A stretch of 64,000 nucleotides of DNA, taken from a virus. The notes under the pieces are model-generated. The model was not told the origin of the DNA, ran no database searches, and saw nothing but the letters and a program-made list of their open reading frames with translations. Shown here one piece after another: positions 1 through 64,000 of this stretch. Each line of letters opens with the position of its first letter. Position 1 is the first letter of the stretch. A program made the position numbers and the translations under genes. The DNA is taken from positions 1 through 64,000 of IMG/VR virus record IMGVR_UViG_3300017963_000235. The stretch is one strand, 5' to 3'.

Positions 1-135
1 CCAAGAAAGGTTGATGAGTTTATCGAATGTCCACAGTGTAAGGGTACTGGTGGTTTCCCTCGTAAGAGGCATTACAGTTTACCTTGTGCTTTTTGTGATG
101 GATTAGGGAAAGTGACGGGGGAGGGGCATGAGTAG
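1..135 (+). CDS. 3' end of a protein with a DnaJ-type zinc finger (partial)
   Basis: Frame 1 reads ...CPQCKGTG...CAFCDGLGKV..., stop TAG at 133-135. Confidence 0.65.
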   Translation, partial: PRKVDEFIECPQCKGTGGFPRKRHYSLPCAFCDGLGKVTGEGHE

Positions 136-283
136 ATTAAGTGATGTGGTAATAGGTATGCTTGTTATATCGTCTGCCATTCACCATCTTTCTGGGGTGA
201 TAGATAAATCTACAGAGATGTTAGTGATGGCGATGTTTCTTTATATCATAAGTAAACGAGAGAAAGGGAGTAAGTCAGAATGA
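128..283 (+). CDS. small membrane protein (51 aa, not in ORF track)
   Basis: ATG 128 to TGA 283, two hydrophobic stretches, ATGA overlap with the next gene. Confidence 0.5.
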   Translation: MSRLSDVVIGMLVISSAIHHLSGVIDKSTEMLVMAMFLYIISKREKGSKSE

Positions 284-837
284 GAAATCCAGATTTTAGA
301 GTAGAGTATTGTGATCCCAAGAAAAGGGCTTGTGATAACTGCGCATTCACGAAAGATTCTGATCCGTGTCTTGGCCTGCGCATCAATGAGGGGCACTCTA
401 GGTACTGGGCTCCTAATCTAGCAGTAGCGCTGTATAGGGTGGTGGAAGCTAACGAGGAGATTCTTAAGCGGCTAGAGATAGAGATTGGTAGGCGTAAGAA
501 AGCACATGGAGATCCTACAGCAGGCTATACCGTAAGTGTCTTGGAGAAGATTCTCTATGGGCTGGAGACCTGGGAGCAGGAGTTTAAAGGGAAGGTACCG
601 GAGGTTAAATGCCCTGTATGCGATGGACAGGGGCAGGTACGTAAGCTCGATGATCCAGGTAGGATTGTAGCCTGTTATGCTTGTCGTGGCGTAGGGAGTG
701 TAGAGGATTTTAGAATTACAAAAGTGAAGGGTAGAGTCACTGGGGTTGATACAGCAGGAACAGTTGAGGGCGATTATCTGGAGGGGGTTGTGTGTACCTT
801 TAGTGATAGTTCTTCTGGGTCTTCACCGGCAGAGTGA
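280..837 (+). CDS. hypothetical protein with DnaJ-type zinc finger
   Basis: CPVCDGQG...CYACRGVG (CxxCxGxG pair). Confidence 0.65.
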   Translation: MRNPDFRVEYCDPKKRACDNCAFTKDSDPCLGLRINEGHSRYWAPNLAVALYRVVEANEEILKRLEIEIGRRKKAHGDPTAGYTVSVLEKILYGLETWEQEFKGKVPEVKCPVCDGQGQVRKLDDPGRIVACYACRGVGSVEDFRITKVKGRVTGVDTAGTVEGDYLEGVVCTFSDSSSGSSPAE

Positions 838-859
838 TTGTTATTAGATGTTATCTGAA

Positions 860-900
860 AAGAATTATTCCTTGACAATAAGAAAATATCGGGGTAAGGA
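860..900 (+). promoter_or_regulatory. early-type promoter (TTGACA-17-TAAGGA)
   Basis: TTGACA 872-877, TAAGGA 895-900, AT-rich upstream tract, SD AGGAGG downstream. Confidence 0.7.
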
Positions 901-921
901 TTAGATCAGGAGGATTGTGTT

Positions 922-1659
922 ATGGATAGAGATACTAGAGCGGATAACTTAGTGTGGAACTGCATGGTTCTGATGGGGTCTGATAAGATCTATGACGTGA
1001 AGGCGGCGGGAAGCAACGAAGATTTCGCTAGAGCAGAGATAGCGGATTTTGTCACATACGCCCAGGGGAATCCGGTAGAGAGATGGCGGGATCATTCTGT
1101 ATGGCCTAGTAAATTGTTTGATGAGGATTTTAAAAAGGTGATCGTTGATTTGGGGATTCCTAAGGAGGACTACCCCATAACTTCTAATCTGCATCTCAAC
1201 TCATTCGGAGATGGGGTAAGGGAGAAGACGTTATGGTGGTTGTGTAGGAAGTATGGAAAGGATCCCCACCAATTCAATTATCTGAATAGAGATTGGAGAC
1301 GTGAGCGGGATCAGTTGATAGAAGTTAAGCAGCGTATCACTAACTTGGAGAATGAGATTAGAGATTATGAGGCTACACTTAGTGATCGTAAGAGCTCTCT
1401 GGGTGCCGTGTGTCTACGAAAGGCCCAGCTTGAATGTCCCTTTAAAGAGGGGGATAAAGTGCTTCTGACATCTTCTAGAGGCGCTGTGTTGTATCGTATC
1501 TTTGAGCGTATAGAGCACGTAAGAGTCACCCCTCCTAATGGCCCCTGCGGAAAGACAGAGGTAGAGATTGTGTACCGGTGTGTGAAGTCTGGTGAGGCCA
1601 TTGGGGATAACTTCAGTTCGAGGGAGTACACTATAGCTCCGTATACATCGGAGGGGTAG
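922..1659 (+). CDS. hypothetical protein with central coiled coil
   Basis: 245-aa ORF with strong SD after a promoter. Confidence 0.7.
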   Translation: MDRDTRADNLVWNCMVLMGSDKIYDVKAAGSNEDFARAEIADFVTYAQGNPVERWRDHSVWPSKLFDEDFKKVIVDLGIPKEDYPITSNLHLNSFGDGVREKTLWWLCRKYGKDPHQFNYLNRDWRRERDQLIEVKQRITNLENEIRDYEATLSDRKSSLGAVCLRKAQLECPFKEGDKVLLTSSRGAVLYRIFERIEHVRVTPPNGPCGKTEVEIVYRCVKSGEAIGDNFSSREYTIAPYTSEG

Positions 1660-1663
1660 AACG

Positions 1664-2143
1664 ATGTCCGAAGTGAAATGTCCATTAGTACACGTAAGGC
1701 TACATAACGAGGCTCCAACACTCCAGTTAACGTCTATCCCTGATGATGTGATGCAGATGTACAACGATGCACATAACATATATCGGATGTATGGATCCCC
1801 AGAGGATCGACCCCCATGCCCACCACAACACAACGAAGAGTGTTTTAAGTGCTGGAGGACTACGGAATTAGGCGGAGAGGGTGGGGCCTATGGTACTAAT
1901 TACCATCAAGCTAAGGCAGATATTGAGGAGGAGATTTGTGCTCTGTTAAGGAGGCCTTTATCTTCCAAGGGTATGAGGATTAAGGTTAAAGAAGTGTTCG
2001 CCTCTAGAGGGTTGGATCGTTCTGACTTTAGGATTGAGTTTAAGAGGGGATCAAAGATAGATAAGAAAGCCAGGGGATACCCTATGGTGATAACCAGAGT
2101 CCCAGGCAAAACGACAGTTACAATTGAAAGGGTACGAACATGA
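1664..2143 (+). CDS. hypothetical protein
   Basis: SD GGAGG, packed operon. Confidence 0.6.
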   Translation: MSEVKCPLVHVRLHNEAPTLQLTSIPDDVMQMYNDAHNIYRMYGSPEDRPPCPPQHNEECFKCWRTTELGGEGGAYGTNYHQAKADIEEEICALLRRPLSSKGMRIKVKEVFASRGLDRSDFRIEFKRGSKIDKKARGYPMVITRVPGKTTVTIERVRT

Positions 2144-2334
2144 GTAGTGAATTACGGGAGTACGTAAACGCGGTAAGGGATTATAGACTTAGGGGTGTGG
2201 AGTTGGGGGATCCTTTATTAGTATCGGGGCATATACTTAGGTTATTGGGGATTCTATCAAGGGATGATGAAGATCTTTTGATTGGGAGTATAGAGAGGGT
2301 GTTGGAGCGAGGATCTTTTTGTTTAGACCATTAA
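2140..2334 (+). CDS. hypothetical protein
   Basis: ATGA overlap with upstream gene. Confidence 0.5.
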   Translation: MSSELREYVNAVRDYRLRGVELGDPLLVSGHILRLLGILSRDDEDLLIGSIERVLERGSFCLDH

Positions 2335-2771
2335 CCGATGCCGTATTGACTCAGATTAGATGGGCGGTACATGCTGAGGTCAAGAGGTTAGAGGGGTGCC
2401 GGGGGTGGGATTGGGTGGATAAATATCCTGTGGGTGTGAGGGTGCTTGAAAGCGATCCGACTAGAGTTAATGTGGGATTTGAGATGAGTCAGGATGAGTC
2501 GTTGAATTTAGCCAAAAACGTGTTGTCGAAAGAGGATCTAGAAATTAATGTTATCGATCTCGGCAAGAATGACTCACAACACGGGGATGCGCTGGGGGTT
2601 TTGTGTTCTTATTTTGCCGAGATGCACCATTGCAATTCTTGCCCTATAAGGAGTTCTGGGGTTTGTGATGTTCCAACAAAGGGAGATCCCCTGATGCGGA
2701 GGGGTATGTGTGAAAACAAGATTAGAGCGTGGGCCATAAAGCAAACTAAACAGGAGATGAACGATGGATAA
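2319..2771 (+). CDS. hypothetical protein, Cys-rich C-terminus
   Basis: Packed ORF with CxxC motif. Confidence 0.55.
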   Translation: MFRPLTDAVLTQIRWAVHAEVKRLEGCRGWDWVDKYPVGVRVLESDPTRVNVGFEMSQDESLNLAKNVLSKEDLEINVIDLGKNDSQHGDALGVLCSYFAEMHHCNSCPIRSSGVCDVPTKGDPLMRRGMCENKIRAWAIKQTKQEMNDG

Positions 2772-3069
2772 GAGAACTATTACAATCACCATAGAGATAG
2801 GGCACATACCTTATAAAACGACAGAGGTGACGAGAACCTTTACAGGGTCTAAGCAATCCAAGGTGTTGGAGGCCGTTAAGAACTTCGGGGATAGGTCGTT
2901 CACTGTTGATGATTTGTGCCATAAGATGATTTCATATCAGGATCCCAAAGGAAGAAGTAGGCTCAGACACATTCTATACAGGATGGTTAAGAACGGAAAG
3001 CTGGAGCAGGTAGGATACGGTCCTTCCGGTAAGGGCGGTAGTGGTCCCGCTATCTACAGGAGAGCTTAA
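2764..3069 (+). CDS. putative winged-helix DNA-binding protein
   Basis: FTVDDL...LRHILYRMVKNGKLEQVG...PAIYRR resembles a wHTH. Confidence 0.5.
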   Translation: MDKRTITITIEIGHIPYKTTEVTRTFTGSKQSKVLEAVKNFGDRSFTVDDLCHKMISYQDPKGRSRLRHILYRMVKNGKLEQVGYGPSGKGGSGPAIYRRA

Positions 3070-3071
3070 GC

Positions 3072-3449
3072 ATGGGTAACGCACAGGCTAAGAGGTGTGG
3101 ATGTTGTGGGATCCCAAAGCAACTATCCGAGTTCAGTAGGAACAAAGGCAAACGGCAGGGGGTGAATTCCCTCTGTAAGAGGTGCGATGTACTGAAGCAG
3201 AAGGAAAGACGAGAGAAGCAGCAGAGGAAATTAGTTCTCCTGGTACGTGCAGCATGTGAAGCCTTGATGAGTGAAGGGGCCTCCTCATTGATTCCTTGGA
3301 AGGATATAGAGCTCTACGATAAGAGGGGAAGGATTCATACCAATACTATCATGGCGGCTCTTAAGCGATATCCTAGGGCTGATTTAGAGATAGTTTCTAT
3401 GAAGTCTTTCTATGGGATTCATTACAGAAGGCGGGCGAGTCATGGGTAG
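3072..3449 (+). CDS. zinc-binding protein (N-terminal CxxC...CKxC module common in phage HNH/EndoVII proteins)
   Basis: KRCGCCGIPKQLSEF...SLCKRC; no nuclease core seen. Confidence 0.5.
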   Translation: MGNAQAKRCGCCGIPKQLSEFSRNKGKRQGVNSLCKRCDVLKQKERREKQQRKLVLLVRAACEALMSEGASSLIPWKDIELYDKRGRIHTNTIMAALKRYPRADLEIVSMKSFYGIHYRRRASHG

Positions 3450-3675
3450 TTGGATAGGCGTTACTGAGGATGAAAGAGTACTTTGGTATAATCCCATAGG
3501 GCTTATCTTGTGGATTTATTCGTTTGTGTATAGCCACATTTACAACATGTTTGCTGGGGATATCTGTTATAGAGCGGTGTGGAGGGATATCACAAGGGGG
3601 TTCTGGGACGATTTAGCAGGATGGCCTTTAAAGAGAAAGAAGAGAGACCACAACAAATTCACATCGGATAATTAA
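3442..3675 (+). CDS. hypothetical protein
   Basis: Likely start ATG 3442 overlapping the upstream gene end. Confidence 0.5.
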   Translation: MGSWIGVTEDERVLWYNPIGLILWIYSFVYSHIYNMFAGDICYRAVWRDITRGFWDDLAGWPLKRKKRDHNKFTSDN

Positions 3676-3710
3676 TTTCTATTGACAAGAGGATAATTAG
3701 TGGGTATAGA
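3670..3710 (+). promoter_or_regulatory. early-type promoter (TTGACA-17-TATAGA)
   Basis: TTGACA 3682-3687, TATAGA 3705-3710; 19 nt identical to the promoter at 20281. Confidence 0.75.
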
Positions 3711-3727
3711 TTAGATACAGGGGATCC

Positions 3728-4011
3728 AATAGAGGATTCTCAGTAAAGGAGGTCGTTATGATTTCAGTTCAAAGTGTAGGTAATTATGGACGAGCAAAGA
3801 TTAATTCTATTGAGGGGGATGAGTACTTCTTTCCTGTAGTAGATGATAAACCGTATTCCTGTGTTTGTGAGACAAAAGACATAGCTCTCTTGATGGCTCT
3901 CCAAATCAAGTATGAGGGTCATAATTCTCAATTCGCCAAGATGGCTTGTAGAATGCTTGGTATTAAAAGTGCGTGGGCGGAATAATCGAGAATAGAGGAT
4001 CCTCAGAAAGG
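3728..4011 (+). repeat. imperfect direct repeat AATAGAGGATYCTCAG(T)AAAGG flanking ORF 3758-3985
   Basis: Copies at 3728-3749 and 3991-4011. Confidence 0.7.
3758..3985 (+). CDS. hypothetical protein
   Basis: SD AAAGGAGGT. Confidence 0.7.
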   Translation: MISVQSVGNYGRAKINSIEGDEYFFPVVDDKPYSCVCETKDIALLMALQIKYEGHNSQFAKMACRMLGIKSAWAE

Positions 4012-4020
4012 GTTTGAGTA

Positions 4021-4320
4021 ATGAGTTACAAACGGAAGACTAAGGCTGAGTTGATTGAGATGATAAAGATGGTAGAGATTCGGGAAAATACCGCTAAGGA
4101 CGAACGCAACGAGAAGGAAGCGTTAGCCTTAGATTTGGGTGAGGAAGTAGATGCTTTGGAGACGAAGGTTAAAACGCTTGAAAGAGATCTTGAAAATTAC
4201 AAGAGTGCTGTTCGGCATGATGAAGAGGTTAAAGAACGGCAACGGAAAGAGATTGCGGATCTTACACATCGTGTACGGGTGTATCGTCAGGCTCTGCTTA
4301 TTGAGCTCAATAATCACTAA
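4021..4320 (+). CDS. coiled-coil protein, paralog of 15576-15905
   Basis: RKTKAEL...RVRVY versus RKTKADL...RVAAY. Confidence 0.65.
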   Translation: MSYKRKTKAELIEMIKMVEIRENTAKDERNEKEALALDLGEEVDALETKVKTLERDLENYKSAVRHDEEVKERQRKEIADLTHRVRVYRQALLIELNNH

Positions 4321-4332
4321 GGAGGAAGTGTT

Positions 4333-4713
4333 ATGTGTGAGAATGTTAGACCCAAACCTAAGGTAGGGGATACTCTGATATTAGTTGAGAACTACCATAG
4401 AAATTCATCACCTCGAATCAAAGAAGTCACAGTGGATAAGGTGGGTAGGAAGTATTTTAAAATCACAGGGGCTGGATACAGGGTCACACAGTTCTACATT
4501 GAGACATGGGAAGAGCATACAGAGTATCATTCTTATTGCTCTCTTTATGCTTCCTTGGAGGAGTATGCGGCTATTGTGTCAGTTAATTCGGCCTGTGGGT
4601 ATGTAAAACATAAGGTGCGTGATTTGGGTAAGGGGAGCATAACTGATGAGCAATGGATTGAGATAGCCAAGATTCTTGGTTGGACATCCGAGAAATATAA
4701 ACTTACGGAATAG
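4333..4713 (+). CDS. phage beta-barrel-like hypothetical protein
   Basis: KVGD...EVTVDKVGRKYF motif seen in many small phage proteins; SD AAGGAGG. Confidence 0.6.
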   Translation: MCENVRPKPKVGDTLILVENYHRNSSPRIKEVTVDKVGRKYFKITGAGYRVTQFYIETWEEHTEYHSYCSLYASLEEYAAIVSVNSACGYVKHKVRDLGKGSITDEQWIEIAKILGWTSEKYKLTE

Positions 4714-4723
4714 GAGTAGACCC

Positions 4724-5218
4724 ATGAGCGAAGAGAACAAAACCGAGACCCTGAAGTCGTGTCCCACATGTGGGATAAATAATTGGTATAAGGATCGCCA
4801 GATGCGGGTGTATGAATGCCTCGGGTGCGCAACGAAGATCGAAATATCCCGGATCACCAACCGCCCGATAGAGGATGCACTGCGCAGTGAATTGGATTTA
4901 TATAAGGCGCTTGAAAAGCAATTCCGAGAAGAGGCGGCAGAGAAGCATCTTGAGATCAAGGCACTGAGGGCGGAGATTGAGGAGTGCAAAGAGTTAATAT
5001 CCAGCATGTCAAGCCAACTCGTCAAAGCGGCAAAAAAGATGGACGAAAAAGACGCCGAGATCGCCCGGTTGCGGGAGAGTCAGATACCGGGGATGTGTAA
5101 GGAGTGCGCGTGGGGCCAGCATGGAGATTGCCACATAAAAACAGTGATTGGCAGAAGGTTAAAAACGAAATCCCCACCCTATTGCAGCGCCTTCGCCCCG
5201 CGAAAGGATGGTGAGTAA
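4724..5218 (+). CDS. Lar-like zinc-ribbon/coiled-coil accessory protein, paralog of 61051-61545
   Basis: TLKSCPTCG...CLGC...NRPIED; start ATG 4724 after AGGAG. Confidence 0.55.
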   Translation: MSEENKTETLKSCPTCGINNWYKDRQMRVYECLGCATKIEISRITNRPIEDALRSELDLYKALEKQFREEAAEKHLEIKALRAEIEECKELISSMSSQLVKAAKKMDEKDAEIARLRESQIPGMCKECAWGQHGDCHIKTVIGRRLKTKSPPYCSAFAPRKDGE

Positions 5219-5220
5219 TT

Positions 5221-5442
5221 ATGGGACCATGTTGCAAATGCATGCATATACCATGCCGCTGCGTATTGGTGGCATTAGAGCGTGCCCATGCTGATGCGCT
5301 TCTGCGATCCTGCGCTAATTTGCACTCCACCCTGGATTATCGAAAAGCGGATCTGGATCGTGAACTAGATTTGCTTGTGGGCATTATGCATACCCCAACC
5401 CCACAGGAGGCCGAAAATGAGCCGCGAAAGGATGGTGTGTGA
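5221..5442 (+). CDS. hypothetical Cys-rich protein
   Basis: Packed ORF ending in the CCGCGAAAGGATGGTG repeat. Confidence 0.5.
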   Translation: MGPCCKCMHIPCRCVLVALERAHADALLRSCANLHSTLDYRKADLDRELDLLVGIMHTPTPQEAENEPRKDGV

Positions 5443-5651
5443 TGCCGCATCATGAACAAATACCAGACCCACTTAATGCGGGGGTAATGACAGCAACAAC
5501 AAAGTGCCCCATGTGTGGATGCCCGTTCAGTTATGCACTCCCTGTCAAGAAGCGGATTACGGTGTATTGTTGTGAGGTCAATCCTGAGTGTCCTAATTAC
5601 TATTACATTTATCCATCATGGGAGTCACCTGACAAGGGGTCCACGCAATAG
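5439..5651 (+). CDS. small zinc-ribbon protein
   Basis: CPMCG...CCEVNPEC. Confidence 0.5.
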   Translation: MMPHHEQIPDPLNAGVMTATTKCPMCGCPFSYALPVKKRITVYCCEVNPECPNYYYIYPSWESPDKGSTQ

Positions 5652-5660
5652 GGGAGGGGA

Positions 5661-6083
5661 GTGATTATGGATTGGAATACAATAAAATCAGAAGAAGAGG
5701 GAGTCCAGATTGGTGATCTGTCTATTGTATTGTCGGGAGATGGAGTTGCTTCTGAGAGTTCTTATACCAAGTATAGAGGTAGGTGTAAGGAGTATGCTGA
5801 GAAAGCGTGCAAGGAAGATTCTAGCCTTACTTTGGTTAGGGGGTACTACCATTGTTGGTCCTGGGGTAAGCAGGAGCATTGGTGGTGTAAACGTCCTGAT
5901 GGCTCCATATACGACCCTACGGTAGACCAATTCCCTAAGCCACATGCGGGGCGGTATGAAGAGTTCAGAGGATTCTTCACCTGTGAGGAGTGCGGTAGGG
6001 AGGTGGCTGAAGATGCTGCGATCCCGGTTGGTGGATATGCCTGTTGTAGTGAACGGTGTGCGCTTAGTCTGGTGGGGCTGTAG
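5661..6083 (+). CDS. transglutaminase/papain-like Cys-His-Asp protein with C-terminal zinc finger
   Basis: GRCKEYA...EHWWC...IYDPTVDQF triad pattern; CEECG...CCSERC. Confidence 0.5.
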   Translation: MIMDWNTIKSEEEGVQIGDLSIVLSGDGVASESSYTKYRGRCKEYAEKACKEDSSLTLVRGYYHCWSWGKQEHWWCKRPDGSIYDPTVDQFPKPHAGRYEEFRGFFTCEECGREVAEDAAIPVGGYACCSERCALSLVGL

Positions 6084-6359
6084 ATGTCTAATCAAAGAGT
6101 GAGAAGGAAAGAACGTAGGGATTACCTCAGACAGCTCCATACGGAACGCGACAGAAGACGACAGGCAGAGACAACGGTTAGGGAGTTAGAAGAAGAATTA
6201 GATAGGATAGAGAAGGAAACAGGGGTAATATTCTATGAGTTTGCTACTAAGTGTTTAGCAGCTATTAAGGATCCAGTTCCCGATCCCAAGGTCATTGAGG
6301 ATCTTGAGGAGTTCATAAGGGAGTTTAATGAGAAGCGTGAAAGGGAGAAAGCAGAATGA
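6084..6359 (+). CDS. hypothetical coiled-coil protein
   Basis: Abuts upstream stop. Confidence 0.55.
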   Translation: MSNQRVRRKERRDYLRQLHTERDRRRQAETTVRELEEELDRIEKETGVIFYEFATKCLAAIKDPVPDPKVIEDLEEFIREFNEKREREKAE

Positions 6360-6910
6360 ATCTTGCATTAGTAACGACTTTAGTGGGGATTGTGTTTATC
6401 CTGGTGGTGTGCGTTCTGGGGTGGGTAAAACGGAGAGCAGTAAAACGAGAGGCTAAGATAGCCGCAATTGATCCCGCCTCCCTTCCGCCCAAACATCACA
6501 ACTGTAGATGTTCAGTGGTCTCCGATGTGAAGAACCTAGGACCAACTACATCAGAGCTTAACGATGCCTTGGTAAATTACATACCATGTGAGGGTTTCAA
6601 GGGGCTTCGCATAGAGGGGATGAAAACCTTTATTTGGTACAGGGGAAAAGAGGAGGAGATATCGGAGAGACGGGCTAGGGTTGTAGAGTCTTTAGCGGGA
6701 TATTTATGGGAGGATGTAGATAATGTGGTGGAGGCTCTAAAACCGTTGGGGTGGCCTTTTGTTGATCGAGAGTGGGACAAATTCAAAGAGGGACTCCCCA
6801 GGGAACTACTTTCACATATCATTAGTTTGCAACATAGCATAGATAGACTTGAGCAGAGAAGTAGATGCTTCGATTTCACTAAAGGGATTGCAGGTGATGG
6901 GGATGAGTAA
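6356..6910 (+). CDS. membrane-anchored protein carrying a MuF-like PPxHxNCRC motif
   Basis: N-terminal TM helix followed by LPPKHHNCRCS. Confidence 0.55.
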   Translation: MNLALVTTLVGIVFILVVCVLGWVKRRAVKREAKIAAIDPASLPPKHHNCRCSVVSDVKNLGPTTSELNDALVNYIPCEGFKGLRIEGMKTFIWYRGKEEEISERRARVVESLAGYLWEDVDNVVEALKPLGWPFVDREWDKFKEGLPRELLSHIISLQHSIDRLEQRSRCFDFTKGIAGDGDE

Positions 6911-7166
6911 GTTAGCAAACAAATCCATGTACCTAGTTCCTGTGGTGGTGATTACGGTTATGGTAGTTATGATGCAGATATCATTGAGTAAAAAGAACGA
7001 TTTCATAGACCGGCAAATCACGAGGTACAACGAATTGTATTATAGGGCCAAATGGTTGATCCGGGAGAACAAACGCTTGATAAGGTGGTGTGGAGATCGC
7101 TGTCATGGGTCGGAGGTCAGGTGCCCTATCCTGACTAAGAGACTACCGGCGAGGAGTGAATTATGA
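6903..7166 (+). CDS. membrane-anchored coiled-coil protein with Cys-rich tail
   Basis: TM helix VPVVVITVMVVMM; likely start ATG 6903. Confidence 0.5.
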   Translation: MSKLANKSMYLVPVVVITVMVVMMQISLSKKNDFIDRQITRYNELYYRAKWLIRENKRLIRWCGDRCHGSEVRCPILTKRLPARSEL

Positions 7167-7390
7167 AATGTAGATATTGCGGAGCATTATCGAGTATTAG
7201 TGCAGAGATCTATATCCCAGGAGTTCCTTTAGATTTTAGCAAATGTGAAACCTGTCAGGCATATCTAGATCCTAGGCTCCCTGTGTTTGGGCTGTTTGCA
7301 GACCAAAGCGCACGGGATGAACTCTTGTATTCTCTTGGGAAAAGGGTACAGGAGTTGGAGAAAGAGTTAGAGATTTCTAAGAGGAAATAA
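7163..7390 (+). CDS. small zinc-finger protein
   Basis: CRYCG...CETC. Confidence 0.55.
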   Translation: MKCRYCGALSSISAEIYIPGVPLDFSKCETCQAYLDPRLPVFGLFADQSARDELLYSLGKRVQELEKELEISKRK

Positions 7391-7397
7391 TTAGTGT

Positions 7398-7437
7398 TTC
7401 ATTTTCTGTTGACAAAGAGACAATAAAAGGGTAAACA
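7398..7437 (+). promoter_or_regulatory. early-type promoter (TTGACA-17-TAAACA)
   Basis: TTGACA 7409-7414, TAAACA 7432-7437; downstream RBS/start 20-mer identical to 908-927. Confidence 0.7.
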
Positions 7438-7458
7438 GAAAGTAAGGAGGATTGTGTT

Positions 7459-7644
7459 ATGGATGAGATTACAATTACAGATACATCAGGCAACTCTATT
7501 GTTTGTGCGCGAGATCGGATACGGGTTTTCATAGATCACATAGGCTATGGGGTCAGAGTCCTTTATGGGGGTTGTCATAAGATCACCCTGGAGGAGTTTC
7601 TTAGGGTGGCTAAATGGCTTGGTGTCAGTTTGGTGAGGGTATAA
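7459..7644 (+). CDS. hypothetical protein
   Basis: SD AAGGAGG. Confidence 0.65.
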   Translation: MDEITITDTSGNSIVCARDRIRVFIDHIGYGVRVLYGGCHKITLEEFLRVAKWLGVSLVRV

Positions 7645-7649
7645 TAAAA

Positions 7650-7835
7650 ATGGGTAAGGATGAATTAAGTCAAGATGTGCAGATCGTGGACACACACGAT
7701 GAGGACATATTTAAAGATCGAGTTAACGCGTTGCGGGAGAGGGGATATGAGATTTCTTCTACAGCATGTGGGTTCACCAATTCGGAAGATTACGATTTTT
7801 GCGCCCGGTATCAGGCCATTTTGGTTAAGGGGTGA
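7650..7835 (+). CDS. hypothetical protein
   Basis: Likely start ATG 7650. Confidence 0.5.
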   Translation: MGKDELSQDVQIVDTHDEDIFKDRVNALRERGYEISSTACGFTNSEDYDFCARYQAILVKG

Positions 7836-7838
7836 TTA

Positions 7839-8366
7839 ATGTTGGAGATTAAGATTACTAAAAAGTGGGCCATGCCCTCTAAAGATACCTTCTCTATTAA
7901 ACCCATTAATGAATTAATAAAAGGATACTTTAGCGTTGTGGGGGGAGGTAGGGTAGTTGATCCTTTTTCCGGGGACTCGCCCTTTGCGCAGTATTGTTAC
8001 ACTAATGATTTGGATCCGGATAAACCTGCGGATGAGCACAAGGATGCTCTGGAGTTTTTAAGGGGGTTATCGGATAGGTCTGTATCTATGGTTCTGTTTG
8101 ATCCGCCTTATTCCCCCCGTCAGGTGTCAGAGTGTTATAAGCGCTTGGGTCAGACGGTGAACATGCAGACCACCCAATCTAGTTACTGGGGGAATCTTAA
8201 GAAAGAGATTGCTAGGGTGATAAAGCCGGGAGGGATTGTTATCACCTGTGGCTGGAATAGTGGTGGTATTGGGAAGAAAGCGGGGTTTGTTCAGGTGGAG
8301 ATACTGTTAGTAGCCCATGGGGGTTGGCATAATGACACCATAGTTACAGTGGAAGTTAAGGGGTGA
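7839..8366 (+). CDS. small adenine-specific (N6A/N4C) DNA methyltransferase
   Basis: VVDPFSG (SAM-binding), VLFDPPYS (catalytic), RVIKPGG. Confidence 0.85.
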   Translation: MLEIKITKKWAMPSKDTFSIKPINELIKGYFSVVGGGRVVDPFSGDSPFAQYCYTNDLDPDKPADEHKDALEFLRGLSDRSVSMVLFDPPYSPRQVSECYKRLGQTVNMQTTQSSYWGNLKKEIARVIKPGGIVITCGWNSGGIGKKAGFVQVEILLVAHGGWHNDTIVTVEVKG

Positions 8367-9935
8367 GAGTTATGAGTAAGGATAAATGGTGGGCTATCAA
8401 AGAGGAGACCTTAATGGGGTTATATGCGCACAGTTGTGATAATTGCCTTGCCGGGTTTCGATGTCCGGGAAAGGTAAAACCTAAGTCCCGTAAATGTAAG
8501 CGACTAATCAGGAGAACTATTAAAGAGTATTTCTCCAGGTGTGAATGTTAAGGAGAGAGTTATGGATCGGTTGATAGAGATACTTATTGAGCTGGAGAAC
8601 TTTGATTCAGAACCAAAGATAGTTGCTGAGAGTGCCGGTTGTGCAAAAAGACTCCTACAGGCGGGGGACGTATCCGAGGCTAGAATAGTTCTTGGTAGTC
8701 TACTGATTGTACTTGGGGAGGTTCTTTACGAGGGTATAGATGCAGTGGCTTTGGAGCTCTCTGAACTTATGGCGGATCTGTGATGTCCTATATTACCAGA
8801 ACCTACCTAGCCAAAATAGAGAGGATGCTTCCCAAGATGGTCAAGTGGGGTTTACTGACTGAAGGGGAGCGCCGTAAGGTAGAGGCTAGGATACGGGATA
8901 AACGGGTCACGTCTGTTCCTCCTACGTCTGCTAGAGGGGATGCATTAAGGAGGCGTAGAAAGAAGGTTCTAGAGTGGGTTGTTGTACTTTTAAAGGCTAA
9001 GCCTAAGTGCTCCTTTCGACCTATGGATCTGTATGATTCTGGCCCTGAGGATTTCAAACAGATCTTTAAGAACAGGGGAGGGGCTAGTAGAGAGATTAGA
9101 TGGATACTGCGTAACATGCCTGATGAGAGAATTCTAATAGGCAGTGACGCTCACAAATTAACATGTAGAATAAATAGGAGATGGTTCGGTGGCTGAAAAG
9201 AAACACAGAGTAGGATACGGTGTGGTAACTAAAGAGGGACTCATGAAACAGCTCAGATGCGACAAGGAGCGTAGAGGATCCCTTACTGAAATCGGTGAGG
9301 CCCTGCATAGGCAGTTGGAGAAAGACCATACAAAAAGGTTAACGGAGGAGAGTAATGGGGATTAGGGATATTGTTACAGACAGAGAGTTAGATGCTCTAT
9401 GGGATGATACCCGTATTTCCAGGGTAGGAGGTCGGAGGGTGGTTCTTGCTCATAGTATCTTGAGGGTGTTAGGTGGTAAGACCTGTGGGGCTCATATTAC
9501 GTATGTGATGAGAGAGCTTAAGATGATTGGTAACACTGGACTGAGGAAACGTGGTAGAGAGTTTATCTATGAATTCTTTAAAGGGAAATAGACGTTGGTG
9601 GAGATCCACTATAAGGGGATTGAAAGATGAAGAATGGAAAGCTTAGTTTTATAGATTGGTTGTTAGGTCCTGGGGCGATGATACTGGGGGTGTCAGTCAT
9701 ATTCACGGCTATACTCTGCGCTATTGTGTTGCTGCCGCAGAAATATGTGGAATATAAGAGCCAAAAGAACAAGGAACAAGCGTGTGAGTGTTGGAGACAG
9801 GTTTTCACACTAGAGAAAAAGAATAAAATACTAAGAAAGCAATTAAAACTCCTGCACGATAATCTTGTGGATCCGTGCAATACTGATGATTGTCAATGCC
9901 TGCCTATCAAGAAAACATCCGCCAAAGAAATTTAG
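8363..9935 (+). other. cluster of small hypothetical genes (8363-8551, 8541-8783, 8780-9196, 9189-9365, 9355-9591, 9627-9935)
   Basis: Overlapping or abutting + strand ORFs; 9627-9935 has TM + coiled coil + Cys tail like 6903-7166. Confidence 0.55.
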
Positions 9936-9978
9936 TTTCCTTTTTTCTGTTGACAACCAAATAGCGAAGGGGTATAAA
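9936..9978 (+). promoter_or_regulatory. early-type promoter (TTGACA-17-TATAAA)
   Basis: TTGACA 9950-9955, TATAAA 9973-9978, followed by leader hairpin GGGCGT-TAGAG-ATGCCC. Confidence 0.75.
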
Positions 9979-10020
9979 AGAAACATAGGGCGTTAGAGAT
10001 GCCCGGAAAGAGAGCTCCTC

Positions 10021-10260
10021 ATGTTCAACATTCTCAAGTACAAACAGACCGATACACACAGCTACCTCAACCTGTCCTACTTCCATTGTAAAGAGGACGT
10101 GCTTAAAGCGGTTGAGAAGATCAAAAAGAGCGACCGTTTCTGTAATGTCGGAATGTGGAACGAGTGCGGTAACCTTGGGATCGCAATCATTGCTGAAGGT
10201 GATTTCTCCAAAGATGATATGGTTTCTATTGTTATCTGCTCACTTATTGAGTCTTTCTAA
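10021..10260 (+). CDS. hypothetical early protein
   Basis: First gene after a promoter; C-ending codon bias. Confidence 0.65.
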   Translation: MFNILKYKQTDTHSYLNLSYFHCKEDVLKAVEKIKKSDRFCNVGMWNECGNLGIAIIAEGDFSKDDMVSIVICSLIESF

Positions 10261-10271
10261 GGGAGGTTTTA

Positions 10272-10475
10272 ATGTCTACTTTTTCTTCTCAGTTATCGGT
10301 AATTTCTCGTAAGTCTCTTATTCAAAGGGAGGCGGATCGTTTGCTTCAGAATATCCGCGCTAAACGGGTTATTAAGGAGTCGCTTAAGCGGGTGGTGTTG
10401 CCTGGGCTTAGAGAAGAGTTGTTGGATATATTGTCAGATCTTGATGCGGAATCTGAAAAGATTCGTGGTTATTAA
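10272..10475 (+). CDS. hypothetical protein
   Basis: SD GGGAGG. Confidence 0.6.
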   Translation: MSTFSSQLSVISRKSLIQREADRLLQNIRAKRVIKESLKRVVLPGLREELLDILSDLDAESEKIRGY

Positions 10476-10487
10476 AAGGAGTGAAAG

Positions 10488-10673
10488 ATGAATTTATTTA
10501 TTTGTACTGGAGAAGGCTGGCTGAGCGGAATAGGATGTGTGACGCATGATTATTATGTCCAGCATATGATTAACAAAATTGTCAACAAAGGGTTTTCAAT
10601 TCACTCTGTAGAGAAAACCAAGAGCAAAATTCCATTTTTTAGAGAAGCAGAAACCCGCATTTGGTACCATTAA
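10488..10673 (+). CDS. hypothetical protein
   Basis: SD AAGGAG. Confidence 0.6.
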   Translation: MNLFICTGEGWLSGIGCVTHDYYVQHMINKIVNKGFSIHSVEKTKSKIPFFREAETRIWYH

Positions 10674-10685
10674 GGAGCAAACAAA

Positions 10686-11309
10686 ATGACCCCCGATAGA
10701 ATCAACGAATTAATCCCGATAGTGCATGAGGCTGCGAAGGATAAGTGGGGCTGGTGGGATGGGGCACCTAAAGTACATCCAATGAAGGCGATGCTAGACG
10801 GCCTCGATTACGACGCTGCCTGTGATGCCTACTCCGCCGGACTCCTCGACCTCATCACCGAGGCGATAGTTGACGCGATGAGAGCACGGAGGGAGGGGAA
10901 GAGGGGGGCGTTAGCCCTCTTCCTGAAAAAAAATAAATGGCTTGACGGACACTTAGTCAGGTACACGCCATCGCATGAACAGAAATATGATAGTTTTATC
11001 CTCAACACCCACGAAGACCACCTCGCCCTTGCTCTCCTTCGCGTGCTGGATTTGATGGGGTTTTATGGGGTGGAGTATGATGAGTATAACTCTGTTGCGG
11101 TAACAGGGGATTTGCCTGTGCCTCAGTTAAGGCGAATCATGGCTGCCAATCTTCATGATGCCGCATACAGAACACATACCGGGATTCCATGCAATAGCGC
11201 AGAGGATTTGGGCGGGAAAATAATGCACATCCTCCGCATAGCCGAACTCGACAACATAGATATCGAGTGGTACTTGGAGGCGAGAATGAGATATCAGGAG
11301 GTGAAGTGA
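10686..11309 (+). CDS. MazG-like (all-alpha NTP pyrophosphohydrolase superfamily) protein, degenerate active site
   Basis: INEL...VHEAAKDKWGWW, LLDLITEAIVDAMRARREG, EDHLALALLRVLDL, IDIEWYLEARMRY track the phage MazG-like pattern. Confidence 0.5.
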   Translation: MTPDRINELIPIVHEAAKDKWGWWDGAPKVHPMKAMLDGLDYDAACDAYSAGLLDLITEAIVDAMRARREGKRGALALFLKKNKWLDGHLVRYTPSHEQKYDSFILNTHEDHLALALLRVLDLMGFYGVEYDEYNSVAVTGDLPVPQLRRIMAANLHDAAYRTHTGIPCNSAEDLGGKIMHILRIAELDNIDIEWYLEARMRYQEVK

Positions 11310-11578
11310 TGGCTAAGAAAAAGCAAGAGAGGGATTATTTCAAGAGAATATGTGAGCACTGTAGTGGATCTTTTTATCTCTATGAGGGTGATAGCATGGA
11401 GCCTTATTGTGAGATTTGTAGGGAGATGAGTGATTCAGAGAGAGAAACCGCCGCTATACTTGAGCGGCTGGAGGAGGCTATTAAAAAATGGGAATACAAC
11501 AATAAGGAGGTGCCAGACTATCAGCCATTTATTTCAAGGCTGAAGGAACTCCACTACATCAAAACGGGCTCTGCATGA
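11309..11578 (+). CDS. small zinc-finger protein
   Basis: CEHC...CEIC; SD GGAGGT. Confidence 0.55.
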   Translation: MAKKKQERDYFKRICEHCSGSFYLYEGDSMEPYCEICREMSDSERETAAILERLEEAIKKWEYNNKEVPDYQPFISRLKELHYIKTGSA

Positions 11579-11600
11579 TTACCAAGAAAGGGTTTGGAAG

Positions 11601-11879
11601 ATGAAAATTTGGAAGATAAGAAATAAAAAGACGGGTGAGTTTTCTACAGGGAGCTTCTACCCCGAATGGCACAAAGGGGGTAAATTTTGGACACAACTAA
11701 AATTTATCAAGTCTCATCTAACCCAATGGAAAACGCATTGGGAAAGGCAGAGTTATATTTGGGGTAGGAATGATTCCACGGTTAAATCTTCAAAGGCCTT
11801 CTACGATAATGCTGAGATTGTCGAGTACACCCTGGCCGAGACGGATACTACACCTGTGGCTACCCTGATTAAAAAATAA
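11601..11879 (+). CDS. hypothetical phage protein
   Basis: WKIRNKKTGEFSTG...GKFW pattern typical of small phage proteins. Confidence 0.6.
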   Translation: MKIWKIRNKKTGEFSTGSFYPEWHKGGKFWTQLKFIKSHLTQWKTHWERQSYIWGRNDSTVKSSKAFYDNAEIVEYTLAETDTTPVATLIKK

Positions 11880-11920
11880 TTAATTTCTTTCTTGCAACTG
11901 ACAACCAAATAGGGTACTAA
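11880..11920 (+). promoter_or_regulatory. early-type promoter (TTGCAA-17-TACTAA)
   Basis: TTGCAA 11892-11897, TACTAA 11915-11920, same AATTAATTTCT upstream tract. Confidence 0.6.
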
Positions 11921-11940
11921 TAAATCAGGAGGTAAGAAAC

Positions 11941-12174
11941 GTGCATAAACCATATTTAACTATAGACAGCACGGAGCACAGTTACGAAGACACTCAAGAG
12001 GAAGCTCTTACGACAGCGGAGCATTATAAGAACACCTGGATGGAGGATGTAGATCATAAGGTGTGGTTACCTGTCAATGTAGAGATGGGAGTGAAGAGTG
12101 TAGCTGTGTACAAGCGTGTTGGATTTTACACATGGGATGAAGACGGTAACCCGGAATACATCTCGGAGGAATAG
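11941..12174 (+). CDS. small acidic hypothetical protein
   Basis: SD AGGAGGT, GTG start. Confidence 0.6.
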   Translation: MHKPYLTIDSTEHSYEDTQEEALTTAEHYKNTWMEDVDHKVWLPVNVEMGVKSVAVYKRVGFYTWDEDGNPEYISEE

Positions 12175-12202
12175 GTAATGACAAGAAAGTGGGCGATTAA
12201 CC

Positions 12203-12439
12203 ATGGCTAATAAAAGACCTTTACCCCCTATGCCCAAGGTACATTACGGGACCTACAAGCATTATAAAGGGGATCTCTATATGTTTGTGATGCTGGTTTT
12301 TAATGCGGAGATAGATGAATGGGCCGTACTCTACAAGCCTGTTGGGGAGCATGATAAGGTGTTTGTGAGGACAGTAACCAATTTCCAAGAGGAAGTTAAG
12401 CCGGGGGTTCCTCGGTTTGATTGGTTGGGGCTAGTATGA
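12203..12439 (+). CDS. DUF1653 family protein
   Basis: GTYKHYKGDLY...VLYKP...VFVR...F.EEV...PRF signature. Confidence 0.85.
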   Translation: MANKRPLPPMPKVHYGTYKHYKGDLYMFVMLVFNAEIDEWAVLYKPVGEHDKVFVRTVTNFQEEVKPGVPRFDWLGLV

Positions 12440-14578
12440 CTAGAATCAAGTATTTCAAAAAGACAAGTCAGAAAACACAGGAGGCTATGGATATTGCTTC
12501 TAGATTGGCTGTGCCTAGTATCGACGTGCTAACTATTCCAGGTCATATCCCAAAGGCGGGGATTAAACGCTTGGGATCCTACTGGAGAGATTTGAAGCTA
12601 TCATTAGGTGAGGATGACCCGGTAGAGGAGAAGGTGTGGTTATTTCATATTTGGGATATCGCAGGTGTGTATCTTGGAATAGTGGAGTTAGAGGTGTGTA
12701 TGACCCCCTTGTTTAGAGCTACTTTTGTGAAGCCCGAAAAAAGATCTGTTGTGTGGGAGGATCTGGAAGAGTTTGTGGTGGGGTTTGCGTGGGCTTCTAT
12801 GAGAGGGGCAGGAGTGGAAACAGTAACCTTCCATGGGGTGAGTAAGGTTTCTGAAGCGTATTCTATTGGGGCGGATCGTTGTTTTGAATTTGTGACACGG
12901 GCAAGTAGTGGTGAGGGTCCGTTTGATAGACTTAAGCGTAAGGGTGTTGTTAGCTGTTCGATTATGGATCCTAATAAAGTAATTGCGGGTAACCCGTTAG
13001 CTATACGCCATTATGATCAGGTCAAATTAACAGGATACGAATACACGCATCCTGAGGATCCTGATAGGGCAGATGAAGTTCTGTGTAGGGTCCTGATTAG
13101 AGGATCGGAGGGATGGGAATGATTAATCCTTGGATTGACGAGATACATTATCAATGCTCTGTGCAGTTGGCCGATAAGCCGGAGACAGTGGCCAACTTGA
13201 TTAAAGGGTTACAGTATCAGATAGAACCTTCGGTGCTACTTCTTCGGGAGTTGGCAAATCGTATGCGGCTGAACCTGGAGGATCAGAAACGTAGATCTCC
13301 CATTATTCAGTTAGGGGAATGGATTGACACCCACCCCACAACTAAGGCCCATGTCACCCGTCCTGAAGGTTGGATCCCGAGACGGCTTAGAGTAGACAAG
13401 CATGGTAAAGGGGATCCCAAGAAACGGGCTGTTAAGAAGACCAGAAAGAAGCGTAGGGGGTGGTGATGCGGGTAGCGTTTGATAAACTTCCAGAGACCTT
13501 AGATGAGGGGTTTAGTGTCCTCGATTCAGAGCATAATAAGGTCGGTTCTATTGAGATCCGTAAAGGAGCTATAGTGGGGTTTCACGGTGATAAGTCCTTA
13601 GTGTTTTGGAGCCCCTTTAGCGCTGTCTCTAAGATGTCATTGCTATTTGAGGCGGAAAACACTATACACCTACAGCAGAAACTACAAGGAAAGGTTGTAA
13701 CCAATGGCGATTAAGAAACGTAAATGTGCATACTGCGGTAGGGAAGTGGCGGTAGAGAACGCACACTATCATAAAGGTACTTGGGCTCATCCTGGGTGCG
13801 TAGGGCTTAAGGCGCAGTTATTGACGGGCGTAGGGATTGTGTCTGAGGATGGGGTGTTACATTCCTTGGAGAAGCCTGCAAGGCATTTTGATGTGATTCG
13901 GAATATGAGGGATGCCGGATACCCGACACCCATACGAGGTGATCAGGGATTCATTTTGGGGGATGGTTCATGGGTTGGGCGTAGAGCTGCTTTTATTTTA
14001 GCAGAGAGGACAGCCCAATTAAACGGAGCTAGAAACACCCATTCTAGATGGTTGTTCAGTGAGGGGGTGTGGTGATGACGTTACGGGAGGTGACTTTGAA
14101 TGTGATTTTTGGCCGAGGTGGCGAGGCGTTTTGGTTAGGGGATGTGGATTTGATGACAGAAATACTGGAGAAGTATCATGGGCGAGACTACTATACCCGT
14201 CCGATATGTTCTGATTCCTTGTTTAAGGATGAAGTTAGAGTTTTGATTGAGTGGATAGACGCATGGTTAAGGAATGACTCTAACTATGTATTGGATGGGA
14301 CTAAGCTTGGTTCTACCTTTTTTAAAGGTATGTATTTCCCTATTTACCGTTTTATTGGCGGTTCTGTGTTTAGAACATGTGCGGATGGTAGGTGGTAAAT
14401 GTGTCCTAAAAAAGTAGCTACGGCATTTCTAAACCTAGGCTTAGGGTTGGTTATGGTTGCGTTTGTACTGTGGGGAGTGTCTTTAGAGAGCTCTTACCAT
14501 ACCAAAGCAGTCTTAAGGACGTGGTGTTTTGTGGTTCTTTTCATTGGTGGCGGGTGTGTAGGGCTTTATTTTCAGTAA
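12436..14578 (+). other. cluster of hypothetical genes (12436-13122, 13119-13466, 13466-13714, 13704-14075, 14075-14398, 14399-14578)
   Basis: Translationally coupled ORFs; 13704-14075 has RH..I..QGF..G.WVGR..A..LFSE, a pattern of a widespread phage family; 14399-14578 is a 59-aa 2-TM protein absent from the track. Confidence 0.6.
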
Positions 14579-14630
14579 GATTTTATGTGATAAAACATAG
14601 TGTTACAGGGGTTTTGAAATTTAATTGAAA

Positions 14631-14704
14631 AATTATCTCTTTTTCTGTTGACAACAATTATCCAGTGCTCTATAACTATAAGTGTGAGGCGATTGAGTCT
14701 TACA
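14631..14704 (+). promoter_or_regulatory. early-type promoter (TTGACA-17-TATAAC) plus 5' leader hairpin
   Basis: TTGACA 14648-14653, TATAAC 14671-14676; TGTGAGGC-GATTGA-GTCTTACA hairpin; 24 nt identical to 21685-21708. Confidence 0.8.
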
Positions 14705-14720
14705 AAACCTGGAGGTCATC

Positions 14721-15377
14721 ATGAAAGCTCTTACTCCCGCAACCGCTAAAGCCCACGCTAAAAAAGTAGCCGACATTAAAGTTAGACTTCTCGCTCTCAA
14801 GGTTGAGCGTAAAGAAGACGAGATCAAGACAAACAGAATCTGCGAGGCTATTAAAGAGGTTACTGCGGAAATCGAAGAGAATGGTGATGAGGATGGGATC
14901 CTTTCTAATACCAGAGAGCAGCTCAAGTGGGCTTACATTAAATTCGCTAACAACATGCGTAGAGACCACGAGATTGAGGATCTTGAGAAGCAGTACGAAG
15001 AAGAGCGTGGAGAGCTTCACGTATACTACAACGGCTTCAAAATCAAGAGAGATGGCAAATTCTCCAAACTTATGAAAGGTTCCTGGAACCACGGCGAGAA
15101 CATTCACGGCGAAGACCGGATAACCTTCTACGCTGATTCCTACGGTTGGTATGGTCCTCTTGTGGGTCTCTTCTTCGACACCTGCGCTAATAACTCTGAT
15201 AGCATGACCGACTACTATGAGCGCACCCGGTACGAGCTCCACACTACAAGCGAGAACTGGAACACAGCACTTAAGATAGTTGCTCGCGAAGAAGAGAAGA
15301 CAGCGGCTAGAATCGCTAAAAGAAAAGCCCGCAACGAAGCTAAGCGTAAAGCGTGGGTAGCTTCCAGAGCGGCTTAA
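14721..15377 (+). CDS. hypothetical early protein
   Basis: SD GGAGGT; strong C-ending codon bias. Confidence 0.75.
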   Translation: MKALTPATAKAHAKKVADIKVRLLALKVERKEDEIKTNRICEAIKEVTAEIEENGDEDGILSNTREQLKWAYIKFANNMRRDHEIEDLEKQYEEERGELHVYYNGFKIKRDGKFSKLMKGSWNHGENIHGEDRITFYADSYGWYGPLVGLFFDTCANNSDSMTDYYERTRYELHTTSENWNTALKIVAREEEKTAARIAKRKARNEAKRKAWVASRAA

Positions 15378-15522
15378 GAGATTAACGACTCGGGCGATCT
15401 GCAATACAGAAGATTTGCCCAAACCCTCTAGAGGTCGTCCGAGTCTACTTTTATAAATGGATTAACTCTTTAACCTTGGAGGTGCATGATGAAAGGAATC
15501 TAATAGTTGAGAGTTCCAGGTT

Positions 15523-15549
15523 ACCCCGCTTTTTAGCGGGGTTTTATTT
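15523..15549 (+). terminator. intrinsic terminator
   Basis: ACCCCGCT-TTTT-AGCGGGGT followed by TTTATTT. Confidence 0.75.
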
Positions 15550-15575
15550 ATGCTTAAACAGAAGAGAGAAATAGA

Positions 15576-15905
15576 ATGAGCGAGAATGATAAGTTTAATG
15601 AGACTCCTATATCAGAGTTAAGACAACAGTTTATGCGAAAAACTAAGGCGGATTTGGTAGAGACTGTGATTCGTGCAACGGGAGATAAGATCAATACGAG
15701 AATGTTACTGGAGAAAGAACAACAAGAGAGCAGTAAGCTCAATATGCGGAGGGCTTCTTTGGAGATGGATCTTCAAGGGGCTAGAAACGAAATAAGCGGA
15801 CTCAGGAAAACTATCGAGATTAGAGACAGGCATGTGAAGGTGCTGCAAGGAAGAGTAGCCGCGTATAGTGAGGTTTTAGCTTCTGAGATGATCAAACCTA
15901 AATAG
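15576..15905 (+). CDS. coiled-coil protein, paralog of 4021-4320
   Basis: RKTKADL motif and heptad pattern. Confidence 0.65.
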   Translation: MSENDKFNETPISELRQQFMRKTKADLVETVIRATGDKINTRMLLEKEQQESSKLNMRRASLEMDLQGARNEISGLRKTIEIRDRHVKVLQGRVAAYSEVLASEMIKPK

Positions 15906-15919
15906 GAGGAGGAGGGGTA

Positions 15920-16906
15920 ATGTTAAAGCTATCGACAATATTCAATAAGAAGGAGCAGATCTTTGTCTGTGACAATTTCATATCCCAAGAGATAGAGGAT
16001 CTAGGGACAGTCTATCAGACTCTTGGAGATGTTTCTTCAGCGGAGCATGAGGGGTTTATGGTGGATTTTAAGACGCTAGATCGGATGCTTAAGCTTAGTA
16101 AAGCCGATACAGTAGAGATGACAGAGAGCGGTGTAGCATTGCCAGGAGGGTATAGTATTCCGGGATTCGGGATTAAAACTAGACGCTTTTACCTCCCCTT
16201 TGGGGTCTCATCAAATGTTCAGTTTGATAAGTCTCAAGTGTCTCTTATTCAGGGATATAGTGTCCCACATAAGAAAGAGAATAAACTCCATTTGGAAGGG
16301 GTGTACCTATCTAGTGAGGGCGGTACATGCTCTGCGGTATCCACTAACGGACATATGATGTTGGTGCATGATCTCTTGGAGCAGGGGTTAGAGAAATCCT
16401 TTTTGATTCCTGTGTCTATTTTGCGCAAGGGGAAAGGCACTCTGAGTGGGGGTTTTGGTTTGGGGTTTACGGGGAAGTTTGTGTGCCTATTTACCGATAA
16501 TGTGATTATCTCTTTTGTTGATGAGGGGCGCATGTATCCGCCTTACAAAGAAGTATTTCCAAAGGATGAAGAGGTGGAGTTTACAGGGTTATCCCGTGTT
16601 GTAGATGTGGTGTCGGCTCTGTCTGAAGGGATTTTGTATTTCGAGGGATCTAAATGGTCCTGGAAGGACTCTGAAACAAACCAGAACTTAGCTAATATGG
16701 AAGAGGAACCTGTAGCGTTTCCCCGCGAGACGATCTGTAATGTTGAATATCTCAAGAAGTGTTTGAGCTATTATGGCCCAGAAGAGACGGTATATTGTAG
16801 AAGTAAGCGCCGTTCTAATGAGAAGAATTGGACTACTACGCTTATGTTCAGAGGCGATAAAACCACAGCTTTAATGATATGCTTAAAGCCGATTATGGAG
16901 GGTTGA
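15920..16906 (+). CDS. DNA polymerase III beta-clamp-like protein (divergent)
   Basis: LEGVYL, AVSTNGHMM, FLIP, YPPYKEVFP, NVEYLKKCL and terminal CLKPI match DnaN motifs; 328 aa. Confidence 0.7.
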   Translation: MLKLSTIFNKKEQIFVCDNFISQEIEDLGTVYQTLGDVSSAEHEGFMVDFKTLDRMLKLSKADTVEMTESGVALPGGYSIPGFGIKTRRFYLPFGVSSNVQFDKSQVSLIQGYSVPHKKENKLHLEGVYLSSEGGTCSAVSTNGHMMLVHDLLEQGLEKSFLIPVSILRKGKGTLSGGFGLGFTGKFVCLFTDNVIISFVDEGRMYPPYKEVFPKDEEVEFTGLSRVVDVVSALSEGILYFEGSKWSWKDSETNQNLANMEEEPVAFPRETICNVEYLKKCLSYYGPEETVYCRSKRRSNEKNWTTTLMFRGDKTTALMICLKPIMEG

Positions 16907-16909
16907 TGG

Positions 16910-17293
16910 ATGTTTGTATTTGTAAGTTCTCCCTATGGGGCTAAGACTAAACACGAGAGATCTCTTAACGCTCGTGTAGCCGTTAGAATGTGTAAATGGA
17001 TTACGGATAATCGACCGGGGGAGATTCCGATAGCGCCCCACGTAATCTGTAGTCAGTGGTGGAACGATGAGTATGATCGGGATAAGGCAATAGCATGGTG
17101 TAGGTCTATTCTTCCTAGGTGTGGGAAACTCTACCAACTGAATGTACCTCTTACTACAGGAATGAAAGCGGAAGATATCCAGGCTAGGGATCTGGATGTT
17201 GAGATTGAAATCTTTGACCTTGAAAATTTACCTTACTTAGATTCTGATCTAATCCTCGTTCCGTTTGAGATACAGAAAGCGACAGCGTTTTGA
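16910..17293 (+). CDS. nucleoside 2-deoxyribosyltransferase-like (DUF4406-type) protein
   Basis: VFVSSPY...PIAPH...LPRC...TTGMKAE. Confidence 0.65.
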   Translation: MFVFVSSPYGAKTKHERSLNARVAVRMCKWITDNRPGEIPIAPHVICSQWWNDEYDRDKAIAWCRSILPRCGKLYQLNVPLTTGMKAEDIQARDLDVEIEIFDLENLPYLDSDLILVPFEIQKATAF

Positions 17294-17859
17294 AAAAGTA
17301 TAATATTTTGTATTGCGATCCTAACTGGAGCTACGACAATTCTGTCAGTAATGGGGCGGCTGTTAATCACTATCCAGTGCTGAAAACCGAGGAGTTAAAG
17401 AAGCTCCCTATTCAGGTGTTGTGTGCTGATATCTGCTATCTGTTTCTTTGGGCTACCCCTCCTATGTTGCCTGAGGCCTTGGAAACAATGAAAGCTTGGG
17501 GCTTCGAATATAAGACCAATGCATTTACTTGGATCAAGCTCAACAAAGATGGAACAGTGTTCAAGGGCACAGGCAACTATACACGGGCGAATACGGAGCT
17601 TTGTTTGTTAGGCAGGCGAGGACCAAGGACCCTTCCAAGAAATAGCAAATCAGTAGCCTCTGTAGTGATTGAGGAGCGCGGTAAGCACTCTGCTAAACCT
17701 AAAGAGGTAGCGGAGAGGATCGTGGATATGCTGGGAGACGTTCCCAGGATAGAGCTCTTTGCCCGAGATAAGAAGCCTGGATGGGATGCTACAGGGTTAG
17801 AATTAGACGGGAGGGATATACGCGATGTGTTAGCCGTTGGAGGGTTAGAGGATGCGTAA
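17290..17859 (+). CDS. MT-A70 family adenine methyltransferase
   Basis: ILYCDPNW, LFLWAT, WGFEYKT, YTRANTELCL, HSAKP, RIELFAR. Confidence 0.9.
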   Translation: MKKYNILYCDPNWSYDNSVSNGAAVNHYPVLKTEELKKLPIQVLCADICYLFLWATPPMLPEALETMKAWGFEYKTNAFTWIKLNKDGTVFKGTGNYTRANTELCLLGRRGPRTLPRNSKSVASVVIEERGKHSAKPKEVAERIVDMLGDVPRIELFARDKKPGWDATGLELDGRDIRDVLAVGGLEDA

Positions 17860-18883
17860 GGGGCCTCTGGATGCTAGAGCGGTTTTTGTGCAATCTGTAC
17901 GTGAGATAGAAAGCGGCCTTAGAGCGTGTAGGTTTGGGGTCCTAAGGAACAGAAAGATCCGCTTGTTAGTGGTCAAACTAGGAGGGGTTAACTCCACTAT
18001 AGATTACTTGCAGGCGGTACAGAATGCAGGTATGTATTCTCCTATGTGGGAGTTAGTAGAGAGATACTGTAGACGCAAAATTAAGGAGTGGAATTGATGT
18101 CAAGCTACACATTCGGTAATTACGGCGGGTGTACTAGAAGTGCGCATAGGTACTCTCAACGGTCCCTTTATTTGAGAAGACAGGCAAATATACGCGCAAT
18201 GAGATTACGGGAATTCCTCCGGATAAAATACACATTTGGGGTTTACGTCCAAACCCTCTGGGAGTATCTGTGGTGTGAAGTGTTTGTTTCGATTTTCGAG
18301 GTGTTATTGTTGGTTAAGATAATTTTCACAGAATCAGGTAAAAGAATGGAACAAGAAGTTTTAGATCTTGAAACTGATGAGGAGTTAGAAGATGAAGACA
18401 GAGAAGTTATTTGAGAATGGCGAATGTTGTTTGTTAATTACTAAAGACTTACAGAACTGTATGGAGTATGGGGGAGGAGTGGGTTTGTACGATGAGGGGC
18501 CTGATGGGTGGTCTCCAGAGACGCACTATGCTGTGAATCCCGAAGGTGTCGTGTTTGATATTGAGACTGGGGATGAGATAAGCAAACCCGGCTTATTCAG
18601 TAAGAATTATTTACGACTTGGTTTAGATAAGGCCTTGGGGATGTATATTTGTAAATTGGAATTAAGCGGTGTTGATGACCAGACTATTGGTGTGGCTGAT
18701 TGCCGGATACCCATCCATACTCTAGATGAATTTGGTGTATTAAAGGGGTTGGAGATCATGCTACAGAGTTTACGTTTAGATTCTTGGATTGGGGTGCAGA
18801 ATAAGATTTTTGCGGGACCTAATGAAGTCTGTGTTTATTCCTTAGATATACATACTTCTGAGGGGGAGATCACCTTTAGTTGA
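17852..18883 (+). other. three hypothetical genes (17852-18097, 18097-18414, 18392-18883)
   Basis: Overlapping ORFs in the operon. Confidence 0.55.
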
Positions 18884-18884
18884 G

Positions 18885-19003
18885 TTGACAGAAGATGGGT
18901 AATTGGTAGTCTGAACACGTCAATTACCTCTCTTCTGTACCTGGTTGTTGACTCCCTTGCCGGAGCTCTATGAGGTCGTCTCTAGAGTTTCCGGTTTTTT
19001 TTT
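18885..19003 (+). ncRNA. candidate sRNA gene with its own promoter and terminator
   Basis: TTGACA 18885-18890, N16, TAGTCT 18907-18912; stem GTCAATTACC/GGTTGTTGAC with CU-rich loop; terminator hairpin 18960-18994 plus T9; no ORF. Confidence 0.55.
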
Positions 19004-19005
19004 GC

Positions 19006-19126
19006 TTGACAATAGATACGGATACCCTAATACAGAAGGTACCCCAACCCGATTGTTAGTGCTCACCCGCTAACAAGACGATCCCCTAGGGGCTAAGGCA
19101 AACGCTTTAGCCCCGTTTTTATTTTT
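19006..19126 (+). ncRNA. second candidate sRNA gene with its own promoter and terminator
   Basis: TTGACA 19006-19011, N16, TAATAC; hairpin TTGTTAGTG-CTCACC-CGCTAACAA; terminator GGGGCTAAGGC-AAAC-GCTTTAGCCCC plus T tract; no ORF. Confidence 0.55.
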
Positions 19127-19128
19127 GG

Positions 19129-20094
19129 CTACATTAAACGATACAACAAATTCAAGTGCGGGTTTTCTTGATAGAATAGGTTGGTTAAAAGGTGGGTTAT
19201 GACATCTACTGTAAAGGAGTTCCCTAAGGCTTTATATCGCTGAGAGTTAGAGATACCTTCAGTGTATCCGTCCTCAAAAGTCTGAAGCCGTTCACATTCT
19301 ATCGGGGTTAGTTTTCGGACATAAGATAATGGGGTTTTCACATTTAGACGATTACAAAAGGAGGTTAGTGCAGGTGCTTTCCCTCGACTATCATACACTC
19401 TATTTTGCATGTAGGGCTGTTTACCTCCGCTTTCCTTAGAGGGGTTAACTTGTATGACCAAATGATTATTGTGTTCCCAAGAAGAAGAAGAAAGACAAGG
19501 GGTCTTACCATCCATAGCCCGCAGGCCTCCGGGGTTATTCCCTCTACCTTTTTGTTGGATTAACACTGTTTCAGAATGGATTGGAGGGTCTATTATATGT
19601 CGCAGCAGGATTCCACGATCCGTAGGTTGTTTGGTTCTCCAGTTACACCAGTACAGGCGTTGTCTATTTTGGGCGCTAACTAATGCGCTATTGATTTGGG
19701 TAGGATCCACCTTTAGAAGATCTGTTATCACTTGCCTGTATTCCTGCTTCATTCGTACATTCTCTAAAAGAAAGTATTTAGGTTTGAAATGGTTTAGGCA
19801 GTTTAGGAATTCGAAAAATAGTTTACTTCTAGGATCATTAAAATTGAGCTGTTTACCTGCAAAAGAGAATCCTTGACAGGGCGATCCCCCTATTAAAAGA
19901 TCGATGGTAGGGAGATCCCAGGTTTTCCATTGGGTGATATCCCCTAATTGTACCGTGTCTGGGAAGTTTTGTTGAGTTACTTTGATTGCATGCTTATTAA
20001 CTTCACTAGCGAAGTAGTTAGTTACTTTTAAGGGAGACCTTAGGAGTGCTACTTGAGCCCCGCTAATACCGTCAAAAAGAGATAGAACATTCAT
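19129..20094 (-). CDS. dcm: DNA cytosine-C5 methyltransferase
   Basis: VLSLFDG, GDI, GGSPCQGFS, LLENV, QNRQRLYW, RKLTPIECERLQ, RYKALGNS. Confidence 0.95.
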   Translation of the reverse strand: MNVLSLFDGISGAQVALLRSPLKVTNYFASEVNKHAIKVTQQNFPDTVQLGDITQWKTWDLPTIDLLIGGSPCQGFSFAGKQLNFNDPRSKLFFEFLNCLNHFKPKYFLLENVRMKQEYRQVITDLLKVDPTQINSALVSAQNRQRLYWCNWRTKQPTDRGILLRHIIDPPIHSETVLIQQKGRGNNPGGLRAMDGKTPCLSSSSWEHNNHLVIQVNPSKESGGKQPYMQNRVYDSRGKAPALTSFCNRLNVKTPLSYVRKLTPIECERLQTFEDGYTEGISNSQRYKALGNSFTVDVITHLLTNLFYQENPHLNLLYRLM

Positions 20095-20109
20095 AATCAC
20101 CTTTCATTA

Positions 20110-20222
20110 GAGACCTTAGTAGAGAACACTATTTGGAAATTGGTTGGAAGGTGGATAGATGCAGTCTCCTGCAAGTGATGTGTTACAGCGAAGATAAGTG
20201 AAGTGCTCTCTACTAAGGTCTC
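20110..20222 (-). ncRNA. structured 5' leader or sRNA closed by a 21-bp stem, upstream of the C5 methyltransferase
   Basis: Arms 20110-20130 and 20202-20222; the single non-Watson-Crick pair is G-U only on the - strand; promoter TTGACA(20258-20253)-16-TAGAAT immediately upstream. Confidence 0.6.
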
Positions 20223-20280
20223 ATAATTCTATTCTAGGGTGTGTAGTCTGTTTGTCAATAGGGCAATCAGAAAAAAATAA

Positions 20281-20320
20281 AATTAATTTCTATTGACAAT
20301 AAGTAATAACAGAGTAAAAA
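20281..20320 (+). promoter_or_regulatory. early-type promoter (TTGACA-16-TAAAAA), divergent from the methyltransferase promoter
   Basis: TTGACA 20293-20298. Confidence 0.65.
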
Positions 20321-20337
20321 GGGGGTAGGAGGTTTTT

Positions 20338-21666
20338 ATGAAAATAATTGGATTTCAAATTGTAGGCATTAGAAAGATTAATCTGTTAGAAATGGAACTC
20401 ACCGATAAAGGTTTGATTCCTATTAAAGGAGGTAACAGGCAGGGTAAGACCACGATTCTTGATAGCCTTGAGATGCTCTTTATGGGCAAGAAGACTATCC
20501 CTGCTGATGTGGTTCAGAAAGGGCGTAAGAGAGGTAGGATTGAAGCTACCTTGGCTGATGGGGATGACACATATGTGATCACCAGAGAGATAGCCAAAGG
20601 GGGTAAAACTCGACTGAAGATTACCCAAAATGGTAAGGCCTTCAAGGATAAGCCGGAATCATTCCTCAAGTCCCTGGTAAACATTCTCACATTCGATCCC
20701 CGTCCTTTCATGGATAAATCTGATAAAGAGAAACTGTCATTTATGATGGAGCTCCTTAATATCGATCTCTCCGATTTGGAAACGGAACACGCGGAGACCT
20801 ATCAGGGGCGTAGGGATATTGGCAGAGACATCAAATCTATAGGGGATCTTGTTCCAGTTCCTAAGACAGAGAAGGTAGATGTTCAGAAGATTCTTCTTGA
20901 GAAGGAGAGAATCAAAGAGAGTAATGAAACTTGCCGTAAAGGGATTGAGGAATCTAACCAGGCGCTGCGGGATGAGATCTCCAAACGGCAGAAACATGAA
21001 TCAACCCTTGAATCACTTAAGGTAGAAAGGGGGCGGTTAGAGGAAGTGCTGAGGCAGGCACAATCAGATCTGGAGGTTGTGAAAGCTCGTATTGATAACG
21101 GGGAGAGGTATCTTGCTGATCAGCCCGATTTGGAAGAGCCTAAAGAGTTCATCCCGGAATCTACCGAGGAGCTGGATCAGAAACTTGCTAACGCTGCGGA
21201 GATTAATGAGAAGGCTAGCGCCTATGCTGCGTATCTAGAGCGTCGTAAGGAGAAGGAGGAGTTAGAGAATACCTATGACGATATGACGGAGGCTCTTGAG
21301 AGGATTAAAACCCGCAAACAGGAGAGATTGTTAAAGGCACCTCTTCCGGTTGAAGGCCTTCAGATTGTCATTGAGGATCCTGATAAAGAGGATGGGGTGT
21401 ACTTTAATGGGATTCATTCGGCTAACTGGAGTGAGGCTGAGAGTATGCGGATTTCCTCAGAGTTATGCCTTGGAATGCAGCCCGAACTAAGAGCTCTATT
21501 CATTGACCGGGGAGAGGCTTATGATCCTGAGGGGCTTAAACAGCTCGATACTTGGGCCAGAGATAAGGATCTTCAAGCTATCATAACGATGGTTTCTCCT
21601 ATCCCTGATGTGTTGGAGCCTGGAGTATTCTACATCGAAGAGGGAGAACTTCTTTCAAATCCTTAG
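20338..21666 (+). CDS. SMC/Rad50-like (AAA_23) coiled-coil ATPase
   Basis: Walker A GGNRQGKTT, long coiled coil, degenerate signature SEAE, Walker B region LFIDRGE. Confidence 0.85.
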   Translation: MKIIGFQIVGIRKINLLEMELTDKGLIPIKGGNRQGKTTILDSLEMLFMGKKTIPADVVQKGRKRGRIEATLADGDDTYVITREIAKGGKTRLKITQNGKAFKDKPESFLKSLVNILTFDPRPFMDKSDKEKLSFMMELLNIDLSDLETEHAETYQGRRDIGRDIKSIGDLVPVPKTEKVDVQKILLEKERIKESNETCRKGIEESNQALRDEISKRQKHESTLESLKVERGRLEEVLRQAQSDLEVVKARIDNGERYLADQPDLEEPKEFIPESTEELDQKLANAAEINEKASAYAAYLERRKEKEELENTYDDMTEALERIKTRKQERLLKAPLPVEGLQIVIEDPDKEDGVYFNGIHSANWSEAESMRISSELCLGMQPELRALFIDRGEAYDPEGLKQLDTWARDKDLQAIITMVSPIPDVLEPGVFYIEEGELLSNP

Positions 21667-21684
21667 GTTGTGATTTTCTTTTCT

Positions 21685-21757
21685 AATTATCTCTTTTTCT
21701 GTTGACAATAAATTAGAGATGGGGTAGAACTAGATTAGTGAGGCAATGACGCCTCAC
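21685..21757 (+). promoter_or_regulatory. early-type promoter (TTGACA-17-TAGAAC) plus leader hairpin GTGAGGC-AATGAC-GCCTCAC
   Basis: TTGACA 21702-21707, TAGAAC 21725-21730, perfect 7-bp hairpin 21738-21757. Confidence 0.8.
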
Positions 21758-21776
21758 CGATTCTAAGGAGATTCAC

Positions 21777-22058
21777 ATGAACCCTACTAAAAGCCACACT
21801 CAGAGAGCCTGCATCAAGATGAGAAATAACGAACCTATGACTTCCATGGAAAAATCCCTTGTTGCGCTTAAGGCTACTCCTGTGGTTACGGAATCCGGTA
21901 AACTGTGTGTCTCTGTGGCCTTCAACGATGGGGAGCCCCTGGTTAAAGATTATGTGGTTATAACTAGTCTCGGATCCGTCAACCTGTATCTTAGGGTGGG
22001 TTCTGTTCGGGTTGATTGGGATAAGGGCGTTACTATCTGTAGTGTGTATCAGGATTAG
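21777..22058 (+). CDS. hypothetical early protein
   Basis: SD AAGGAG. Confidence 0.65.
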   Translation: MNPTKSHTQRACIKMRNNEPMTSMEKSLVALKATPVVTESGKLCVSVAFNDGEPLVKDYVVITSLGSVNLYLRVGSVRVDWDKGVTICSVYQD

Positions 22059-22356
22059 GGGGTTCATTGTGTTTCCATCGGCTACAACTTACTGGACTAT
22101 GATAGTCCCCAAGATTAGGGTTAGAGCTAAGGGCTGCTGTGAAGAATGCGGCAGGAAAGATTTCCTATGGGTGACAGCTAAGAAGGATTTAGAGGATTGG
22201 GAGTACCTGGAGATAACAGGTGTGCAGCCTTTACCCTTGGAGAAGTCGAATCTTATAGCGGTATGTTATCGGTGTGCTGGCCCCTTCCTTGTGATCGCTG
22301 AGCTCTATCAGGCGTCTAAAAAGAAGTATTATCAAAGGGAGTTACAATTTGATTAA
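22012..22356 (+). CDS. degenerate HNH-like protein (true start probably downstream of 22058)
   Basis: RAKGCCEECG...SNLIAVCYRC; catalytic His residues not evident; ends QRELQFD. Confidence 0.45.
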   Translation: MIGIRALLSVVCIRIRGFIVFPSATTYWTMIVPKIRVRAKGCCEECGRKDFLWVTAKKDLEDWEYLEITGVQPLPLEKSNLIAVCYRCAGPFLVIAELYQASKKKYYQRELQFD

Positions 22357-22359
22357 CTT

Positions 22360-22432
22360 ATTTTTCTTTTTTCTCTTGACAATATTTCTCTATGTTCTAT
22401 AACTATAAGTAGTGAGGCAATGACGCAGCACT
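22360..22432 (+). promoter_or_regulatory. early-type promoter (TTGACA-16-TATAAC) plus leader hairpin
   Basis: TTGACA 22376-22381, TATAAC 22398-22403, AGTGAGGCAATGACGC shared with 21737. Confidence 0.8.
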
Positions 22433-22452
22433 AACCCCAAAGGAGACCTAAC

Positions 22453-22827
22453 ATGACACCTTCCAAATTCAACATCACCAATGATAAATTTTCCTCTGAC
22501 TCTGCTATTGTGACTTTCGATGAGTTCATTGAGCTCTGTGAGTCCCTGGATTGGGAGCCTGAGATGGTCCGCGAGGGCAACAACGAGCACGGCGAATGGA
22601 GTCTCATGCACGGTGACGAGTGCGTAGGCCCCGAAATCTGTTCAGAGAATAACCTGTATCTGGTTAACGGATACGCTGGGGAGTGGGATGATGCGGTTAT
22701 TGAGGCCGCTAGTGGGTACGCTGCTGCTAGAGAATACGCAGACAATTTCCCATCTATAGACCCCGCATGGCATAAGATGCGCCTTAGTGTTAACGGGTGC
22801 CTGGTGGAGATTCCTGTTAATAACTAA
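22453..22827 (+). CDS. highly acidic early protein
   Basis: About 24 D/E versus about 6 K/R in 124 aa (hand count); SD AAAGGAG. Confidence 0.7.
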   Translation: MTPSKFNITNDKFSSDSAIVTFDEFIELCESLDWEPEMVREGNNEHGEWSLMHGDECVGPEICSENNLYLVNGYAGEWDDAVIEAASGYAAAREYADNFPSIDPAWHKMRLSVNGCLVEIPVNN

Positions 22828-22833
22828 CATATA

Positions 22834-22996
22834 CCCCACGCGGCGATTACGTATCAAAGCGTGGGGACAACGTACACCGGGTAAGCTCTGAAAGGTTCCT
22901 GTGAATATTCTAGACCACAGTATAGCTTAGTAAGGTTGGCTGCTATTAACGGTGCTACCCCATGGAGGCGATCACGTTCAAATCCATGGGACAGCC
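22834..22996 (+). ncRNA. unassigned structured RNA with a repeated loop motif
   Basis: Two 8-bp stems of different sequence enclose GGCGATTACGTATCAAA and GGCGATCACGTTCAAA. Confidence 0.55.
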
Positions 22997-23030
22997 GCAA
23001 TAAAGCGGAGTGTTTAAAGGAGATCGATTA

Positions 23031-23342
23031 ATGACTAAAGCCCAGATACTTAAACAACTCACAGATGCCGGTATTGAGACATCTCAGGTGAATCCTGTCG
23101 CCCTTAGGTACAATTCTCACAAAGGAGTGTGGGAGTCCATGAAAAATTATCCTAAGATTAAAATCGTCAATAATACCGTTGAGGTTGTGGTTACCGATAA
23201 GTACGGCGAGTGTGATATAGATGCTACAAACGATCTTATGGACCTGGTGAAGGATGCATTAGCAAGTAGCGCGACTTGGGACCCCTACACTAGAGTGTAT
23301 AAGGTTCCTGCTTGTAGAATGTGGGAAGTTTGTTCTTTTTAG
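23031..23342 (+). CDS. hypothetical protein
   Basis: SD AAAGGAG before ATG 23031. Confidence 0.65.
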   Translation: MTKAQILKQLTDAGIETSQVNPVALRYNSHKGVWESMKNYPKIKIVNNTVEVVVTDKYGECDIDATNDLMDLVKDALASSATWDPYTRVYKVPACRMWEVCSF

Positions 23343-23358
23343 ATTAGTTTAAAATTTC

Positions 23359-23722
23359 GGGCGTGAAATAGATTCGACATGGAAAGAGAGGATACTGATT
23401 GCACCCAAGAGAAGCGTGAGGCTCTTGTAAAACTCCACGTACCTAAATAATTCAGAACGATGAATTAAAACAAGCTGCCGCTTAGGTAGCCTCCCTAGAG
23501 TTGATTCCTGCTAGATTCTAGGGAGACATTAGCGGGATAGTGGATCAGAAAGACCTGGTAGGCGTTACACCTCTGAGACACGATAAAAGATCGCTTTGTT
23601 GTCTACCGGGAGATTGAGTTTGTTCGTTCGTAAATCTCCTACCAACACAAACGGACTATGGTGTAACGAGTCAGTATATTATTTTTCCGTGGACACCGGG
23701 GCAGTACCGGTCACGTCCACCA
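23359..23722 (+). ncRNA. ssrA: tmRNA (one-piece)
   Basis: 5' GGGCGTG-AAATAGATTCGAC; 3' CACGTCC-A-CCA giving a G3-U wobble; pseudoknot 1 CAAGAG/CTCTTG and CGTG/CACG; tag frame 23453-23485 QNDELKQAAA*. Confidence 0.95.
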
Positions 23723-23730
23723 TTGATAGG

Positions 23731-23898
23731 GTTAGTTGCTATGTGTCCTAGGGATTAGACTTACCTCCTTTAGTCTCCCTTGGAGAGCAACCTAACGATT
23801 ACAGTTTCCTCATTCCTGGGTCATTGACTGTAATTGTTTGAGATGAGCAAGAATACACTTTGCTGGTCTAAGGATTCGCGTCCCTGCCCTATCTCAAA
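23731..23898 (+). ncRNA. three back-to-back stem-loops downstream of tmRNA
   Basis: 23731-23796 (loop TACCTCCTTT), 23796-23836 (CGATTACAGTT/GACTGTAATTG), 23837-23898 (TTTGAGAT/ATCTCAAA). Confidence 0.55.
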
Positions 23899-23949
23899 TT
23901 TCTCTTGAAACTATTTCGAGAGTGGTTATCTTTTCAATAGGAGATCGTA

Positions 23950-24117
23950 ATGTTGCTTTTATTAACCCTCATCATAGCAATTCTAAACTGCTCTAGAGCT
24001 GTTGTGATATTCTTCCTTAACGCTGGGGGTATGTTCTACTCCATGAAGGAAGCTATAGGGCTCACTTCAACCAAACCCAAATGCTCTTTTAGAGTCTACA
24101 AGGAAGGCTTTCCTTAG
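23950..24117 (+). CDS. small hydrophobic protein (55 aa, not in ORF track)
   Basis: SD AGGAG, ATG 23950, MLLLLTLIIAILNCSRAVVIFFL...; possible promoter TTGAAA...TATCTT upstream. Confidence 0.45.
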   Translation: MLLLLTLIIAILNCSRAVVIFFLNAGGMFYSMKEAIGLTSTKPKCSFRVYKEGFP

Positions 24118-24126
24118 ATGCTATAT

Positions 24127-24350
24127 CGGGGTGTTAGCGTGAGCAGTCGTTAACCTCCCGCCCAAAACATCCAAACCCATAGCTTCGGTAACGGGGTTAT
24201 GGGTGGCGTATACAAAGTGTGGTTCCCATGATGAAGGATCAAAACCGCACCGTTTGCCCGCGTGAAGGGTGTAAGAAAATCCAGATGACCCAGTTAGAAT
24301 AGCGTTATGAGGTTATCAGGTCGTCCTAGGGTATGACGAAAACTACCCTT
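24127..24350 (+). ncRNA. unassigned multi-hairpin structured RNA preceding tRNA-Pro
   Basis: At least five stems, including ACCCATAGCTTCG-GTAA-CGGGGTTATGGGT, GTGTGGTT/AACCGCAC, GATGACC/GGTCGTC and AGGGTA/TACCCT. Confidence 0.5.
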
Positions 24351-24353
24351 TAT

Positions 24354-24427
24354 CGGAGTATAGCTCAGTCTGGTAGAGTACTCGGTTTGGGGCCGAGATG
24401 TCGTGGGTTCGGATCCCACTACTCCGA
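24354..24427 (+). tRNA. tRNA-Pro(TGG)
   Basis: Acceptor CGGAGTA/TACTCCG, D arm with TGG, anticodon arm CTCGG-TTTGGGG-CCGAG, T arm GTGGG-TTCGGAT-CCCAC; CCA not encoded. Confidence 0.93.
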
Positions 24428-24432
24428 CACTA

Positions 24433-24516
24433 GCCCGAATGGCGAAATTGGTAGACGCGACAGACTTAAAATCTGTTAAGAGAAATCTTGTATCGGTTCG
24501 ATTCCGATTTCGGGCA
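24433..24516 (+). tRNA. tRNA-Leu(TAA)
   Basis: Acceptor GCCCGAA/TTCGGGC, anticodon arm ACAGA-CTTAAAA-TCTGT, long variable arm, TTCGATT loop; CCA not encoded. Confidence 0.93.
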
Positions 24517-24552
24517 CTGTGTTATCGTCAGCACTTAACGGTGGAGGCGTCT

Positions 24553-24581
24553 AGGGCGAGGAGACTCGCCCATTTTTTTTT
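24553..24581 (+). terminator. intrinsic terminator closing the RNA island
   Basis: GGGCGAG-GAGA-CTCGCCC followed by A and a T run. Confidence 0.8.
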
Positions 24582-24596
24582 ACATGGAGGATCGTC

Positions 24597-24818
24597 ATGC
24601 TCACAACTATTTGGGTTAAAGAGTTAATAAAAGGCAAAGATACACCATTGAATCATGGGTCATTCGATGTCCCGTTTATCCCACACAAAGGGGATTACGT
24701 ATTTTTAAAGATGCACGTTAAAGGGGGCATGGGGCGGTACGAGGTTATTTCTAGATATTGGACTGAGAATTTCACAGCTTGTACTTTAGTTGTGGTGTTT
24801 CTTGACGAAGTGAAATAA
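24597..24818 (+). CDS. hypothetical protein
   Basis: SD GGAGG. Confidence 0.6.
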   Translation: MLTTIWVKELIKGKDTPLNHGSFDVPFIPHKGDYVFLKMHVKGGMGRYEVISRYWTENFTACTLVVVFLDEVK

Positions 24819-24888
24819 ATCAATTCAGGCATTAGACAAAATACAGGGGATCCGATAACGTAACAGTAATTACTGGAGAGTTATCGGT

Positions 24889-26034
24889 ATGGAAATTCCT
24901 AATATAAATAGAGCGGCTTTGCACGGTACAGGAGCTTCACAATCTCATGTGCCTGAGTTCCTAGATAAGATAGACCTAATCATAAATACCTTAAATCCAA
25001 TTGTGGGGGATCCCGGTGAGTTTAATAACTTCATAAATTTTAATGCTGGATTAGCGATACTGGGGGCTATTCTAGGAGATGCTCCGGGATCAATTGCCTG
25101 GGATCCTATAAAGGGTAACTTGTTAGTAAGAGGCAAATATCCGGGTAATATCTGGAATGCCGGTAAAGAGACCTTTGTGGATGTGTGTAATCAGACCGGA
25201 GACACATTAGAAGATGGAACAGTTGTTTATATCAATGGGTTTAACGAGGCTTCCGATTGCCACACAGTGGTTAAGGCTAAAGCGGATTCGCTTGATAACG
25301 CTAAATTACTGGGGGTTGTAACAACAACCATGACACATGGATCCATGGGATTGGTTACGAAATTTGGACGGGTCAATGAGATTGACACATCGGGAGAAGC
25401 CGCAGGAGCCCCCATCTATTTAAGCGATACCGAAGAAGGGGGGTGGACTACTACTAAGCCTCCTGTAGCGTTTAGGATAGGGTATATAGGTTGCGTAGGT
25501 CCCTCCGGATGTATTCTGGTGGACATACAAGAACAACAGCCCTCCATCTTTGGTAGCTTTTATTCTGCGGTAAACCAATTTTTTGCGGATGGAGTGACTT
25601 CCAAAGTAGTGCCTTTAGAGGAGGAGTATGAGGTTAAAGGATTAGGCCACTCCAAAACGGTTAACCCCGAGGAGATAACCTTTCTATCCTCGGGTGTATA
25701 CGTTATTACAGGAAACTTTCAATTGAATAGAACGGCTGGGGGTGCCTCCCCTGAGGATGTCAAAGCATGGCTACAAAAATCAATTGATGATGGGGTTACA
25801 TGGGTTAATGTGCCGTGGACTACTATTAGTCAGGCATCCACAGATCAGGGCGATCCCGCTCGCTTATCGGCTAATGTTGGAGCCCCTTTTGATAGAAATG
25901 ATAGAATACGGGTAAGAGCAAGAGCAACGTCTTCCGATATATTCCTGGAGGCGATTAATTCTGAAGGTGACGGCGAGCATGAGGCCCCTGGTCAGGCTAG
26001 CGTTATGTTTTCCGTTTATAGGTTAGGAGATTAA
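24889..26034 (+). CDS. putative head decoration/fibre protein (cement-like middle domain, C1q/BclA-like C-terminus)
   Basis: Shared N-terminal GTGxSxSHV..FLD.ID motif; GTVVYI...LLGVV...G.V..IDTS...GAPIYLS; SGVYVITGNFQ. Confidence 0.55.
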   Translation: MEIPNINRAALHGTGASQSHVPEFLDKIDLIINTLNPIVGDPGEFNNFINFNAGLAILGAILGDAPGSIAWDPIKGNLLVRGKYPGNIWNAGKETFVDVCNQTGDTLEDGTVVYINGFNEASDCHTVVKAKADSLDNAKLLGVVTTTMTHGSMGLVTKFGRVNEIDTSGEAAGAPIYLSDTEEGGWTTTKPPVAFRIGYIGCVGPSGCILVDIQEQQPSIFGSFYSAVNQFFADGVTSKVVPLEEEYEVKGLGHSKTVNPEEITFLSSGVYVITGNFQLNRTAGGASPEDVKAWLQKSIDDGVTWVNVPWTTISQASTDQGDPARLSANVGAPFDRNDRIRVRARATSSDIFLEAINSEGDGEHEAPGQASVMFSVYRLGD

Positions 26035-26037
26035 AGA

Positions 26038-27456
26038 ATGTCCGTGGATTTAGTTAATAGAGAAGAGCTTGCGGGTACCGGTGTTTCACCGTCTCATGTA
26101 TCTAGTTTTTTAGATAAAATTGATGAGCTCATTACACAGAGTAACACGACAAAAACAATTGCGGATTCCGCTGATGTAGTGGCAGAAGACGCCAAAGAAG
26201 CGGCAACTCATGGGTTAGCAGGATTTATCAGCGGTGCAAATAATCCGGATACAGACATGTCTTTTGATGAGGGGACTAGAACCCTCACCATAGCGCCTTC
26301 AGGAGATAGTTTTGCTTACTGGTGTGGGGGCATTGAGTACACGCAGGAGGAATCCAAAAGTGTGATTATAGATGACGAGGAAGGAGCCCACTTCGTCTAT
26401 TTTGATGACTTGGATTTGAAAAGTACTCAGACCTTTTTTCCAGGATTAATAACCGTCGAGTCAATTGTTAGTATCATTGTTTGGGATAAGGTTAATCAGG
26501 AAGCGGTGAAATTTACAGAGGAAAGACACGGGCGAGTGATGACAGGGGAGACTCATCTATCATTCCACCTCAATCCTGGTACCTTATTTGTTCATGGATG
26601 CGATCTATCGTTTAACACAGTAGATAGTGGAGCACCTAGTGACGATACTAGTTCTAAAGTTTACATTGCTGAAGGATCTATCCGAGATGAGGATATTAAT
26701 ATAACTAGTGTAAATTCTGCTACCCCAGCCAACAGATGGGAGCAGATCCTTGGATCTAATCTGACAGATGACGCTGCTAAATTACCCTTGTTTTACTTGG
26801 AGGGTGCTAGTGGGTATTGGCGTAGATGGCTTAATGACTCTGATAGATTCTCGTTTCTTCATAGGGGCGGTAATACCCCGCCTCAATTTAATGAGTTCAC
26901 TGGGGGTGTATGGACGCTAAGTGATTGTACTAATAGAGATTTTGTCGTATATTATGTCTGTATGGATAATGATTATAACTATCCTGTGTTTTTAATGGCT
27001 GGGCAACAACTGTATGAAACCCTATCAGAGGCAGAGGCAGCGACACCAACTGACCTTAATTGGGGTGTGTATGATCCTGCGGAGATTATCGTACTCCATA
27101 AATTGGTGTTTGAATATCGGATAATATACACCAATGCTACTCATAGATGCGTACTACGTCAGGTAGAATCTTTTAATATCCGTGGGGCTACTAAGGTGGG
27201 CTTGATTAACTCAAACCAAAACCATGCTGCATTACAGAATCTAGCATACGAGACATCGGGACATACTGGGTTTGCCTCATCGGCCTACTTTGCGACATCC
27301 GATCCTACTGCGGACAATGATGAAATAGACACCGCTGATGTAGGGCGGGTGTTTACATCAGGCGATTTTTGGTACAATAATTCATTAGATAAGTTCTTTT
27401 TCTGCAAAGATGCTTCGGCAGGTGCCGCAGTATGGAAAGAAATACAGTTAGTATAG
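26038..27456 (+). CDS. putative virion fibre/decoration protein
   Basis: Shared N-terminal motif; C-terminal DPT.DND...GDFWYN...FFCKDASAGAAVW structural-protein module. Confidence 0.55.
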   Translation: MSVDLVNREELAGTGVSPSHVSSFLDKIDELITQSNTTKTIADSADVVAEDAKEAATHGLAGFISGANNPDTDMSFDEGTRTLTIAPSGDSFAYWCGGIEYTQEESKSVIIDDEEGAHFVYFDDLDLKSTQTFFPGLITVESIVSIIVWDKVNQEAVKFTEERHGRVMTGETHLSFHLNPGTLFVHGCDLSFNTVDSGAPSDDTSSKVYIAEGSIRDEDINITSVNSATPANRWEQILGSNLTDDAAKLPLFYLEGASGYWRRWLNDSDRFSFLHRGGNTPPQFNEFTGGVWTLSDCTNRDFVVYYVCMDNDYNYPVFLMAGQQLYETLSEAEAATPTDLNWGVYDPAEIIVLHKLVFEYRIIYTNATHRCVLRQVESFNIRGATKVGLINSNQNHAALQNLAYETSGHTGFASSAYFATSDPTADNDEIDTADVGRVFTSGDFWYNNSLDKFFFCKDASAGAAVWKEIQLV

Positions 27457-27465
27457 GAGTTACAC

Positions 27466-28221
27466 ATGACTATTGCGAATTTGGTAAAAACGGATTATGA
27501 CGGAACCGGCATCTCTAGATCTCATGTACCCGAGTTTTTAGACTTAATCGATGAGATAATTACCCAAGTAAATACTAATGCCTCAGGCCTTGAACTGGCT
27601 GTGGCCGATATTGAGACAGCCGAAGCGGCTCTTGATCAGACAGACGACTATATTAGGGGTGATGTTGACTTTGCTTTAATGGGCACCACAAATTATACTG
27701 AGGTATTCGATGTTACTGATGTGACGGGCACTGGCACAAATGTTATTTCAGGTGGTGTTGCGGCACTGGCAACAAGCGGGGCTGCGAATGATCGTGAATC
27801 CTCACTTGGTGTTAAAGGTATTTTCTCCCGTGGGGATAGGTGTAGAAGTAATTGGAATTGTCTTGATGATTCTTCTGTCAAGGCTAGGTTCGGTATGTAC
27901 AATGCCTCTACGAGATACATGTTAGTCACCCTTGACACCAGTAGGGATGGAAATCTTTACTTTGAGATTAACGATGGTACTGGCGCAGAGACGGAAGATC
28001 TTGGAATCGCGGTTGTCGGGGGTGATGATAAAGATATTACAATTTGGTCTGATGCCGATGGCACACCTCATGTAGCCATTGACGGTACAGAAATTGTCTT
28101 AACAACTATTACAAACAAGATGCACACTAACGCCCATAAATATTTTTGGGATGTCGAAACCCTCACTACTGCGGCCCGCGAGCTTACGGTATCGTGGCTG
28201 AAATATAAGCGGGCAGTCTGA
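27466..28221 (+). CDS. putative virion fibre/decoration protein (coiled coil plus beta-sandwich)
   Basis: Shared N-terminal motif, short coiled coil, lectin-like beta-rich C-terminus. Confidence 0.55.
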   Translation: MTIANLVKTDYDGTGISRSHVPEFLDLIDEIITQVNTNASGLELAVADIETAEAALDQTDDYIRGDVDFALMGTTNYTEVFDVTDVTGTGTNVISGGVAALATSGAANDRESSLGVKGIFSRGDRCRSNWNCLDDSSVKARFGMYNASTRYMLVTLDTSRDGNLYFEINDGTGAETEDLGIAVVGGDDKDITIWSDADGTPHVAIDGTEIVLTTITNKMHTNAHKYFWDVETLTTAARELTVSWLKYKRAV

Positions 28222-28227
28222 TAGGGG

Positions 28228-29295
28228 GTGGGTATGTATACCGGGTACAGAACTGAGGCGATCTCCCTTTATTGGTATGTTGCGGATTTTCAAGGGAGGG
28301 CCGAGGATCTTGATCTAACCACAGACTCTCTTAACTATACCATTCACTATGCAGAAACGGGATGGACCGAGATAGTGGGATCTACTTCTGTGGATCTTAC
28401 TACAGGTAGGGATTCATTAGGCAGATACAAAATCACCTATACCGTTGCCGCAGATGCTGATGTAGGTCTCTATTACATCTCCTGGACCGAAATTAAAGGC
28501 GGAGTGACGAGAACGGGCAGAAAGCCCTTTGAGATTATAGAGACCTTCCTCCCGGAATTAGACGAATGGAATAGATATTCTCTGGCTATGGTAAGAGATG
28601 TTCGGGAGTTAGGTATACCCACGTCTGCGAAGACTGATAGACAAGTTGTGATAGAGCTAACTAGAGCCGCTCAGTACATAGAGAGAATGTGTAGGCGTAG
28701 ATTCGGATCACGATACACAACTATGAAACTGGATCCCAAAAAGCAGATGAGACGGGGCGGTTTCCGTCTACCGGAATACTGCGCCTGGTTACAGTCATTT
28801 GGTAGTCCAGAGGCAGTAGATACTGATTTGTCCTTGGTTAAGTTCTACTCTAGGGCTATTCGACCTGAGTTAGGTACACCGTCCTTCGGTAGGGATGATA
28901 GGACAGCCCCTAAAATTGAGGGGTATGATTACCTTAATCAGAGTATTGTGCTGTTTAACTCGGAAGATTTCATACGTACAACGGGTCTCTGGGGTTATGT
29001 GGATCCGGATGGGACAGACTCAGGTAAGGTCCCGGAGGAGATTAGAGCGGTTGTGATTAATGTAGCCCAGAAGTATCTGTACTCACATATGGGGAATGGA
29101 TCCACGGATTTAGACGGTACCCCCTCTGTGGGGGATCGTGTGATTAAAGAGAAAACCGCCACGCAATCTTATGAATTAAATCGTTTGGATGAAGGAGGTC
29201 TAGAGGCTTCTAAATATGTCATAGGCGGAGATACAGAAGTTACTAAGATAATCCTCCAATTCAAAAGGCCTATGCTAGGGGGTAGTACTCGATGA
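28228..29295 (+). CDS. head-tail connector/adaptor protein
   Basis: LTRAAQYIERMCRRRF, WGY...VPEEIR pattern of gp6/gp15-like adaptors; position. Confidence 0.65.
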   Translation: MGMYTGYRTEAISLYWYVADFQGRAEDLDLTTDSLNYTIHYAETGWTEIVGSTSVDLTTGRDSLGRYKITYTVAADADVGLYYISWTEIKGGVTRTGRKPFEIIETFLPELDEWNRYSLAMVRDVRELGIPTSAKTDRQVVIELTRAAQYIERMCRRRFGSRYTTMKLDPKKQMRRGGFRLPEYCAWLQSFGSPEAVDTDLSLVKFYSRAIRPELGTPSFGRDDRTAPKIEGYDYLNQSIVLFNSEDFIRTTGLWGYVDPDGTDSGKVPEEIRAVVINVAQKYLYSHMGNGSTDLDGTPSVGDRVIKEKTATQSYELNRLDEGGLEASKYVIGGDTEVTKIILQFKRPMLGGSTR

Positions 29296-29582
29296 CCAAG
29301 GGAATCATTAGTGAGACTCTATTTAACTTAGTCAAAGAAGCTTTATTAGGGGATAAACTGGATGACCCTTATTTAATGGCGATCGGTCCTGCCGTGTTAT
29401 CCTACTCCATCGTTGAGATCAGATGTGATCTTGGGATCGATGAGATTTATATTCAGGATTTTAATATCGTTGGGATTAACTACACCACTGAGGAGTACAA
29501 TAATCGAATGAAGATTATTCCTTGGAATCAGGTGCGGCATCTTGAGTTTAGGGATGTTCGGGAAGGTGATTTAGAGGACTAA
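29292..29582 (+). CDS. hypothetical protein
   Basis: Translationally coupled in the neck operon. Confidence 0.6.
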   Translation: MTKGIISETLFNLVKEALLGDKLDDPYLMAIGPAVLSYSIVEIRCDLGIDEIYIQDFNIVGINYTTEEYNNRMKIIPWNQVRHLEFRDVREGDLED

Positions 29583-30034
29583 TGAGAGGCCGGTTAATCA
29601 ACCCCTACCAAGCGGTATTTGCGATTTTAGATCCTGACAACACCACTTATGATCCGGATTACAGGGAACCTATAGGGGACAGGGCGGAAATAGATTACAC
29701 AATCCCGTGTCAAGTTGAGCCGGGTACGTGGTATCGCAAGCAGTTCGGGTATAGTGGTTTGGAGCAGGATGGAGAAACGGCTTTGATTCTTCACTTCAAA
29801 CATCTAGAGCAACTTGGTTTGGTGAATTCCAACGGATCCCCTATAATTACTATAGAGTCCAGACTGAAGACCATTAGTAGGCAGGATGGGACATTGGTCA
29901 GGGAGTATGTAAACCCCCCTGGAATGTATGTTGTAGATGTTAGAGATGAATCCTTTGGGTTACAGGTTAGGGGCAATTCCCATAGGAATTTGTACTTTCT
30001 CCTGTTATCCCCTAGGAAACGATCTAAGCGCTGA
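29582..30034 (+). CDS. putative head-closure protein
   Basis: Size and position; YDPDYREP...IPCQVE. Confidence 0.5.
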   Translation: MRGRLINPYQAVFAILDPDNTTYDPDYREPIGDRAEIDYTIPCQVEPGTWYRKQFGYSGLEQDGETALILHFKHLEQLGLVNSNGSPIITIESRLKTISRQDGTLVREYVNPPGMYVVDVRDESFGLQVRGNSHRNLYFLLLSPRKRSKR

Positions 30035-30636
30035 TGGCTGGTATAAAGCTATACGGTGATTGGGGTAAAGCGTCTAAAGTAATGCGCAATATGCAGATGA
30101 GCTTGGATAAGGTGGTGTCTCTATTTCTGCATAAAGAGACGAATAATCTTAGAGCCCATATTCTAGAGGTGTTTCGGAGTCAAGGCGGGCCTGCGGGGTG
30201 GAAGCCTCTATCGAAATGGACGTTAGCTATGCGGCGGTTTAGGGGGTTTGGTGGTACATCTATTTTACAGCAGTCGGGACAGTTGAGAAACAGTATCATA
30301 AATAAGGTGGATGCTCCTGCTTTGACTGGTTTTGTTGGGGTCCTGTATCAAACCAAACGAGGCAGGGAGAGAATGGTGAACATAGCTAAGGTCCATGAAT
30401 TTGGATCGAAGACTAGACGGTTTAAGCCCTCCCCAAAACAAAGACGATTTCTGATGATGGTCGGGACTAAAATGGGATTATTCTCTAAAGGGAGTGGCGG
30501 GTCTGGTAGAGGTCGTGGAGTATACATATTTAGAATCCCACCAAGACCATTTATGCAGCCGGGAGCTAAATCATGGAAAAAGGGATTCAAATCCCGTACT
30601 AATCAATTCTTTAAGAAGATGTTTTCTAGAGGTTAA
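30034..30636 (+). CDS. virion morphogenesis/neck protein (Mu gpG-like)
   Basis: WKPLS, ILQQSGQLRNSI, AKVHEFG, IPPRPFM. Confidence 0.85.
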   Translation: MAGIKLYGDWGKASKVMRNMQMSLDKVVSLFLHKETNNLRAHILEVFRSQGGPAGWKPLSKWTLAMRRFRGFGGTSILQQSGQLRNSIINKVDAPALTGFVGVLYQTKRGRERMVNIAKVHEFGSKTRRFKPSPKQRRFLMMVGTKMGLFSKGSGGSGRGRGVYIFRIPPRPFMQPGAKSWKKGFKSRTNQFFKKMFSRG

Positions 30637-30638
30637 TC

Positions 30639-31565
30639 ATGGCGGTTATAAATTCGGTAACACCCAATCAAGGTATTTCTACAGGACGATATATTGTCGT
30701 AATTGACGGTAGTGGGTTTAGGATTCCGGATCTCCTACCTGGATCTGATACATGGCAAGAATCCGTTAGGGTTTGGGTAGATGGAAATCAAGTGGATTCT
30801 TCAGATGTGTTTGTGAGATCCGAAACCAAAATAGAATTCAGAATGGCCACCTCCTTTAGGCCTATTAGTCCCGATGCCGGAAATGATCCTTATGCTGTAG
30901 ATGTCAAAGTTCAGAATGTGGATGCTAATGGCGATCTTATTTTGGGATCTGATGATACCCTAGCAGACGGGTTTTCATATGTGAAGATAAGCACATCCAC
31001 AGATAGCATTACGGATTTGGTCACCCGAGAACTGGTTAGGTATTTGAGACGGAATCTTCCATTGCCTGTGTACTTGTTATCGCATGTAGATTACTCGACG
31101 GGTAGCGCCTCCCCTGTAGTGGACGGACCCGAACAGGCGAAGGAACCTTGTGTCTACTTAGAGGGACCAAGACGGGTTACTACTGGCGAAGGAACGCAGA
31201 GAGTAAGGAATACGTGGCCCGTTACAGGGCCGGAAACAAGATGGCTTCCTGAAGCTACCGATCTTGTTTTCGATATTGTACTGGAGAGCTCTAGAGGTGT
31301 TATTCTTCGTAATTTAATGCCGCGAATAGATACCCTGATACAGCATATACCGTTCATCATCCTTACCGTAATGGGGTCTGAATATAAGATGGATACCTTT
31401 ATGACTGATCGTATGTCTAAGGATGCGGATATTCTATTTGGGTCAAGTTTACAACAGGCATCAGGAGCGTTAAAAATAGAGAGTGTTCCTTTGGAGACGG
31501 ATATTATCCGACTGAATAAGGACATAACCGATATTGTAATCACGATTGGAGAGTTAAATGTCTAA
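30639..31565 (+). CDS. IPT/TIG-domain protein, probable tail terminator
   Basis: INSVTPNQG.STG...VIDGSGF...GFSY; located just before the sheath. Confidence 0.6.
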   Translation: MAVINSVTPNQGISTGRYIVVIDGSGFRIPDLLPGSDTWQESVRVWVDGNQVDSSDVFVRSETKIEFRMATSFRPISPDAGNDPYAVDVKVQNVDANGDLILGSDDTLADGFSYVKISTSTDSITDLVTRELVRYLRRNLPLPVYLLSHVDYSTGSASPVVDGPEQAKEPCVYLEGPRRVTTGEGTQRVRNTWPVTGPETRWLPEATDLVFDIVLESSRGVILRNLMPRIDTLIQHIPFIILTVMGSEYKMDTFMTDRMSKDADILFGSSLQQASGALKIESVPLETDIIRLNKDITDIVITIGELNV

Positions 31566-32019
31566 AAAATCGGAAGAGAAAAAGACAGTTAAAAAGGCGG
31601 ATGCCCCTAAGATTAAGAAGGAAACTCCGAAAAAGAAATCTGAGGAAGTCAAGAAGGATCCGGAGAAAAAGCCGACACAAAAACAGGTGAAGACTTCTGT
31701 AAAGAAGGTAGAAAAACCGCAAAAGAAACATTTCCCTGTGGTGGTATTCACTCCGTATAGACCTATGCAGATACCTCTTTTGCATGAACACTATTGTGTC
31801 TTGAAGGGTAAATGTTCGTGTAAACAAGGTATGTCAGGTTTTACTCCAGACGATAAGGGGCGGGTTACCAAGCGTAGATTTGCTAGGCTTTCCGATACGT
31901 TACATTGTTTTCCCGGTATTAAATACACTATCCCAAAACAGCTCTATGAAGCGGTCCCCCAGTTAGAGGCTGCTAGAAGGCATGGGAAACTTGTGTGTCA
32001 TTCGGGCAAGTTGAGATAA
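31558..32019 (+). CDS. hypothetical protein with Lys-rich low-complexity N-terminus
   Basis: K/E-rich first 55 aa. Confidence 0.65.
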   Translation: MSKKSEEKKTVKKADAPKIKKETPKKKSEEVKKDPEKKPTQKQVKTSVKKVEKPQKKHFPVVVFTPYRPMQIPLLHEHYCVLKGKCSCKQGMSGFTPDDKGRVTKRRFARLSDTLHCFPGIKYTIPKQLYEAVPQLEAARRHGKLVCHSGKLR

Positions 32020-32057
32020 AAAATTTAGTATGATAGTTTAATTTCAGGAGGCTACAA

Positions 32058-34259
32058 ATGGCTAGCAAAGAATTATTGGCATCCAAAGTTGTATTTACAG
32101 AGGCGGGACAGGCGATCCCGGAGAATTTTGAGGCACCCACCGCTATCGCTAGTGGTGTTATGGTTACAGAGAGGGGACCTGTTGGAGAAGCTACACGCTC
32201 TCTTTCGTGGGGGGATTGGCAAAAGGTATTCGGTGGTTATATCGCTACTAGTCATGGCCCCGAATGTGTGGCTAATTTCTTTGGTATGGGCGGTCGTATC
32301 TTCTACACAGTAAGAACTGTGCATTATACAGATATCACTAACCCCGCCACAGCCACCTCAGCAACCGCTAGTAAAGCTGTAACAGCCACAACCGCAGTAG
32401 CACAGCCTGCTATTGTGGCTACTAATATTGCAGAGCCCTATAACCTGTCTCCTGGGGATACTCTTGATTTTTCTATCAACGGTGGTGGCACCTTAACGGC
32501 CACCTTCACCGCTACCTCCGGAATTTCTACCAGTGGTAATACAGAGGATTTCGTTCTTGTGGATGGGATGACTCTAACCCTGAAACTTGACGGAGGATCA
32601 GAGCAGACATTTACCTTCCTGAATGCTGATTTCAGTGCTATAGGTGCTGCTAAGGCGTGGGAAGTGGCCAATAAAATTAACCAAACTATCGTAGGTGGTA
32701 GAGCCTTTGCTCAAGCTGGGGCCGTGGTTATTGGTACTGACACATTAGGTAGTGGTGGTTCTGCTCAGATTACAGGCGGAACGTCTAACGCTATTCTCGC
32801 GTTCCCTACCACTGTGAACTCTGGTACGGGTAATGTAGCGGATATCACAGGCGTTACTGTTGCCGAGATTAAGACTATCGTAGAGGCTGCCGTAGCGGGA
32901 ACTTTGGTTTCCACTGTTACGGGGGGTAAATTCCAAGTCGCTACTGTGGCTACGGGATCTACAGAGACTATCCAGGTTCTCGGGTCCTCCACTGCTGATA
33001 CTAAACTTGGGCTGGATAATGTCCTTCATACGGGTTCTGATGCGGGGACGGCTACTACGTTTACTGCGTATGGGAAGACTCCTGGAGCGTATGCTAACTC
33101 TCTTTACATTGAGATTACGAATGCCTCTAGTGGAGATGCTACTGAGTTTAACTTAAATGTGAAAACTCTGGATGTCATTTTAGAATACCATCCTAACCTC
33201 TCTATGACGCCGACTGATGATAGATACGCTGTAACTATCATTTCTGAAGATTCCAACCTTATCTCGCTCGTGGATGCGGGTACCGGTAGCCGACCCACTA
33301 ACGCAACGTATGGTGCGCTTACAGGTGGTGATGATGGTCTTGCTGGTCTCGTTGATGCAGACTATGTAGGAGATTCTGGAGGGGGCACAGGGCTCCATGC
33401 CCTTACTGCTATCTCCATTCTTAACATGATTGCCGTGCCTGGTATTACCAGTTCAGTAGTGCAGAACGGTCTGGTTAACTACTGTCTCACTGATAGGGGT
33501 GGGATTCCTGTTGCGTTCATGGCTACTCCTGAGGGTAGTGATGCAGCGGCGGCTGTCACCCATGTAGAGACTGCGGGTATCCTAGAGTTGGCTGATTGTT
33601 CTGTTATCTTCTGGCCATGGGTCAAAGTGGCTAATCCCTCTAACACCATCTATGGTACTGATAGTTTAATCACCACATCCCCTGAGGGGATTATGATGGG
33701 TAGAGCGGCTATCACCGATGTAGCTAAGGCAGGGGGTGTCTATCAGTCTCCTGCGGGCCTTATTTACGGCGTGCTTAACATCGTTCTTGGGATCGATTCG
33801 GAAGAGGCTAATCAGGAAATCTATAGAGACCTTGTGTATCCCAAACGAATCAACCCAATCCATAAGGACGACAACACCCCATACTACAACGATGGTAGTA
33901 AGACTCTCAAAAATTCTACCTACCCCACCATTGGGGAGCGTAGAGGCCGCTCTAAAATTGAGCTGGACCTAGTTGCTAGGTTCAACTCTCTCAGACATCT
34001 CCCGGCCACTAAAGAAACTCGTAAGACTCTTGAAAGGGTCGCTACTACGTACCTCACGGATCAAATGAATGATGGTGCGTTTACTTCTAAAGTTCCTTCT
34101 GAGGCGTTCGCTATTGATGCTGGTGACGGTATTAACCCTCCCTCTGAAGAGGAGAAGGGCATTCTTAACGTAGATATTGATGTACGCATGGCGGGATCCT
34201 ACCAGTGGGTTAACGTGAGATTCTCTAATACATTTGGAACTACTAGCGTAGAGGCGTAA
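32058..34259 (+). CDS. contractile tail sheath protein with a large inserted domain
   Basis: TERGPVG..., FWPWVKV, SPAG, YPKRINPI, GSKTL and ERRG sheath motifs. Confidence 0.93.
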   Translation: MASKELLASKVVFTEAGQAIPENFEAPTAIASGVMVTERGPVGEATRSLSWGDWQKVFGGYIATSHGPECVANFFGMGGRIFYTVRTVHYTDITNPATATSATASKAVTATTAVAQPAIVATNIAEPYNLSPGDTLDFSINGGGTLTATFTATSGISTSGNTEDFVLVDGMTLTLKLDGGSEQTFTFLNADFSAIGAAKAWEVANKINQTIVGGRAFAQAGAVVIGTDTLGSGGSAQITGGTSNAILAFPTTVNSGTGNVADITGVTVAEIKTIVEAAVAGTLVSTVTGGKFQVATVATGSTETIQVLGSSTADTKLGLDNVLHTGSDAGTATTFTAYGKTPGAYANSLYIEITNASSGDATEFNLNVKTLDVILEYHPNLSMTPTDDRYAVTIISEDSNLISLVDAGTGSRPTNATYGALTGGDDGLAGLVDADYVGDSGGGTGLHALTAISILNMIAVPGITSSVVQNGLVNYCLTDRGGIPVAFMATPEGSDAAAAVTHVETAGILELADCSVIFWPWVKVANPSNTIYGTDSLITTSPEGIMMGRAAITDVAKAGGVYQSPAGLIYGVLNIVLGIDSEEANQEIYRDLVYPKRINPIHKDDNTPYYNDGSKTLKNSTYPTIGERRGRSKIELDLVARFNSLRHLPATKETRKTLERVATTYLTDQMNDGAFTSKVPSEAFAIDAGDGINPPSEEEKGILNVDIDVRMAGSYQWVNVRFSNTFGTTSVEA

Positions 34260-34293
34260 TCAAGCTCGGGTAAAACCAGATAAGAGGTAAAAG

Positions 34294-34734
34294 ATGACTA
34301 TTGATAAAGGAATGTTTTTTAGGATTGAGATTGACGGGTTTGCCTCCGCTGAGTTCATGACGTGCTCTGAGCTTACTGTAGAGTTAGGGGAGCTCTCCAT
34401 TAGACAGGGGGGCACTCTGGTTGCGGATAAGGATCCGGGTTTAGCGACATACCCTGATATCGTCATGACACGAGGTAAAACCCTAGATAGAGATTTCTAT
34501 AATTGGATGAAACTTCTTATAGATGGAGCCTCCGGACGGGGTACCGCGCCTTCTACAGAACTCAAAAAGGATTTCGATATTGTACAGCTTGATCGTAATG
34601 GAGACGAGGTTAAGCGTTACAGAGTCTTCAAGGCGTGGCCTAAGATTCGTACAATTGGTCCTTGGGATAATGATGCAGAAGAGTATGTGATCGAGTCTCT
34701 TACTCTTGCATGTAAATATTGGGACGAACTGTAA
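34294..34734 (+). CDS. tail tube protein (T4 gp19-like)
   Basis: FRIEIDG...F..CS.L, I.MTRG...DFYNW, KKDFDIVQLD, AWP, IESLTL. Confidence 0.92.
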   Translation: MTIDKGMFFRIEIDGFASAEFMTCSELTVELGELSIRQGGTLVADKDPGLATYPDIVMTRGKTLDRDFYNWMKLLIDGASGRGTAPSTELKKDFDIVQLDRNGDEVKRYRVFKAWPKIRTIGPWDNDAEEYVIESLTLACKYWDEL

Positions 34735-34768
34735 ACAACCACACAGAAGAGAAAGGAAATGATGTTCT

Positions 34769-35587
34769 ATGATTAACTCTATAACTCTACCTAGCGGGGC
34801 GCAGGTCCAGCTTAGAACTATGTCTATGGCAGAGCAGGACGCTCTGTTATCCAGTAAAACAAACACATGGTTGCAAACTCTTATTGCTACTTTGGGTAAA
34901 TGTACCGAGAGTGTGAATAGCTGGGGTATATATCCTGAAGGCGAATCATTTGATTGGAATGAAGTATATGAGGGTGATCTTCTTTATGGGCTGTATCAAC
35001 TCCGTAACACGACTCACCCTGATCCCTATGAGTTTGAAACGCGATGTAAGCGATGCGGCAATACATTCGATGTTGAGGTTGATGTTGATGAGTTGGAAAT
35101 CATCAAACCTTCACCGGATGTTTTGGAAGTTATCACCAAAGGAGAGACTTCTATCACTGTTCCTGTGACACATGGGGATGAGACGGTTAAGGCCACTATT
35201 CGTATTAGAACCGCTAGTCAGGTACTTAAAGCTCTGGTTAGTGAGCGTATGGATTCGGGCAGGAAAAAGGCTAAAGCCAGGTCCAAGAAAAAGGCCTTTG
35301 AAGTAGATCTCTCTGGGCATAAGCTCACCAGTAAAATAAAAGATTTCATTCGTACCGTGGATGATTTGAGTCCCAAGGCTTACAAAGAATGGTTGGCTTC
35401 TGTAGATGGTGGCTGGATGCCTAAGCTTTTCGATGCTATCGAGTCTGTATCCTTTGGGGTGGATAGTGATATTTTGTGTGACTGTATCCATTGCGATGCT
35501 GAGAATGAAGTTACAGCCCCTATGAGTTCTGATTTTTTTATGCCCTTACGGAGTCGGAAGAAGAGAAACCGGAAGATCTCCGAGTAG
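34769..35587 (+). CDS. tail assembly chaperone (T4 gp26-like, two CxxC)
   Basis: ITLPSG..V.LR.M...EQ, CKRC and CIHC; between tube and tape measure. Confidence 0.75.
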   Translation: MINSITLPSGAQVQLRTMSMAEQDALLSSKTNTWLQTLIATLGKCTESVNSWGIYPEGESFDWNEVYEGDLLYGLYQLRNTTHPDPYEFETRCKRCGNTFDVEVDVDELEIIKPSPDVLEVITKGETSITVPVTHGDETVKATIRIRTASQVLKALVSERMDSGRKKAKARSKKKAFEVDLSGHKLTSKIKDFIRTVDDLSPKAYKEWLASVDGGWMPKLFDAIESVSFGVDSDILCDCIHCDAENEVTAPMSSDFFMPLRSRKKRNRKISE

Positions 35588-35799
35588 TTAATAACTGGTT
35601 TACTGGGCTTGCATCTGCGGGCGACCTTTTGCACCTCAAATTATCGGTGTGTTATACTCAGCATGGAGGATCGGGATTAAACATCACATACCGAGACCTT
35701 GACTCTATGACAGTAGAGCGGGTTAAGGAAATTAAAGAATGGCTGGATAAACGCCGAAAGGCGGAAGCCGAAGCCATTAAAAAAGCGCAACGAGGTTAG
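35533..35799 (+). CDS. -1 frameshift extension of the tail assembly chaperone
   Basis: Slippery T-TTT-TTT 35533-35539; -1 frame open for 86 codons to TAG 35797-35799, ending 3 nt before the tape measure start. Confidence 0.8.
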   Translation, partial: FFYALTESEEEKPEDLRVVNNWFTGLASAGDLLHLKLSVCYTQHGGSGLNITYRDLDSMTVERVKEIKEWLDKRRKAEAEAIKKAQRG

Positions 35800-35802
35800 A
35801 CT

Positions 35803-38388
35803 GTGGCTGTTAACTCTTGGGACTTCGGATTTAACTTTGTTGCTAAGAACTCCGTAACTCCTACCGTAACTAAAATCAATCAGGGGATGGACAAGCTAAC
35901 GAAGACGACTGATAAAGGATCTGACTCGTTAGATAAGTTTTTCTTTGCTTGGAATAGTGGGATGTCCCTGTTTAGAACGGGTATGGGGATCATCAATAAG
36001 TTAGCCATCCCGGTGCAGGAGTTTGCAGAGTTTGAACACGCTATAGCAGCGGTAGGGGCTATCTCACAATCTTCTGCGGAGGATCTTAAGAAACTAGAAG
36101 CGGCTGCATTAGAGGCGGGGTTAAAGACTCAATTCAGCCCCACGGAGGCAGCTCAGGGGTTACAGGTGCTTGCCTCTGCTGGTTTAGATGCTGAGGATAG
36201 CATAAAGACCCTCCTACCCGTCTTGGACCTCGCAGCGGCTTCTATGGGAGAACTGGGAACTCCTGAAGCGGCATCGGCTATCATTGGTACATTAAAGAGT
36301 TTTGGAAAGGGGATGGATGAAGCCGCTGGGGTTACTGACAGGTTAATGAAGATAACCACCATGACCAATTTCAGAACCAGAGACTTTGGGGCTGGTCTAT
36401 CCAAGGCGGCTGCTAATGCGGGCACATTTGGGTTCTCGCTAAACGATACTCTAATTACTATGGGTCTCTTAAGGAATACAGGAGAACAGGCTACTAGAGC
36501 TAGCACAGCCTTAGGGGAGGCTATGCGCAGATTAGCCACGGATGGATCGGCCCTTAATAAAATGAATAAACAGGGCATTAGTGTTTACGATAAACAAACT
36601 GGGGCTATACGGCCTTTCCTGGACATCATGAATGATATGGTTGTAGCGACAGCCGACATGACTCAGAAACAGCGAAACCAGTTCGTAGAGAGTACATTAG
36701 GGGCTCGTGGTTTGAAAGTTTTTAATGCGGTGGCTAAGGGGTCCTTCAAGACGATGAAAGATGGTCAGAAGGTTATGGCATCTGGCGCAGAGATGATAGC
36801 CGCTATGCGTGGTGAATTGGATCAGGCTACCGGTACTACAGAGAATTTCCGTAAGAGGATGCAAGACACTGTTAAAGGTCAATTAATCTTACTCAAGGGA
36901 TCTTGGCAGACTCTAAAAATTCTTATTGGTAAATCCATTGGGGAGGCGTTTAGACCTATAGTCGAGATAGCAATTAAGGCAATCAACGGGGTGATATCCT
37001 TATTCACTACTATGCCTGGGCCTATTAGGGTTGTAGTAGGTCTGATAACCAAATTCATAGCTGTAATGTCAGTACTAGTCGCGGGGATGATTGCTTATAA
37101 GGGGGCCGCTATTGCCGTCAAAGCAGTAAATACTCTACTGGCATCCTCGTTTATGGGACTGAACATCTCTCTTGGACCTTTACTCTGGGGTGTGGCCGCT
37201 GTAGTGGCGGCAATATTAGCGCTTAAATTAGCCTACGATAAAAATTTCTTAGGATTTAGGGACGGTTTAGATTCCTTTATCAAAGGTTTTAAAGAGGGTT
37301 TTAAAGTTCTGGGTCTGATTATAGATGTATTTGTGGCGGGTTTAACTAAGGTTGGTGAGATGTTATCTCCGTTAATTAATCTTTGGAATAGCTTATGGGG
37401 ATCCGTGAATGATGTAGGAGACGGGGCCGGTTTAACTATGATGGAGAAAATCGGAAAGGTAGTGGGAATCACTACAGGTATATTAGCTGCTTTTATTGCA
37501 ATATCGTTAGCCACTAAGACGGCTATGATAGCGTTAAAGGTTGGGGCTATGATATTTAAAGGGGCTAGTCTAATTATGGCCGGGGCTAACGCTATATTAA
37601 CTACATCCTTCACTGTTCTATCAGTGCCGTTATTGCCGTTAATAGCGGCTATAGCTGCGGTTGCTGCGGCGTTTCTATTATTAAAAAGAGCGTATGATAC
37701 TAATTTCCTGGGGTTTGCGGATGGTTTAAGATCTTTCTTAACATGGGTTGGGGACGCTTTCGGAACAATGGTAGATGTTGTTACCGAAAGTATACACACT
37801 CTACTCATCCCCTTTAAAGTAGTATTTGGTGGGATTAAAACCATAGTTGTTGGCACAATGAACGTCATTAGTACGGTTGTGGATTTTGTTGTTGGTGGAA
37901 TTCGGAAAAATATAGAGCGAATATACGGATGGATTAAAGCCGCCATTGATAAAGCTATGTGGGCTAAAAACAAAGTTAAGTCATTATTGGGGAGAGGTAA
38001 AAGTGCTGTAAAGAAAGCGGTTGGATCTATTAGGGAATCTCTTCTTGGGCCTACTAAAGTAATTGGAGTGGGTCCGGATGTGTTTTCACCCGAATTGATA
38101 AAGACCATAGCAAAAGAGGAAACGGCAGAAATGCCAACCCCAGAAAAGTTGCAGAAGGACGAGAAGGGAGCAATTGCTAAATCAGAGGAGCAGTCCATAG
38201 CCGCTCAGATACAACGCCCCATACCCCGCGAAGGAGAAGGGGATAGGATCATAGAAAAGAGAGAAGTAGAAGCCACCACCAATCTTATATTAGATTCCAA
38301 GGTAATCGCGCAGGTGGTGCAGCAGTATAATGATAGAAATTTCGAGAATAAACTTACTACGACTATTCCTGTAGCGGGAACCAGTTAG
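35803..38388 (+). CDS. tail tape measure protein (TP901 family core)
   Basis: FEHAIAAVGAIS, TQFSPTEAA.GL..LA.AG, VLDLAAA; hydrophobic repeats. Confidence 0.93.
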   Translation: MAVNSWDFGFNFVAKNSVTPTVTKINQGMDKLTKTTDKGSDSLDKFFFAWNSGMSLFRTGMGIINKLAIPVQEFAEFEHAIAAVGAISQSSAEDLKKLEAAALEAGLKTQFSPTEAAQGLQVLASAGLDAEDSIKTLLPVLDLAAASMGELGTPEAASAIIGTLKSFGKGMDEAAGVTDRLMKITTMTNFRTRDFGAGLSKAAANAGTFGFSLNDTLITMGLLRNTGEQATRASTALGEAMRRLATDGSALNKMNKQGISVYDKQTGAIRPFLDIMNDMVVATADMTQKQRNQFVESTLGARGLKVFNAVAKGSFKTMKDGQKVMASGAEMIAAMRGELDQATGTTENFRKRMQDTVKGQLILLKGSWQTLKILIGKSIGEAFRPIVEIAIKAINGVISLFTTMPGPIRVVVGLITKFIAVMSVLVAGMIAYKGAAIAVKAVNTLLASSFMGLNISLGPLLWGVAAVVAAILALKLAYDKNFLGFRDGLDSFIKGFKEGFKVLGLIIDVFVAGLTKVGEMLSPLINLWNSLWGSVNDVGDGAGLTMMEKIGKVVGITTGILAAFIAISLATKTAMIALKVGAMIFKGASLIMAGANAILTTSFTVLSVPLLPLIAAIAAVAAAFLLLKRAYDTNFLGFADGLRSFLTWVGDAFGTMVDVVTESIHTLLIPFKVVFGGIKTIVVGTMNVISTVVDFVVGGIRKNIERIYGWIKAAIDKAMWAKNKVKSLLGRGKSAVKKAVGSIRESLLGPTKVIGVGPDVFSPELIKTIAKEETAEMPTPEKLQKDEKGAIAKSEEQSIAAQIQRPIPREGEGDRIIEKREVEATTNLILDSKVIAQVVQQYNDRNFENKLTTTIPVAGTS

Positions 38389-38396
38389 GGGGGTCT

Positions 38397-38933
38397 ATGA
38401 ATATATTTGGTCAAGATCCTGTACCTGCGTACATTAAGAATTTACATAATGGGGAATTAAAGGGATTTCTAGTTAATCCAGCAGAACTAGGATCTAGTAT
38501 ATCCGCCGTATATAAACCGCGAGACTTGTTAGGTATGCCTAATGTTCCTTTGGATTATGAAAAAACAAATAATCAAACATTCAGATTCAATCTCATATTC
38601 TCCGCAACTATGATACAGACTGAGGGAAGGGTATCTAGGAAAGAAGCGGTAGAAGCGATCTCTGATTGGAGGGCCTTTTTAACATCTTTAATGGCCCCTA
38701 TCGAAACCCCGCATAAAAACTGGAGGGGCGGAGAGCCTCCTAAGATATGGTTCTACTGGCCTAACATCGCATCTTTGGAGGGGAGGTTAGTGAGGGTTAA
38801 CTGGAGAAGCACTCTATTTGATCTAGATTTAAACTCTACTTTTGAGGTGGCCCAGATAAGTATTTCTTCAGATCAGAAGTATCCGATTTGGTCTGAGGAG
38901 ATTAGACTATTAGGTTGGGAGGTTCAGGTATGA
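38397..38933 (+). CDS. tail tube initiator / CIS-tube-like baseplate protein
   Basis: FLVNPAEL, EPPKIWFYWP; position after tape measure. Confidence 0.7.
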   Translation: MNIFGQDPVPAYIKNLHNGELKGFLVNPAELGSSISAVYKPRDLLGMPNVPLDYEKTNNQTFRFNLIFSATMIQTEGRVSRKEAVEAISDWRAFLTSLMAPIETPHKNWRGGEPPKIWFYWPNIASLEGRLVRVNWRSTLFDLDLNSTFEVAQISISSDQKYPIWSEEIRLLGWEVQV

Positions 38934-39268
38934 GTACTCGCTATGATGATGCTTATATTATTAAAGACATAAATGGGAATGATATTGTAGTTCCTCGGGC
39001 CTTCTTTCGTTACAAAGAAATAGACGATAATATAATTCACATAGCGAAAGATAACGAATCATTATGGGAGATAGCGACTCAATATTATAGTGATGTTCTT
39101 CAGAATCCATCATTACACTATTGGATTATTGCGGACTATCAGCCCGAGCCTATCTTGGATCCTACACAAACAATGGTGCAGGGTAGAACGATTTACGTAC
39201 CTAGCATTAGAACTATAGAGACACTAATCAATAATCCAGATAGAGATCCAGAATATGAGAGGTTCTGA
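38930..39268 (+). CDS. LysM-like baseplate protein (tail X-like)
   Basis: ESLWEIATQYY...YWIIADY...DP...GRTIYVP. Confidence 0.8.
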   Translation: MSTRYDDAYIIKDINGNDIVVPRAFFRYKEIDDNIIHIAKDNESLWEIATQYYSDVLQNPSLHYWIIADYQPEPILDPTQTMVQGRTIYVPSIRTIETLINNPDRDPEYERF

Positions 39269-40542
39269 TGAGCGTCGTTATAGATATTCGTCCATTAGAT
39301 CCGAAAGATACGGAATTTACGGAACAAATACGTAGCAGGGTACAGTCTTTAACCTTTGACGACACGGATGATGGAGTTGATGTTCTTAAGCTTGTTTTGG
39401 AGAATACCGATAGAGCGTTATCCAATTCCAAGAAAGTGATAGCGGGTAAGGGGATCATTATTTCATGGGGTGAGTCTGGAAATATGGTGCCATCCAGGGA
39501 GATAACATTCACTAGGGTTAAGAGCTCGGGCACCTCGTTAATCTATGAGGGTAAAGGGAAGTTGTTCAATAGCGATCTTAAACCTACGTATCGACGGTGG
39601 GACGCTGTAGAGGTTACTGAGTTAGTTCGTAAGGTAGCCAGAGAAATGGGGTTTAATAATCCTGATATTTCTGGACTAGAGACCGAGTTTGTAATTAAAC
39701 AACAAAACACCACTAACTCCAGGTTTCTTGCGAAGTTGGCTAGAGAGTTTGGCGTGGCATTCTGGATAGATAATCGTAATTTTCATTTCAAATCTAGAGA
39801 TATAACGACCCCTACCCGTCTTAGGTTAGTGTACAGAGGTGTAGAAAATGGGGCTGGATTCGGTCGTATCATTGGAGAACCCGATATAGATTTCGAATAT
39901 ACTCGTAGAAAACCTTCGATTGTGACGAATAGAACTACTCCTAAGGTTGTTGCTCCTGGGGTTCGGGTTGAGTTTAAGAAAGCCCCGGATGGGACTACAG
40001 TACCGGTGATCATACGAACGGGAGCGCAGACAAGCGAAAAACAGACAGTATCTGGATCATCATCTAAAGCAGCGTATGCAGAGAAAAGAAATCTACCGGC
40101 TAAACATGAGGATAGGCGCTATATTGCTAAGGCGATGTTCCATAAAGGATCGCCTCAATGGCAAAATAAAAGCAGGGATAAACAGACGGGCACAATACCC
40201 ATTCATGGGGACGCTACGTTATATCCTGGAGACACTATTGAACTATATAATTACGGGGAGATTAACGAAGGTAAATGGTATGTGCGTAATATAAAACACG
40301 AGGTTAGTCGGTCTCAGTTCACACAGAAACTTGGAGTTAGCCGCACATCTGGTAAGAAAAAAATAGCGGGAAACGTAAAGGGTAAAACGGTAAAACGTGG
40401 TAATGGTATCCTTAAGAGATGGCTTAACATAGGAATTGACATAGGCAAAGAAGTCATTAAGGACGAGTTGAAAAGTCGTACGTTATCCAAGGGACAATAC
40501 GGGAAATCAAAAACCGTCTATAAAAAGAAGAGAAGGCAATGA
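39268..40542 (+). CDS. baseplate hub protein (late control D / gp27-like)
   Basis: QQNTTNSRFLAKLAREFG, GDATLYPGDTI, GKWYVRNIKH. Confidence 0.85.
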   Translation: MSVVIDIRPLDPKDTEFTEQIRSRVQSLTFDDTDDGVDVLKLVLENTDRALSNSKKVIAGKGIIISWGESGNMVPSREITFTRVKSSGTSLIYEGKGKLFNSDLKPTYRRWDAVEVTELVRKVAREMGFNNPDISGLETEFVIKQQNTTNSRFLAKLAREFGVAFWIDNRNFHFKSRDITTPTRLRLVYRGVENGAGFGRIIGEPDIDFEYTRRKPSIVTNRTTPKVVAPGVRVEFKKAPDGTTVPVIIRTGAQTSEKQTVSGSSSKAAYAEKRNLPAKHEDRRYIAKAMFHKGSPQWQNKSRDKQTGTIPIHGDATLYPGDTIELYNYGEINEGKWYVRNIKHEVSRSQFTQKLGVSRTSGKKKIAGNVKGKTVKRGNGILKRWLNIGIDIGKEVIKDELKSRTLSKGQYGKSKTVYKKKRRQ

Positions 40543-41084
40543 CATTAGATCAAAAGTACTATGGCATTTACCGAGGGATCGTTACGGGTGTATTGGACCC
40601 CGATAAGGCGCAACGAGTTAGAGTATCGATAGCGGGAATGACGGAACCTGATTCTGTATGGGCGTCCCCTAAGGGTCTCTTTGGGGCCGCATTTGGTTTA
40701 GGAATTGTTGGTGTTCCTCCCGAGGGATCCGAAGTTTACGTACAATTTGAGGCGGGCAACTTGGAATCGCCAATCTATGAGCCTATAGGAATACCTGCTA
40801 ATGAGATACCAGAAGAGTTACGGGGTAAGCCGAATGTATGGGGTTTTCTATTTGGGGATATTCGTATGATTTTCGAATTAACGGGAGATCAAAAGGGTAA
40901 AATACGGTTGTATTCTAAAACATTGGAAGATTACAATTACATAGAGTTAAATGCAGAGGATAATTCCATATCCCTAAATTCATTAACAACTTTAAACATA
41001 GACGCTAAAGGATTAGTAGCGATTAACGGAGCGGTTGTTACTATCCAAAATAGACCTGTAACCCCTGCCGGAAAGGACATCTAA
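40539..41084 (+). CDS. baseplate spike protein (gpV / gp5 OB-fold)
   Basis: YYGIYRGIV...DPDKAQRVRV, WASP, PPEGSEVYVQFEAGN. Confidence 0.9.
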   Translation: MTLDQKYYGIYRGIVTGVLDPDKAQRVRVSIAGMTEPDSVWASPKGLFGAAFGLGIVGVPPEGSEVYVQFEAGNLESPIYEPIGIPANEIPEELRGKPNVWGFLFGDIRMIFELTGDQKGKIRLYSKTLEDYNYIELNAEDNSISLNSLTTLNIDAKGLVAINGAVVTIQNRPVTPAGKDI

Positions 41085-41713
41085 TGGCTGTTACTATTGT
41101 ATTTCCCGGGGGTGTGTCGGTAGAGTTTTCCGGGCTAGATACCAGAGAAGCCTATTACAGAACTATGAATACCCTATCAATAGCTATGAGCCCGTTCAAA
41201 TTGGTTCTGGACATTGTAGATTTATTCTTGGAACTCCAGAGAGTGCTGGAAGAGGTTACAGGTATTGTAACCGATCCTTCTGATTTTCTAGAAGCACTAC
41301 AAAAGTTAGTCAGAAAAATAAGTTTGATCGGTCAGTATATTCCTCAAGCATCAGTACCTGTAATGATTAATGGGATATTGAATACTGCTATATTATTGCT
41401 AGACCTGCTAGATGAGCAATTGGATATTATAGAATCCGTAGAGATTAAAATCGATGAGTTAGATGCTGTTATTGATTTAGATCCGGAAGGTCTTGCTCCT
41501 GTTAAGGTAGTCCTGGAGACGCAACAAGCAGATCAGCAAGAGGAATTTGAATCTATGGTAGACCCGCTTAATGCACTACTAGAACTGGTTAATTTCTTCC
41601 TGTCTATAATCAGGGTCTCCTATACATTCCCTGTAATAAGCGGGGGATCTGTCGAGGAATTACGTGCGGCAATTGACACATTAAGGAATTTCTTACAAGA
41701 TGTAACATACTAG
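41084..41713 (+). CDS. helical hypothetical baseplate-region protein
   Basis: Coupled ORF between spike and wedge genes. Confidence 0.6.
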   Translation: MAVTIVFPGGVSVEFSGLDTREAYYRTMNTLSIAMSPFKLVLDIVDLFLELQRVLEEVTGIVTDPSDFLEALQKLVRKISLIGQYIPQASVPVMINGILNTAILLLDLLDEQLDIIESVEIKIDELDAVIDLDPEGLAPVKVVLETQQADQQEEFESMVDPLNALLELVNFFLSIIRVSYTFPVISGGSVEELRAAIDTLRNFLQDVTY

Positions 41714-41721
41714 GAGGTTCC

Positions 41722-42105
41722 ATGAGTATCGGTATTACATCCCCTTTACGGTTAGCTAAATCGGGTGATTTCCAAACAGAGTCTGAAGCTGCGTTGGTTG
41801 ATGCGTCCATAAGGCAAACTGTAATGACACGGAGCAGTGGAGAGGGGATATACGGAGAGATGCCTTGGAATCCCGCTTTTGGAACTTTAGTACAGACATT
41901 AAAACATCACAAACAGGATCTAGATTTAGTGCAGGCAGAGGCGGTTAGGATGACATCTAACGGAGTTTCCAGATATGTCCCTGATGCGATTATTACAGAT
42001 GTTCAGGTGTCCGACATTAAAAAAGATCAAGGTCGTCTGTTGGAGTTGAAAGTCACTCGAAAATACAGAGAAACAATAAAGTCACTAAAAATGGGACTCG
42101 TATAA
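41722..42105 (+). CDS. baseplate wedge / sheath initiator (GPW/gp25 family)
   Basis: SIRQTVMT...GEMPWNPAFGT. Confidence 0.85.
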   Translation: MSIGITSPLRLAKSGDFQTESEAALVDASIRQTVMTRSSGEGIYGEMPWNPAFGTLVQTLKHHKQDLDLVQAEAVRMTSNGVSRYVPDAIITDVQVSDIKKDQGRLLELKVTRKYRETIKSLKMGLV

Positions 42106-43596
42106 ATGGTCACTACATTAGCATCTACAATCTATACTGATAAAGATTTTTTAGCATTACAAACCCGTTTACGCGGTTTGATGCAATCTATTTTTCCAGA
42201 GTGGCCTATTAACGACTCAGGCAACTACGGAAATATATTGTTGGATTTATTTGCGTATGTTGGGGATGTTAATAATTTCTATAATGACACAAACTTTCAA
42301 GAGTCCTCTGTTAAAACGGCCCAATTACTCCAGACATTATTAGATAAAGCTTTTGGCTTAGATGTTATTTTACCCCTTCAAGAAGCGGCCTTAGTGGATG
42401 AAGAATTTACCATAACAAACCCCAGGGATGTTAATGTACTTATCCCAAAGGGTTCTATTGTAGAGACCACAGGAGAGGATATTGTATCCTTCCAAACCCT
42501 GACCGATCAGATTCTGCTAGCGGGGGCTACAACGATAACCATATCCATGGAGAATTCATCTACACAGACAGAGACCGTGTACCCCTCTGGAGAAGGTTTC
42601 TGGACTGTTTGGTTGAGTTATGAATCATTCCTTAGAATAGTGTCTATTACTGATGAGCTTGGTAATTTGTGGACGGAACAACCCACGTTAGTTAACTCAG
42701 GATCAACAGATAGGCATTTCACAGTTACAGTTAACTCAGCCGGTAACGCGCAGTTACGCTTTGGTAATGGGGTGTTGGGTAAGGTCCCAGATACGCCCCT
42801 AGTTGTCATCTACACCACCGGAGGGGGTTCGGCGGGTAATGTTGTTGAGAATACTCTAAGATCGTTGCAAACAGATATTGTGGATGAGAACGGGGAGAGC
42901 GTAGCGTTTGAGGTGAATAATCCTGCGGAGGCCTCTGGGGGTAATGATCGTATTTCGGTGGAGGAGGCGAGACAACTGATTCCCGACAGCTTTAGAGCTC
43001 AAAAAAGATCTGTTGGCGAGGGGGATACCGAAGCGCACGCTTTGTTAGTTCCTGGGGTTGCTCGTGCTATCTCCATCACTAGCGATCAGGATCCTGCCAT
43101 GGAAGAGGCACTTAAGCATGTGCGGATAGTTCCGGAGGGTGGGGGCCTCCCATCTCAGGCGTTAAAGGATGCTGTATTAGAGCAGGTTACTGTTACATAT
43201 CCTCAGACATCGAACATATTTGTTTTTATATTTGATCCTATCTATAAGAGTGTAGATATTGTGGCGAAGGTATTTCGTAATGAAGGGTATACAACTGCGG
43301 AGACAGGCACACTTATCCGGTCGGATTTAACCACATTCTTTGCTCTTAATAGGCCCGATGGAGAACCGAATACCGGAATTCAATTTGGGGGTCAATATCG
43401 CAATTCTCAGGGGTCGATAGATCCTTATCTACCCTTTAGTGATGTGTATAATGTTATTCGTGATAATAAATCAGCGAGGAAATTAGGCACAGTAACTTTG
43501 AATAATAACACTACAGATGTGTTTCTTTTGTATGGAGAGTTTCCTGTTTTAGGTTCGGTAACTCTTATTGACGGTGATACAGGGGAAATTTTCTAA
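42106..43596 (+). CDS. baseplate wedge protein (J / T4 gp6-like)
   Basis: YTDKDF..L, FAYVGD...FY.D, LRFGNGVLGKVP, YTTGGG.AGNV, ASGG.D. Confidence 0.9.
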   Translation: MVTTLASTIYTDKDFLALQTRLRGLMQSIFPEWPINDSGNYGNILLDLFAYVGDVNNFYNDTNFQESSVKTAQLLQTLLDKAFGLDVILPLQEAALVDEEFTITNPRDVNVLIPKGSIVETTGEDIVSFQTLTDQILLAGATTITISMENSSTQTETVYPSGEGFWTVWLSYESFLRIVSITDELGNLWTEQPTLVNSGSTDRHFTVTVNSAGNAQLRFGNGVLGKVPDTPLVVIYTTGGGSAGNVVENTLRSLQTDIVDENGESVAFEVNNPAEASGGNDRISVEEARQLIPDSFRAQKRSVGEGDTEAHALLVPGVARAISITSDQDPAMEEALKHVRIVPEGGGLPSQALKDAVLEQVTVTYPQTSNIFVFIFDPIYKSVDIVAKVFRNEGYTTAETGTLIRSDLTTFFALNRPDGEPNTGIQFGGQYRNSQGSIDPYLPFSDVYNVIRDNKSARKLGTVTLNNNTTDVFLLYGEFPVLGSVTLIDGDTGEIF

Positions 43597-43609
43597 AAGG
43601 TAAGACGAT

Positions 43610-43924
43610 ATGTCAGCAAAAGTGAATCACGGACAAGCACAAGCATTGAATTCAGCAGGCGATGATACTTCTACATCCATGAGATGTGAAGGGGCCGATT
43701 TGGGGGGCGTGGGTGTTACAGCTTCTTCAGGTGGGTCTATTAAAGTTGAAGGATCTTTAGAGAAAGCATCGGGAGAGGATTGGTTTGAGGCCGTGGCGGC
43801 TACTGCGGTGGCGGCAGGGGATTATGTTCCTATCCCAAACATAGGAGTATTTCATAATTTCAGAGTAGTATGCACAGCAGGGACTGCAACGGTTAGATTA
43901 GCCACAATGGATAAAGATAGATGA
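43610..43924 (+). CDS. small beta-sandwich structural protein
   Basis: IKVEGSL...DWF...FRVV pattern; structural operon. Confidence 0.55.
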   Translation: MSAKVNHGQAQALNSAGDDTSTSMRCEGADLGGVGVTASSGGSIKVEGSLEKASGEDWFEAVAATAVAAGDYVPIPNIGVFHNFRVVCTAGTATVRLATMDKDR

Positions 43925-44361
43925 CAGTAGAAAACGGATCGTTTGAAATCAAAGGAGTCACAGAGGATGTAGCATTTGAGTGGGTTATAACCTCGGGTAG
44001 TGATAGTTCCTTTGTCGGATTTGGAGACGCCAATGAATTTTGGGATTCATTTGGATGGGGCGACCTATTATATGAGTTGGATTTAAGCACATCTATTTGG
44101 CTGTTTTTTAACGGATATACAGAACTGTTTGAGGAATTTGCGTGGGGCGGGGATTATATCGAGGATTGGGATAGCAGTTGGATTACATCCGTTTTTGATA
44201 CTTTTGATTGGTCAGTGTTTAATGAGACTTGGGTTCCGGGGTCAACTACAGGTGCGGATACTTTTGATTGGTCAACATTTAACGATGCTTGGGTTCCTGG
44301 AGATACCGCTCTATTTAATGGCGGAGCAGATATGTACGAAAGTTTCGAGACTGGATGGTAA
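43921..44361 (+). CDS. acidic Trp/Phe-rich protein with internal tandem repeat
   Basis: DTFDWSxFNxxWVPG twice at a 60-bp period (about 44197 and 44257). Confidence 0.65.
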   Translation: MTVENGSFEIKGVTEDVAFEWVITSGSDSSFVGFGDANEFWDSFGWGDLLYELDLSTSIWLFFNGYTELFEEFAWGGDYIEDWDSSWITSVFDTFDWSVFNETWVPGSTTGADTFDWSTFNDAWVPGDTALFNGGADMYESFETGW

Positions 44362-44840
44362 TTATGGTAAGCTCTACTATAGCACAAGTTGTTTTAGCCA
44401 TTGCTGGTGCGGTTGCAACGGGAGTTGTTGGCGTTATAGTTTTTCGCTATAAGCGAGGCGTAACCAAAGAAGATATAGAAAGCGGTAGGGAAGAAGATCG
44501 TCTAAAGGATCTTGAAAAAAAAATCGAGGTGATTCCAGCATTAACACAAAAGTTGACTAACCTTGAAAAAACAATTCCAAATTTAGTTAAGAAGACAGAT
44601 TTAGACGTATTACAAAAAGAGATACAGTCTGGATTTATCAAGCTTAATGGGGCCGTAGAAGAGATTCGAGAGGATTCAGAATCGTTTGTTGGTGAAATTC
44701 CTGACAAATATCAGACTAAAGAAATGTGTCAGCAAAATGTTAAGGCTATGTTGAGTACAGTAAAACGTACCGAAGATGATGTAAAATATGTGCGTGGTAG
44801 AATAGATACTCTTGCTGATCATTTAATGGAGAAGAAATAA
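44355..44840 (+). CDS. membrane-anchored coiled-coil protein
   Basis: N-terminal TM helix, then heptads. Confidence 0.6.
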   Translation: MVIMVSSTIAQVVLAIAGAVATGVVGVIVFRYKRGVTKEDIESGREEDRLKDLEKKIEVIPALTQKLTNLEKTIPNLVKKTDLDVLQKEIQSGFIKLNGAVEEIREDSESFVGEIPDKYQTKEMCQQNVKAMLSTVKRTEDDVKYVRGRIDTLADHLMEKK

Positions 44841-45598
44841 TGTCACGAAGTGATTGGGCTATAATGACAGGATCAACTGATGGTACTGGCTGGGGTGGTA
44901 CTACCATTTTACGTAATGCAACTTTTGGAAACCCAAACCCACCTCCGGGCGGGGGTAATGCTTTATTCGCCTTTAATTCTGTGGAGCCTATTGTCGGTTC
45001 TGTTGGGGTATACACTGCGGTATCTGGTTTCAATCCTCTCCCTAAGGGGGGTCAAATAACCGGAGTAGTCCAGAGAGGCACATCGGGAGGTAATACCGGA
45101 TTTTCTGTGGCCCTGGTTCTTGGGGCCTCCGGATCTAATGTAGGGGATAAAGCGTATTTATTAGGACTAGAGGATCAAACTCCTGGGCGTATTGTTCTCG
45201 CTAAAGGTCCCGTTAGTGGTGGTATACCGAACAACAATAATCAACCTGCTACTAAAATACTCAGAACCAGCCAAAGAACGGTTGCCCAAAATGAATATGT
45301 ACATCTCAGAATGGATATGATTGTACAAGATTCTGGGGATGTTGTTATTAAGTGTTATGAGAATGATCTCAATGCGCATCCGTTAGACAATCCCGGATCG
45401 TGGGTATGGGTTCCTATCCCCTTTGATGATGGTTTCTCTGGTGAGTTTGGGGATGGTGAATTTATTGATGATGTAGTAGGGGTTAATAGTGGATCTGTTC
45501 CGCTCACATCCGGTTTTGCTGGGTTTGGGTTCGAGTGTTCCGAGACCGCTAGGAGGGCTTACGTAGATCACATAAGCATCGTAGCACAAGGTAATTAA
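44840..45598 (+). CDS. beta-sandwich (ConA-like) virion protein
   Basis: Gly-rich beta composition, YVHLRMD...SGFAGF...YVDHI. Confidence 0.55.
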   Translation: MSRSDWAIMTGSTDGTGWGGTTILRNATFGNPNPPPGGGNALFAFNSVEPIVGSVGVYTAVSGFNPLPKGGQITGVVQRGTSGGNTGFSVALVLGASGSNVGDKAYLLGLEDQTPGRIVLAKGPVSGGIPNNNNQPATKILRTSQRTVAQNEYVHLRMDMIVQDSGDVVIKCYENDLNAHPLDNPGSWVWVPIPFDDGFSGEFGDGEFIDDVVGVNSGSVPLTSGFAGFGFECSETARRAYVDHISIVAQGN

Positions 45599-45599
45599 C

Positions 45600-48140
45600 A
45601 TGGCTGATCTTCTATGGCAGAATAAGGGAAGCGCTACGGGGAGAGTGCCTAGACCTGATGGATATGCTATCGGATCTGGGGATTGGATGATGGCATTGGG
45701 GCCAGATCCTAGTGCTGCACTTCCTGTTGTTGGGGTCGAGTTTGTAATAGATTCTGTAACGTATGAGGAGAAGTTTGGGTGGGTATCAGGGGACTTCTAT
45801 ACGGTATCTCAGAGTGTAGATTTTACATCTCTCAATGAGATAACATATCAGGCCATTGGGGGATCTAAAAGCGCTCCTCTACCTCTTAATTTGGTGTGGC
45901 GTTTGAGGGTCTTTATTGACGGGGTGTTATTCTATAACCGGGACTTTACAGATTCTAGGGAAGTTACTGTAAAGGATAGCGTTATTCCTGTTAGAATGCT
46001 ATCCGGAACTAAGGATCTTTCATTCGGACTAACCCTTATTGACATTACTGAAACATCCGATTTCCCTTTGCCTGTTTCGTTCGCCTATCAATTAGACGAT
46101 AACGATGCGTCGACTGTAGTTAAAGATAGTAATGAGAATTATAGAGATGGTGTGGCCTCAGTTAACACATCTGCAATAAGCGCAAACGGTAAATTTGGGT
46201 TAGCATTTCTAGTTGACGGTTCTCAATCTATATTCTTCGATGATTTAATCGGAGAGTTAATTTCTCCGTTGAATGATTGGTACTTATCCTTATGGTTTAA
46301 ACCAAACGCTGTAAGCGACGAGATTATAGCGTCATCGGTCAATGACGATGGTAAAGGTTTTTTTATTGAGAAAAAATCCGATGGAACTATTGAGACAGGA
46401 TTTAGAATCGGATCTGTATTGTCCCAGAATCTAAAAGCGTATTTTTCTCTCGAAGACAATACAGCAACTACGGATGTCGTAGACGCTACCGGTAATTTTA
46501 CAGCTACAGCAAATAAAAATACAAACCTACTCCATGATGCGTCAGGTAAAGTAGGATCATGCTTTAATTTCTCGGGGAGCTCCACTGATAATTTTAGCTG
46601 TCAATTCGAAACAACGCCGGGAGACACTTTAGCCCACGATAAAGAGTGGTGTTTTGGTTTCTGGTTTTATAACCCTGGAACATCGGGGATTAAAGGACTT
46701 ATTGGCAATGTTCCGGCAGCTGCATATCCAGGTTTTTACGCATATCTTAACGGGGCATCTCAATTAATATTTAGGGTAAGACAAAGTGTCACACAATATA
46801 GGACAGTTATAGCGTCTGGGATCTCCCCCGGCTGGCATCACGCCTTACTAGGTCAAGACACCACTAATTCGGGTGGAGGTACATTTGTTTTCATAGACAC
46901 TATAAAGACCACAGGAACACAAACCGGAAGCATTATGACATCTATAGCAACGACTAATCCTGTGATATTCGGAGATACAGCACCCCATAGCGGGTTCACA
47001 TCTCGTATGGATGAAGTTTCTTTTTATGACACAACCCCAACTCTTTCTATGGCTACGGCGTTATTCAATGGTGGTGACGGTCTTTCCTATGCCGAAGTGA
47101 TGGCGGCACGAGCGCTGTGGAAAACGACAAATATCTATACCGCAGGGGTATGGAACCATCTATTATGCACCTTAGATAGTGGCTCTGGGGTTGCGGGTAT
47201 TAAGGCTTTCCTTAATGGGGTGGAGAACGGGAGTTACACTAATGATGATGTTAGCGTGGATTACACTTATAGAGGTGATTTCAGTTTACTTAAGGATTTA
47301 AGTGGATTTCTTACCGATGGTTATTCTGGGGTTGTAGATCAGTTACTAATAGGGGACGATGTTGCAGATGTTACGGATGCATCTGACATCTATAACAACA
47401 GCCCAGAATATAAACGCCTAGATATCTTCCCCGCATCTATGGATGCTCTAACCAGAGGATGCATAGCTTCGTATCCGTGTAATGATAACGCAATAAATGC
47501 AGATGTTACAGATACTCTTAATGGGCTTACAGGTACAGCAACCCAAAACACAGATCAATTAGCAGATGCCGGTCTGATCGGCGGTAGTTTTAGGTTCGAG
47601 AGCTCCAGTACTGATAATGTTAATACCCCTTTGGAATCGGTATCTGGAGAGTTCTTCCAAATAGGTAGGAGATTTTCGACTGTCTTAGCTATAACCCCAT
47701 CTGCGCCTGGGGGCTTTCAACAAGGTTTCTGGGGCAACTCTACATCCACATCTGTGAAAGGTCTGAGATACGCTGTAGGAGCGGGGAAACTCCGTTTGAA
47801 CATTAATCAAGACGGCTCTAATTATATATCATTGGAGACTGCTTTAACATGTTTCCCAACGGCAGATGACACGTATATCGTATCCGTGGAGTATAAAGGG
47901 GGTGATCCCACCTCCGATTGGGTAGTTACAGTGAATGGGGCGAATCACACTTTAGGGATCATAAGTCAAGCTGGAACGGTTTCTGACATTGCCATGAGTT
48001 CTATTTTATTCGGGTCTATCAGTGGGGATCCTACGCGATATGGTGGGAATATTGAACTGTGTCACAATTACAGAAGGCTCCTTAGTACTGGGGATAAGAT
48101 GCAATTATATAATGACTTGAAAGGTCTGCTACTACAATGA
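45600..48140 (+). CDS. multi-LamG/ConA domain tail protein (putative receptor binding)
   Basis: Repeated AY.LDD...VVD, SLWFK, GWHH, WNHL, MDEV modules. Confidence 0.8.
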   Translation: MADLLWQNKGSATGRVPRPDGYAIGSGDWMMALGPDPSAALPVVGVEFVIDSVTYEEKFGWVSGDFYTVSQSVDFTSLNEITYQAIGGSKSAPLPLNLVWRLRVFIDGVLFYNRDFTDSREVTVKDSVIPVRMLSGTKDLSFGLTLIDITETSDFPLPVSFAYQLDDNDASTVVKDSNENYRDGVASVNTSAISANGKFGLAFLVDGSQSIFFDDLIGELISPLNDWYLSLWFKPNAVSDEIIASSVNDDGKGFFIEKKSDGTIETGFRIGSVLSQNLKAYFSLEDNTATTDVVDATGNFTATANKNTNLLHDASGKVGSCFNFSGSSTDNFSCQFETTPGDTLAHDKEWCFGFWFYNPGTSGIKGLIGNVPAAAYPGFYAYLNGASQLIFRVRQSVTQYRTVIASGISPGWHHALLGQDTTNSGGGTFVFIDTIKTTGTQTGSIMTSIATTNPVIFGDTAPHSGFTSRMDEVSFYDTTPTLSMATALFNGGDGLSYAEVMAARALWKTTNIYTAGVWNHLLCTLDSGSGVAGIKAFLNGVENGSYTNDDVSVDYTYRGDFSLLKDLSGFLTDGYSGVVDQLLIGDDVADVTDASDIYNNSPEYKRLDIFPASMDALTRGCIASYPCNDNAINADVTDTLNGLTGTATQNTDQLADAGLIGGSFRFESSSTDNVNTPLESVSGEFFQIGRRFSTVLAITPSAPGGFQQGFWGNSTSTSVKGLRYAVGAGKLRLNINQDGSNYISLETALTCFPTADDTYIVSVEYKGGDPTSDWVVTVNGANHTLGIISQAGTVSDIAMSSILFGSISGDPTRYGGNIELCHNYRRLLSTGDKMQLYNDLKGLLLQ

Positions 48141-50038
48141 CAGAGTATTTAGCTCCTTATGTCAATTTGGATTCAGTAGGGGATCAGACATCTTCAATTC
48201 CTGTGATATGTAATAGAATTCCTGAACCAAATGAAACGGGTGTAAGTTCCTCCAACTCTATCCAATTTGATTTATGGAACCCTACAGGTATAGGGTTTAA
48301 ATTAGATACCCTTCAAGTCACGGCTAATACACTTCCGGCAATTGTTGACGGAGTTATTCAAGCCCCGTTTTCGGGGTCTATAAGCGGGACGTATCAGGAT
48401 TCATGGGTTCGAGTTATTTTGTCAGGAGTATCGTGGGAGTCTTTATCCAATGTCAATATAGACATAGAAATAGATACTTGGGATGGCTTTTCTATTAGCG
48501 ATTCATATCTGTATGTAATAGCGGATGAAACTGCTCCTGAGGTTTATTCGGCAACCGCTACACATAGATCCACAATTAGAATTGTCTATGCTCAGAGTGT
48601 TATTGATCCAGATGCTACTTCCGTGATAGCAACCTTCCCCTGGGGGGGCGAGTCTCTCGCCTATGATTCCTCGTTAAGTTCCTGGGTGCTCAGCCCCTTA
48701 GCGTACCCTTACTTAAGGTCTACTATTACAGAGCCGTATACGTTAGCAGAGGGGACTATTCTGGGGTTAATCATTAATGGTGCGGAGCACTTGATAGCAA
48801 TACCCGCACTATCAGGAACCACTGCGGTTGCTGTGGCCTCTGATTTGAACTCTGTATTAGCCTCCATCGGCGCCTCTGCTATTGCCTATAATAACCGTTT
48901 GTATATACGCAACGCGGATCCTACAGGCACTATTGAGGTGATTAATAGAGGAGCCCAAGCGATACTCAAACTTGAGTCAGGGATCCAATACGCCCGATTA
49001 CCTTTTGGAACCCCTGAGGGAACGTATTCAATCTCAACTAAAGCTACGTTCGCGTCTGGCGTTGTGGAGTTCCAGACAGTTTCTCTTGAGCTACTCAATT
49101 CTATAGAGACTCTTAGATTGATAGATTTTGGTTTAGTGATGGGAGATTCTGCGCTAGTTGCGGGTAATTACGTGATCACAATAGATCCGTTTATTGTGGC
49201 GTATGAGATAAGACCTACATGGATACCTACTGTAGAGTCTGTGACTAAAATATCTGATAACACATATGATTTAGTTTTAGACACAGATATGACACCGCAG
49301 GGGCCGTATATTCTCACTGTATTTAATGTCTACGATGCGTCTGGTAATTTGGTCAGTTCTGATCACGATTCGGTAACATATAGAGGATTCTCTCCCCAAA
49401 CCCCCACTAGAAGACAGTTTGATTTATTCAGAATGCAACCCCTATATAATAGGCAGGAGGATCAATCGTATGGGTCCACTTTGCTTAAATTTATGCGGGT
49501 TCTTCAGGAGGTTGAGGATCAATTACTTGCGGATATGGATGAGTATACTGGAATCTTCAATTTAGATAATGCACCGGATTGGTTTATAGAGGCCTTCTTA
49601 AGTAGTCATGGATCCCCGTTTGATTTTATGCCTATTGATGTAACCAAGAAACGGCAGTTATCCGCTATCCTGGTTGATCTCTTGCGAATACGTGCAACTA
49701 ATCCTGGGATAGAAGCGGCACTTAAATTTTTCTTTGGATTCACAACTGTATCTATAACGTCTGCGTGGGGTTTGGGCTGGTTGCTCGGTGATTCAATCCG
49801 ATCTATTTTAGGCACATCGACTGTGCTTAACTCCTCCGATAGACGAGATAAATTTACTATTATAGTAGAGGTAGATCGGGACCTCACAGAAGACGAGTTA
49901 TGGCAGGTTAAACGGGTTATCGAAGTTATGAAGCCCGATCACATACACTATGATTTAAGGCAACCGGAAGCGCCTTTTGTTCCCAATCATTGGCAACTAG
50001 GGTATAGTGTTCTTGGGACAAATACTATCGTTCACTAG
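48137..50038 (+). CDS. baseplate wedge/tail protein with Ig-like domains and a P2 gpI-like C-terminus
   Basis: NLDNAPDWF...KKRQL...RIRAT..GIE.AL, MKPDH. Confidence 0.75.
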   Translation: MTEYLAPYVNLDSVGDQTSSIPVICNRIPEPNETGVSSSNSIQFDLWNPTGIGFKLDTLQVTANTLPAIVDGVIQAPFSGSISGTYQDSWVRVILSGVSWESLSNVNIDIEIDTWDGFSISDSYLYVIADETAPEVYSATATHRSTIRIVYAQSVIDPDATSVIATFPWGGESLAYDSSLSSWVLSPLAYPYLRSTITEPYTLAEGTILGLIINGAEHLIAIPALSGTTAVAVASDLNSVLASIGASAIAYNNRLYIRNADPTGTIEVINRGAQAILKLESGIQYARLPFGTPEGTYSISTKATFASGVVEFQTVSLELLNSIETLRLIDFGLVMGDSALVAGNYVITIDPFIVAYEIRPTWIPTVESVTKISDNTYDLVLDTDMTPQGPYILTVFNVYDASGNLVSSDHDSVTYRGFSPQTPTRRQFDLFRMQPLYNRQEDQSYGSTLLKFMRVLQEVEDQLLADMDEYTGIFNLDNAPDWFIEAFLSSHGSPFDFMPIDVTKKRQLSAILVDLLRIRATNPGIEAALKFFFGFTTVSITSAWGLGWLLGDSIRSILGTSTVLNSSDRRDKFTIIVEVDRDLTEDELWQVKRVIEVMKPDHIHYDLRQPEAPFVPNHWQLGYSVLGTNTIVH

Positions 50039-50047
50039 GAGAATAGT

Positions 50048-51955
50048 ATGAATAGAGTTAATTATTTTGATGGTATGTTGGTTGCCGAGGGCGATCTTAA
50101 TACTCCCTTTACATATGCTGAGAATGCAGAAAGAAACTTATCTCTTGAATTAGGGGAAGTTGGCGTTCTGACCGGGTTGAATGTTAGCCCAACAAGTCCT
50201 GTATCCTCTTCGGTAGATGTGAGTACTGGATCCGGTAGAATCAAAGACGATGGAGCCCGGGTTAGAGTGGACTCTGTACAGACGGTACCTTGCAATCAGA
50301 CTACTAGCGGGGACCCCACATATTCTGATTTAGTTGCTGGAGAAGGACGATGGGTGTCCTTTTACATTAAGTTTAAAAGAGAGTATTCGGATCAAAGAAC
50401 CCCTGAGGGTGGGGGTGTTCCCGTTTATTTTAAGGAAACAGAATCCTACGAGTTTCAGATTAATAATGGAACAAAAGGACTTATTGCAGATAAAGACACG
50501 CTTGCTAAAGCAGGTACCTTAACTACTGCGTTATTGTTAGCAGATATTTGGTTTGAGTCTGGGAGTGGTAATATTGACCTTGCCGATTTGGATGTGACAC
50601 GTAGAGAAGACTATATGAGGGAAACCATCAGCGGAACTCAGCAAGTTTTTGGTAATCCAAATGATACATTGGTATATTTAATGGGACGCATAGAGGCTAT
50701 CTTTTCCTCTGTTACGGGAAGTAGTGGGGCATCTCTTATTGGGTTGGGGGGTACTGATACTGAGGCGACTTTCCTGTGGCAGATTGGAAAACACCTATCC
50801 GCTACTTCGAACAATGTAGAGGCGGCTATCTCGAAAATAGTGTTAGACCTAGGAAATAGCAGAGCTCAAACTGTAGACGGGGCTGATTTAATTTCTGCGG
50901 TAGCAAGTGCCCCTAACTGGTTCACGGATCCTTTATCGGATCCGGGGGGAGGCGGAAGTTACGATGGTACAGTGGGATCCTTTCTTAATAATATCATAGC
51001 GGATCTCGCATCCGCAAAAGGGTCAGAATGTATTGGCTCACAAGCTGTAGCGGGATCTCCGTACTCTTTAACTTCTGAAGCTGTGTATACTCAAATATCA
51101 AGTATCCTTAGTGACTTAAATACCCATGTAAATACGGGAGGACATCCCGCAACTGCTATTTCTCATGATCCAACAACTAGTACGTGGGCCGATGCTTCTA
51201 CATTAGGGGCCGCTAACGGTGGGGTTAGATGGAATGATCTATTGGACGCACTAGCGGCTACAGGGACGGGAACTTCGAGCCCTGCCGGAATAAAGAAAAT
51301 AGGCACTACTCTTGTGAATGGTACTTATGATGGTGATACAATATCCATCGGGGGTTCACAAAATCTATATGCCTTCCTTACGGAATTAGTGGAAGCCGTA
51401 GCGAGAAGAATTGATGTAACAGGTGACTCTAGAATTACAGGTAATCTAATACCAAAAGCCGGATTTAATCCGGATTTGGGATCTGTCTCTAATAGGTTTG
51501 ATGCCGCGTACCTTAAGGGGCGGTTATATTTCAACTCAGCCGAGAATATTGAAAATAGACAAATATCGGCGTTACTAGGCTCCTGTGATCCAGGAGCTAA
51601 TCTAGCCTTCAATAACGCAGGATATGTTACCAGTGGTGCGGTATCTCAGAGCCTATTTTTTCCTCTAGATTACCTAAAGGATTCGGATGCGTTATCCTCT
51701 GTGGAGGTGGAATGGAATCCTAATAGCTCATCATCAATGGATTTGTACATTTATAAAATGGCGGATGGAGGATCACGAACGCAGGTTGCTAGACTGACAT
51801 CTTCTATAACAGCTAGAGGATCGGAATCTGTAGTCTTAGGTCCTGAAAGCATGGCTTCAAATACTTCATATTGGATTGAGGTTGTGTTTAATGACGCGAA
51901 TGATGTTCTTTATAAAGTTCGACCAAAACGGATCACCAGACAATTACCTGGTTAA
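50048..51955 (+). CDS. tail fibre protein
   Basis: RVNYFDGMLV...GVLTGLNV N-terminus, repeated GA.LI.....VE.AI modules. Confidence 0.7.
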   Translation: MNRVNYFDGMLVAEGDLNTPFTYAENAERNLSLELGEVGVLTGLNVSPTSPVSSSVDVSTGSGRIKDDGARVRVDSVQTVPCNQTTSGDPTYSDLVAGEGRWVSFYIKFKREYSDQRTPEGGGVPVYFKETESYEFQINNGTKGLIADKDTLAKAGTLTTALLLADIWFESGSGNIDLADLDVTRREDYMRETISGTQQVFGNPNDTLVYLMGRIEAIFSSVTGSSGASLIGLGGTDTEATFLWQIGKHLSATSNNVEAAISKIVLDLGNSRAQTVDGADLISAVASAPNWFTDPLSDPGGGGSYDGTVGSFLNNIIADLASAKGSECIGSQAVAGSPYSLTSEAVYTQISSILSDLNTHVNTGGHPATAISHDPTTSTWADASTLGAANGGVRWNDLLDALAATGTGTSSPAGIKKIGTTLVNGTYDGDTISIGGSQNLYAFLTELVEAVARRIDVTGDSRITGNLIPKAGFNPDLGSVSNRFDAAYLKGRLYFNSAENIENRQISALLGSCDPGANLAFNNAGYVTSGAVSQSLFFPLDYLKDSDALSSVEVEWNPNSSSSMDLYIYKMADGGSRTQVARLTSSITARGSESVVLGPESMASNTSYWIEVVFNDANDVLYKVRPKRITRQLPG

Positions 51956-52010
51956 TTTTGTATGGTTTCTTGACGTAATTTGTGCAACATTAAAGTGAGG
52001 AGGGCTAAAG

Positions 52011-52637
52011 ATGCCAATACCTTACTTGACAGAATATCCATCATTAATAGACGAGAACAATGGTAGGGCCGGATTTTTAAGAGGCCATAGTAAAGGGGAC
52101 GGAGGGGCGCAATCTCCTGCTACAGGTATGAGTGAATGGGAGTATTACGGACCTGTTTTACCTGAGGTAGCTAAGCATCTACAGAAAAAGGGAGTGGTGG
52201 TAGACATCTATCAACGTGATGGGAGATATGAGTGGGGGGCGATGCGGGATATAGTCAATCATAGAAGTGCTACTATAGCCCCTTATGACCTGGTAACTAT
52301 GGGACATCTTAACGCCTTTAATACGCGGGCTAGGGGTACTGAGGTTCTGTACTGGCATGATTCCCCTAATGGTAAGATAGCGGCTGAGTGTATGCTAGAG
52401 TATGTTCAACCGCTTTTTGGGGGTCCTAATCGGGGGATTAAAGCATTACATCCCAATGAGAGAGCCTGGAAAATGCTCTACACTATTAGGGATGTCGCTC
52501 TTATAGTAGAGGCTGGTTTCATAGATAACTCTGAAGATGAGAAGGCCTTAATACAATATAGAGATTTATTTGATGAAGCGATAGTGAACGGAACGATAGC
52601 ATACCTTGAGTACAAGGGAATAGAAATGGAGGACTAG
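52011..52637 (+). CDS. N-acetylmuramoyl-L-alanine amidase endolysin (Amidase_3)
   Basis: GH...SEWE...HLNA...GTEVLY...ALIVEAGFIDN. Confidence 0.9.
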   Translation: MPIPYLTEYPSLIDENNGRAGFLRGHSKGDGGAQSPATGMSEWEYYGPVLPEVAKHLQKKGVVVDIYQRDGRYEWGAMRDIVNHRSATIAPYDLVTMGHLNAFNTRARGTEVLYWHDSPNGKIAAECMLEYVQPLFGGPNRGIKALHPNERAWKMLYTIRDVALIVEAGFIDNSEDEKALIQYRDLFDEAIVNGTIAYLEYKGIEMED

Positions 52638-52639
52638 TA

Positions 52640-52837
52640 ATGGGTTTAATTGATATTATTCTTTATGCAGTAGTGATTATTATTGGTTTTGTTTCTGGGA
52701 GATTTACAGGAGGAACTAAAGAGTTACTGCTGATTATATCTCGGATTCTTAACGGGGTAATAAAGGATCGAGAAGAGTTAAAAAGGGAGCATCCTAAGGT
52801 AGAGAAAAAACTAACCAAGAAAAAGTTATTGGACTAA
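52640..52837 (+). CDS. putative holin
   Basis: Small, N-terminal TM helix, basic C-terminus, follows endolysin. Confidence 0.5.
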   Translation: MGLIDIILYAVVIIIGFVSGRFTGGTKELLLIISRILNGVIKDREELKREHPKVEKKLTKKKLLD

Positions 52838-52853
52838 AGGGAGTCAGGTACAG

Positions 52854-53822
52854 ATGAGAGTTACAGTAGATTATCCAAGAGATTTAAAAGCGCGTTTGGG
52901 ATCCGGTGCGATTTCGTCAGATCATCTAGGGGGTATAACTGACGAGAAGATAACGATTCGACTAGAAGATATCAGTACTAGATTGATGTTCTATGTAGCA
53001 CCGTTCTGTCTTAGCACAGAGATGATCCCCTCACTTCCGGAAGGGATTGGAGTATACACACCTACAGATGATCCATCTCCACTTATGGAAGCATACTTGT
53101 CGTGGATTGCGTATCTGGGTGAGAAGACTAAAGAATTAATGTCAGATCACTCATTCACCATTGATCAGATAAATAGGTTATATCCTGTGGGTTACTTGGG
53201 GGATTGTGAATGTGTTTTAACGCTACAACAATTTGGTAATTTGGTTGCATCTAGCTGGGGTGTAGGTGAGAAAAAGGAATTGGGAGATAAATTAAAAGAA
53301 ACTTGGTGCCCGTCAATCTCTGAAACATTCCCGCTAAAGCCCTGTATGAATGCGCGATCTAGTGTTCGATTGCCGTCACCTCTAGAACGAGAGTACAAAC
53401 AGCCCTTTAAATTGAAGCGATTGGAGGGGATCCCAAGGAAACTTAAGAAGCAGGTAGAGGGACATCCTGTTATGGCGTCTCTTAGTCGGGGGGTTGTTAC
53501 AGGGGTCTTAACGTATGGCGGATTGGTCGCGTTATCTATGATGAGGTTAGGAGAAGTGGCGTGCAGCAATTCTATTTGGGTCGAGGACTGGTTGCCTAAG
53601 TTAGATGCGGAAGAATACCATGAGGCTAGATTAGCGTTTATCAGAGCAATGAAAGAGAGTGAGGATCCCATAGCTAACGAATTGCTGGAGTACGGCTCTC
53701 ACCTGGGGGGTTTGAGATCTTTTATTTGGGTGTTGGATACCAAAGAGAAAGACCAATTCCTTAACGAGAGAATGTGTGAGGATCTGGGATTATTACGCGA
53801 CTTTTTAAAGTTGAATTGGTGA
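52854..53822 (+). CDS. degenerate tandem-domain ThyX-like protein
   Basis: ITIRLEDISTR, RLYPVG...VLTLQQF, LTYGG...MMR, FIWVLD...FLNERMC echo ThyX segments; RHR motif absent. Confidence 0.35.
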   Translation: MRVTVDYPRDLKARLGSGAISSDHLGGITDEKITIRLEDISTRLMFYVAPFCLSTEMIPSLPEGIGVYTPTDDPSPLMEAYLSWIAYLGEKTKELMSDHSFTIDQINRLYPVGYLGDCECVLTLQQFGNLVASSWGVGEKKELGDKLKETWCPSISETFPLKPCMNARSSVRLPSPLEREYKQPFKLKRLEGIPRKLKKQVEGHPVMASLSRGVVTGVLTYGGLVALSMMRLGEVACSNSIWVEDWLPKLDAEEYHEARLAFIRAMKESEDPIANELLEYGSHLGGLRSFIWVLDTKEKDQFLNERMCEDLGLLRDFLKLNW

Positions 53823-53826
53823 TCTG

Positions 53827-54363
53827 ATGAGTGGCGTTCTTCTTCAATCAAGAGCTCCCTATCCAAAAGAGAACACACAAGAGAACTGGTTACAATGGGC
53901 CGTAGATGCTAGTGATGTTATCTTAGAGCGGTTTAGGGAACTTCAGAAATCCAACCTACTATCGGATGCGTTATATGCGGGTTGTATGACGGTGCTCTAT
54001 AGAATCCCGGTAAACGCATTTCCTTTTGGGATCCCTAAGGAGGAGATAGTATTGCAAGATGTGGTTATGGCTTCCGGTTATTATCTGACAGCTCCCGTAT
54101 TGCGAGAGTTGGTGAATATGAGTCCTCAGTTCTCTAGGCCTGATTTAGATTTGGCTAATCGGATTTATAGGGAGTCTAGTAAGCGGGGTATCAAACCCTC
54201 TACCCTTGTTCGGTCTATGGGATTAAGTTATCAGAGGGTGATGCCGTGGTTGATTATTGGTAATTTTTTACCTCCAGATGTCCGGAACGTGATACAGGAG
54301 GCGTTAAATGTGAGAGGTCTAAAATGGATGCACACAAAGAAATGGGTACAGACACAGTTTTAA
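53827..54363 (+). CDS. hypothetical protein with possible C-terminal Cro/XRE HTH
   Basis: RGIKPSTLVRSMGLSYQRVMPW..G..LP. Confidence 0.5.
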   Translation: MSGVLLQSRAPYPKENTQENWLQWAVDASDVILERFRELQKSNLLSDALYAGCMTVLYRIPVNAFPFGIPKEEIVLQDVVMASGYYLTAPVLRELVNMSPQFSRPDLDLANRIYRESSKRGIKPSTLVRSMGLSYQRVMPWLIIGNFLPPDVRNVIQEALNVRGLKWMHTKKWVQTQF

Positions 54364-55499
54364 AAATTGAAGAATGGAAGCTTAAGGATATTAAGCCTTA
54401 CTATTTGAATGCTAAAACCCATGAGGTGGGTAGAATAGCGGCTAGTATAGCGGAGTTTAAAGTGGATCAACCTATTGTTGTGGATGGGGATGGGGTGATC
54501 ATTAAGGGGCATGGGCGATTGAAGGCGGCTAAGAGGCTTAAGTTAAAAACCTTCCCTGTAGTTGTGAGAGAGGATTTGACTCCTGAACAGGTTAGATTGG
54601 CGCGTTTATCTGATAACCGAAGTGCGGAAGCTCCATGGGATACTAAACTTTTAGAGAAGGAGTTAGAGGATTTGAATCTTCCTGAAATAGATTTGGATGT
54701 ATCAGCCCTTGGTATCGATTCTGATTGGTTGGAGGGGTTGGATATTACTCTAGATTTAGGGGGTCTTCATCCACCTAACATACCTCCTGTAGAAGAGAAG
54801 AGTCCCGTCCCTGAGATCCCCACTATCCCTAACGCTAAGCGTGGTGACGTGTATCTGTTGGGACACCACAGGGTAATGTGCGGGGATGCTTCTGATCAAA
54901 AAGATATTACAGCGTTATTAAATGGGGCTATTGTGGATATGCTGGTAACAGATCCTCCTACAAAACCTGTTGAGGGAGTTTCGGATGCTGAGGTTCAACA
55001 ACTGTGCGTGAGTGCCTTTAAAGGAATCCCCTTGTCCAAGTACAACACGGTATACTGTTTTGCTCACGGTAAACGATTACGCACAGTTCTCGATGTGTTT
55101 GAGAATATGGGGTGGCACTTTTCACAGCATTTAGCATGGGTGCATAACCACCATAGTCCAGGATTAGACTACAGCCCTAGAACAGAATTGATCTTTTACG
55201 GGTGGAAGGGGAAGCACAAGTATTACGGATCCTTCTCTAAAGATGTCCTAGAGTTTGATCACCCTGGAGCCCCTGAGGATAAACCCACAGATCTTTTAGG
55301 ATCGCTTATTGATAACGGGTCTCCTGAAGGTGGGGTGGTCTATGATTCTTTTGGAGGCCTTGGGAGTAGTTTAATAGCGTGTGAGCAGACGGGACGTAAG
55401 GCCCTGGTTATGGAAATATCCCCGGCTTATGTAGATGTGATCGTTAAACGGTGGGAAGATCTCACCGGCAAGACTGCAAGGTTAGTATCTGAAGACTGA
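54324..55499 (+). CDS. ParB-like N-terminal domain fused to N4/N6 DNA methyltransferase
   Basis: IKPY..NAKTH, PIVVD...IIKGHGRL, RLSDNR; HRVMCGD, TDPPT, KPTDL, YDSFGGLGS. Confidence 0.9.
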   Translation: MDAHKEMGTDTVLKIEEWKLKDIKPYYLNAKTHEVGRIAASIAEFKVDQPIVVDGDGVIIKGHGRLKAAKRLKLKTFPVVVREDLTPEQVRLARLSDNRSAEAPWDTKLLEKELEDLNLPEIDLDVSALGIDSDWLEGLDITLDLGGLHPPNIPPVEEKSPVPEIPTIPNAKRGDVYLLGHHRVMCGDASDQKDITALLNGAIVDMLVTDPPTKPVEGVSDAEVQQLCVSAFKGIPLSKYNTVYCFAHGKRLRTVLDVFENMGWHFSQHLAWVHNHHSPGLDYSPRTELIFYGWKGKHKYYGSFSKDVLEFDHPGAPEDKPTDLLGSLIDNGSPEGGVVYDSFGGLGSSLIACEQTGRKALVMEISPAYVDVIVKRWEDLTGKTARLVSED

Positions 55500-56195
55500 G
55501 GAGTAGGGGCCGAAAACCTGCCCCAGTTCATCCCTGTAGAGCACAGAGACAACATTAGAGAGGGGAGGCATGGGAATCCTCACATAAGGGGTGAAACGCG
55601 CCCAGGCACCCCATACGTTGGATTCTGTGCTGAGTTTATATTCCCATGTTCCGATAGATACATTCAGATGACGTACGGCAACTCTTGAGGTGTCATTAGA
55701 ATCCCGTACAGCAGAGTCAATAACGATCTCTTCTCCGGGGGATCCGTGCAGTGTGAAACCACAATATCCGTTATGGATAATATTAAGGGGATCATCCATT
55801 GTTCCCTGATGTACCTCTGTGTCTTCTTTTGAAAGAGACATGAATACCTGATGAGCGGGACCTGTAGAGTATCCTCTGATGATGATTTGTCTATCAGTTT
55901 TTGGAAGCTGCACAGATACCGACCTGATACACCATGAGGGGATCCCCATTGCCGCATGTTGACCGAAGAATCCCCCATTGATTCTCTGGACACAGAGATT
56001 GTATTTCAAATGAGTCTCACGATCCCAAGCAGGTCGTATGAGATTTCCCGGCTCTTGGAGATAGATGGAGAGATCTTCACCTGAGATAACCGCTCTTATA
56101 TCTCCGTCAATAGTTTCGAGATGAGGGGATTCCTCTACAGGGTTAGATGTACAGGCGCTTAGAAATACGATTAGGATAATGAGGAAGATATTCAT
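55482..56195 (-). CDS. lipoprotein
   Basis: SD AAGGAG, then MNIFLIILIVFLSA-C lipobox; true start 56195 rather than 56477. Confidence 0.7.
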   Translation of the reverse strand: MNIFLIILIVFLSACTSNPVEESPHLETIDGDIRAVISGEDLSIYLQEPGNLIRPAWDRETHLKYNLCVQRINGGFFGQHAAMGIPSWCIRSVSVQLPKTDRQIIIRGYSTGPAHQVFMSLSKEDTEVHQGTMDDPLNIIHNGYCGFTLHGSPGEEIVIDSAVRDSNDTSRVAVRHLNVSIGTWEYKLSTESNVWGAWARFTPYVRIPMPPLSNVVSVLYRDELGQVFGPYSSVFRY

Positions 56196-56232
56196 TGGTC
56201 TCTCCTTCAGTCTTGGATACGTTGTCTGAATC

Positions 56233-56484
56233 CTAGGCAGGGTTAATGCGTCTGGTGAAGTCTTCACCTTCGCCGTCAGAGGTCCAGATAGTGACGAAAC
56301 CTTTTGGAGGGTTTTCCTTGAGCAGTTTTGAGTGAGCTGCTCTAGCTTCGTATCCGTCTTTGTGAGTAGAGATGACAGCCCCACTGAAGAAAGATACGGA
56401 TTCAAGATTGAGATCTCCATTTCTGTTTCTACGAAGTTTGTGGGTTTCTTTTGCGTAGGTCTCGTTGATAATTCCAAAAAGCAT
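56233..56484 (-). CDS. hypothetical protein
   Basis: SD AAAGGAG before ATG 56484. Confidence 0.6.
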   Translation of the reverse strand: MLFGIINETYAKETHKLRRNRNGDLNLESVSFFSGAVISTHKDGYEARAAHSKLLKENPPKGFVTIWTSDGEGEDFTRRINPA

Positions 56485-56566
56485 ATTGAGCTCCTTTGAT
56501 TGTTTCCGCTTTATTGCGGCGGTCCCATGGATTTGAACGTGATCGCCTCCATGGGGTGGGCTTGGG

Positions 56567-56839
56567 CTAGTCTCGGGTGTTGGGGATGGCGTCGGATTCC
56601 TTTTCCGCCTCCATTCGCTGTGAAATCTTATAGAGATCGCTTTTTCTATAGCGCGCCTCCCGTATTTTCCAACATCTCTTGCTCCGCCAAAACGCGATTT
56701 TTCTAGAAATGATTGGATGCGCATGCCTCCATAACGCGCCAATGAAAAGCGGAATAACAACCACGGGCCATGGCCAATGGATGCTGCCAGATACTCTTAA
56801 TGTAGCAAGCACGATGAAGATAATTACGGTGACTGACAT
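56567..56839 (-). CDS. small 2-TM membrane protein
   Basis: IIFIVLATLRVSGSIHWPWPVVVIPLF. Confidence 0.65.
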   Translation of the reverse strand: MSVTVIIFIVLATLRVSGSIHWPWPVVVIPLFIGALWRHAHPIISRKIAFWRSKRCWKIREARYRKSDLYKISQRMEAEKESDAIPNTRD

Positions 56840-56871
56840 ACTGTGCTCTCTTTCTACCTCTCGGCAAGGGG

Positions 56872-56945
56872 TATGAAGATTAACGCCTCACTACCTATAG
56901 TTATACTCCCCTCCGTTTTGTTGTCAAGAGAAAAAAGGAAAATAA
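56872..56945 (-). promoter_or_regulatory. early-type promoter (TTGACA-16-TATAAC) plus GTGAGGC leader hairpin
   Basis: Reverse complement reads TTTTTCTCTTGACA...TATAACTATAGGTAGTGAGGCG, matching 14648 and 22376. Confidence 0.75.
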
Positions 56946-56980
56946 TTTTAAACTGTGAAAGTTATTTATCCGAGATAGGT

Positions 56981-57328
56981 TTAAAGGAAGTTATCTATAA
57001 GGACGCGGAGAATGAGAGAGGGGGTCACCCGTTGTTTGATTTCTAACGTGTGCTTAATCTCTATAGCGAATCTCTCTAGCTTCTCTTGTGTTTTACTTTC
57101 AAATTTAAGTTTAAGAAAGTGCTTCTCTACTTTTGTCCAAAAACCCCATTCCTCAGCCTGGTCTTCAATCATCTGTTTAGTGATTGAGTCCAAATGGGCA
57201 TTGCATAAGCCCTCCATTATGGAAGTATTGGTTACCTTCGGATCATCTCCATATTTGAGATTGGCTTTTCTGATCCCAACTTTTCGTTGCTGATCGCTTG
57301 TAATATTAATTCCGTAAGAAGTAGGCAT
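56981..57328 (-). CDS. putative ribbon-helix-helix regulator
   Basis: Two short strand-helix-helix-like units ending TPSLILRVLIDNFL; divergent from the polymerase. Confidence 0.4.
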   Translation of the reverse strand: MPTSYGINITSDQQRKVGIRKANLKYGDDPKVTNTSIMEGLCNAHLDSITKQMIEDQAEEWGFWTKVEKHFLKLKFESKTQEKLERFAIEIKHTLEIKQRVTPSLILRVLIDNFL

Positions 57329-57439
57329 AATTAATCCTTTCTAAAAATCATTCCTAAGATAAATATAGGAGTAGGAAAATCAAAGTCAAGATATTTTATT
57401 TTCCAAAGAAGAAGACTCCCAAAACTTTTACACTATCTA

Positions 57440-57530
57440 TATACTCTATAAGATCTTAATAGGGGATCTTAAGATCTCTTAGTACTCAGATCCTGGTATT
57501 TAGATCTAGTAAGAGAGTACTGAAATATTG
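57440..57530. other. AT-rich RGATCY cluster, candidate replication origin or operator
   Basis: Five RGATCY in 57451-57507, 12-bp palindrome GATCTTAAGATC, two AGTACT. Confidence 0.4.
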
Positions 57531-57556
57531 ATAGAGAAAATTTTTCTTTTGCGTTT

Positions 57557-60500
57557 TTGGATTGGGGGGCTATATTGGAAAGAAGAAAGATTGACCGCAG
57601 GAAAAATTTCCCAATAACCCCTACGGTCAAACCAACTAAACATATGGATATATTTAAATCAAAGTTCGTAAATGTCAATGATAAAATACAATTGGGGTTG
57701 TTTCTTCTTGGGTGGGAATGGGTTAATGGAAGTGCAATAAGTGGCGATGAGTCCGTTTGGTTTCTGAAATCAAATAACAATTTCTGGTTGTATCAGGGTG
57801 ATGATGGGGCGTGGAGAGTGTGGTTAAGGCGAGATGAGGAACCGGAATTAAACGGCGATTATTTAAGGGAATTGCAGTGGAAATGGGGTGAATTTGGTTC
57901 GTGGTCTCTCGCTGATTGGTTAGTGGCTACTCGGACAGTTAGCGATTACAGATTAGTTAATCGGTGGGCGTATAGGATTTTAGAGGGCGTAACCGATTCG
58001 TCTTTTGGTGAGTGTGGTTATTATGTTCCTGATGTTTTGGAAGAAATAGAACGCTTTGATAGAGATGTGTTTAGGTGTAGATCTCGCCATGTTCACAAGG
58101 GAGATCTTATGGTCGCCTCTCATGACCGTATTGAAACCTCATTTTGGAACTCTGGTAAGATAACCTTTGCCACGGGTAAGGGAACAAACTTACGGAAGGC
58201 GTTTGATGTTGGTGGGGTGGGTGTTCCTGATAAAGGGGTTGTAGTTATTCGGTGCTCTAAGCGGGCTGAAAGGGTGGTTGTTTCCGAGTACTACAGGGAT
58301 AATTGGGTGGTAGAGTTTGGTGATCAGTACTGGAAAGAGTTACCTGATGATCTGCGTAGAAAGCGCGAATCTAAAGCAATACGTGAGGTTATGGATGAGC
58401 TCATACCGGGTAGAGTTGTTGTTATTGTGGACGTTCCCCGGTTTGTGAATCTAGGGTTTAAGATTCGGTCTGAGAAGACCTCTTGGGTTGATGAGTATAA
58501 ACGGGGCGGAGTGAGCTGTTCTTATCTGTGGGAGAATGTTTATAGGGCGGCTAGTCATGTGGTGCTAGGGTTTGTGTGTAGGGATGGTAAGTATCGGATG
58601 TCTCCGGGTGGTTTTCCGGTCTTGGAGAGTGACGCGGATAATGCGGATCACCTGGTAGGGGCTCGTAATATTGCTAAGCCTAATAGGCCTGCTAGGTTGA
58701 GGAAAATCAAGACGGATCAGTTAGTGGAATCTAGATTAGAAATTGCGGATGAACGCGCTATAGTGTGGCGTCCTAAAGTTAGAGAAGCGGCTTGTGAGCT
58801 TCGGAAAGAGGAACTAGAAATGAGTGATAGTGGAAAAATTATAGTGTGCGTGGAGGGGGTTGATACCCTTGATTTGGTGAAGACGGTTTGGGGTTATCTT
58901 TCAGATTTTAAGTGTTTTTACTCGGATCATACGGATACGCTGTACTATTCTGATTGGGATGAGAAGAAAGATCCTAAGCGGAATCAGGTGTCTTTGTGGC
59001 AGGTAAAGCCGTATTGTCCCAGCATAAACAACAGGAAGATCTCTGAGATGCTTTTGGAGAGGTTTCTGTGGGTTGCGTCTAGTGGAGTTGCGGTACCAGC
59101 GCCCCTTTATCTGTTGGATGAGCTTATTCATAACGCTCCTAGGTTCCCTTCTATCGCTCAGTTTGGATCGGAGGCTAAAACATATCTTGCCGTTCCTGGG
59201 GATTCCGTGAGTTTGGGGGAGGCTACAGTAGAGCAGCGGGGATTGTTCGATGATATTTCCTTAGACCAATGGGATGTAAAGTACTTACGGGAGTTTAAAC
59301 CGGAGTCAGGTAAGATCTATTACTTGGATACAGAGACTTCTGGGCCGGGTAAGGACGGGGCATTAGATCCCAACAAGAATACTATAGAGTTGGTGCAGCT
59401 GAATGATGGGGATCAGATCCGGTTGTTGTCTGCGAGGGGCGCTACTGAGGGTGAGTTGATTGATTTCTTTAAGGCTTTGTATTCGGGTAATCTGATAATC
59501 GGACATAACCTAGGGTTTGATGTGACCACTGTTTACGCGAAGACGGGGTTACTACCTGAGCGCATTTATGACACTATGTGGGCTGAGGTCATGATTGAGA
59601 ACGCCACAGAGGAGAGGCCGCATAGACGGAGCGTCTTGATCGGGAAATCTCTAAGGGATGTGGTAGCTAAGCACCTAGATATTCAGATGGATAAGGATAT
59701 GCAAGTATCTAATTGGGCGGCCCAGCAATGGTCTTATGAACAGCTCCAGTATGCGCATAGAGATGTTGAGTATCTACCTGAGTTGGTTAAGCGTCAGGTT
59801 TATTTGCTCAATAGCTGGACGGTTTCCGGTTATGACGATCCTTGGTTAGATCTCGATAATAGGGTTTTCTGGTTGGAGATGGCGGTACTTAGGGAGGCTC
59901 TTTGCAAGATGATAGTTAATGGTGTTCCGATTAACTATGATTATGTATGTGAGCAGATCACAGAATCGCATAAGAAAGAGCTGGTGGCTAATGAGGCGTT
60001 CCAGCATAGATATCCTGCTGTGACGAAGATACGAAGTAATGATCAGGTTAAGAAGGCCTTACGATTAGACGGGGCAGATGTGGAGAATACACAGGAGAAG
60101 TACCTAAAGCAGTTCTATTCAGACACTAATCACGAGGGGGTTAAGTTGCTGATAAACTGTAAGAAGGAATCTCAGGTGTATCGTAACCTGAAGAAATATA
60201 AGAGTTCGGTTTTATACCCACAATGGAAGTTGATTGGAGCCCCTGCGGGACGTATGGCGACCTCTAAGCCTACCGTTCAGAATATCCCCAGAAGGATTAA
60301 GAATAATTTCTACGATCCCACCAAGCTACTTATTAGGGCAGACTATCCCGCTATTGAGCTTAGGATCTGTGCCGCGTATAACGGGGTTCAATCTCTTATA
60401 GACGCATTCAATGGGGGCGTGGATACTCATAAGTTAACCGCCTCCAGGGTTTTAGGGGTTGATATAAGCGAGATTACAAAGGAGCAGAGGCAGCTTGCCA

Positions 60501-61045
60501 AGGGTTTGAATTACGGTCTTATCTACGGGATGGGGGCGTATAGACTGTGGGAATCTTTGCGGGATGATTACGGAGTAGATCTTACTTTGGAAGAGGCGGA
60601 ATCCCACAGGGCATCTTTCTTCACAGCCTATCCTGAGATCAAGAGGTGGCATTATGCGACCTCAGGAGAGTTACGGGATCATGGGGGGAAGATGGTTTAC
60701 ACCATGTTTGGGCGTCAGGTTTGGTACCCCGAGGAGGAGTATACCAATGCATTGAATGGGGCTATTCAGGGTACTGGTGCTGATATGCTCAAGATGGCCG
60801 TAGCATATTTGGTAAGGGAGCTCCCGGAATTGGGGGATACTCGATTAGTTTCTTTGATCCACGATGAGATTATTATAGAGTCCGAGATGAGTTATTTAGT
60901 AGGCGCTTCCAAGGCATTGAAAGATTCTATGGAGAAGGCAGCTAAGAATTTGTTACCGGATATTGAGACTCCGGTTGACGTTGAGGTGCAGATAGACGGA
61001 GAGTTTATAATGCTTGACGACTATTTAGAAGCGAAGAAAGGATAG
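57557..61045 (+). CDS. polA: family A DNA polymerase with 3'-5' exonuclease and large uncharacterised N-terminal region (start may be ATG 57644)
   Basis: Exo I LDTET, Exo II GHNLGFD, Exo III YAHRD; motif A ADYPAIELR, B RQLAKGLNYGLIYG, C IHDE. Confidence 0.95.
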   Translation: MDWGAILERRKIDRRKNFPITPTVKPTKHMDIFKSKFVNVNDKIQLGLFLLGWEWVNGSAISGDESVWFLKSNNNFWLYQGDDGAWRVWLRRDEEPELNGDYLRELQWKWGEFGSWSLADWLVATRTVSDYRLVNRWAYRILEGVTDSSFGECGYYVPDVLEEIERFDRDVFRCRSRHVHKGDLMVASHDRIETSFWNSGKITFATGKGTNLRKAFDVGGVGVPDKGVVVIRCSKRAERVVVSEYYRDNWVVEFGDQYWKELPDDLRRKRESKAIREVMDELIPGRVVVIVDVPRFVNLGFKIRSEKTSWVDEYKRGGVSCSYLWENVYRAASHVVLGFVCRDGKYRMSPGGFPVLESDADNADHLVGARNIAKPNRPARLRKIKTDQLVESRLEIADERAIVWRPKVREAACELRKEELEMSDSGKIIVCVEGVDTLDLVKTVWGYLSDFKCFYSDHTDTLYYSDWDEKKDPKRNQVSLWQVKPYCPSINNRKISEMLLERFLWVASSGVAVPAPLYLLDELIHNAPRFPSIAQFGSEAKTYLAVPGDSVSLGEATVEQRGLFDDISLDQWDVKYLREFKPESGKIYYLDTETSGPGKDGALDPNKNTIELVQLNDGDQIRLLSARGATEGELIDFFKALYSGNLIIGHNLGFDVTTVYAKTGLLPERIYDTMWAEVMIENATEERPHRRSVLIGKSLRDVVAKHLDIQMDKDMQVSNWAAQQWSYEQLQYAHRDVEYLPELVKRQVYLLNSWTVSGYDDPWLDLDNRVFWLEMAVLREALCKMIVNGVPINYDYVCEQITESHKKELVANEAFQHRYPAVTKIRSNDQVKKALRLDGADVENTQEKYLKQFYSDTNHEGVKLLINCKKESQVYRNLKKYKSSVLYPQWKLIGAPAGRMATSKPTVQNIPRRIKNNFYDPTKLLIRADYPAIELRICAAYNGVQSLIDAFNGGVDTHKLTASRVLGVDISEITKEQRQLAKGLNYGLIYGMGAYRLWESLRDDYGVDLTLEEAESHRASFFTAYPEIKRWHYATSGELRDHGGKMVYTMFGRQVWYPEEEYTNALNGAIQGTGADMLKMAVAYLVRELPELGDTRLVSLIHDEIIIESEMSYLVGASKALKDSMEKAAKNLLPDIETPVDVEVQIDGEFIMLDDYLEAKKG

Positions 61046-61050
61046 ATGTC

Positions 61051-61545
61051 ATGAGCGGAGAGAAGAAATACGAAACTCTGAAGCCGTGTCCTAAGTGCCG
61101 TAATTGCAGCGTTTTTAATGAGTCGTTGACTGATATCGTTACGTGCGGAATATGCCAATATAGCGAGTCAGTGTTTACATGGAATGACCGCCCGATAGAG
61201 GATGCACTTGAGGAGGCGTTACGCTTGGCCAACGGTGACATTGCAGAACTGACCGGCGAGCGTAATGGGCTACAGACACATGTGGATGCACTGCGGGCGA
61301 AGATTGAGGAGTTGAAGGACGAGTTGACAACGAGTAATAATCACGCAATGAGGATGGATCAGGATAACCAAGAAAAAGACGCCGAGATCGCTCGGTTGCG
61401 TGAGCAGAATGGGCAATTAAAAGGGAATCAGATTAAGGTGAAGTGTGATGCCTGTATAAAAAAGGGGATGCCATGTGAGATTAGATGGGCGGGAAGAGGG
61501 GTTACTTTCTGTAGTGCAGGCGTCCCGCGAAAGGGTGGTAAGTGA
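61051..61545 (+). CDS. Lar-like zinc-ribbon/coiled-coil protein, paralog of 4724-5218
   Basis: TLKPCPKC...WNDRPIEDAL...EKDAEIARLRE. Confidence 0.6.
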   Translation: MSGEKKYETLKPCPKCRNCSVFNESLTDIVTCGICQYSESVFTWNDRPIEDALEEALRLANGDIAELTGERNGLQTHVDALRAKIEELKDELTTSNNHAMRMDQDNQEKDAEIARLREQNGQLKGNQIKVKCDACIKKGMPCEIRWAGRGVTFCSAGVPRKGGK

Positions 61546-62102
61546 CTATGGGAATAGGGCACGGACCTAACGACGTAGGGTGCTGGAACTACGAGTGCTC
61601 CAGAAACCATTATAACAATTGTGAGATGGCTTGTGCTGATGCGGAGTTAGAACCATCTGATGATTCTACACAGGATGCAGAGAATGAAATCCCACGAAAG
61701 GAAACTTTAATGAGTGAAGAGAATAATAAACCTGAAGAGGCTGAAAAGAAATCGGATGTCATAGAGGTGAAGGAGGAAGTCTATAACCGTATGTTGGGTC
61801 AGTTAGGGCAATTGGCTTCTGTGGTTCAGTCGCAACGAATGGCCCTTGATTTTGAGCGTAGGGTAGTCAAATCCAGGGTAGTAACCTTGGAGTCTGTGGA
61901 GACTATCCTAGAGGATCTTGATGTGGGTTTATCGGGAGCACGTAAGATCATAGAGGCGGTCAATGCGTGGATGGATGCTAAGGAAAAAGAGGTTAGGAAA
62001 ATTGCGCAGGGGGAGATGAATAGATGGGTAGAGGAGCAGAAGGCCTCTATAGAGCAGCTTAGGCAAAAACAGCAGGGGTTAGAAGATGGCAATCCTACGT
62101 GA
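61542..62102 (+). CDS. coiled-coil hypothetical protein (possible second start at 61710)
   Basis: Cys-rich first 56 aa, then MSEENN coiled-coil part. Confidence 0.55.
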   Translation: MTMGIGHGPNDVGCWNYECSRNHYNNCEMACADAELEPSDDSTQDAENEIPRKETLMSEENNKPEEAEKKSDVIEVKEEVYNRMLGQLGQLASVVQSQRMALDFERRVVKSRVVTLESVETILEDLDVGLSGARKIIEAVNAWMDAKEKEVRKIAQGEMNRWVEEQKASIEQLRQKQQGLEDGNPT

Positions 62103-63129
62103 TCTCCACTCGCATTTACAACCGTTTGAGTTCACTCCGGATGATTTTTATGTAGGGAGATCTGAGATCCCCAGGGCGTTTGTGTATGCTGTCACTAAAA
62201 AGATAAAGCCTGCATATGTGCGGCTGTTAGAGGGGGGTCTTAGGTTAGTCGGGAAAAACTACAGGCTTTACGAGGCCTATAAGATTTTTACCAGTGATTT
62301 AGCTTATCAGATAAGGCGCTATCAGGACAATATGGAGAAGAGTGGGGTTAGTTCAGGGGTGGCTCATGTGATAGACCTTAATCCTCTGGATACACCAGAC
62401 TACTATGGTACAGGGGCATTACCTTATGAGGCTATATTAGAGGCCTATGTAGAGGCCTTGAAAGGTCAGGATCCAAACAAACCACAGATAAGGCTGTTCT
62501 TAGGTGTGGATCCAAGGCGTGCGAATGTTCTTGAGTTGATGGAGAAGTTTTTAACGGGTCCTGATACTCCCTTTATTGGGGTTAAGGTCTATCCAAAATT
62601 GGGGTGGAAGGTTAATGATCATCGCAGATCGTTCTGGTATAGTAAGACTCTATATCGGATCTATGCGTTCTGCGCATCTCTAGGTATTCCCATGATGTCT
62701 CATACCTCTGGTGGGGGTTTATCGGGGCCTGATGGTATGAGAACAGATGTGAATGAGTGGCATGATGTTCTTTTTGATTTCCCTAAGTTACATGTTTGTC
62801 TAGCCCATTCTGGAGGGAGTTATTCTTTTCTTAAGCAGAGGGGTATGTGGTTGGATGTGGAGCGTGTTCTTCTAGAGCATGAGTTTGCATTTAGTGGGCT
62901 GTCGTTTCATGAGCACATGGTATCTAGGAGATCCGAATATCAGCGTTCTTTCCTTAAGGTTATGGGATCCGGTGTGGCGAATAAGCTTCTATGGGGGATC
63001 GATTGGCCTTTTACAAGTATTCTGTATCCGTATTCTGCTGGTGTATCGGCGTTTAGGGCGATAGCTGGGGAGTCCAATTTAGAGATAGTGTCAGATAATA
63101 CTGATTGTTATCTAGGTATTAGCGTCTGA
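62086..63129 (+). CDS. amidohydrolase-2 family metal-dependent TIM-barrel enzyme
   Basis: DLHSH, GVKVYP, IY.FC..LGIP..SH, FPKLHVCLAHSGG, KLLWGIDWPF. Confidence 0.88.
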   Translation: MAILRDLHSHLQPFEFTPDDFYVGRSEIPRAFVYAVTKKIKPAYVRLLEGGLRLVGKNYRLYEAYKIFTSDLAYQIRRYQDNMEKSGVSSGVAHVIDLNPLDTPDYYGTGALPYEAILEAYVEALKGQDPNKPQIRLFLGVDPRRANVLELMEKFLTGPDTPFIGVKVYPKLGWKVNDHRRSFWYSKTLYRIYAFCASLGIPMMSHTSGGGLSGPDGMRTDVNEWHDVLFDFPKLHVCLAHSGGSYSFLKQRGMWLDVERVLLEHEFAFSGLSFHEHMVSRRSEYQRSFLKVMGSGVANKLLWGIDWPFTSILYPYSAGVSAFRAIAGESNLEIVSDNTDCYLGISV

Positions 63130-63256
63130 AGAAAAAAAGTTGCAAAAAGTTCTGGACTATTTCGGAGCTTTAATTACAGTAGAGTTAGGAAGTGAGACTT
63201 CCGGAAAGGTGCTGTATGTCGGTTTCACAATTCGCGACAAAGAATAGGAGAGGGGA

Positions 63257-63793
63257 ATGATAGTTCTATTAGAGGGGCCGAATGGCGTAGGGAAAACTAC
63301 AGTATCTAAGATTATCCAAGACAAGTATCCGAATTGTGGCTATCAACATTTCCCTACTGAGGGACCTCCTGACGGTGCAGATTTTAGGTGGTTTATCAGA
63401 GACTACACAAAGGTTTTTTATTCTTTGGATCCTGACCGGGTGCATATTGTCGATAGGCTGTGGCCGTCTACAGTAGCGTACCAGGAGGTTAATCTTTATA
63501 GATACCCTGTTATTGTCCCTTATATATCGTCATGCTTTTCAGGTTCGTTGAATTACTATCTCAGGCTAGATGCTACGGACCTGCGTAAAAGACAGCAAAG
63601 AGGGAATAAGGGTAGGATGGACCGGGATGCTAAAGGGGTTGTGGTGGACCCTTGTTACTCAATGGTTCAGAGGTATGATCATTTAGTCGCTTGTGATTTA
63701 GATAACTGGATTATTCTGGACGCCATTAAGGCTCCGGAGGATCTTGCTGACATTATAATAGAGGGGATTGAGAATGCTAGAAGCAAAAATTAA
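63257..63793 (+). CDS. thymidylate-kinase-like dNMP kinase
   Basis: IVLLEGPNGVGKTT P-loop, IVDRLWPS..AY, R..RG lid. Confidence 0.85.
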   Translation: MIVLLEGPNGVGKTTVSKIIQDKYPNCGYQHFPTEGPPDGADFRWFIRDYTKVFYSLDPDRVHIVDRLWPSTVAYQEVNLYRYPVIVPYISSCFSGSLNYYLRLDATDLRKRQQRGNKGRMDRDAKGVVVDPCYSMVQRYDHLVACDLDNWIILDAIKAPEDLADIIIEGIENARSKN

Positions 63794-63968
63794 GATGTGC
63801 ATTGTTAGTTTTGATTGTCCGACTAAAGGTGTGGAGACTGAGGTGTGTTTATTGGATCGTGAAGTGGAGCTCTCTGTTCGTGTGGTGAAGGGTCGTGCAA
63901 CGATGCGCGTTAGATGCCCTCTATGTGGGAAGGTCCATAAGCTACTTTTACAGGGGGTTGAGGGATGA
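63768..63968 (+). CDS. small zinc-ribbon protein
   Basis: CP...CPLCGKVH. Confidence 0.55.
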   Translation: MRMLEAKIKMCIVSFDCPTKGVETEVCLLDREVELSVRVVKGRATMRVRCPLCGKVHKLLLQGVEG

Positions 63969-64000
63969 GGTTTCATGGTAGGCAGTGGAGAGCTGTACGG

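What the first reader, a model, noticed from the sequence alone, without database searches (positions are those of the whole stretch)
22834..22996. One loop motif presented by two unrelated stems: candidate new RNA motif
Seen: CCCCACGC-[GGCGATTACGTATCAAA]-GCGTGGGG (22834-22866) and CCCATGGA-[GGCGATCACGTTCAAA]-TCCATGGG (22959-22990), with a third nested stem between them (TAAGCT/AGCTTA enclosing CTGTG/CACAG). The stems differ in sequence but pair perfectly while the 16-17-nt loop is conserved, which is the signature of a selected structure. The loop combines GG with a T-loop-like (G)TTCAAA. Inference: a protein-binding aptamer, such as a tRNA-elbow mimic, a nut/put-like antitermination signal ahead of the RNA island, or a decoy against a host defence protein.
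Basis: partly seen in the sequence, partly recalled or inferred. Interest (0 to 1): 0.75.

Follow-up and report, generated by a model that had tools for sequence, protein, structure and literature searches.

The report
Conserved-loop RNA hairpin shared by phages
The two hairpins are real copies of an uncatalogued phage RNA element, a changeable stem carrying an almost fixed 16-letter loop, that recurs just after genes in many distantly related uncultured phages and probably marks transcript boundaries for a still unknown binding partner.

Summary
A third copy lies on the minus strand (56524-56555). It matches copy 2 at 52 of 53 bases, including a small second hairpin, and sits in the same layout: promoter, small gene, element, RBS, gene. 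No Rfam 15 family matches.

The same 16-nt loop with different, perfectly paired 7-9 bp stems occurs in about 15 other lineages of uncultured phage or metagenome contigs. Contig GC ranges from 39 to 63%, and protein similarity between them is little or none. In prokaryote genome representatives the same 16-mer almost never has a flanking stem.

The element always lies on the sense strand. It usually starts 1-11 nt after a stop codon. It sometimes forms tandem arrays of 3-6 copies, and twice it sits inside phage tRNA arrays. G-U pairs far outnumber mismatches, so the sense strand folds, most likely as RNA.

The function is unproven. My best reading is a portable cistron-boundary ("punctuation") hairpin whose loop is bound by a trans factor. 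The rivals are a nut/put-like signal, a decoy or tRNA mimic, and a DNA-level hairpin.

The "third nested stem" has no statistical support.

Earlier notes of this scan describe other conserved-loop hairpins in other phages, but none has this loop on other DNA.

The parts
22834..22866 (+). Hairpin copy 1: 8-bp stem with a 17-nt loop variant (one substitution and one inserted A relative to the canonical loop). It starts 6 nt after the TAA stop of gene 22453-22827.
   Evidence: 46.2 bits; z -4.07
22959..22990 (+). Hairpin copy 2: 8-bp stem with the canonical 16-nt loop (22967-22982).
   Evidence: 52.8 bits; z -3.43
22995..23008 (+). Small second hairpin (4-bp stem, 6-nt loop), 4 nt after copy 2. 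It is part of the 53-nt unit shared with copy 3.
   Evidence: (58-nt unit z -4.14)
56524..56555 (-). Same stem and loop as copy 2. It starts 11 nt after the TAG stop of gene 56567-56839 (-).
   Evidence: (52.8 bits)
56506..56519 (-). Small second hairpin after copy 3, identical to 22995-23008.
22453..22827 (+). Upstream cistron of copies 1 and 2: a 124-aa acidic protein with no family hit. It is the first gene behind the promoter at 22376-22403.
23031..23342 (+). Downstream cistron of copy 2 (103 aa, no family hit). An AAAGGAG ribosome-binding site lies 40 nt after the hairpin. The tmRNA gene follows 17 nt after its stop.
56567..56839 (-). Upstream cistron of copy 3: a 90-aa, probably membrane, protein. 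It is the first gene behind the promoter at 56927-56900 (-).
56233..56484 (-). Downstream cistron of copy 3 (83 aa, no family hit).
22376..22403 (+). Sigma-70-like promoter: TTGACA, a 16-nt spacer, then TATAAC. It has a conserved leader shared with the minus-strand unit. Inferred from sequence only.
   Evidence: (repeat D6); lead from earlier notes e1-6123568 and e1-6123559
56900..56927 (-). Matching promoter of the minus-strand unit: TTGACA, a 16-nt spacer, TATAAC, and the same leader word. Inferred from sequence only.

Best explanation
The element is a portable cis-acting RNA hairpin. Its stem (usually 7-9 bp, 5 bp in tRNA arrays) is free to change as long as it pairs. The loop GGCGAUCAC(G/A)UUCAAA and the G-C pair next to the closing pair are held almost constant. 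It is transcribed as part of phage operons, typically starts within about 10 nt of the stop codon of a cistron, and presents its loop to a trans-acting factor.

The most likely role is transcript 'punctuation'. The hairpin would mark where polycistronic early or middle messages (and tRNA/tmRNA precursors) are cut, or where their 3' ends are protected. This would uncouple the fate of the upstream cistron from what follows.

Shown: the hairpin family, its compensatory stems, its strand and its position.

Inferred: that it acts as RNA, that a factor reads the loop, and that the outcome is processing or stabilisation.

I put about 0.8 on 'selected RNA-level structured element'. The 0.4 below is for the whole statement, including the punctuation role.
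For: 1. The loop recurs on unrelated stems.
- Of the 42 viral contigs that hold the exact 16-mer, 8 have at least 7 contiguous flanking pairs, and 3 more have 6 pairs under one mismatch.
- Of 119 metagenome hits, 16 have at least 7 pairs.
- The chance of 7 such pairs is about 0.001 per hit.
- Controls: 54 prokaryote-genome loci gave 1 hit with 7 pairs, plus one phage-like contig. The 61 new loci found with a variant loop gave 0 stems of 5 or more.

2. Covariation. On 33 distinct sequences, 87.8% of cells pair, all 9 pairs change on both sides, and 0 of 500 shuffles reach the observed value. Slid registers pair only 31-46%.

3. Strand. The 7 core pairs hold 21 G-U/U-G cells against 5 non-pairs. 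The loop is on the coding strand of the flanking genes or tRNAs in every lineage where genes could be assigned. This includes copy 3, which is inverted together with its minus-strand genes.

4. Position. The hairpin starts 1-11 nt after a same-strand stop codon in window copies 1 and 3 and in the G002, G003, L018, L021, L253 and L249 lineages. The gap is 25 nt in L315.

5. It sits in tRNA arrays in L297 and L239, with a compensatory C-G to U-A change between the two.

6. The carriers share little or no protein similarity and span 38.6-62.7% GC.

7. Neighbouring genes are diverse: exonuclease and gp2.5-like SSB, MazG, a TerS region, and small membrane proteins. This fits a general transcript signal rather than a gene-specific switch.
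Against: - No transcript data exist. No RNA run holds this DNA, so no cleavage site or 3' end has been seen.
- No partner was found. No protein family is shared by the carrier contigs beyond a DNA methylase and the terminase.
- A plain protective hairpin would not need a conserved loop, and a 16-nt loop is unlike known RNase III, E or P sites.
- In G001, G004 and L418 the element lies 81-222 nt from the nearest stop.
- Arrays of 3-6 copies in untranslated spacers fit a sponge at least as well as punctuation.
- Most members were retrieved with the exact loop as the query. The apparent invariance of the loop is therefore partly built in, and the set used for pair counts was chosen for having stems.
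- Sense-strand bias would also arise for a hairpin on the lagging-strand template DNA.
Confidence: 0.4

Rival explanations
1. A transcription-elongation signal in the nascent RNA. This would be a nut/put-like element that makes RNA polymerase resistant to downstream terminators, or conversely a factor-dependent pause or termination site, placed after the first gene of an operon.
For: In the window both units have the layout promoter, first small gene, hairpin, next genes. From recalled knowledge, this is the position of lambda nutR behind cro. In the L021, L338 and L284 lineage a strong intrinsic terminator follows the hairpin by about 60-130 nt. An RNA that acts on the conserved polymerase itself could explain one loop being shared by phages of very different GC.
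Against: There is no U-tract after the hairpins, and no terminator-like site was called at them. No boxA-like word is shared by the three window copies (seen by eye, not scanned). The loop is 16 nt, not a pentaloop. In the L021 lineage a new promoter follows the terminator, so read-through is not obviously wanted. Copies inside tRNA arrays and arrays of six are not expected for nut sites.
Confidence: 0.2
2. A decoy or sponge RNA. The loop would mimic part of a cellular RNA, for example a tRNA elbow/T-loop or an anticodon-like loop, and would titrate a host protein: a tRNA-processing or tRNA-modifying enzyme, an RNA chaperone or a defence nuclease. Tandem arrays would raise the capacity.
For: G001 has a tandem array of 3 copies and G002 one of 6, spaced about 85-140 nt apart in long untranslated G-rich regions. 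The letters UUCAA are invariant in all 33 distinct sequences apart from the one inserted A in copy 1, and they equal the recalled T-loop pentamer. The element co-locates with tRNA or tmRNA genes in G000, L297 and L239.
Against: tRNA and tmRNA models do not match the element. The closing pair covaries freely, so the canonical T-loop closure with the conserved C two bases into the 3' arm cannot form together with the stem. G001, G002, G003, G004 and G005 have no tRNA. Most genomes carry only 1-3 copies inside mRNAs, which is a poor sponge. The exact 16-mer (searched with its conserved flanking G and C) is rare in 185,579 prokaryote genomes: 54 loci. It is therefore not a copy of a conserved cellular RNA segment.
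Confidence: 0.15
3. A DNA-level element. It would be a hairpin extruded on the single-stranded lagging-strand template, or simply a conserved homology patch used for recombination, and would serve replication priming or cassette shuffling, as the promoter/stem-loop cassettes of T4-type phages do.
For: Copies 2 and 3 are 52/53 identical in inverted orientation 33.5 kb apart. They flank unrelated cargo genes behind near-identical promoters. This is the pattern reported for PeSL cassettes (PMC2839356; abstract read). Several contigs break close to the element. The coding strand is also the lagging-strand template when genes run with the fork.
Against: Homology arms do not explain compensatory stem changes under a fixed loop across lineages. 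There are 21 G-U cells against 5 mismatches, and G-T pairs are poor in DNA. A 16-nt loop is costly to extrude from duplex DNA. PeSL stem-loops are terminators next to promoters, whereas here the promoter and the hairpin are at opposite ends of the gene and there is no U-tract.
Confidence: 0.12
4. No function of its own: a short repeat spread by duplication or horizontal transfer that happens to be palindromic.
For: Copies 2 and 3 are recent duplicates. Some stems recur between lineages. The GGCGGC/GCCGCC top is shared by the L018, L021, L253, L249 and L418 lineages, and a CCATGG-based stem is shared by G000 and G002.
Against: At least 10 different stem sequences carry one loop. All 9 pairs covary. 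Strand and position relative to genes are consistent. The element persists in contigs from 38.6 to 62.7% GC, including an AT-rich stem in L315.
Confidence: 0.03

Closest known systems
PeSL (promoter-early stem-loop) regulatory cassettes of T4-type phages (Arbiol et al. 2010, PMC2839356; abstract read)
   Same: Small accessory genes in a myovirus are bracketed by repeated regulatory sequences (a sigma-70-like promoter and a stem-loop). Near-identical copies at distant loci flank unrelated cargo, which suggests recombination between them.
   Different: PeSL stem-loops are effective terminators joined to the promoter. Here there is no U-tract, the promoter and hairpin lie at opposite ends of the gene, the conserved part is a 16-nt loop rather than the whole cassette, and the same loop occurs in distantly related or unrelated phages.
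Lambda-type nut sites (boxA + boxB bound by N) and HK022 put RNAs (recalled knowledge; no paper read)
   Same: An RNA hairpin with a sequence-specific loop on a variable stem, lying in the transcript behind the first gene of an early operon and duplicated in two divergent operons of one phage.
   Different: The loop is 16 nt, not a pentaloop. No shared boxA was seen. No N-like partner was identified. The loop is shared across lineages, whereas boxB and N pairs are phage-specific. The element also occurs in tandem arrays, in 3' UTRs ahead of terminators and in tRNA arrays.
Intercistronic processing or stabiliser hairpins: RNase III sites between T7 early genes, REP-type stabilisers, and the tRNA-like 'punctuation' of organelle transcripts (recalled knowledge)
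   Same: It sits immediately after stop codons between cistrons of long transcripts, and between tRNAs. The structure is conserved while the stem sequence drifts.
   Different: The helix is too short for RNase III. Known stabilisers need no conserved loop. The element does not match tRNA models. No cleavage has been observed.
CsrB/RsmZ-type sponge RNAs and the guanidine-II (mini-ykkC) riboswitch: repeated hairpins with one conserved loop on variable stems (recalled knowledge; both families are in Rfam)
   Same: Several hairpins in a row show the same loop on different stems.
   Different: There is no Rfam match. The canonical loop is 16 nt, lacks the GGA of Csr sponges and is not an ACGR tetraloop. 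The downstream genes are unrelated to one another, so a metabolite switch is unlikely.
Other conserved-loop/variable-stem hairpin families noted by this scan in other phages (e1-5897476, e1-5906304, e1-5958526; AI notes, unchecked)
   Same: The same architecture (fixed loop, free stem) and often the same position just after stop codons between early genes.
   Different: Those loops have different sequences and each is lineage-specific. A look-up by sequence found this loop only in this genome.

Membership tests
Any Rfam 15 family | A covariance-model match at or near the family's gathering score | tested here: not met
   No match overlaps 22834-22996 even at E<=10. The whole window at gathering threshold gave only two tRNAs. 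There was no match at the hairpins of 18 related loci.
tRNA / tRNA T-arm | A cloverleaf, or a 5-bp T-stem closing a 7-nt loop | tested here: not met
   ARAGORN and the Rfam tRNA model find nothing at the element. The loop is 16-17 nt. The covarying closing pair is incompatible with the canonical T-loop closure.
tRNA / tRNA T-arm | T-loop pentamer U-U-C-R-A (recalled) | tested here: met
   UUCAA is present in all 33 distinct sequences, interrupted by one inserted A in window copy 1. The letters alone do not show the fold.
Lambda-type nut site | A boxB hairpin with a 5-nt loop | tested here: not met
   The loops are 16-17 nt.
Lambda-type nut site | A boxA word upstream and an N-type antiterminator gene | not tested
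   No word is shared upstream of the three copies by eye. There was no systematic boxA scan and no N-like protein search. The neighbouring proteins have no family hits.
Intrinsic terminator / PeSL stem-loop | A G+C-rich hairpin with a 3-8 nt loop followed by a U-tract | tested here: not met
   The terminator scan of 21500-25000 lists 8 sites, none at 22834-22990. The sequence after all three copies lacks a T-run.
PeSL cassette | Repeated regulatory sequences flanking unrelated small genes, with signs of exchange between copies | tested here: met
   52/53 identity between copy 2 and copy 3, with near-identical promoters and unrelated cargo.
Guanidine-II riboswitch (mini-ykkC) | Two hairpins with ACGR tetraloops upstream of guanidine-related genes | tested here: not met
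   No Rfam match. The loops are 16 nt. The neighbouring genes are unrelated.
Csr/Rsm sponge RNA | Many GGA-containing loops | tested here: not met
   The canonical loop begins GGC. GGA occurs only in 3 variants of the G002 array. No Rfam match.
K-turn / K-loop | A 3-nt bulge followed by tandem sheared G-A pairs next to a regular stem | not testable with these tools
   The loop can be written as a 3-nt 5' segment plus GA facing AA. This is a paper model only. The second pair would be A-A, not A-G.

The most novel reading that the evidence does not exclude
The 16-nt loop folds into a compact module, such as a self-contained T-loop/elbow mimic or a K-turn-like fold, that binds a component conserved across bacteria (RNase P, the ribosome, RNA polymerase or a tRNA enzyme). 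Unrelated phages of hosts with very different GC content would then have adopted one universal RNA 'address tag'. Single copies would punctuate or protect messages. Arrays would soak up the factor or blunt a tRNA-directed defence.
Probability: 0.2. Interest if true: 0.85.

Novelty: new variant of a known kind. Interest (0 to 1): 0.62.

Why it matters
Phage gene control after transcription is known in detail for only a handful of model phages. This element is small and easy to synthesise. Its loop is held almost letter for letter in uncultured phages from sediment, seawater and other metagenomes with 39-63% GC. That degree of conservation points to a partner that is either universal in bacteria or travels with the element. 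Finding the partner would add a new RNA-protein (or RNA-RNA) recognition pair and a likely tool for insulating cistrons. It would also give a marker for annotating transcript boundaries in the large mass of uncultured phage genomes. If the loop mimics a tRNA feature, it would also bear on how phages deal with tRNA-directed defences.

Tried and rejected
- Known-family look-ups: Rfam at gathering and at E-value thresholds found nothing at the element.
- Cultured relatives:
  - blastn of 22400-23400 against GenBank phages gave no match.
  - tblastn with the terminase, the L018 exonuclease and the L315 ATPase gave only hits of 28% identity or less. No annotated or studied relative could be examined.
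- Variant loops: the G002 variant loop retrieved only chance matches. A scan with three loop positions left open added only one variant, G to A at loop position 10.
- Third nested stem, or a structured RNA between copies 1 and 2: no better than shuffles.
- Decayed tRNA between the copies: 22919-22936 resembles the 5' part of the window's tRNA-Pro at 15 of 18 positions (repeat D9). I could draw no anticodon arm or acceptor, and no model matches. I treat it as chance.
- Larger cloverleaf around the motif in L297 and L239: the two differences in the outer stems break pairs instead of compensating, and the fold has z -0.78.
- Rho-evasion idea (C-poor arrays): the arrays are G-rich but not unusually C-poor. 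228 of 464 windows in G001 and 256 of 816 in G002 have as little C.
- ECF-sigma promoter reading (GGAAC, about 16 nt, CGTT): it fits some copies in G001 and G002 by eye but not the window, L018 or others, and it does not explain stem covariation.
- Mini-ORF inside copies 2 and 3 (ATG 22962 to TAA 23001, 13 codons): no ribosome-binding site, and absent from other lineages. I regard it as incidental to the CCATGG stem.
- Partner protein:
  - The window encodes a Phage_ProQ_C_like protein (4333-4713, E 1.3e-17).
  - None of 5 other carrier records has this family. All five are fragments of 3-61% completeness, so this neither supports nor excludes it.
  - All-against-all blastp and phmmer of carrier contigs found no family shared by more than 3 lineages.
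- Expression: no RNA holder was listed for this DNA.
- Literature:
  - Full-text search for four words taken from the loop found only unrelated primer sequences.
  - Two topic searches found no description.
  - Fremin et al. 2023 (PMC10690425) predicted 10,006 structured RNAs in IMG/VR. I read its outline and abstract. A term search found that its main text holds none of the words loop, hairpin or tandem. 'Not described' therefore rests on Rfam 15 and only.

Full report
**What is in the window.** Each hairpin folds far better than shuffles (z -4.07 and -3.43). The loop pattern matches three times in the window and never in 100 shuffles.

Together with a small second hairpin it is 52/53 identical to copy 2. 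The window is the first 64 kb of an 84.7-kb IMG/VR virus record. A covariance model finds only these three copies in the whole record. The record is a myovirus-type phage (tail sheath, baseplate, tape measure, PolA). It has no cultured relative closer than about 24% terminase identity.

**The two loci are built alike.** Each has a sigma-70-like promoter: TTGACA, a 16-nt spacer, TATAAC and a shared leader word, at 22376-22403 (+) and 56927-56900 (-). The promoter is followed by a small unrelated first gene, then the element within 6-11 nt of its stop, then the small second hairpin, then an AAAGGAG ribosome-binding site about 40 nt on, and a second small unrelated gene. The promoters are inferred from sequence only.

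On the plus strand the operon continues, 17 nt after gene 23031-23342, into a tmRNA gene (23359-23722, 72.6 bits). Farther on are tRNA-Pro, tRNA-Leu and a clear terminator at 24554. So 'ahead of the RNA island' is correct here.

**What is not supported.** An 18-nt resemblance to the 5' part of tRNA-Pro does not extend to a tRNA-like fold.

**The element is a family.** I scanned 2.9 million viral contigs for the loop.
- Of the 42 contigs with the exact 16-mer, 8 carry it between at least 7 contiguous complementary bases of quite different sequence. Three more have 6 pairs under one mismatch.
- The chance of 7 flanking pairs is about 0.001 per hit.

Two controls behave as chance predicts.
- In one genome for each of 185,579 prokaryote species, the same word gave 54 loci. 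One had a 7-bp stem, inside what looks like coding sequence. One phage-like contig is related to the L018 group.
- A variant loop gave 61 new loci with no stem of 5 or more.

On 33 distinct sequences, 87.8% of stem cells pair, all nine pairs change on both sides, and no shuffle or slid register comes close (for the first 14). This set was chosen for having stems. The independent evidence is therefore the excess of stems over the controls, not the shuffle test.

The pair next to the closing pair is G-C in 31 of 32 sequences, while the closing pair itself varies freely.

**Who carries it.** There are about 15 lineages:
- G000 (this record)
- G001, G002, G003 (with L291, L325, L240), G004 and G005
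- the L018 group (with L131, L174, L118, L119, L129, L279, L286, L320)
- the L021 group (with L338, L284)
- L253, L249, L315 and L418/L420
- the tRNA-array contigs L297 and L239

The L121 group is doubtful.

Contig GC runs from 38.6 to 62.7%. Protein comparison finds almost nothing shared. A terminase and a portal-region protein at about 30-35% identity link G000 and G001, and a ParB-methylase occurs in three contigs. The carriers are fragments, so 'unrelated' is too strong; 'at most distantly related' is safe.

Because the scans used the loop itself as the query, loop invariance is partly built in. The variation I could see comes from neighbours found by the model:
- window copy 1
- a G-to-A change at loop position 10 in G001 and L418
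- four degenerate loops in the G002 array

Through all of these, G2, GAU, C9 and UUCAA persist.

**Strand and place.**
- In every lineage where flanking genes could be assigned, the loop is on their coding strand. In L297 and L239 it is on the strand of the surrounding tRNAs.
- The seven core pairs contain 21 G-U cells against 5 non-pairs. The complementary strand would carry A-C mismatches instead, so it is the sense strand that folds.
- The hairpin starts 1-11 nt after a same-strand stop codon in window copies 1 and 3 and in the G002, G003, L018, L021, L253 and L249 lineages.
- It starts 25 nt after the stop in L315, and 81-222 nt away in G001, G004 and L418.
- The distance to the next start codon is larger, about 30-50 nt or more.
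- The neighbouring genes have nothing in common: exonuclease then gp2.5-like SSB, MazG, a region before TerS, an AAA ATPase, and small membrane or unknown proteins.
- In the L021 group the element lies in a 3' UTR, followed 60-130 nt later by a classical terminator and a new promoter.
- G001 has three copies and G002 six, spaced 85-140 nt apart in long untranslated stretches that are G-rich (35-38% G) but not unusually C-poor.
- L297 and L239 carry a 5-bp-stem version between tRNA genes, with one compensatory change between the two contigs.

**Reading.** These facts fit a general-purpose RNA signal at cistron boundaries whose loop is read by something in trans. I favour transcript punctuation, meaning a cut site or a protected 3' end (0.4 for the whole statement; about 0.8 that it is a selected RNA-level structure). 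The reasons are its position at the end of cistrons, its indifference to gene content, and its presence among tRNA and tmRNA precursors, which are processed anyway. The fold predicted for all three window copies is a lower stem, a 3x3 internal loop (GGC facing AAA), a 2-3-bp GA(U)/(A)UC mini-helix and a small apical loop. The inserted A of copy 1 adds a pair to that mini-helix. This is a model, not a result.

**Rivals.**
- A nut/put-like or pausing signal (0.2) fits the 'after the first gene' layout of the window. It fits poorly with arrays, tRNA arrays and 3' UTR copies.
- A decoy or tRNA-elbow mimic (0.15) fits the arrays and the UUCAA letters. It conflicts with the covarying closing pair, and most carriers lack tRNA genes.
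- A DNA-level hairpin or recombination patch (0.12) fits the 52/53 duplicate and resembles PeSL cassettes (PMC2839356; abstract read). It does not explain compensated stems or the G-U excess.

No partner was found. The window's Phage_ProQ_C_like protein is a natural suspect for hairpin binding but is absent from the five other carrier records, all of them fragments.

**Known or new.**
- No Rfam 15 family matches.
- Full-text searches for loop words and for the topic found no description.
- The large IMG/VR survey of Fremin et al. (PMC10690425) may list the element in supplementary tables that I could not open. Its main text does not discuss such a hairpin.
- Earlier notes of this scan describe several other fixed-loop, free-stem hairpins in other phages, with other loops and each confined to one lineage.

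I class it as a new variant of a known kind, the phage cis-acting hairpin with a recognition loop. What is unusual is how widely and how exactly the 16-nt loop is kept.

Noticed in passing
window 23359-23722 (+): A phage-encoded one-piece tmRNA (72.6 bits; gathering score 47; ends in CCA). It begins 17 nt after the stop of gene 23031-23342. It was found only in E-value mode: the gathering-mode scan of the whole window and ARAGORN both missed it.
   Followed up: partly
window 22370-22420 (+) and 56935-56885 (-): Two near-identical promoter-plus-leader units (T-rich tract, TTGACA, 16-nt spacer, TATAAC, then a shared GTAGTGAGGC word) drive the two hairpin-bearing operons. The consensus scan did not call them, because the -10 lacks the final T.
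   Followed up: partly
window 4333-4713 (+): A 126-aa protein matching Pfam Phage_ProQ_C_like (PF24203, E 1.3e-17, above the cut-off). It is a possible RNA-hairpin binder encoded by the phage. It was not found in five other hairpin-bearing records, all of which are fragments.
   Followed up: partly
window 22962-23001 (+) and 56552-56513 (-): A 13-codon ORF (ATG in the 5' arm, TAA in the loop of the small second hairpin) runs through copies 2 and 3. The single A/C difference between the copies changes one residue. There is no ribosome-binding site, and the ORF is absent from other lineages.
   Followed up: partly
window 22884-22895 (+): The word AGCTCTGAAAGG between copies 1 and 2 loosely recalls rrn/lambda boxA words (recalled, not scanned). 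There is nothing comparable upstream of copy 3.
   Followed up: no
window 17290-17859 (+), 19129-20100 (-), 54324-55499 (+): Three DNA methyltransferase genes: MT-A70 type, C5-cytosine type, and a ParB-N plus N6/N4 type. The last is the only protein family shared by three hairpin-bearing records (G000, G001, G005).
   Followed up: partly
L212 (G001) 580-1070 and L214 (G002) 2923-3595: Long untranslated regions with 3 and 6 hairpins of the family. The spacers are 35-38% G and are full of GGCAAGG-like words that often end just before each hairpin. Their meaning is unknown.
   Followed up: partly
L297 757-947 (-) and L239 4445-4771 (-): A spacer of about 190 nt inside phage tRNA arrays, conserved between two contigs, contains the motif on a 5-bp stem. 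The rest of the spacer is conserved in sequence, but no supported structure was found for it.
   Followed up: partly
L021 about 1330-1470, L338, L284 (downstream of the hairpin): In this lineage the hairpin is followed by a strong intrinsic terminator and then a consensus promoter. Here the element sits in a 3' UTR, possibly the 5' end of a 3'-UTR-derived small RNA.
   Followed up: no
L018 3835-3872 (-), also L131, L286 and L279: Between the hairpin and the SSB gene lies a small GAAA-loop hairpin and a conserved AT-rich word (ATTAYAAAATTTATA) just before the ribosome-binding site. It may be a phage-specific promoter.
   Followed up: no
L174 (contig binned in a Patescibacteria MAG): This 7.5-kb contig is 84-95% identical in protein to the L018 phage group. 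It is probably a phage contig mis-binned into, or infecting, that MAG.
   Followed up: partly

What the first reader, a model, noticed from the sequence alone, without database searches (positions are those of the whole stretch)
23731..23898. Tandem stem-loops after tmRNA, one displaying an anti-Shine-Dalgarno loop
Seen: three abutting hairpins directly 3' of the tmRNA CCA. The first (GTTAG-TTGCT/AGCAA-C-CTAAC, AGGGA/TCCCT, AGACT/AGTCT) exposes UACCUCCUUU, essentially the 16S rRNA anti-SD (ACCUCCUU). It matches 10 nt of this phage's own early RBSs (TAAAGGAGGT at 3744, AGGAGGTAAG at 11927). The second hairpin exposes UCCUCAUUCCUGGGUCAUU. The opposite strand has no start codon after the AAAGGAGGT, so this is not simply a reverse-strand RBS. 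Inference: RNAs released during tmRNA 3' processing that mask ribosome-binding sites (host shut-off or an early-to-late switch). With tmRNA and the tRNAs they would form an RNA-based translation-control island.
Basis: partly seen in the sequence, partly recalled or inferred. Interest (0 to 1): 0.8.

Follow-up and report, generated by a model that had tools for sequence, protein, structure and literature searches.

The report
Folded RNA domain behind phage tmRNA
Right after a marine phage's ribosome-rescue RNA gene, 169 bases fold into one compact four-hairpin RNA domain with an open loop that mirrors ribosome-binding sites, but no relative was found, so a role in translation control is untested.

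Summary
The hairpins are real. The tmRNA at 23359-23722 is genuine: Rfam scores it 72.6 bits in a local search, though ARAGORN and two filtered searches missed it. Two bases after its CCA, 23725-23893 (+) folds as one closed 169-nt domain: an 8-bp closing helix around four hairpins, not three loose hairpins. MFE is -59.5 kcal/mol and z is -4.56, against z -2.35 on the minus strand. It ranks 12th of 3381 genome windows. The loop UACCUCCUUU stays unpaired (p at least 0.86) in every context tested.

The anti-SD reading has no positive support:
- The 8-mer occurs on the + strand at about chance rate.
- Only 2 of 44 GGAGG-type RBSs match 10 nt, so there is no private early-gene tag.
- No Rfam family matches.
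- No homolog was found in any collection, so covariation could not be tested.
- No RNA data exist.

My best reading is a stable structured RNA cut from a tmRNA-tRNA precursor, like T4 RNAC/RNAD, with its function open.

The scan has noted anti-RBS loops beside phage tmRNAs and early operons on other DNA (unchecked AI notes). This case is a weaker, generic-SD version of those.

The parts
23359..23722 (+). One-piece tmRNA with encoded CCA
   Evidence: Rfam RF00023, 72.6 bits, E 4.9e-28, full model. Missed.
23723..23724 (+). UU linker between the tmRNA CCA and the domain. Inferred site of the endonuclease cut.
   Evidence: Unpaired in the MFE and centroid structures. The cut itself is inference.
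23725..23893 (+). The element: a 169-nt closed five-way-junction RNA domain
   Evidence: MFE -59.5 kcal/mol, z -4.56, 0 of 200 shuffles as good. Minus strand: -47.7 kcal/mol, z -2.35. Same fold in contexts up to 1222 nt. Rank 12 of 3381 windows.
23725..23732 (+). P1, 5' strand. Pairs with 23886-23893.
   Evidence: Pair probabilities 0.87-1.00 in four contexts.
23735..23791 (+). Hairpin A, bulged, about 17 pairs
   Evidence: -18.2 kcal/mol when folded alone.
23762..23771 (+). Loop A, UACCUCCUUU: the anti-SD-like word
   Evidence: Unpaired probability 0.86-1.00 per base. One of 2 copies of ACCTCCTT on the + strand.
23792..23840 (+). Hairpin B, with a 13-bp stem and a 21-nt pyrimidine-rich loop
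   Evidence: -15.4 kcal/mol alone. Inverted repeat I10.
23841..23869 (+). Hairpin C
   Evidence: -9.7 kcal/mol alone.
23872..23883 (+). Hairpin D: 4 bp, weak, with a partial T-arm look
   Evidence: -1.6 kcal/mol alone. No tRNA or tmRNA model hit.
23886..23893 (+). P1, 3' strand
23899..23932 (+). T-rich box plus promoter-like TTGAAA-16-TATCTT, overlapping a 9-bp hairpin at 23902-23922
   Evidence: promoter-like and weak terminator-like site. repeat D3, shares 17 of 19 nt with the box at 22370. Searches show the same box before TTGACA at two upstream promoters.
23950..24117 (+). 55-codon ORF, hydrophobic, with an AGGAG 6 nt before its ATG. Context only.
   Evidence: No PHROG family.
24118..24353 (+). 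Second folded non-coding stretch, ending flush with the tRNA-Pro 5' end. Context only.
   Evidence: MFE -78.5 kcal/mol, z -3.48. No Rfam hit.
24354..24517 (+). tRNA-Pro(UGG) and tRNA-Leu(UAA), 4 nt apart, neither with encoded CCA
   Evidence: Sequence.
24554..24580 (+). Intrinsic terminator (7 pairs, 6 of them G-C, then T9). Likely end of the RNA operon.

Best explanation
Positions 23725-23893 encode one self-contained folded RNA domain of 169 nt: an 8-bp closing helix around four hairpins. It belongs to a stable-RNA operon with this order: tmRNA, 2 nt, the domain, a promoter-like box, a 55-codon ORF, a second folded RNA, tRNA-Pro, tRNA-Leu, terminator.

Most likely it is made as the 3' trailer of the tmRNA precursor. 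A host endonuclease would cut in the two-base UU linker. That cut leaves tmRNA with a 3' end that needs only light trimming to its encoded CCA. The compact, helix-closed domain then persists as a small stable RNA, much like RNAC and RNAD from the phage T4 tRNA region.

Its only visible working surfaces are the permanently open pyrimidine loops, so pairing with purine-rich SD regions is its most plausible trans activity. That step is not shown.

Shown: the fold, its strand preference, its autonomy and its boundaries. Inferred: co-transcription, the cut, the stability and any trans action.
For: Fold:
- z -4.56 with 0 of 200 shuffles as good; the same fold with flanks included, z -4.56.
- The + strand folds 11.8 kcal/mol better than the minus strand.
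- P1 probability is 0.87-1.00 and the loops are unchanged when 169 to 1222 nt of context are folded.
- Rank 12 of 3381 windows genome-wide.

Boundaries: the domain starts 2 nt after CCA and ends 5 nt before a T-rich promoter-like box that recurs at 21690 and 22370.

Non-coding: no ORF of 25 aa or more lies inside on either strand.

Operon: the + strand holds tmRNA and two tRNAs. No convincing terminator appears before 24554, and no promoter-like site was found just upstream of tmRNA.

[quoted passage not shown] They were validated by Northern blot as late RNAs (PMC9697503, passages). A marine phage carries a folded regulatory RNA joined to its tmRNA gene (PMC9004378, passages).
Against: - No homolog of the domain was found anywhere, so not one base pair is backed by covariation.
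- No RNA run holds the locus, so no transcript, end or abundance is known.
- Other windows of this genome fold as well: 11 windows rank higher.
- A simple hairpin would be enough for a processing signal, and thermodynamic folds of single sequences are often partly wrong.
- Ten other one-piece phage tmRNAs with the same T-loop have unrelated 3' flanks: a gene start, a terminator, or other hairpins. Such a domain is therefore not a general need of phage tmRNA.
- A promoter-like site at 23905-23932 means downstream genes need not depend on read-through.
Confidence: 0.45

Rival explanations
1. The RNA, whole or as hairpins, acts in trans: loop A (with loop B) pairs with Shine-Dalgarno sequences and masks ribosome-binding sites. 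This would shut off host translation or switch from early to late translation, as UCCC-loop sRNAs do in Bacillota.
For: - The loop UACCUCCUUU is fully open.
- The phage uses SD-led starts.
- Predicted loop-RBS duplexes reach -12 to -14.6 kcal/mol for 15 of 125 crude gene calls.
- SDs are stronger in the left arm (57 calls, median -8.7 kcal/mol) than in the structural module (46 calls, median -6.9), Mann-Whitney p 0.02. A generic anti-SD RNA would therefore hit the left-arm genes harder.
- The mechanism has precedent: unpaired UCCC motifs of RsaE and RNAIII bind SDs and block initiation (PMC2790875, abstract and passages).
Against: - The complement is only the generic SD. Of 44 GGAGG-type RBSs, 2 match 10 nt and 1 matches 9 nt, and the flanks show no consensus.
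- The 8-mer is at chance frequency on the + strand.
- The best 12-nt site is inside coding sequence.
- Gene starts were chosen partly by SD score, so that comparison is crude.
- A generic anti-SD RNA would have to compete with the far more abundant 16S 3' ends (my own reasoning).
- 74 other tmRNA genes show no excess of the motif downstream.
- No conservation or expression data exist.
Confidence: 0.15
2. A purely cis-acting processing and stability module. The hairpins are endonuclease sites (RNase III/E type) and a barrier that separates the folding and decay of tmRNA from the downstream message. The excised piece is then degraded and has no function of its own.
For: - It sits exactly between the CCA and the next promoter-like box.
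- It folds independently of its flanks.
- tmRNA encodes its CCA, so it needs a downstream cut (sequence; the processing logic is recalled knowledge of E. coli tmRNA and tRNA maturation).
- Other phage tmRNAs are followed by assorted hairpins.
Against: - A 169-nt, 56-pair five-way junction is far more than a cleavage site needs in a gene-dense phage.
- Several other phage tmRNAs do without it: in L257 a gene starts 22 nt after CCA, and L313 has a plain terminator.
Confidence: 0.2
3. A cis-regulatory leader, riboswitch-like or protein-binding, that controls the 55-codon ORF and the downstream RNAs through the weak terminator-like hairpin at 23902-23922.
For: - A junction-type fold lies upstream of a small ORF.
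- The segment just after P1 (23892-23899) can pair with the same 3' arm as 23902-23910, which allows alternative structures (my reading; hairpin).
- A marine phage has a glutamine riboswitch attached to its tmRNA gene (PMC9004378, passages).
Against: - No riboswitch or leader family matches, even at E up to 10 on a 188-nt query.
- A promoter-like site lies between the domain and the ORF, so the ORF may have its own short leader.
- The ORF has no known family.
- The alternative pairing is short.
Confidence: 0.07
4. No function. The stretch is fortuitously foldable spacer or a decayed RNA gene, and the anti-SD word is there by chance.
For: - It is a single copy with no homolog in 348 loci and 4 related records.
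- The motif is at chance frequency.
- 11 other windows rank higher in the fold scan.
Against: - z -4.56 together with a strand asymmetry.
- An 8-bp closing helix, 7 Watson-Crick pairs plus 1 G-U, placed exactly at the edges of the non-coding gap. My rough estimate of its chance is 0.005-0.09.
- Location inside an RNA-gene island of a compact genome.
Confidence: 0.13

Closest known systems
RNAC and RNAD, small stable RNAs encoded in the phage T4 tRNA region
   Same: Non-coding, folded RNAs of 100-plus nt, encoded among a lytic phage's stable-RNA genes and co-transcribed with them, with function unknown (PMC3014915 passage; PMC9697503 passages).
   Different: No sequence comparison with T4 was made here. 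The T4 RNAs lie beside tRNAs, not a tmRNA. Their transcripts have been shown; this one has not.
C-rich / UCCC-loop base-pairing sRNAs of Bacillota (RsaE, RNAIII hairpins, LhrC)
   Same: Pyrimidine-rich words displayed in unpaired hairpin loops that are complementary to SD sequences (PMC2790875 abstract and passages; PMC4132741 seen only in the search listing).
   Different: No Rfam match to any such family. Here the word is a full 8-10-nt anti-SD rather than UCCC. The RNA has no promoter or terminator of its own and lies in a tmRNA precursor. Conservation and targets are unknown.
Folded RNA joined to a marine phage tmRNA gene (glutamine riboswitch in the ssrA 3' domain of OM43 phage Melnitz)
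   Same: A marine phage with a structured non-tmRNA element attached to its tmRNA gene (PMC9004378 passages).
   Different: Melnitz has a two-piece tmRNA and a known glnA-type riboswitch. Here the tmRNA is one-piece and the domain matches no riboswitch model.
Anti-RBS loop hairpins of uncultured phages noted earlier in this scan (for example e1-5993731, e1-6037924, e1-5407256). These are unpublished and unchecked AI notes.
   Same: A hairpin at the end of a phage tmRNA or early transcript whose loop is complementary to ribosome-binding sites.
   Different: Those notes describe a private RBS tag shared by many early genes, sometimes co-varying with the loop. Here only the generic SD core is mirrored: 2 of 44 RBSs reach 10 nt. 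No relative was available.

Membership tests
UCCC / anti-SD loop sRNAs (RsaE, RNAIII, LhrC type) | C/U-rich motif unpaired in a hairpin loop | tested here: met
   Loop A is unpaired with p 0.86-1.00 in four contexts.
UCCC / anti-SD loop sRNAs (RsaE, RNAIII, LhrC type) | Motif lies in the most conserved part of the RNA across relatives | tested here: inconclusive
UCCC / anti-SD loop sRNAs (RsaE, RNAIII, LhrC type) | Pairs with the SD of defined target mRNAs and blocks initiation | not testable with these tools
   Only generic complementarity could be computed.
UCCC / anti-SD loop sRNAs (RsaE, RNAIII, LhrC type) | Match to a curated model of such a family | tested here: not met
   No such Rfam hit at E up to 10.
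Phage stable RNAs of tRNA clusters (T4 RNAC/RNAD kind) | Non-coding, and encoded within the stable-RNA gene cluster on the same strand | tested here: met
Phage stable RNAs of tRNA clusters (T4 RNAC/RNAD kind) | Discrete, stable processed transcript | not testable with these tools
   No RNA run is listed for the locus.
tRNA-like / tmRNA TLD-only RNAs | Acceptor helix stacked on a canonical T-arm (5-bp stem, 7-nt T-loop with its conserved closing pair and reverse-Hoogsteen pair; features recalled), plus a CCA or discriminator end | tested here: not met
   P1 (8 bp) next to hairpin D only looks like this. In the T-arm register 3 of 5 stem pairs form and one conserved T-loop position is wrong (my reading). 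ARAGORN makes no call over the element on the + strand even at relaxed thresholds. No tRNA or tmRNA model hit on 23718-23905.
Intrinsic terminator of the tmRNA gene | G+C-rich hairpin followed by a U run | tested here: not met
   No terminator-like site lies within 23725-23893. The nearest is a weak one at 23902-23922 with 3 G-C pairs and a broken T run. The strong one is at 24554.
Known riboswitches and leaders, including glnA/glutamine-type as in phage Melnitz | Match to the family's covariance model | tested here: not met
   Searches returned only noise (miRNA and snoRNA models, E 2.9-9).
Phage anti-RBS loops that mirror a private early-gene RBS tag (earlier notes of this scan) | Loop complement extends beyond the SD core to a leader shared by many early genes | tested here: not met
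   Of 44 GGAGG-type RBSs, 2 match 10 nt, 1 matches 9 nt and 1 matches 8 nt; all others match 7 or fewer. No flank consensus.

The most novel reading that the evidence does not exclude
The phage makes, from the same precursor as its tmRNA, a compact 169-nt five-way-junction RNA. Its open loop mimics the 16S rRNA 3' tail and titrates strong Shine-Dalgarno sites, or a factor that reads them. This would tilt translation away from the strong-SD left-arm genes and the host, towards the weaker-SD structural genes. It would be one member of a still undescribed, widespread class of anti-RBS RNAs that lytic phages attach to tmRNA, tRNA and early operons.
Probability: 0.12. Interest if true: 0.75.

Novelty: new member of a known kind. 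Interest (0 to 1): 0.36.

Why it matters
Phage tmRNA and tRNA clusters are usually annotated gene by gene, and the folded RNA between the genes is ignored. The two T4 examples have had no known function for decades.

This is a clean, sharply bounded candidate of that kind. It sits next to a tmRNA and has an obvious testable surface, the open anti-SD loop. If it were shown to be stable and active, it would link ribosome rescue, tRNA supply and initiation control in one phage operon.

As it stands it is a well-defined structural prediction in a phage with no cultured host and no sequenced close relative within reach. Its value is as a target for mapping once relatives or a host appear.

It also gives a practical warning. 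The tmRNA itself was missed by ARAGORN and by two filtered Rfam searches, so negative tmRNA calls in divergent phages are unreliable.

Tried and rejected
HOMOLOG SEARCHES THAT FOUND NOTHING
- blastn 'distant' of 23300-24600 against 50,697 phage records gave only tRNA hits.
- An exact 31-mer of hairpin A found 0 in IMG/VR.
- Neighbour proteins as single queries found no relative in IMG/VR.
- The tail sheath gave 9 loci at 35-44% identity. These have no tRNA or tmRNA by ARAGORN, and 3 of them have no Rfam hit at E up to 0.1. One tRNA and no tmRNA lie in the complete 110-kb relative.
- The Rfam tmRNA search of 5 relatives' records was negative. It is uninformative, because the same search misses the tmRNA in the own record.
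- An alignment of 23 ATPase homologs gave 80 IMG/VR loci and 80 metagenome loci at 35% identity or less. nhmmer and blastn found nothing for the tmRNA or the element.
- T-loop/acceptor patterns returned mostly two-piece alphaproteobacterial-type tmRNAs and 10 one-piece ones. Those are 44-49% identical to this tmRNA and have unrelated 3' flanks.
- A two-loop pattern found 0 in IMG/VR. It found 7 in genome contigs, close to my rough chance estimate. All 7 are reverse-strand RBS-plus-start-codon look-alikes, and none fits the model.
- Covariance model R1, built from this one sequence, was run over 348 loci plus the window, 3.87 Mb in all, and over 4 relatives' records. It found only itself, plus L007 (10.9 bits, E 1.7) and L176 (13.9 bits, E 0.37). 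The L176 alignment has an unpaired P1 and no anti-SD loop.

SEQUENCING RUNS
- No RNA holder is listed.
- Two DNA runs, one sediment and one seawater metagenome, hold the stretch. Their contigs have identical lengths and show no variant in 23013-24290, so there is no microdiversity to read.

IDEAS REJECTED
- Reverse-strand RBS: no start codon and no ORF.
- tRNA or tRNA-with-intron: one search gives only noise at relaxed thresholds.
- Terminator.
- Known ncRNA or riboswitch.
- General link between tmRNA 3' flanks and anti-SD words: 74 de-duplicated tmRNA loci, CCTCC 5 seen against 6.2 expected. This sample is mostly two-piece genes, and many may be host genes at provirus ends.
- A genome-wide z-score scan with shuffles was too slow and stopped at 13.1 kb. 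It was replaced by the GC-corrected MFE scan.

LITERATURE
- 'phage-encoded tmRNA' returned 0 papers.
- Four terms on anti-SD phage small RNAs returned 1 unrelated review.
- 'tmRNA' + 'bacteriophage genome' + 'tRNA' returned 464 papers. Only the 20 listed titles and abstract starts were seen.
- T4 'stable RNA' + 'species 1' returned 0.
- I found no paper on RNAs trailing phage tmRNAs, but these searches are not exhaustive. Supplements were closed and were not asked for.

TOOLS NOT USED: complex prediction, structure tools, the protein-atlas search.
Full report
WHAT IS THERE

The window is the first 64 kb of an 84,681-bp uncultured virus record. It is a tailed phage with sheath, tape-measure and baseplate genes. 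Near-identical DNA is held by a sediment and a seawater metagenome run.

A local Rfam search gives RF00023 at 23359-23722: 72.6 bits against a gathering score of 47, E 4.9e-28, full model length. ARAGORN, the whole-window gathering scan and the genome-level family search all missed it. It ends in an encoded CCA at 23722.

Downstream on the same strand lie:
- a 55-codon ORF (23950-24117);
- a second non-coding stretch that folds strongly (24118-24353, z -3.48) and ends flush with tRNA-Pro;
- tRNA-Pro and tRNA-Leu, neither with an encoded CCA;
- the only convincing intrinsic terminator, at 24554-24580.

THE OBSERVATION

23725-23893 folds as one closed domain: an 8-bp helix P1 (23725-32 with 23886-93) encloses hairpins A (23735-91), B (23792-840), C (23841-69) and D (23872-83). 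MFE is -59.5 kcal/mol and z is -4.56, with none of 200 dinucleotide shuffles as stable.

The minus strand folds 11.8 kcal/mol worse, with z -2.35. So the G-U pairs favour the strand that carries the tmRNA and the tRNAs.

The fold is autonomous. With 169, 521, 607 or 1222 nt of context, the P1 pair probabilities stay at 0.87-1.00 and every base of loop A (UACCUCCUUU, 23762-71) stays unpaired at 0.86-1.00.

In a GC-corrected MFE scan of the whole record, the element ranks 12th of 3381 windows. That is unusual but not unique.

The domain begins 2 nt after CCA. It ends 5 nt before a T-rich box with a promoter-like TTGAAA-16-TATCTT. That box resembles those in front of two upstream TTGACA promoters.

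Nothing of 25 codons or more is open inside it on either strand. No start codon follows the SD-like word on the minus strand (sequence).

THE ANTI-SD WORD

ACCTCCTT occurs twice on the + strand of the window; the other copy, at 30849, lies in a gene. Both strands together give 7 against 3.1 +/- 1.7 in shuffles, and five of the seven are ordinary SDs read on +. Genome-wide, the + strand has 58 CCTCC and 12 ACCTCC. The word itself is therefore no rarer than chance. What stands out is its placement in the apical loop of the strongest hairpin of an RNA island.

Of 44 GGAGG sites followed by a start that opens 45 or more codons, 2 match the loop mirror over 10 nt, 1 over 9, 1 over 8 and the rest over 5-7. 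The flanks show no consensus.

The longest complement, 12 nt at 20424, lies in the Walker-A codons of the SbcC-like ATPase gene.

Crude gene calls give somewhat stronger SDs in the left arm than in the structural module: medians -8.7 against -6.9 kcal/mol, p 0.02. This is compatible with differential sensitivity to an anti-SD RNA. It is also what translational coupling in structural operons would give.

IDENTITY SEARCHES

No Rfam family matches the element at E up to 10, on either a 1.2-kb or a 188-nt query. ARAGORN sees no tRNA-like gene there on the + strand, even at relaxed thresholds.

P1 next to hairpin D superficially recalls an acceptor/T-arm stack. In that register, however, only 3 of 5 stem pairs form and a conserved T-loop position is wrong, so I do not file it as tRNA-like.

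RELATIVES

No close relative is within reach:
- The best tail-sheath matches in IMG/VR are 35-44% identical. Nine such loci hold no tRNA or tmRNA, three of them have no Rfam hit, and the complete 110-kb relative has one tRNA and no tmRNA beside it.
- 160 loci found with the ATPase alignment are 35% identical or less and lack anything like the tmRNA or the element.
- Pattern scans for tmRNAs with the same unusual T-loop gave mostly two-piece genes and ten one-piece genes. Those ten are 44-49% identical to this tmRNA, and their 3' flanks are a gene start, a plain terminator or unrelated hairpins.
- A covariance model of the element found only itself in 3.87 Mb of fetched loci and in four relatives' records. 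The two weak hits, at E 0.37 and 1.7, do not hold up.
- A two-loop pattern gave 0 hits in IMG/VR and 7 chance look-alikes in 596 Gb of genomes.
- In 74 de-duplicated tmRNA loci, the 200 nt downstream hold CCTCC 5 times against 6.2 expected. I see no general association in that sample, which is biased and mostly two-piece.

The two DNA runs show no variants, and no RNA run is listed.

WHAT IT MOST LIKELY IS

The fold, strand bias, autonomy, exact boundaries and RNA-gene neighbourhood make a real structured RNA domain likely. I put that at about two in three, summing the readings in which it is functional.

Its size and closure argue against a mere cleavage hairpin.

I therefore favour, at 0.45, a small stable RNA cut out of the tmRNA-tRNA precursor at the UU linker. 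That cut would also hand tmRNA a nearly mature 3' end.

The nearest precedent is RNAC/RNAD of the T4 tRNA region. Their roles are still unknown (PMC3014915 passage; PMC9697503 passages).

SD masking by the open loop is mechanistically precedented by UCCC-loop sRNAs (PMC2790875 passages). It is the most concrete idea for a trans function, but nothing here raises it above 0.15.

The other rivals are a purely cis processing and stability module (0.20), a cis leader for the small ORF (0.07) and no function (0.13).

RELATION TO EARLIER NOTES OF THIS SCAN

Other agents have noted anti-RBS or anti-SD loops beside phage tmRNAs, tRNA operons and early transcripts in several unrelated uncultured phages. 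Some of those notes report loop and RBS tag changing together. These are unchecked AI notes. I used them only as leads.

The test they suggested is whether a private RBS tag is mirrored by the loop. It is not met here. This locus is at best a generic-SD variant of that theme.

VERDICT

This is a new, uncatalogued member of a known kind: folded small RNAs in phage stable-RNA clusters. Interest is moderate to low until a relative or a transcript is available.

Noticed in passing
window 23359-23722: The tmRNA is found only by a local Rfam search (72.6 bits). ARAGORN, the whole-window gathering scan and the genome search on the own record all miss it. Negative tmRNA calls on divergent phage records, such, are therefore unreliable.
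   Followed up: yes
window 24118-24353: A second ORF-free stretch folds strongly (-78.5 kcal/mol, z -3.48). It includes a 13-bp stem, and a terminal helix ends flush with the tRNA-Pro 5' end. It has no Rfam match. It contains ACCUCCC, but that word is paired in the MFE structure.
   Followed up: partly
window 23899-23932, 22370-22405 and 21690-21730: A T-rich box (TTTCTCTTGA...) precedes a -35-like hexamer at three places. The copy at 23899 sits directly after the element and overlaps a 9-bp hairpin. It may be the promoter of the 55-codon ORF and of the tRNAs.
   Followed up: partly
window 20424-20435: The longest perfect complement of loop A (12 nt) lies inside the SbcC-like ATPase gene, in the codons of its Walker-A region. 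No start codon follows. It is probably driven by the coding sequence.
   Followed up: yes
L305, L307, L316 and L338 (IMG/VR contigs of 130-204 kb; L338 is 10 kb): These are one-piece tmRNAs with the same GGCAGTA T-loop. Within about 20 nt of their CCA they are followed by a near-repeat of their own 3' acceptor strand (CACCTCCAC or CATCTCCAC). In the MFE fold that repeat forms the 5' arm of a hairpin.
   Followed up: no
L312, about 55-70 nt after the tmRNA CCA: A second ...GGCTCCACCA word follows two hairpins. It looks like a duplicated tmRNA 3' end.
   Followed up: no
My rough chance estimate for two stretches of about 230 nt is 0.05. Both partners are partly engaged in local pairs in the MFE folds.
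   Followed up: partly
whole record G000: In crude gene calls, the left arm (1-23.3 kb, 57 calls) has stronger SDs than the structural module (24.6-64 kb, 46 calls): medians -8.7 against -6.9 kcal/mol, p 0.02.
   Followed up: partly
runs X1 and X2: The two runs that hold the locus give contigs of identical lengths (25095 and 6929) and nearly equal depths. They are filed under different studies and years, and may be one data set filed twice.
   Followed up: no
window 18826, 20101, 14176, 12926, 29926 and 33451; G000 67776 and 81726: These other 170-nt windows fold as well as or better than the element in the GC-corrected scan. They may hold further RNA elements or terminators.
   Followed up: no
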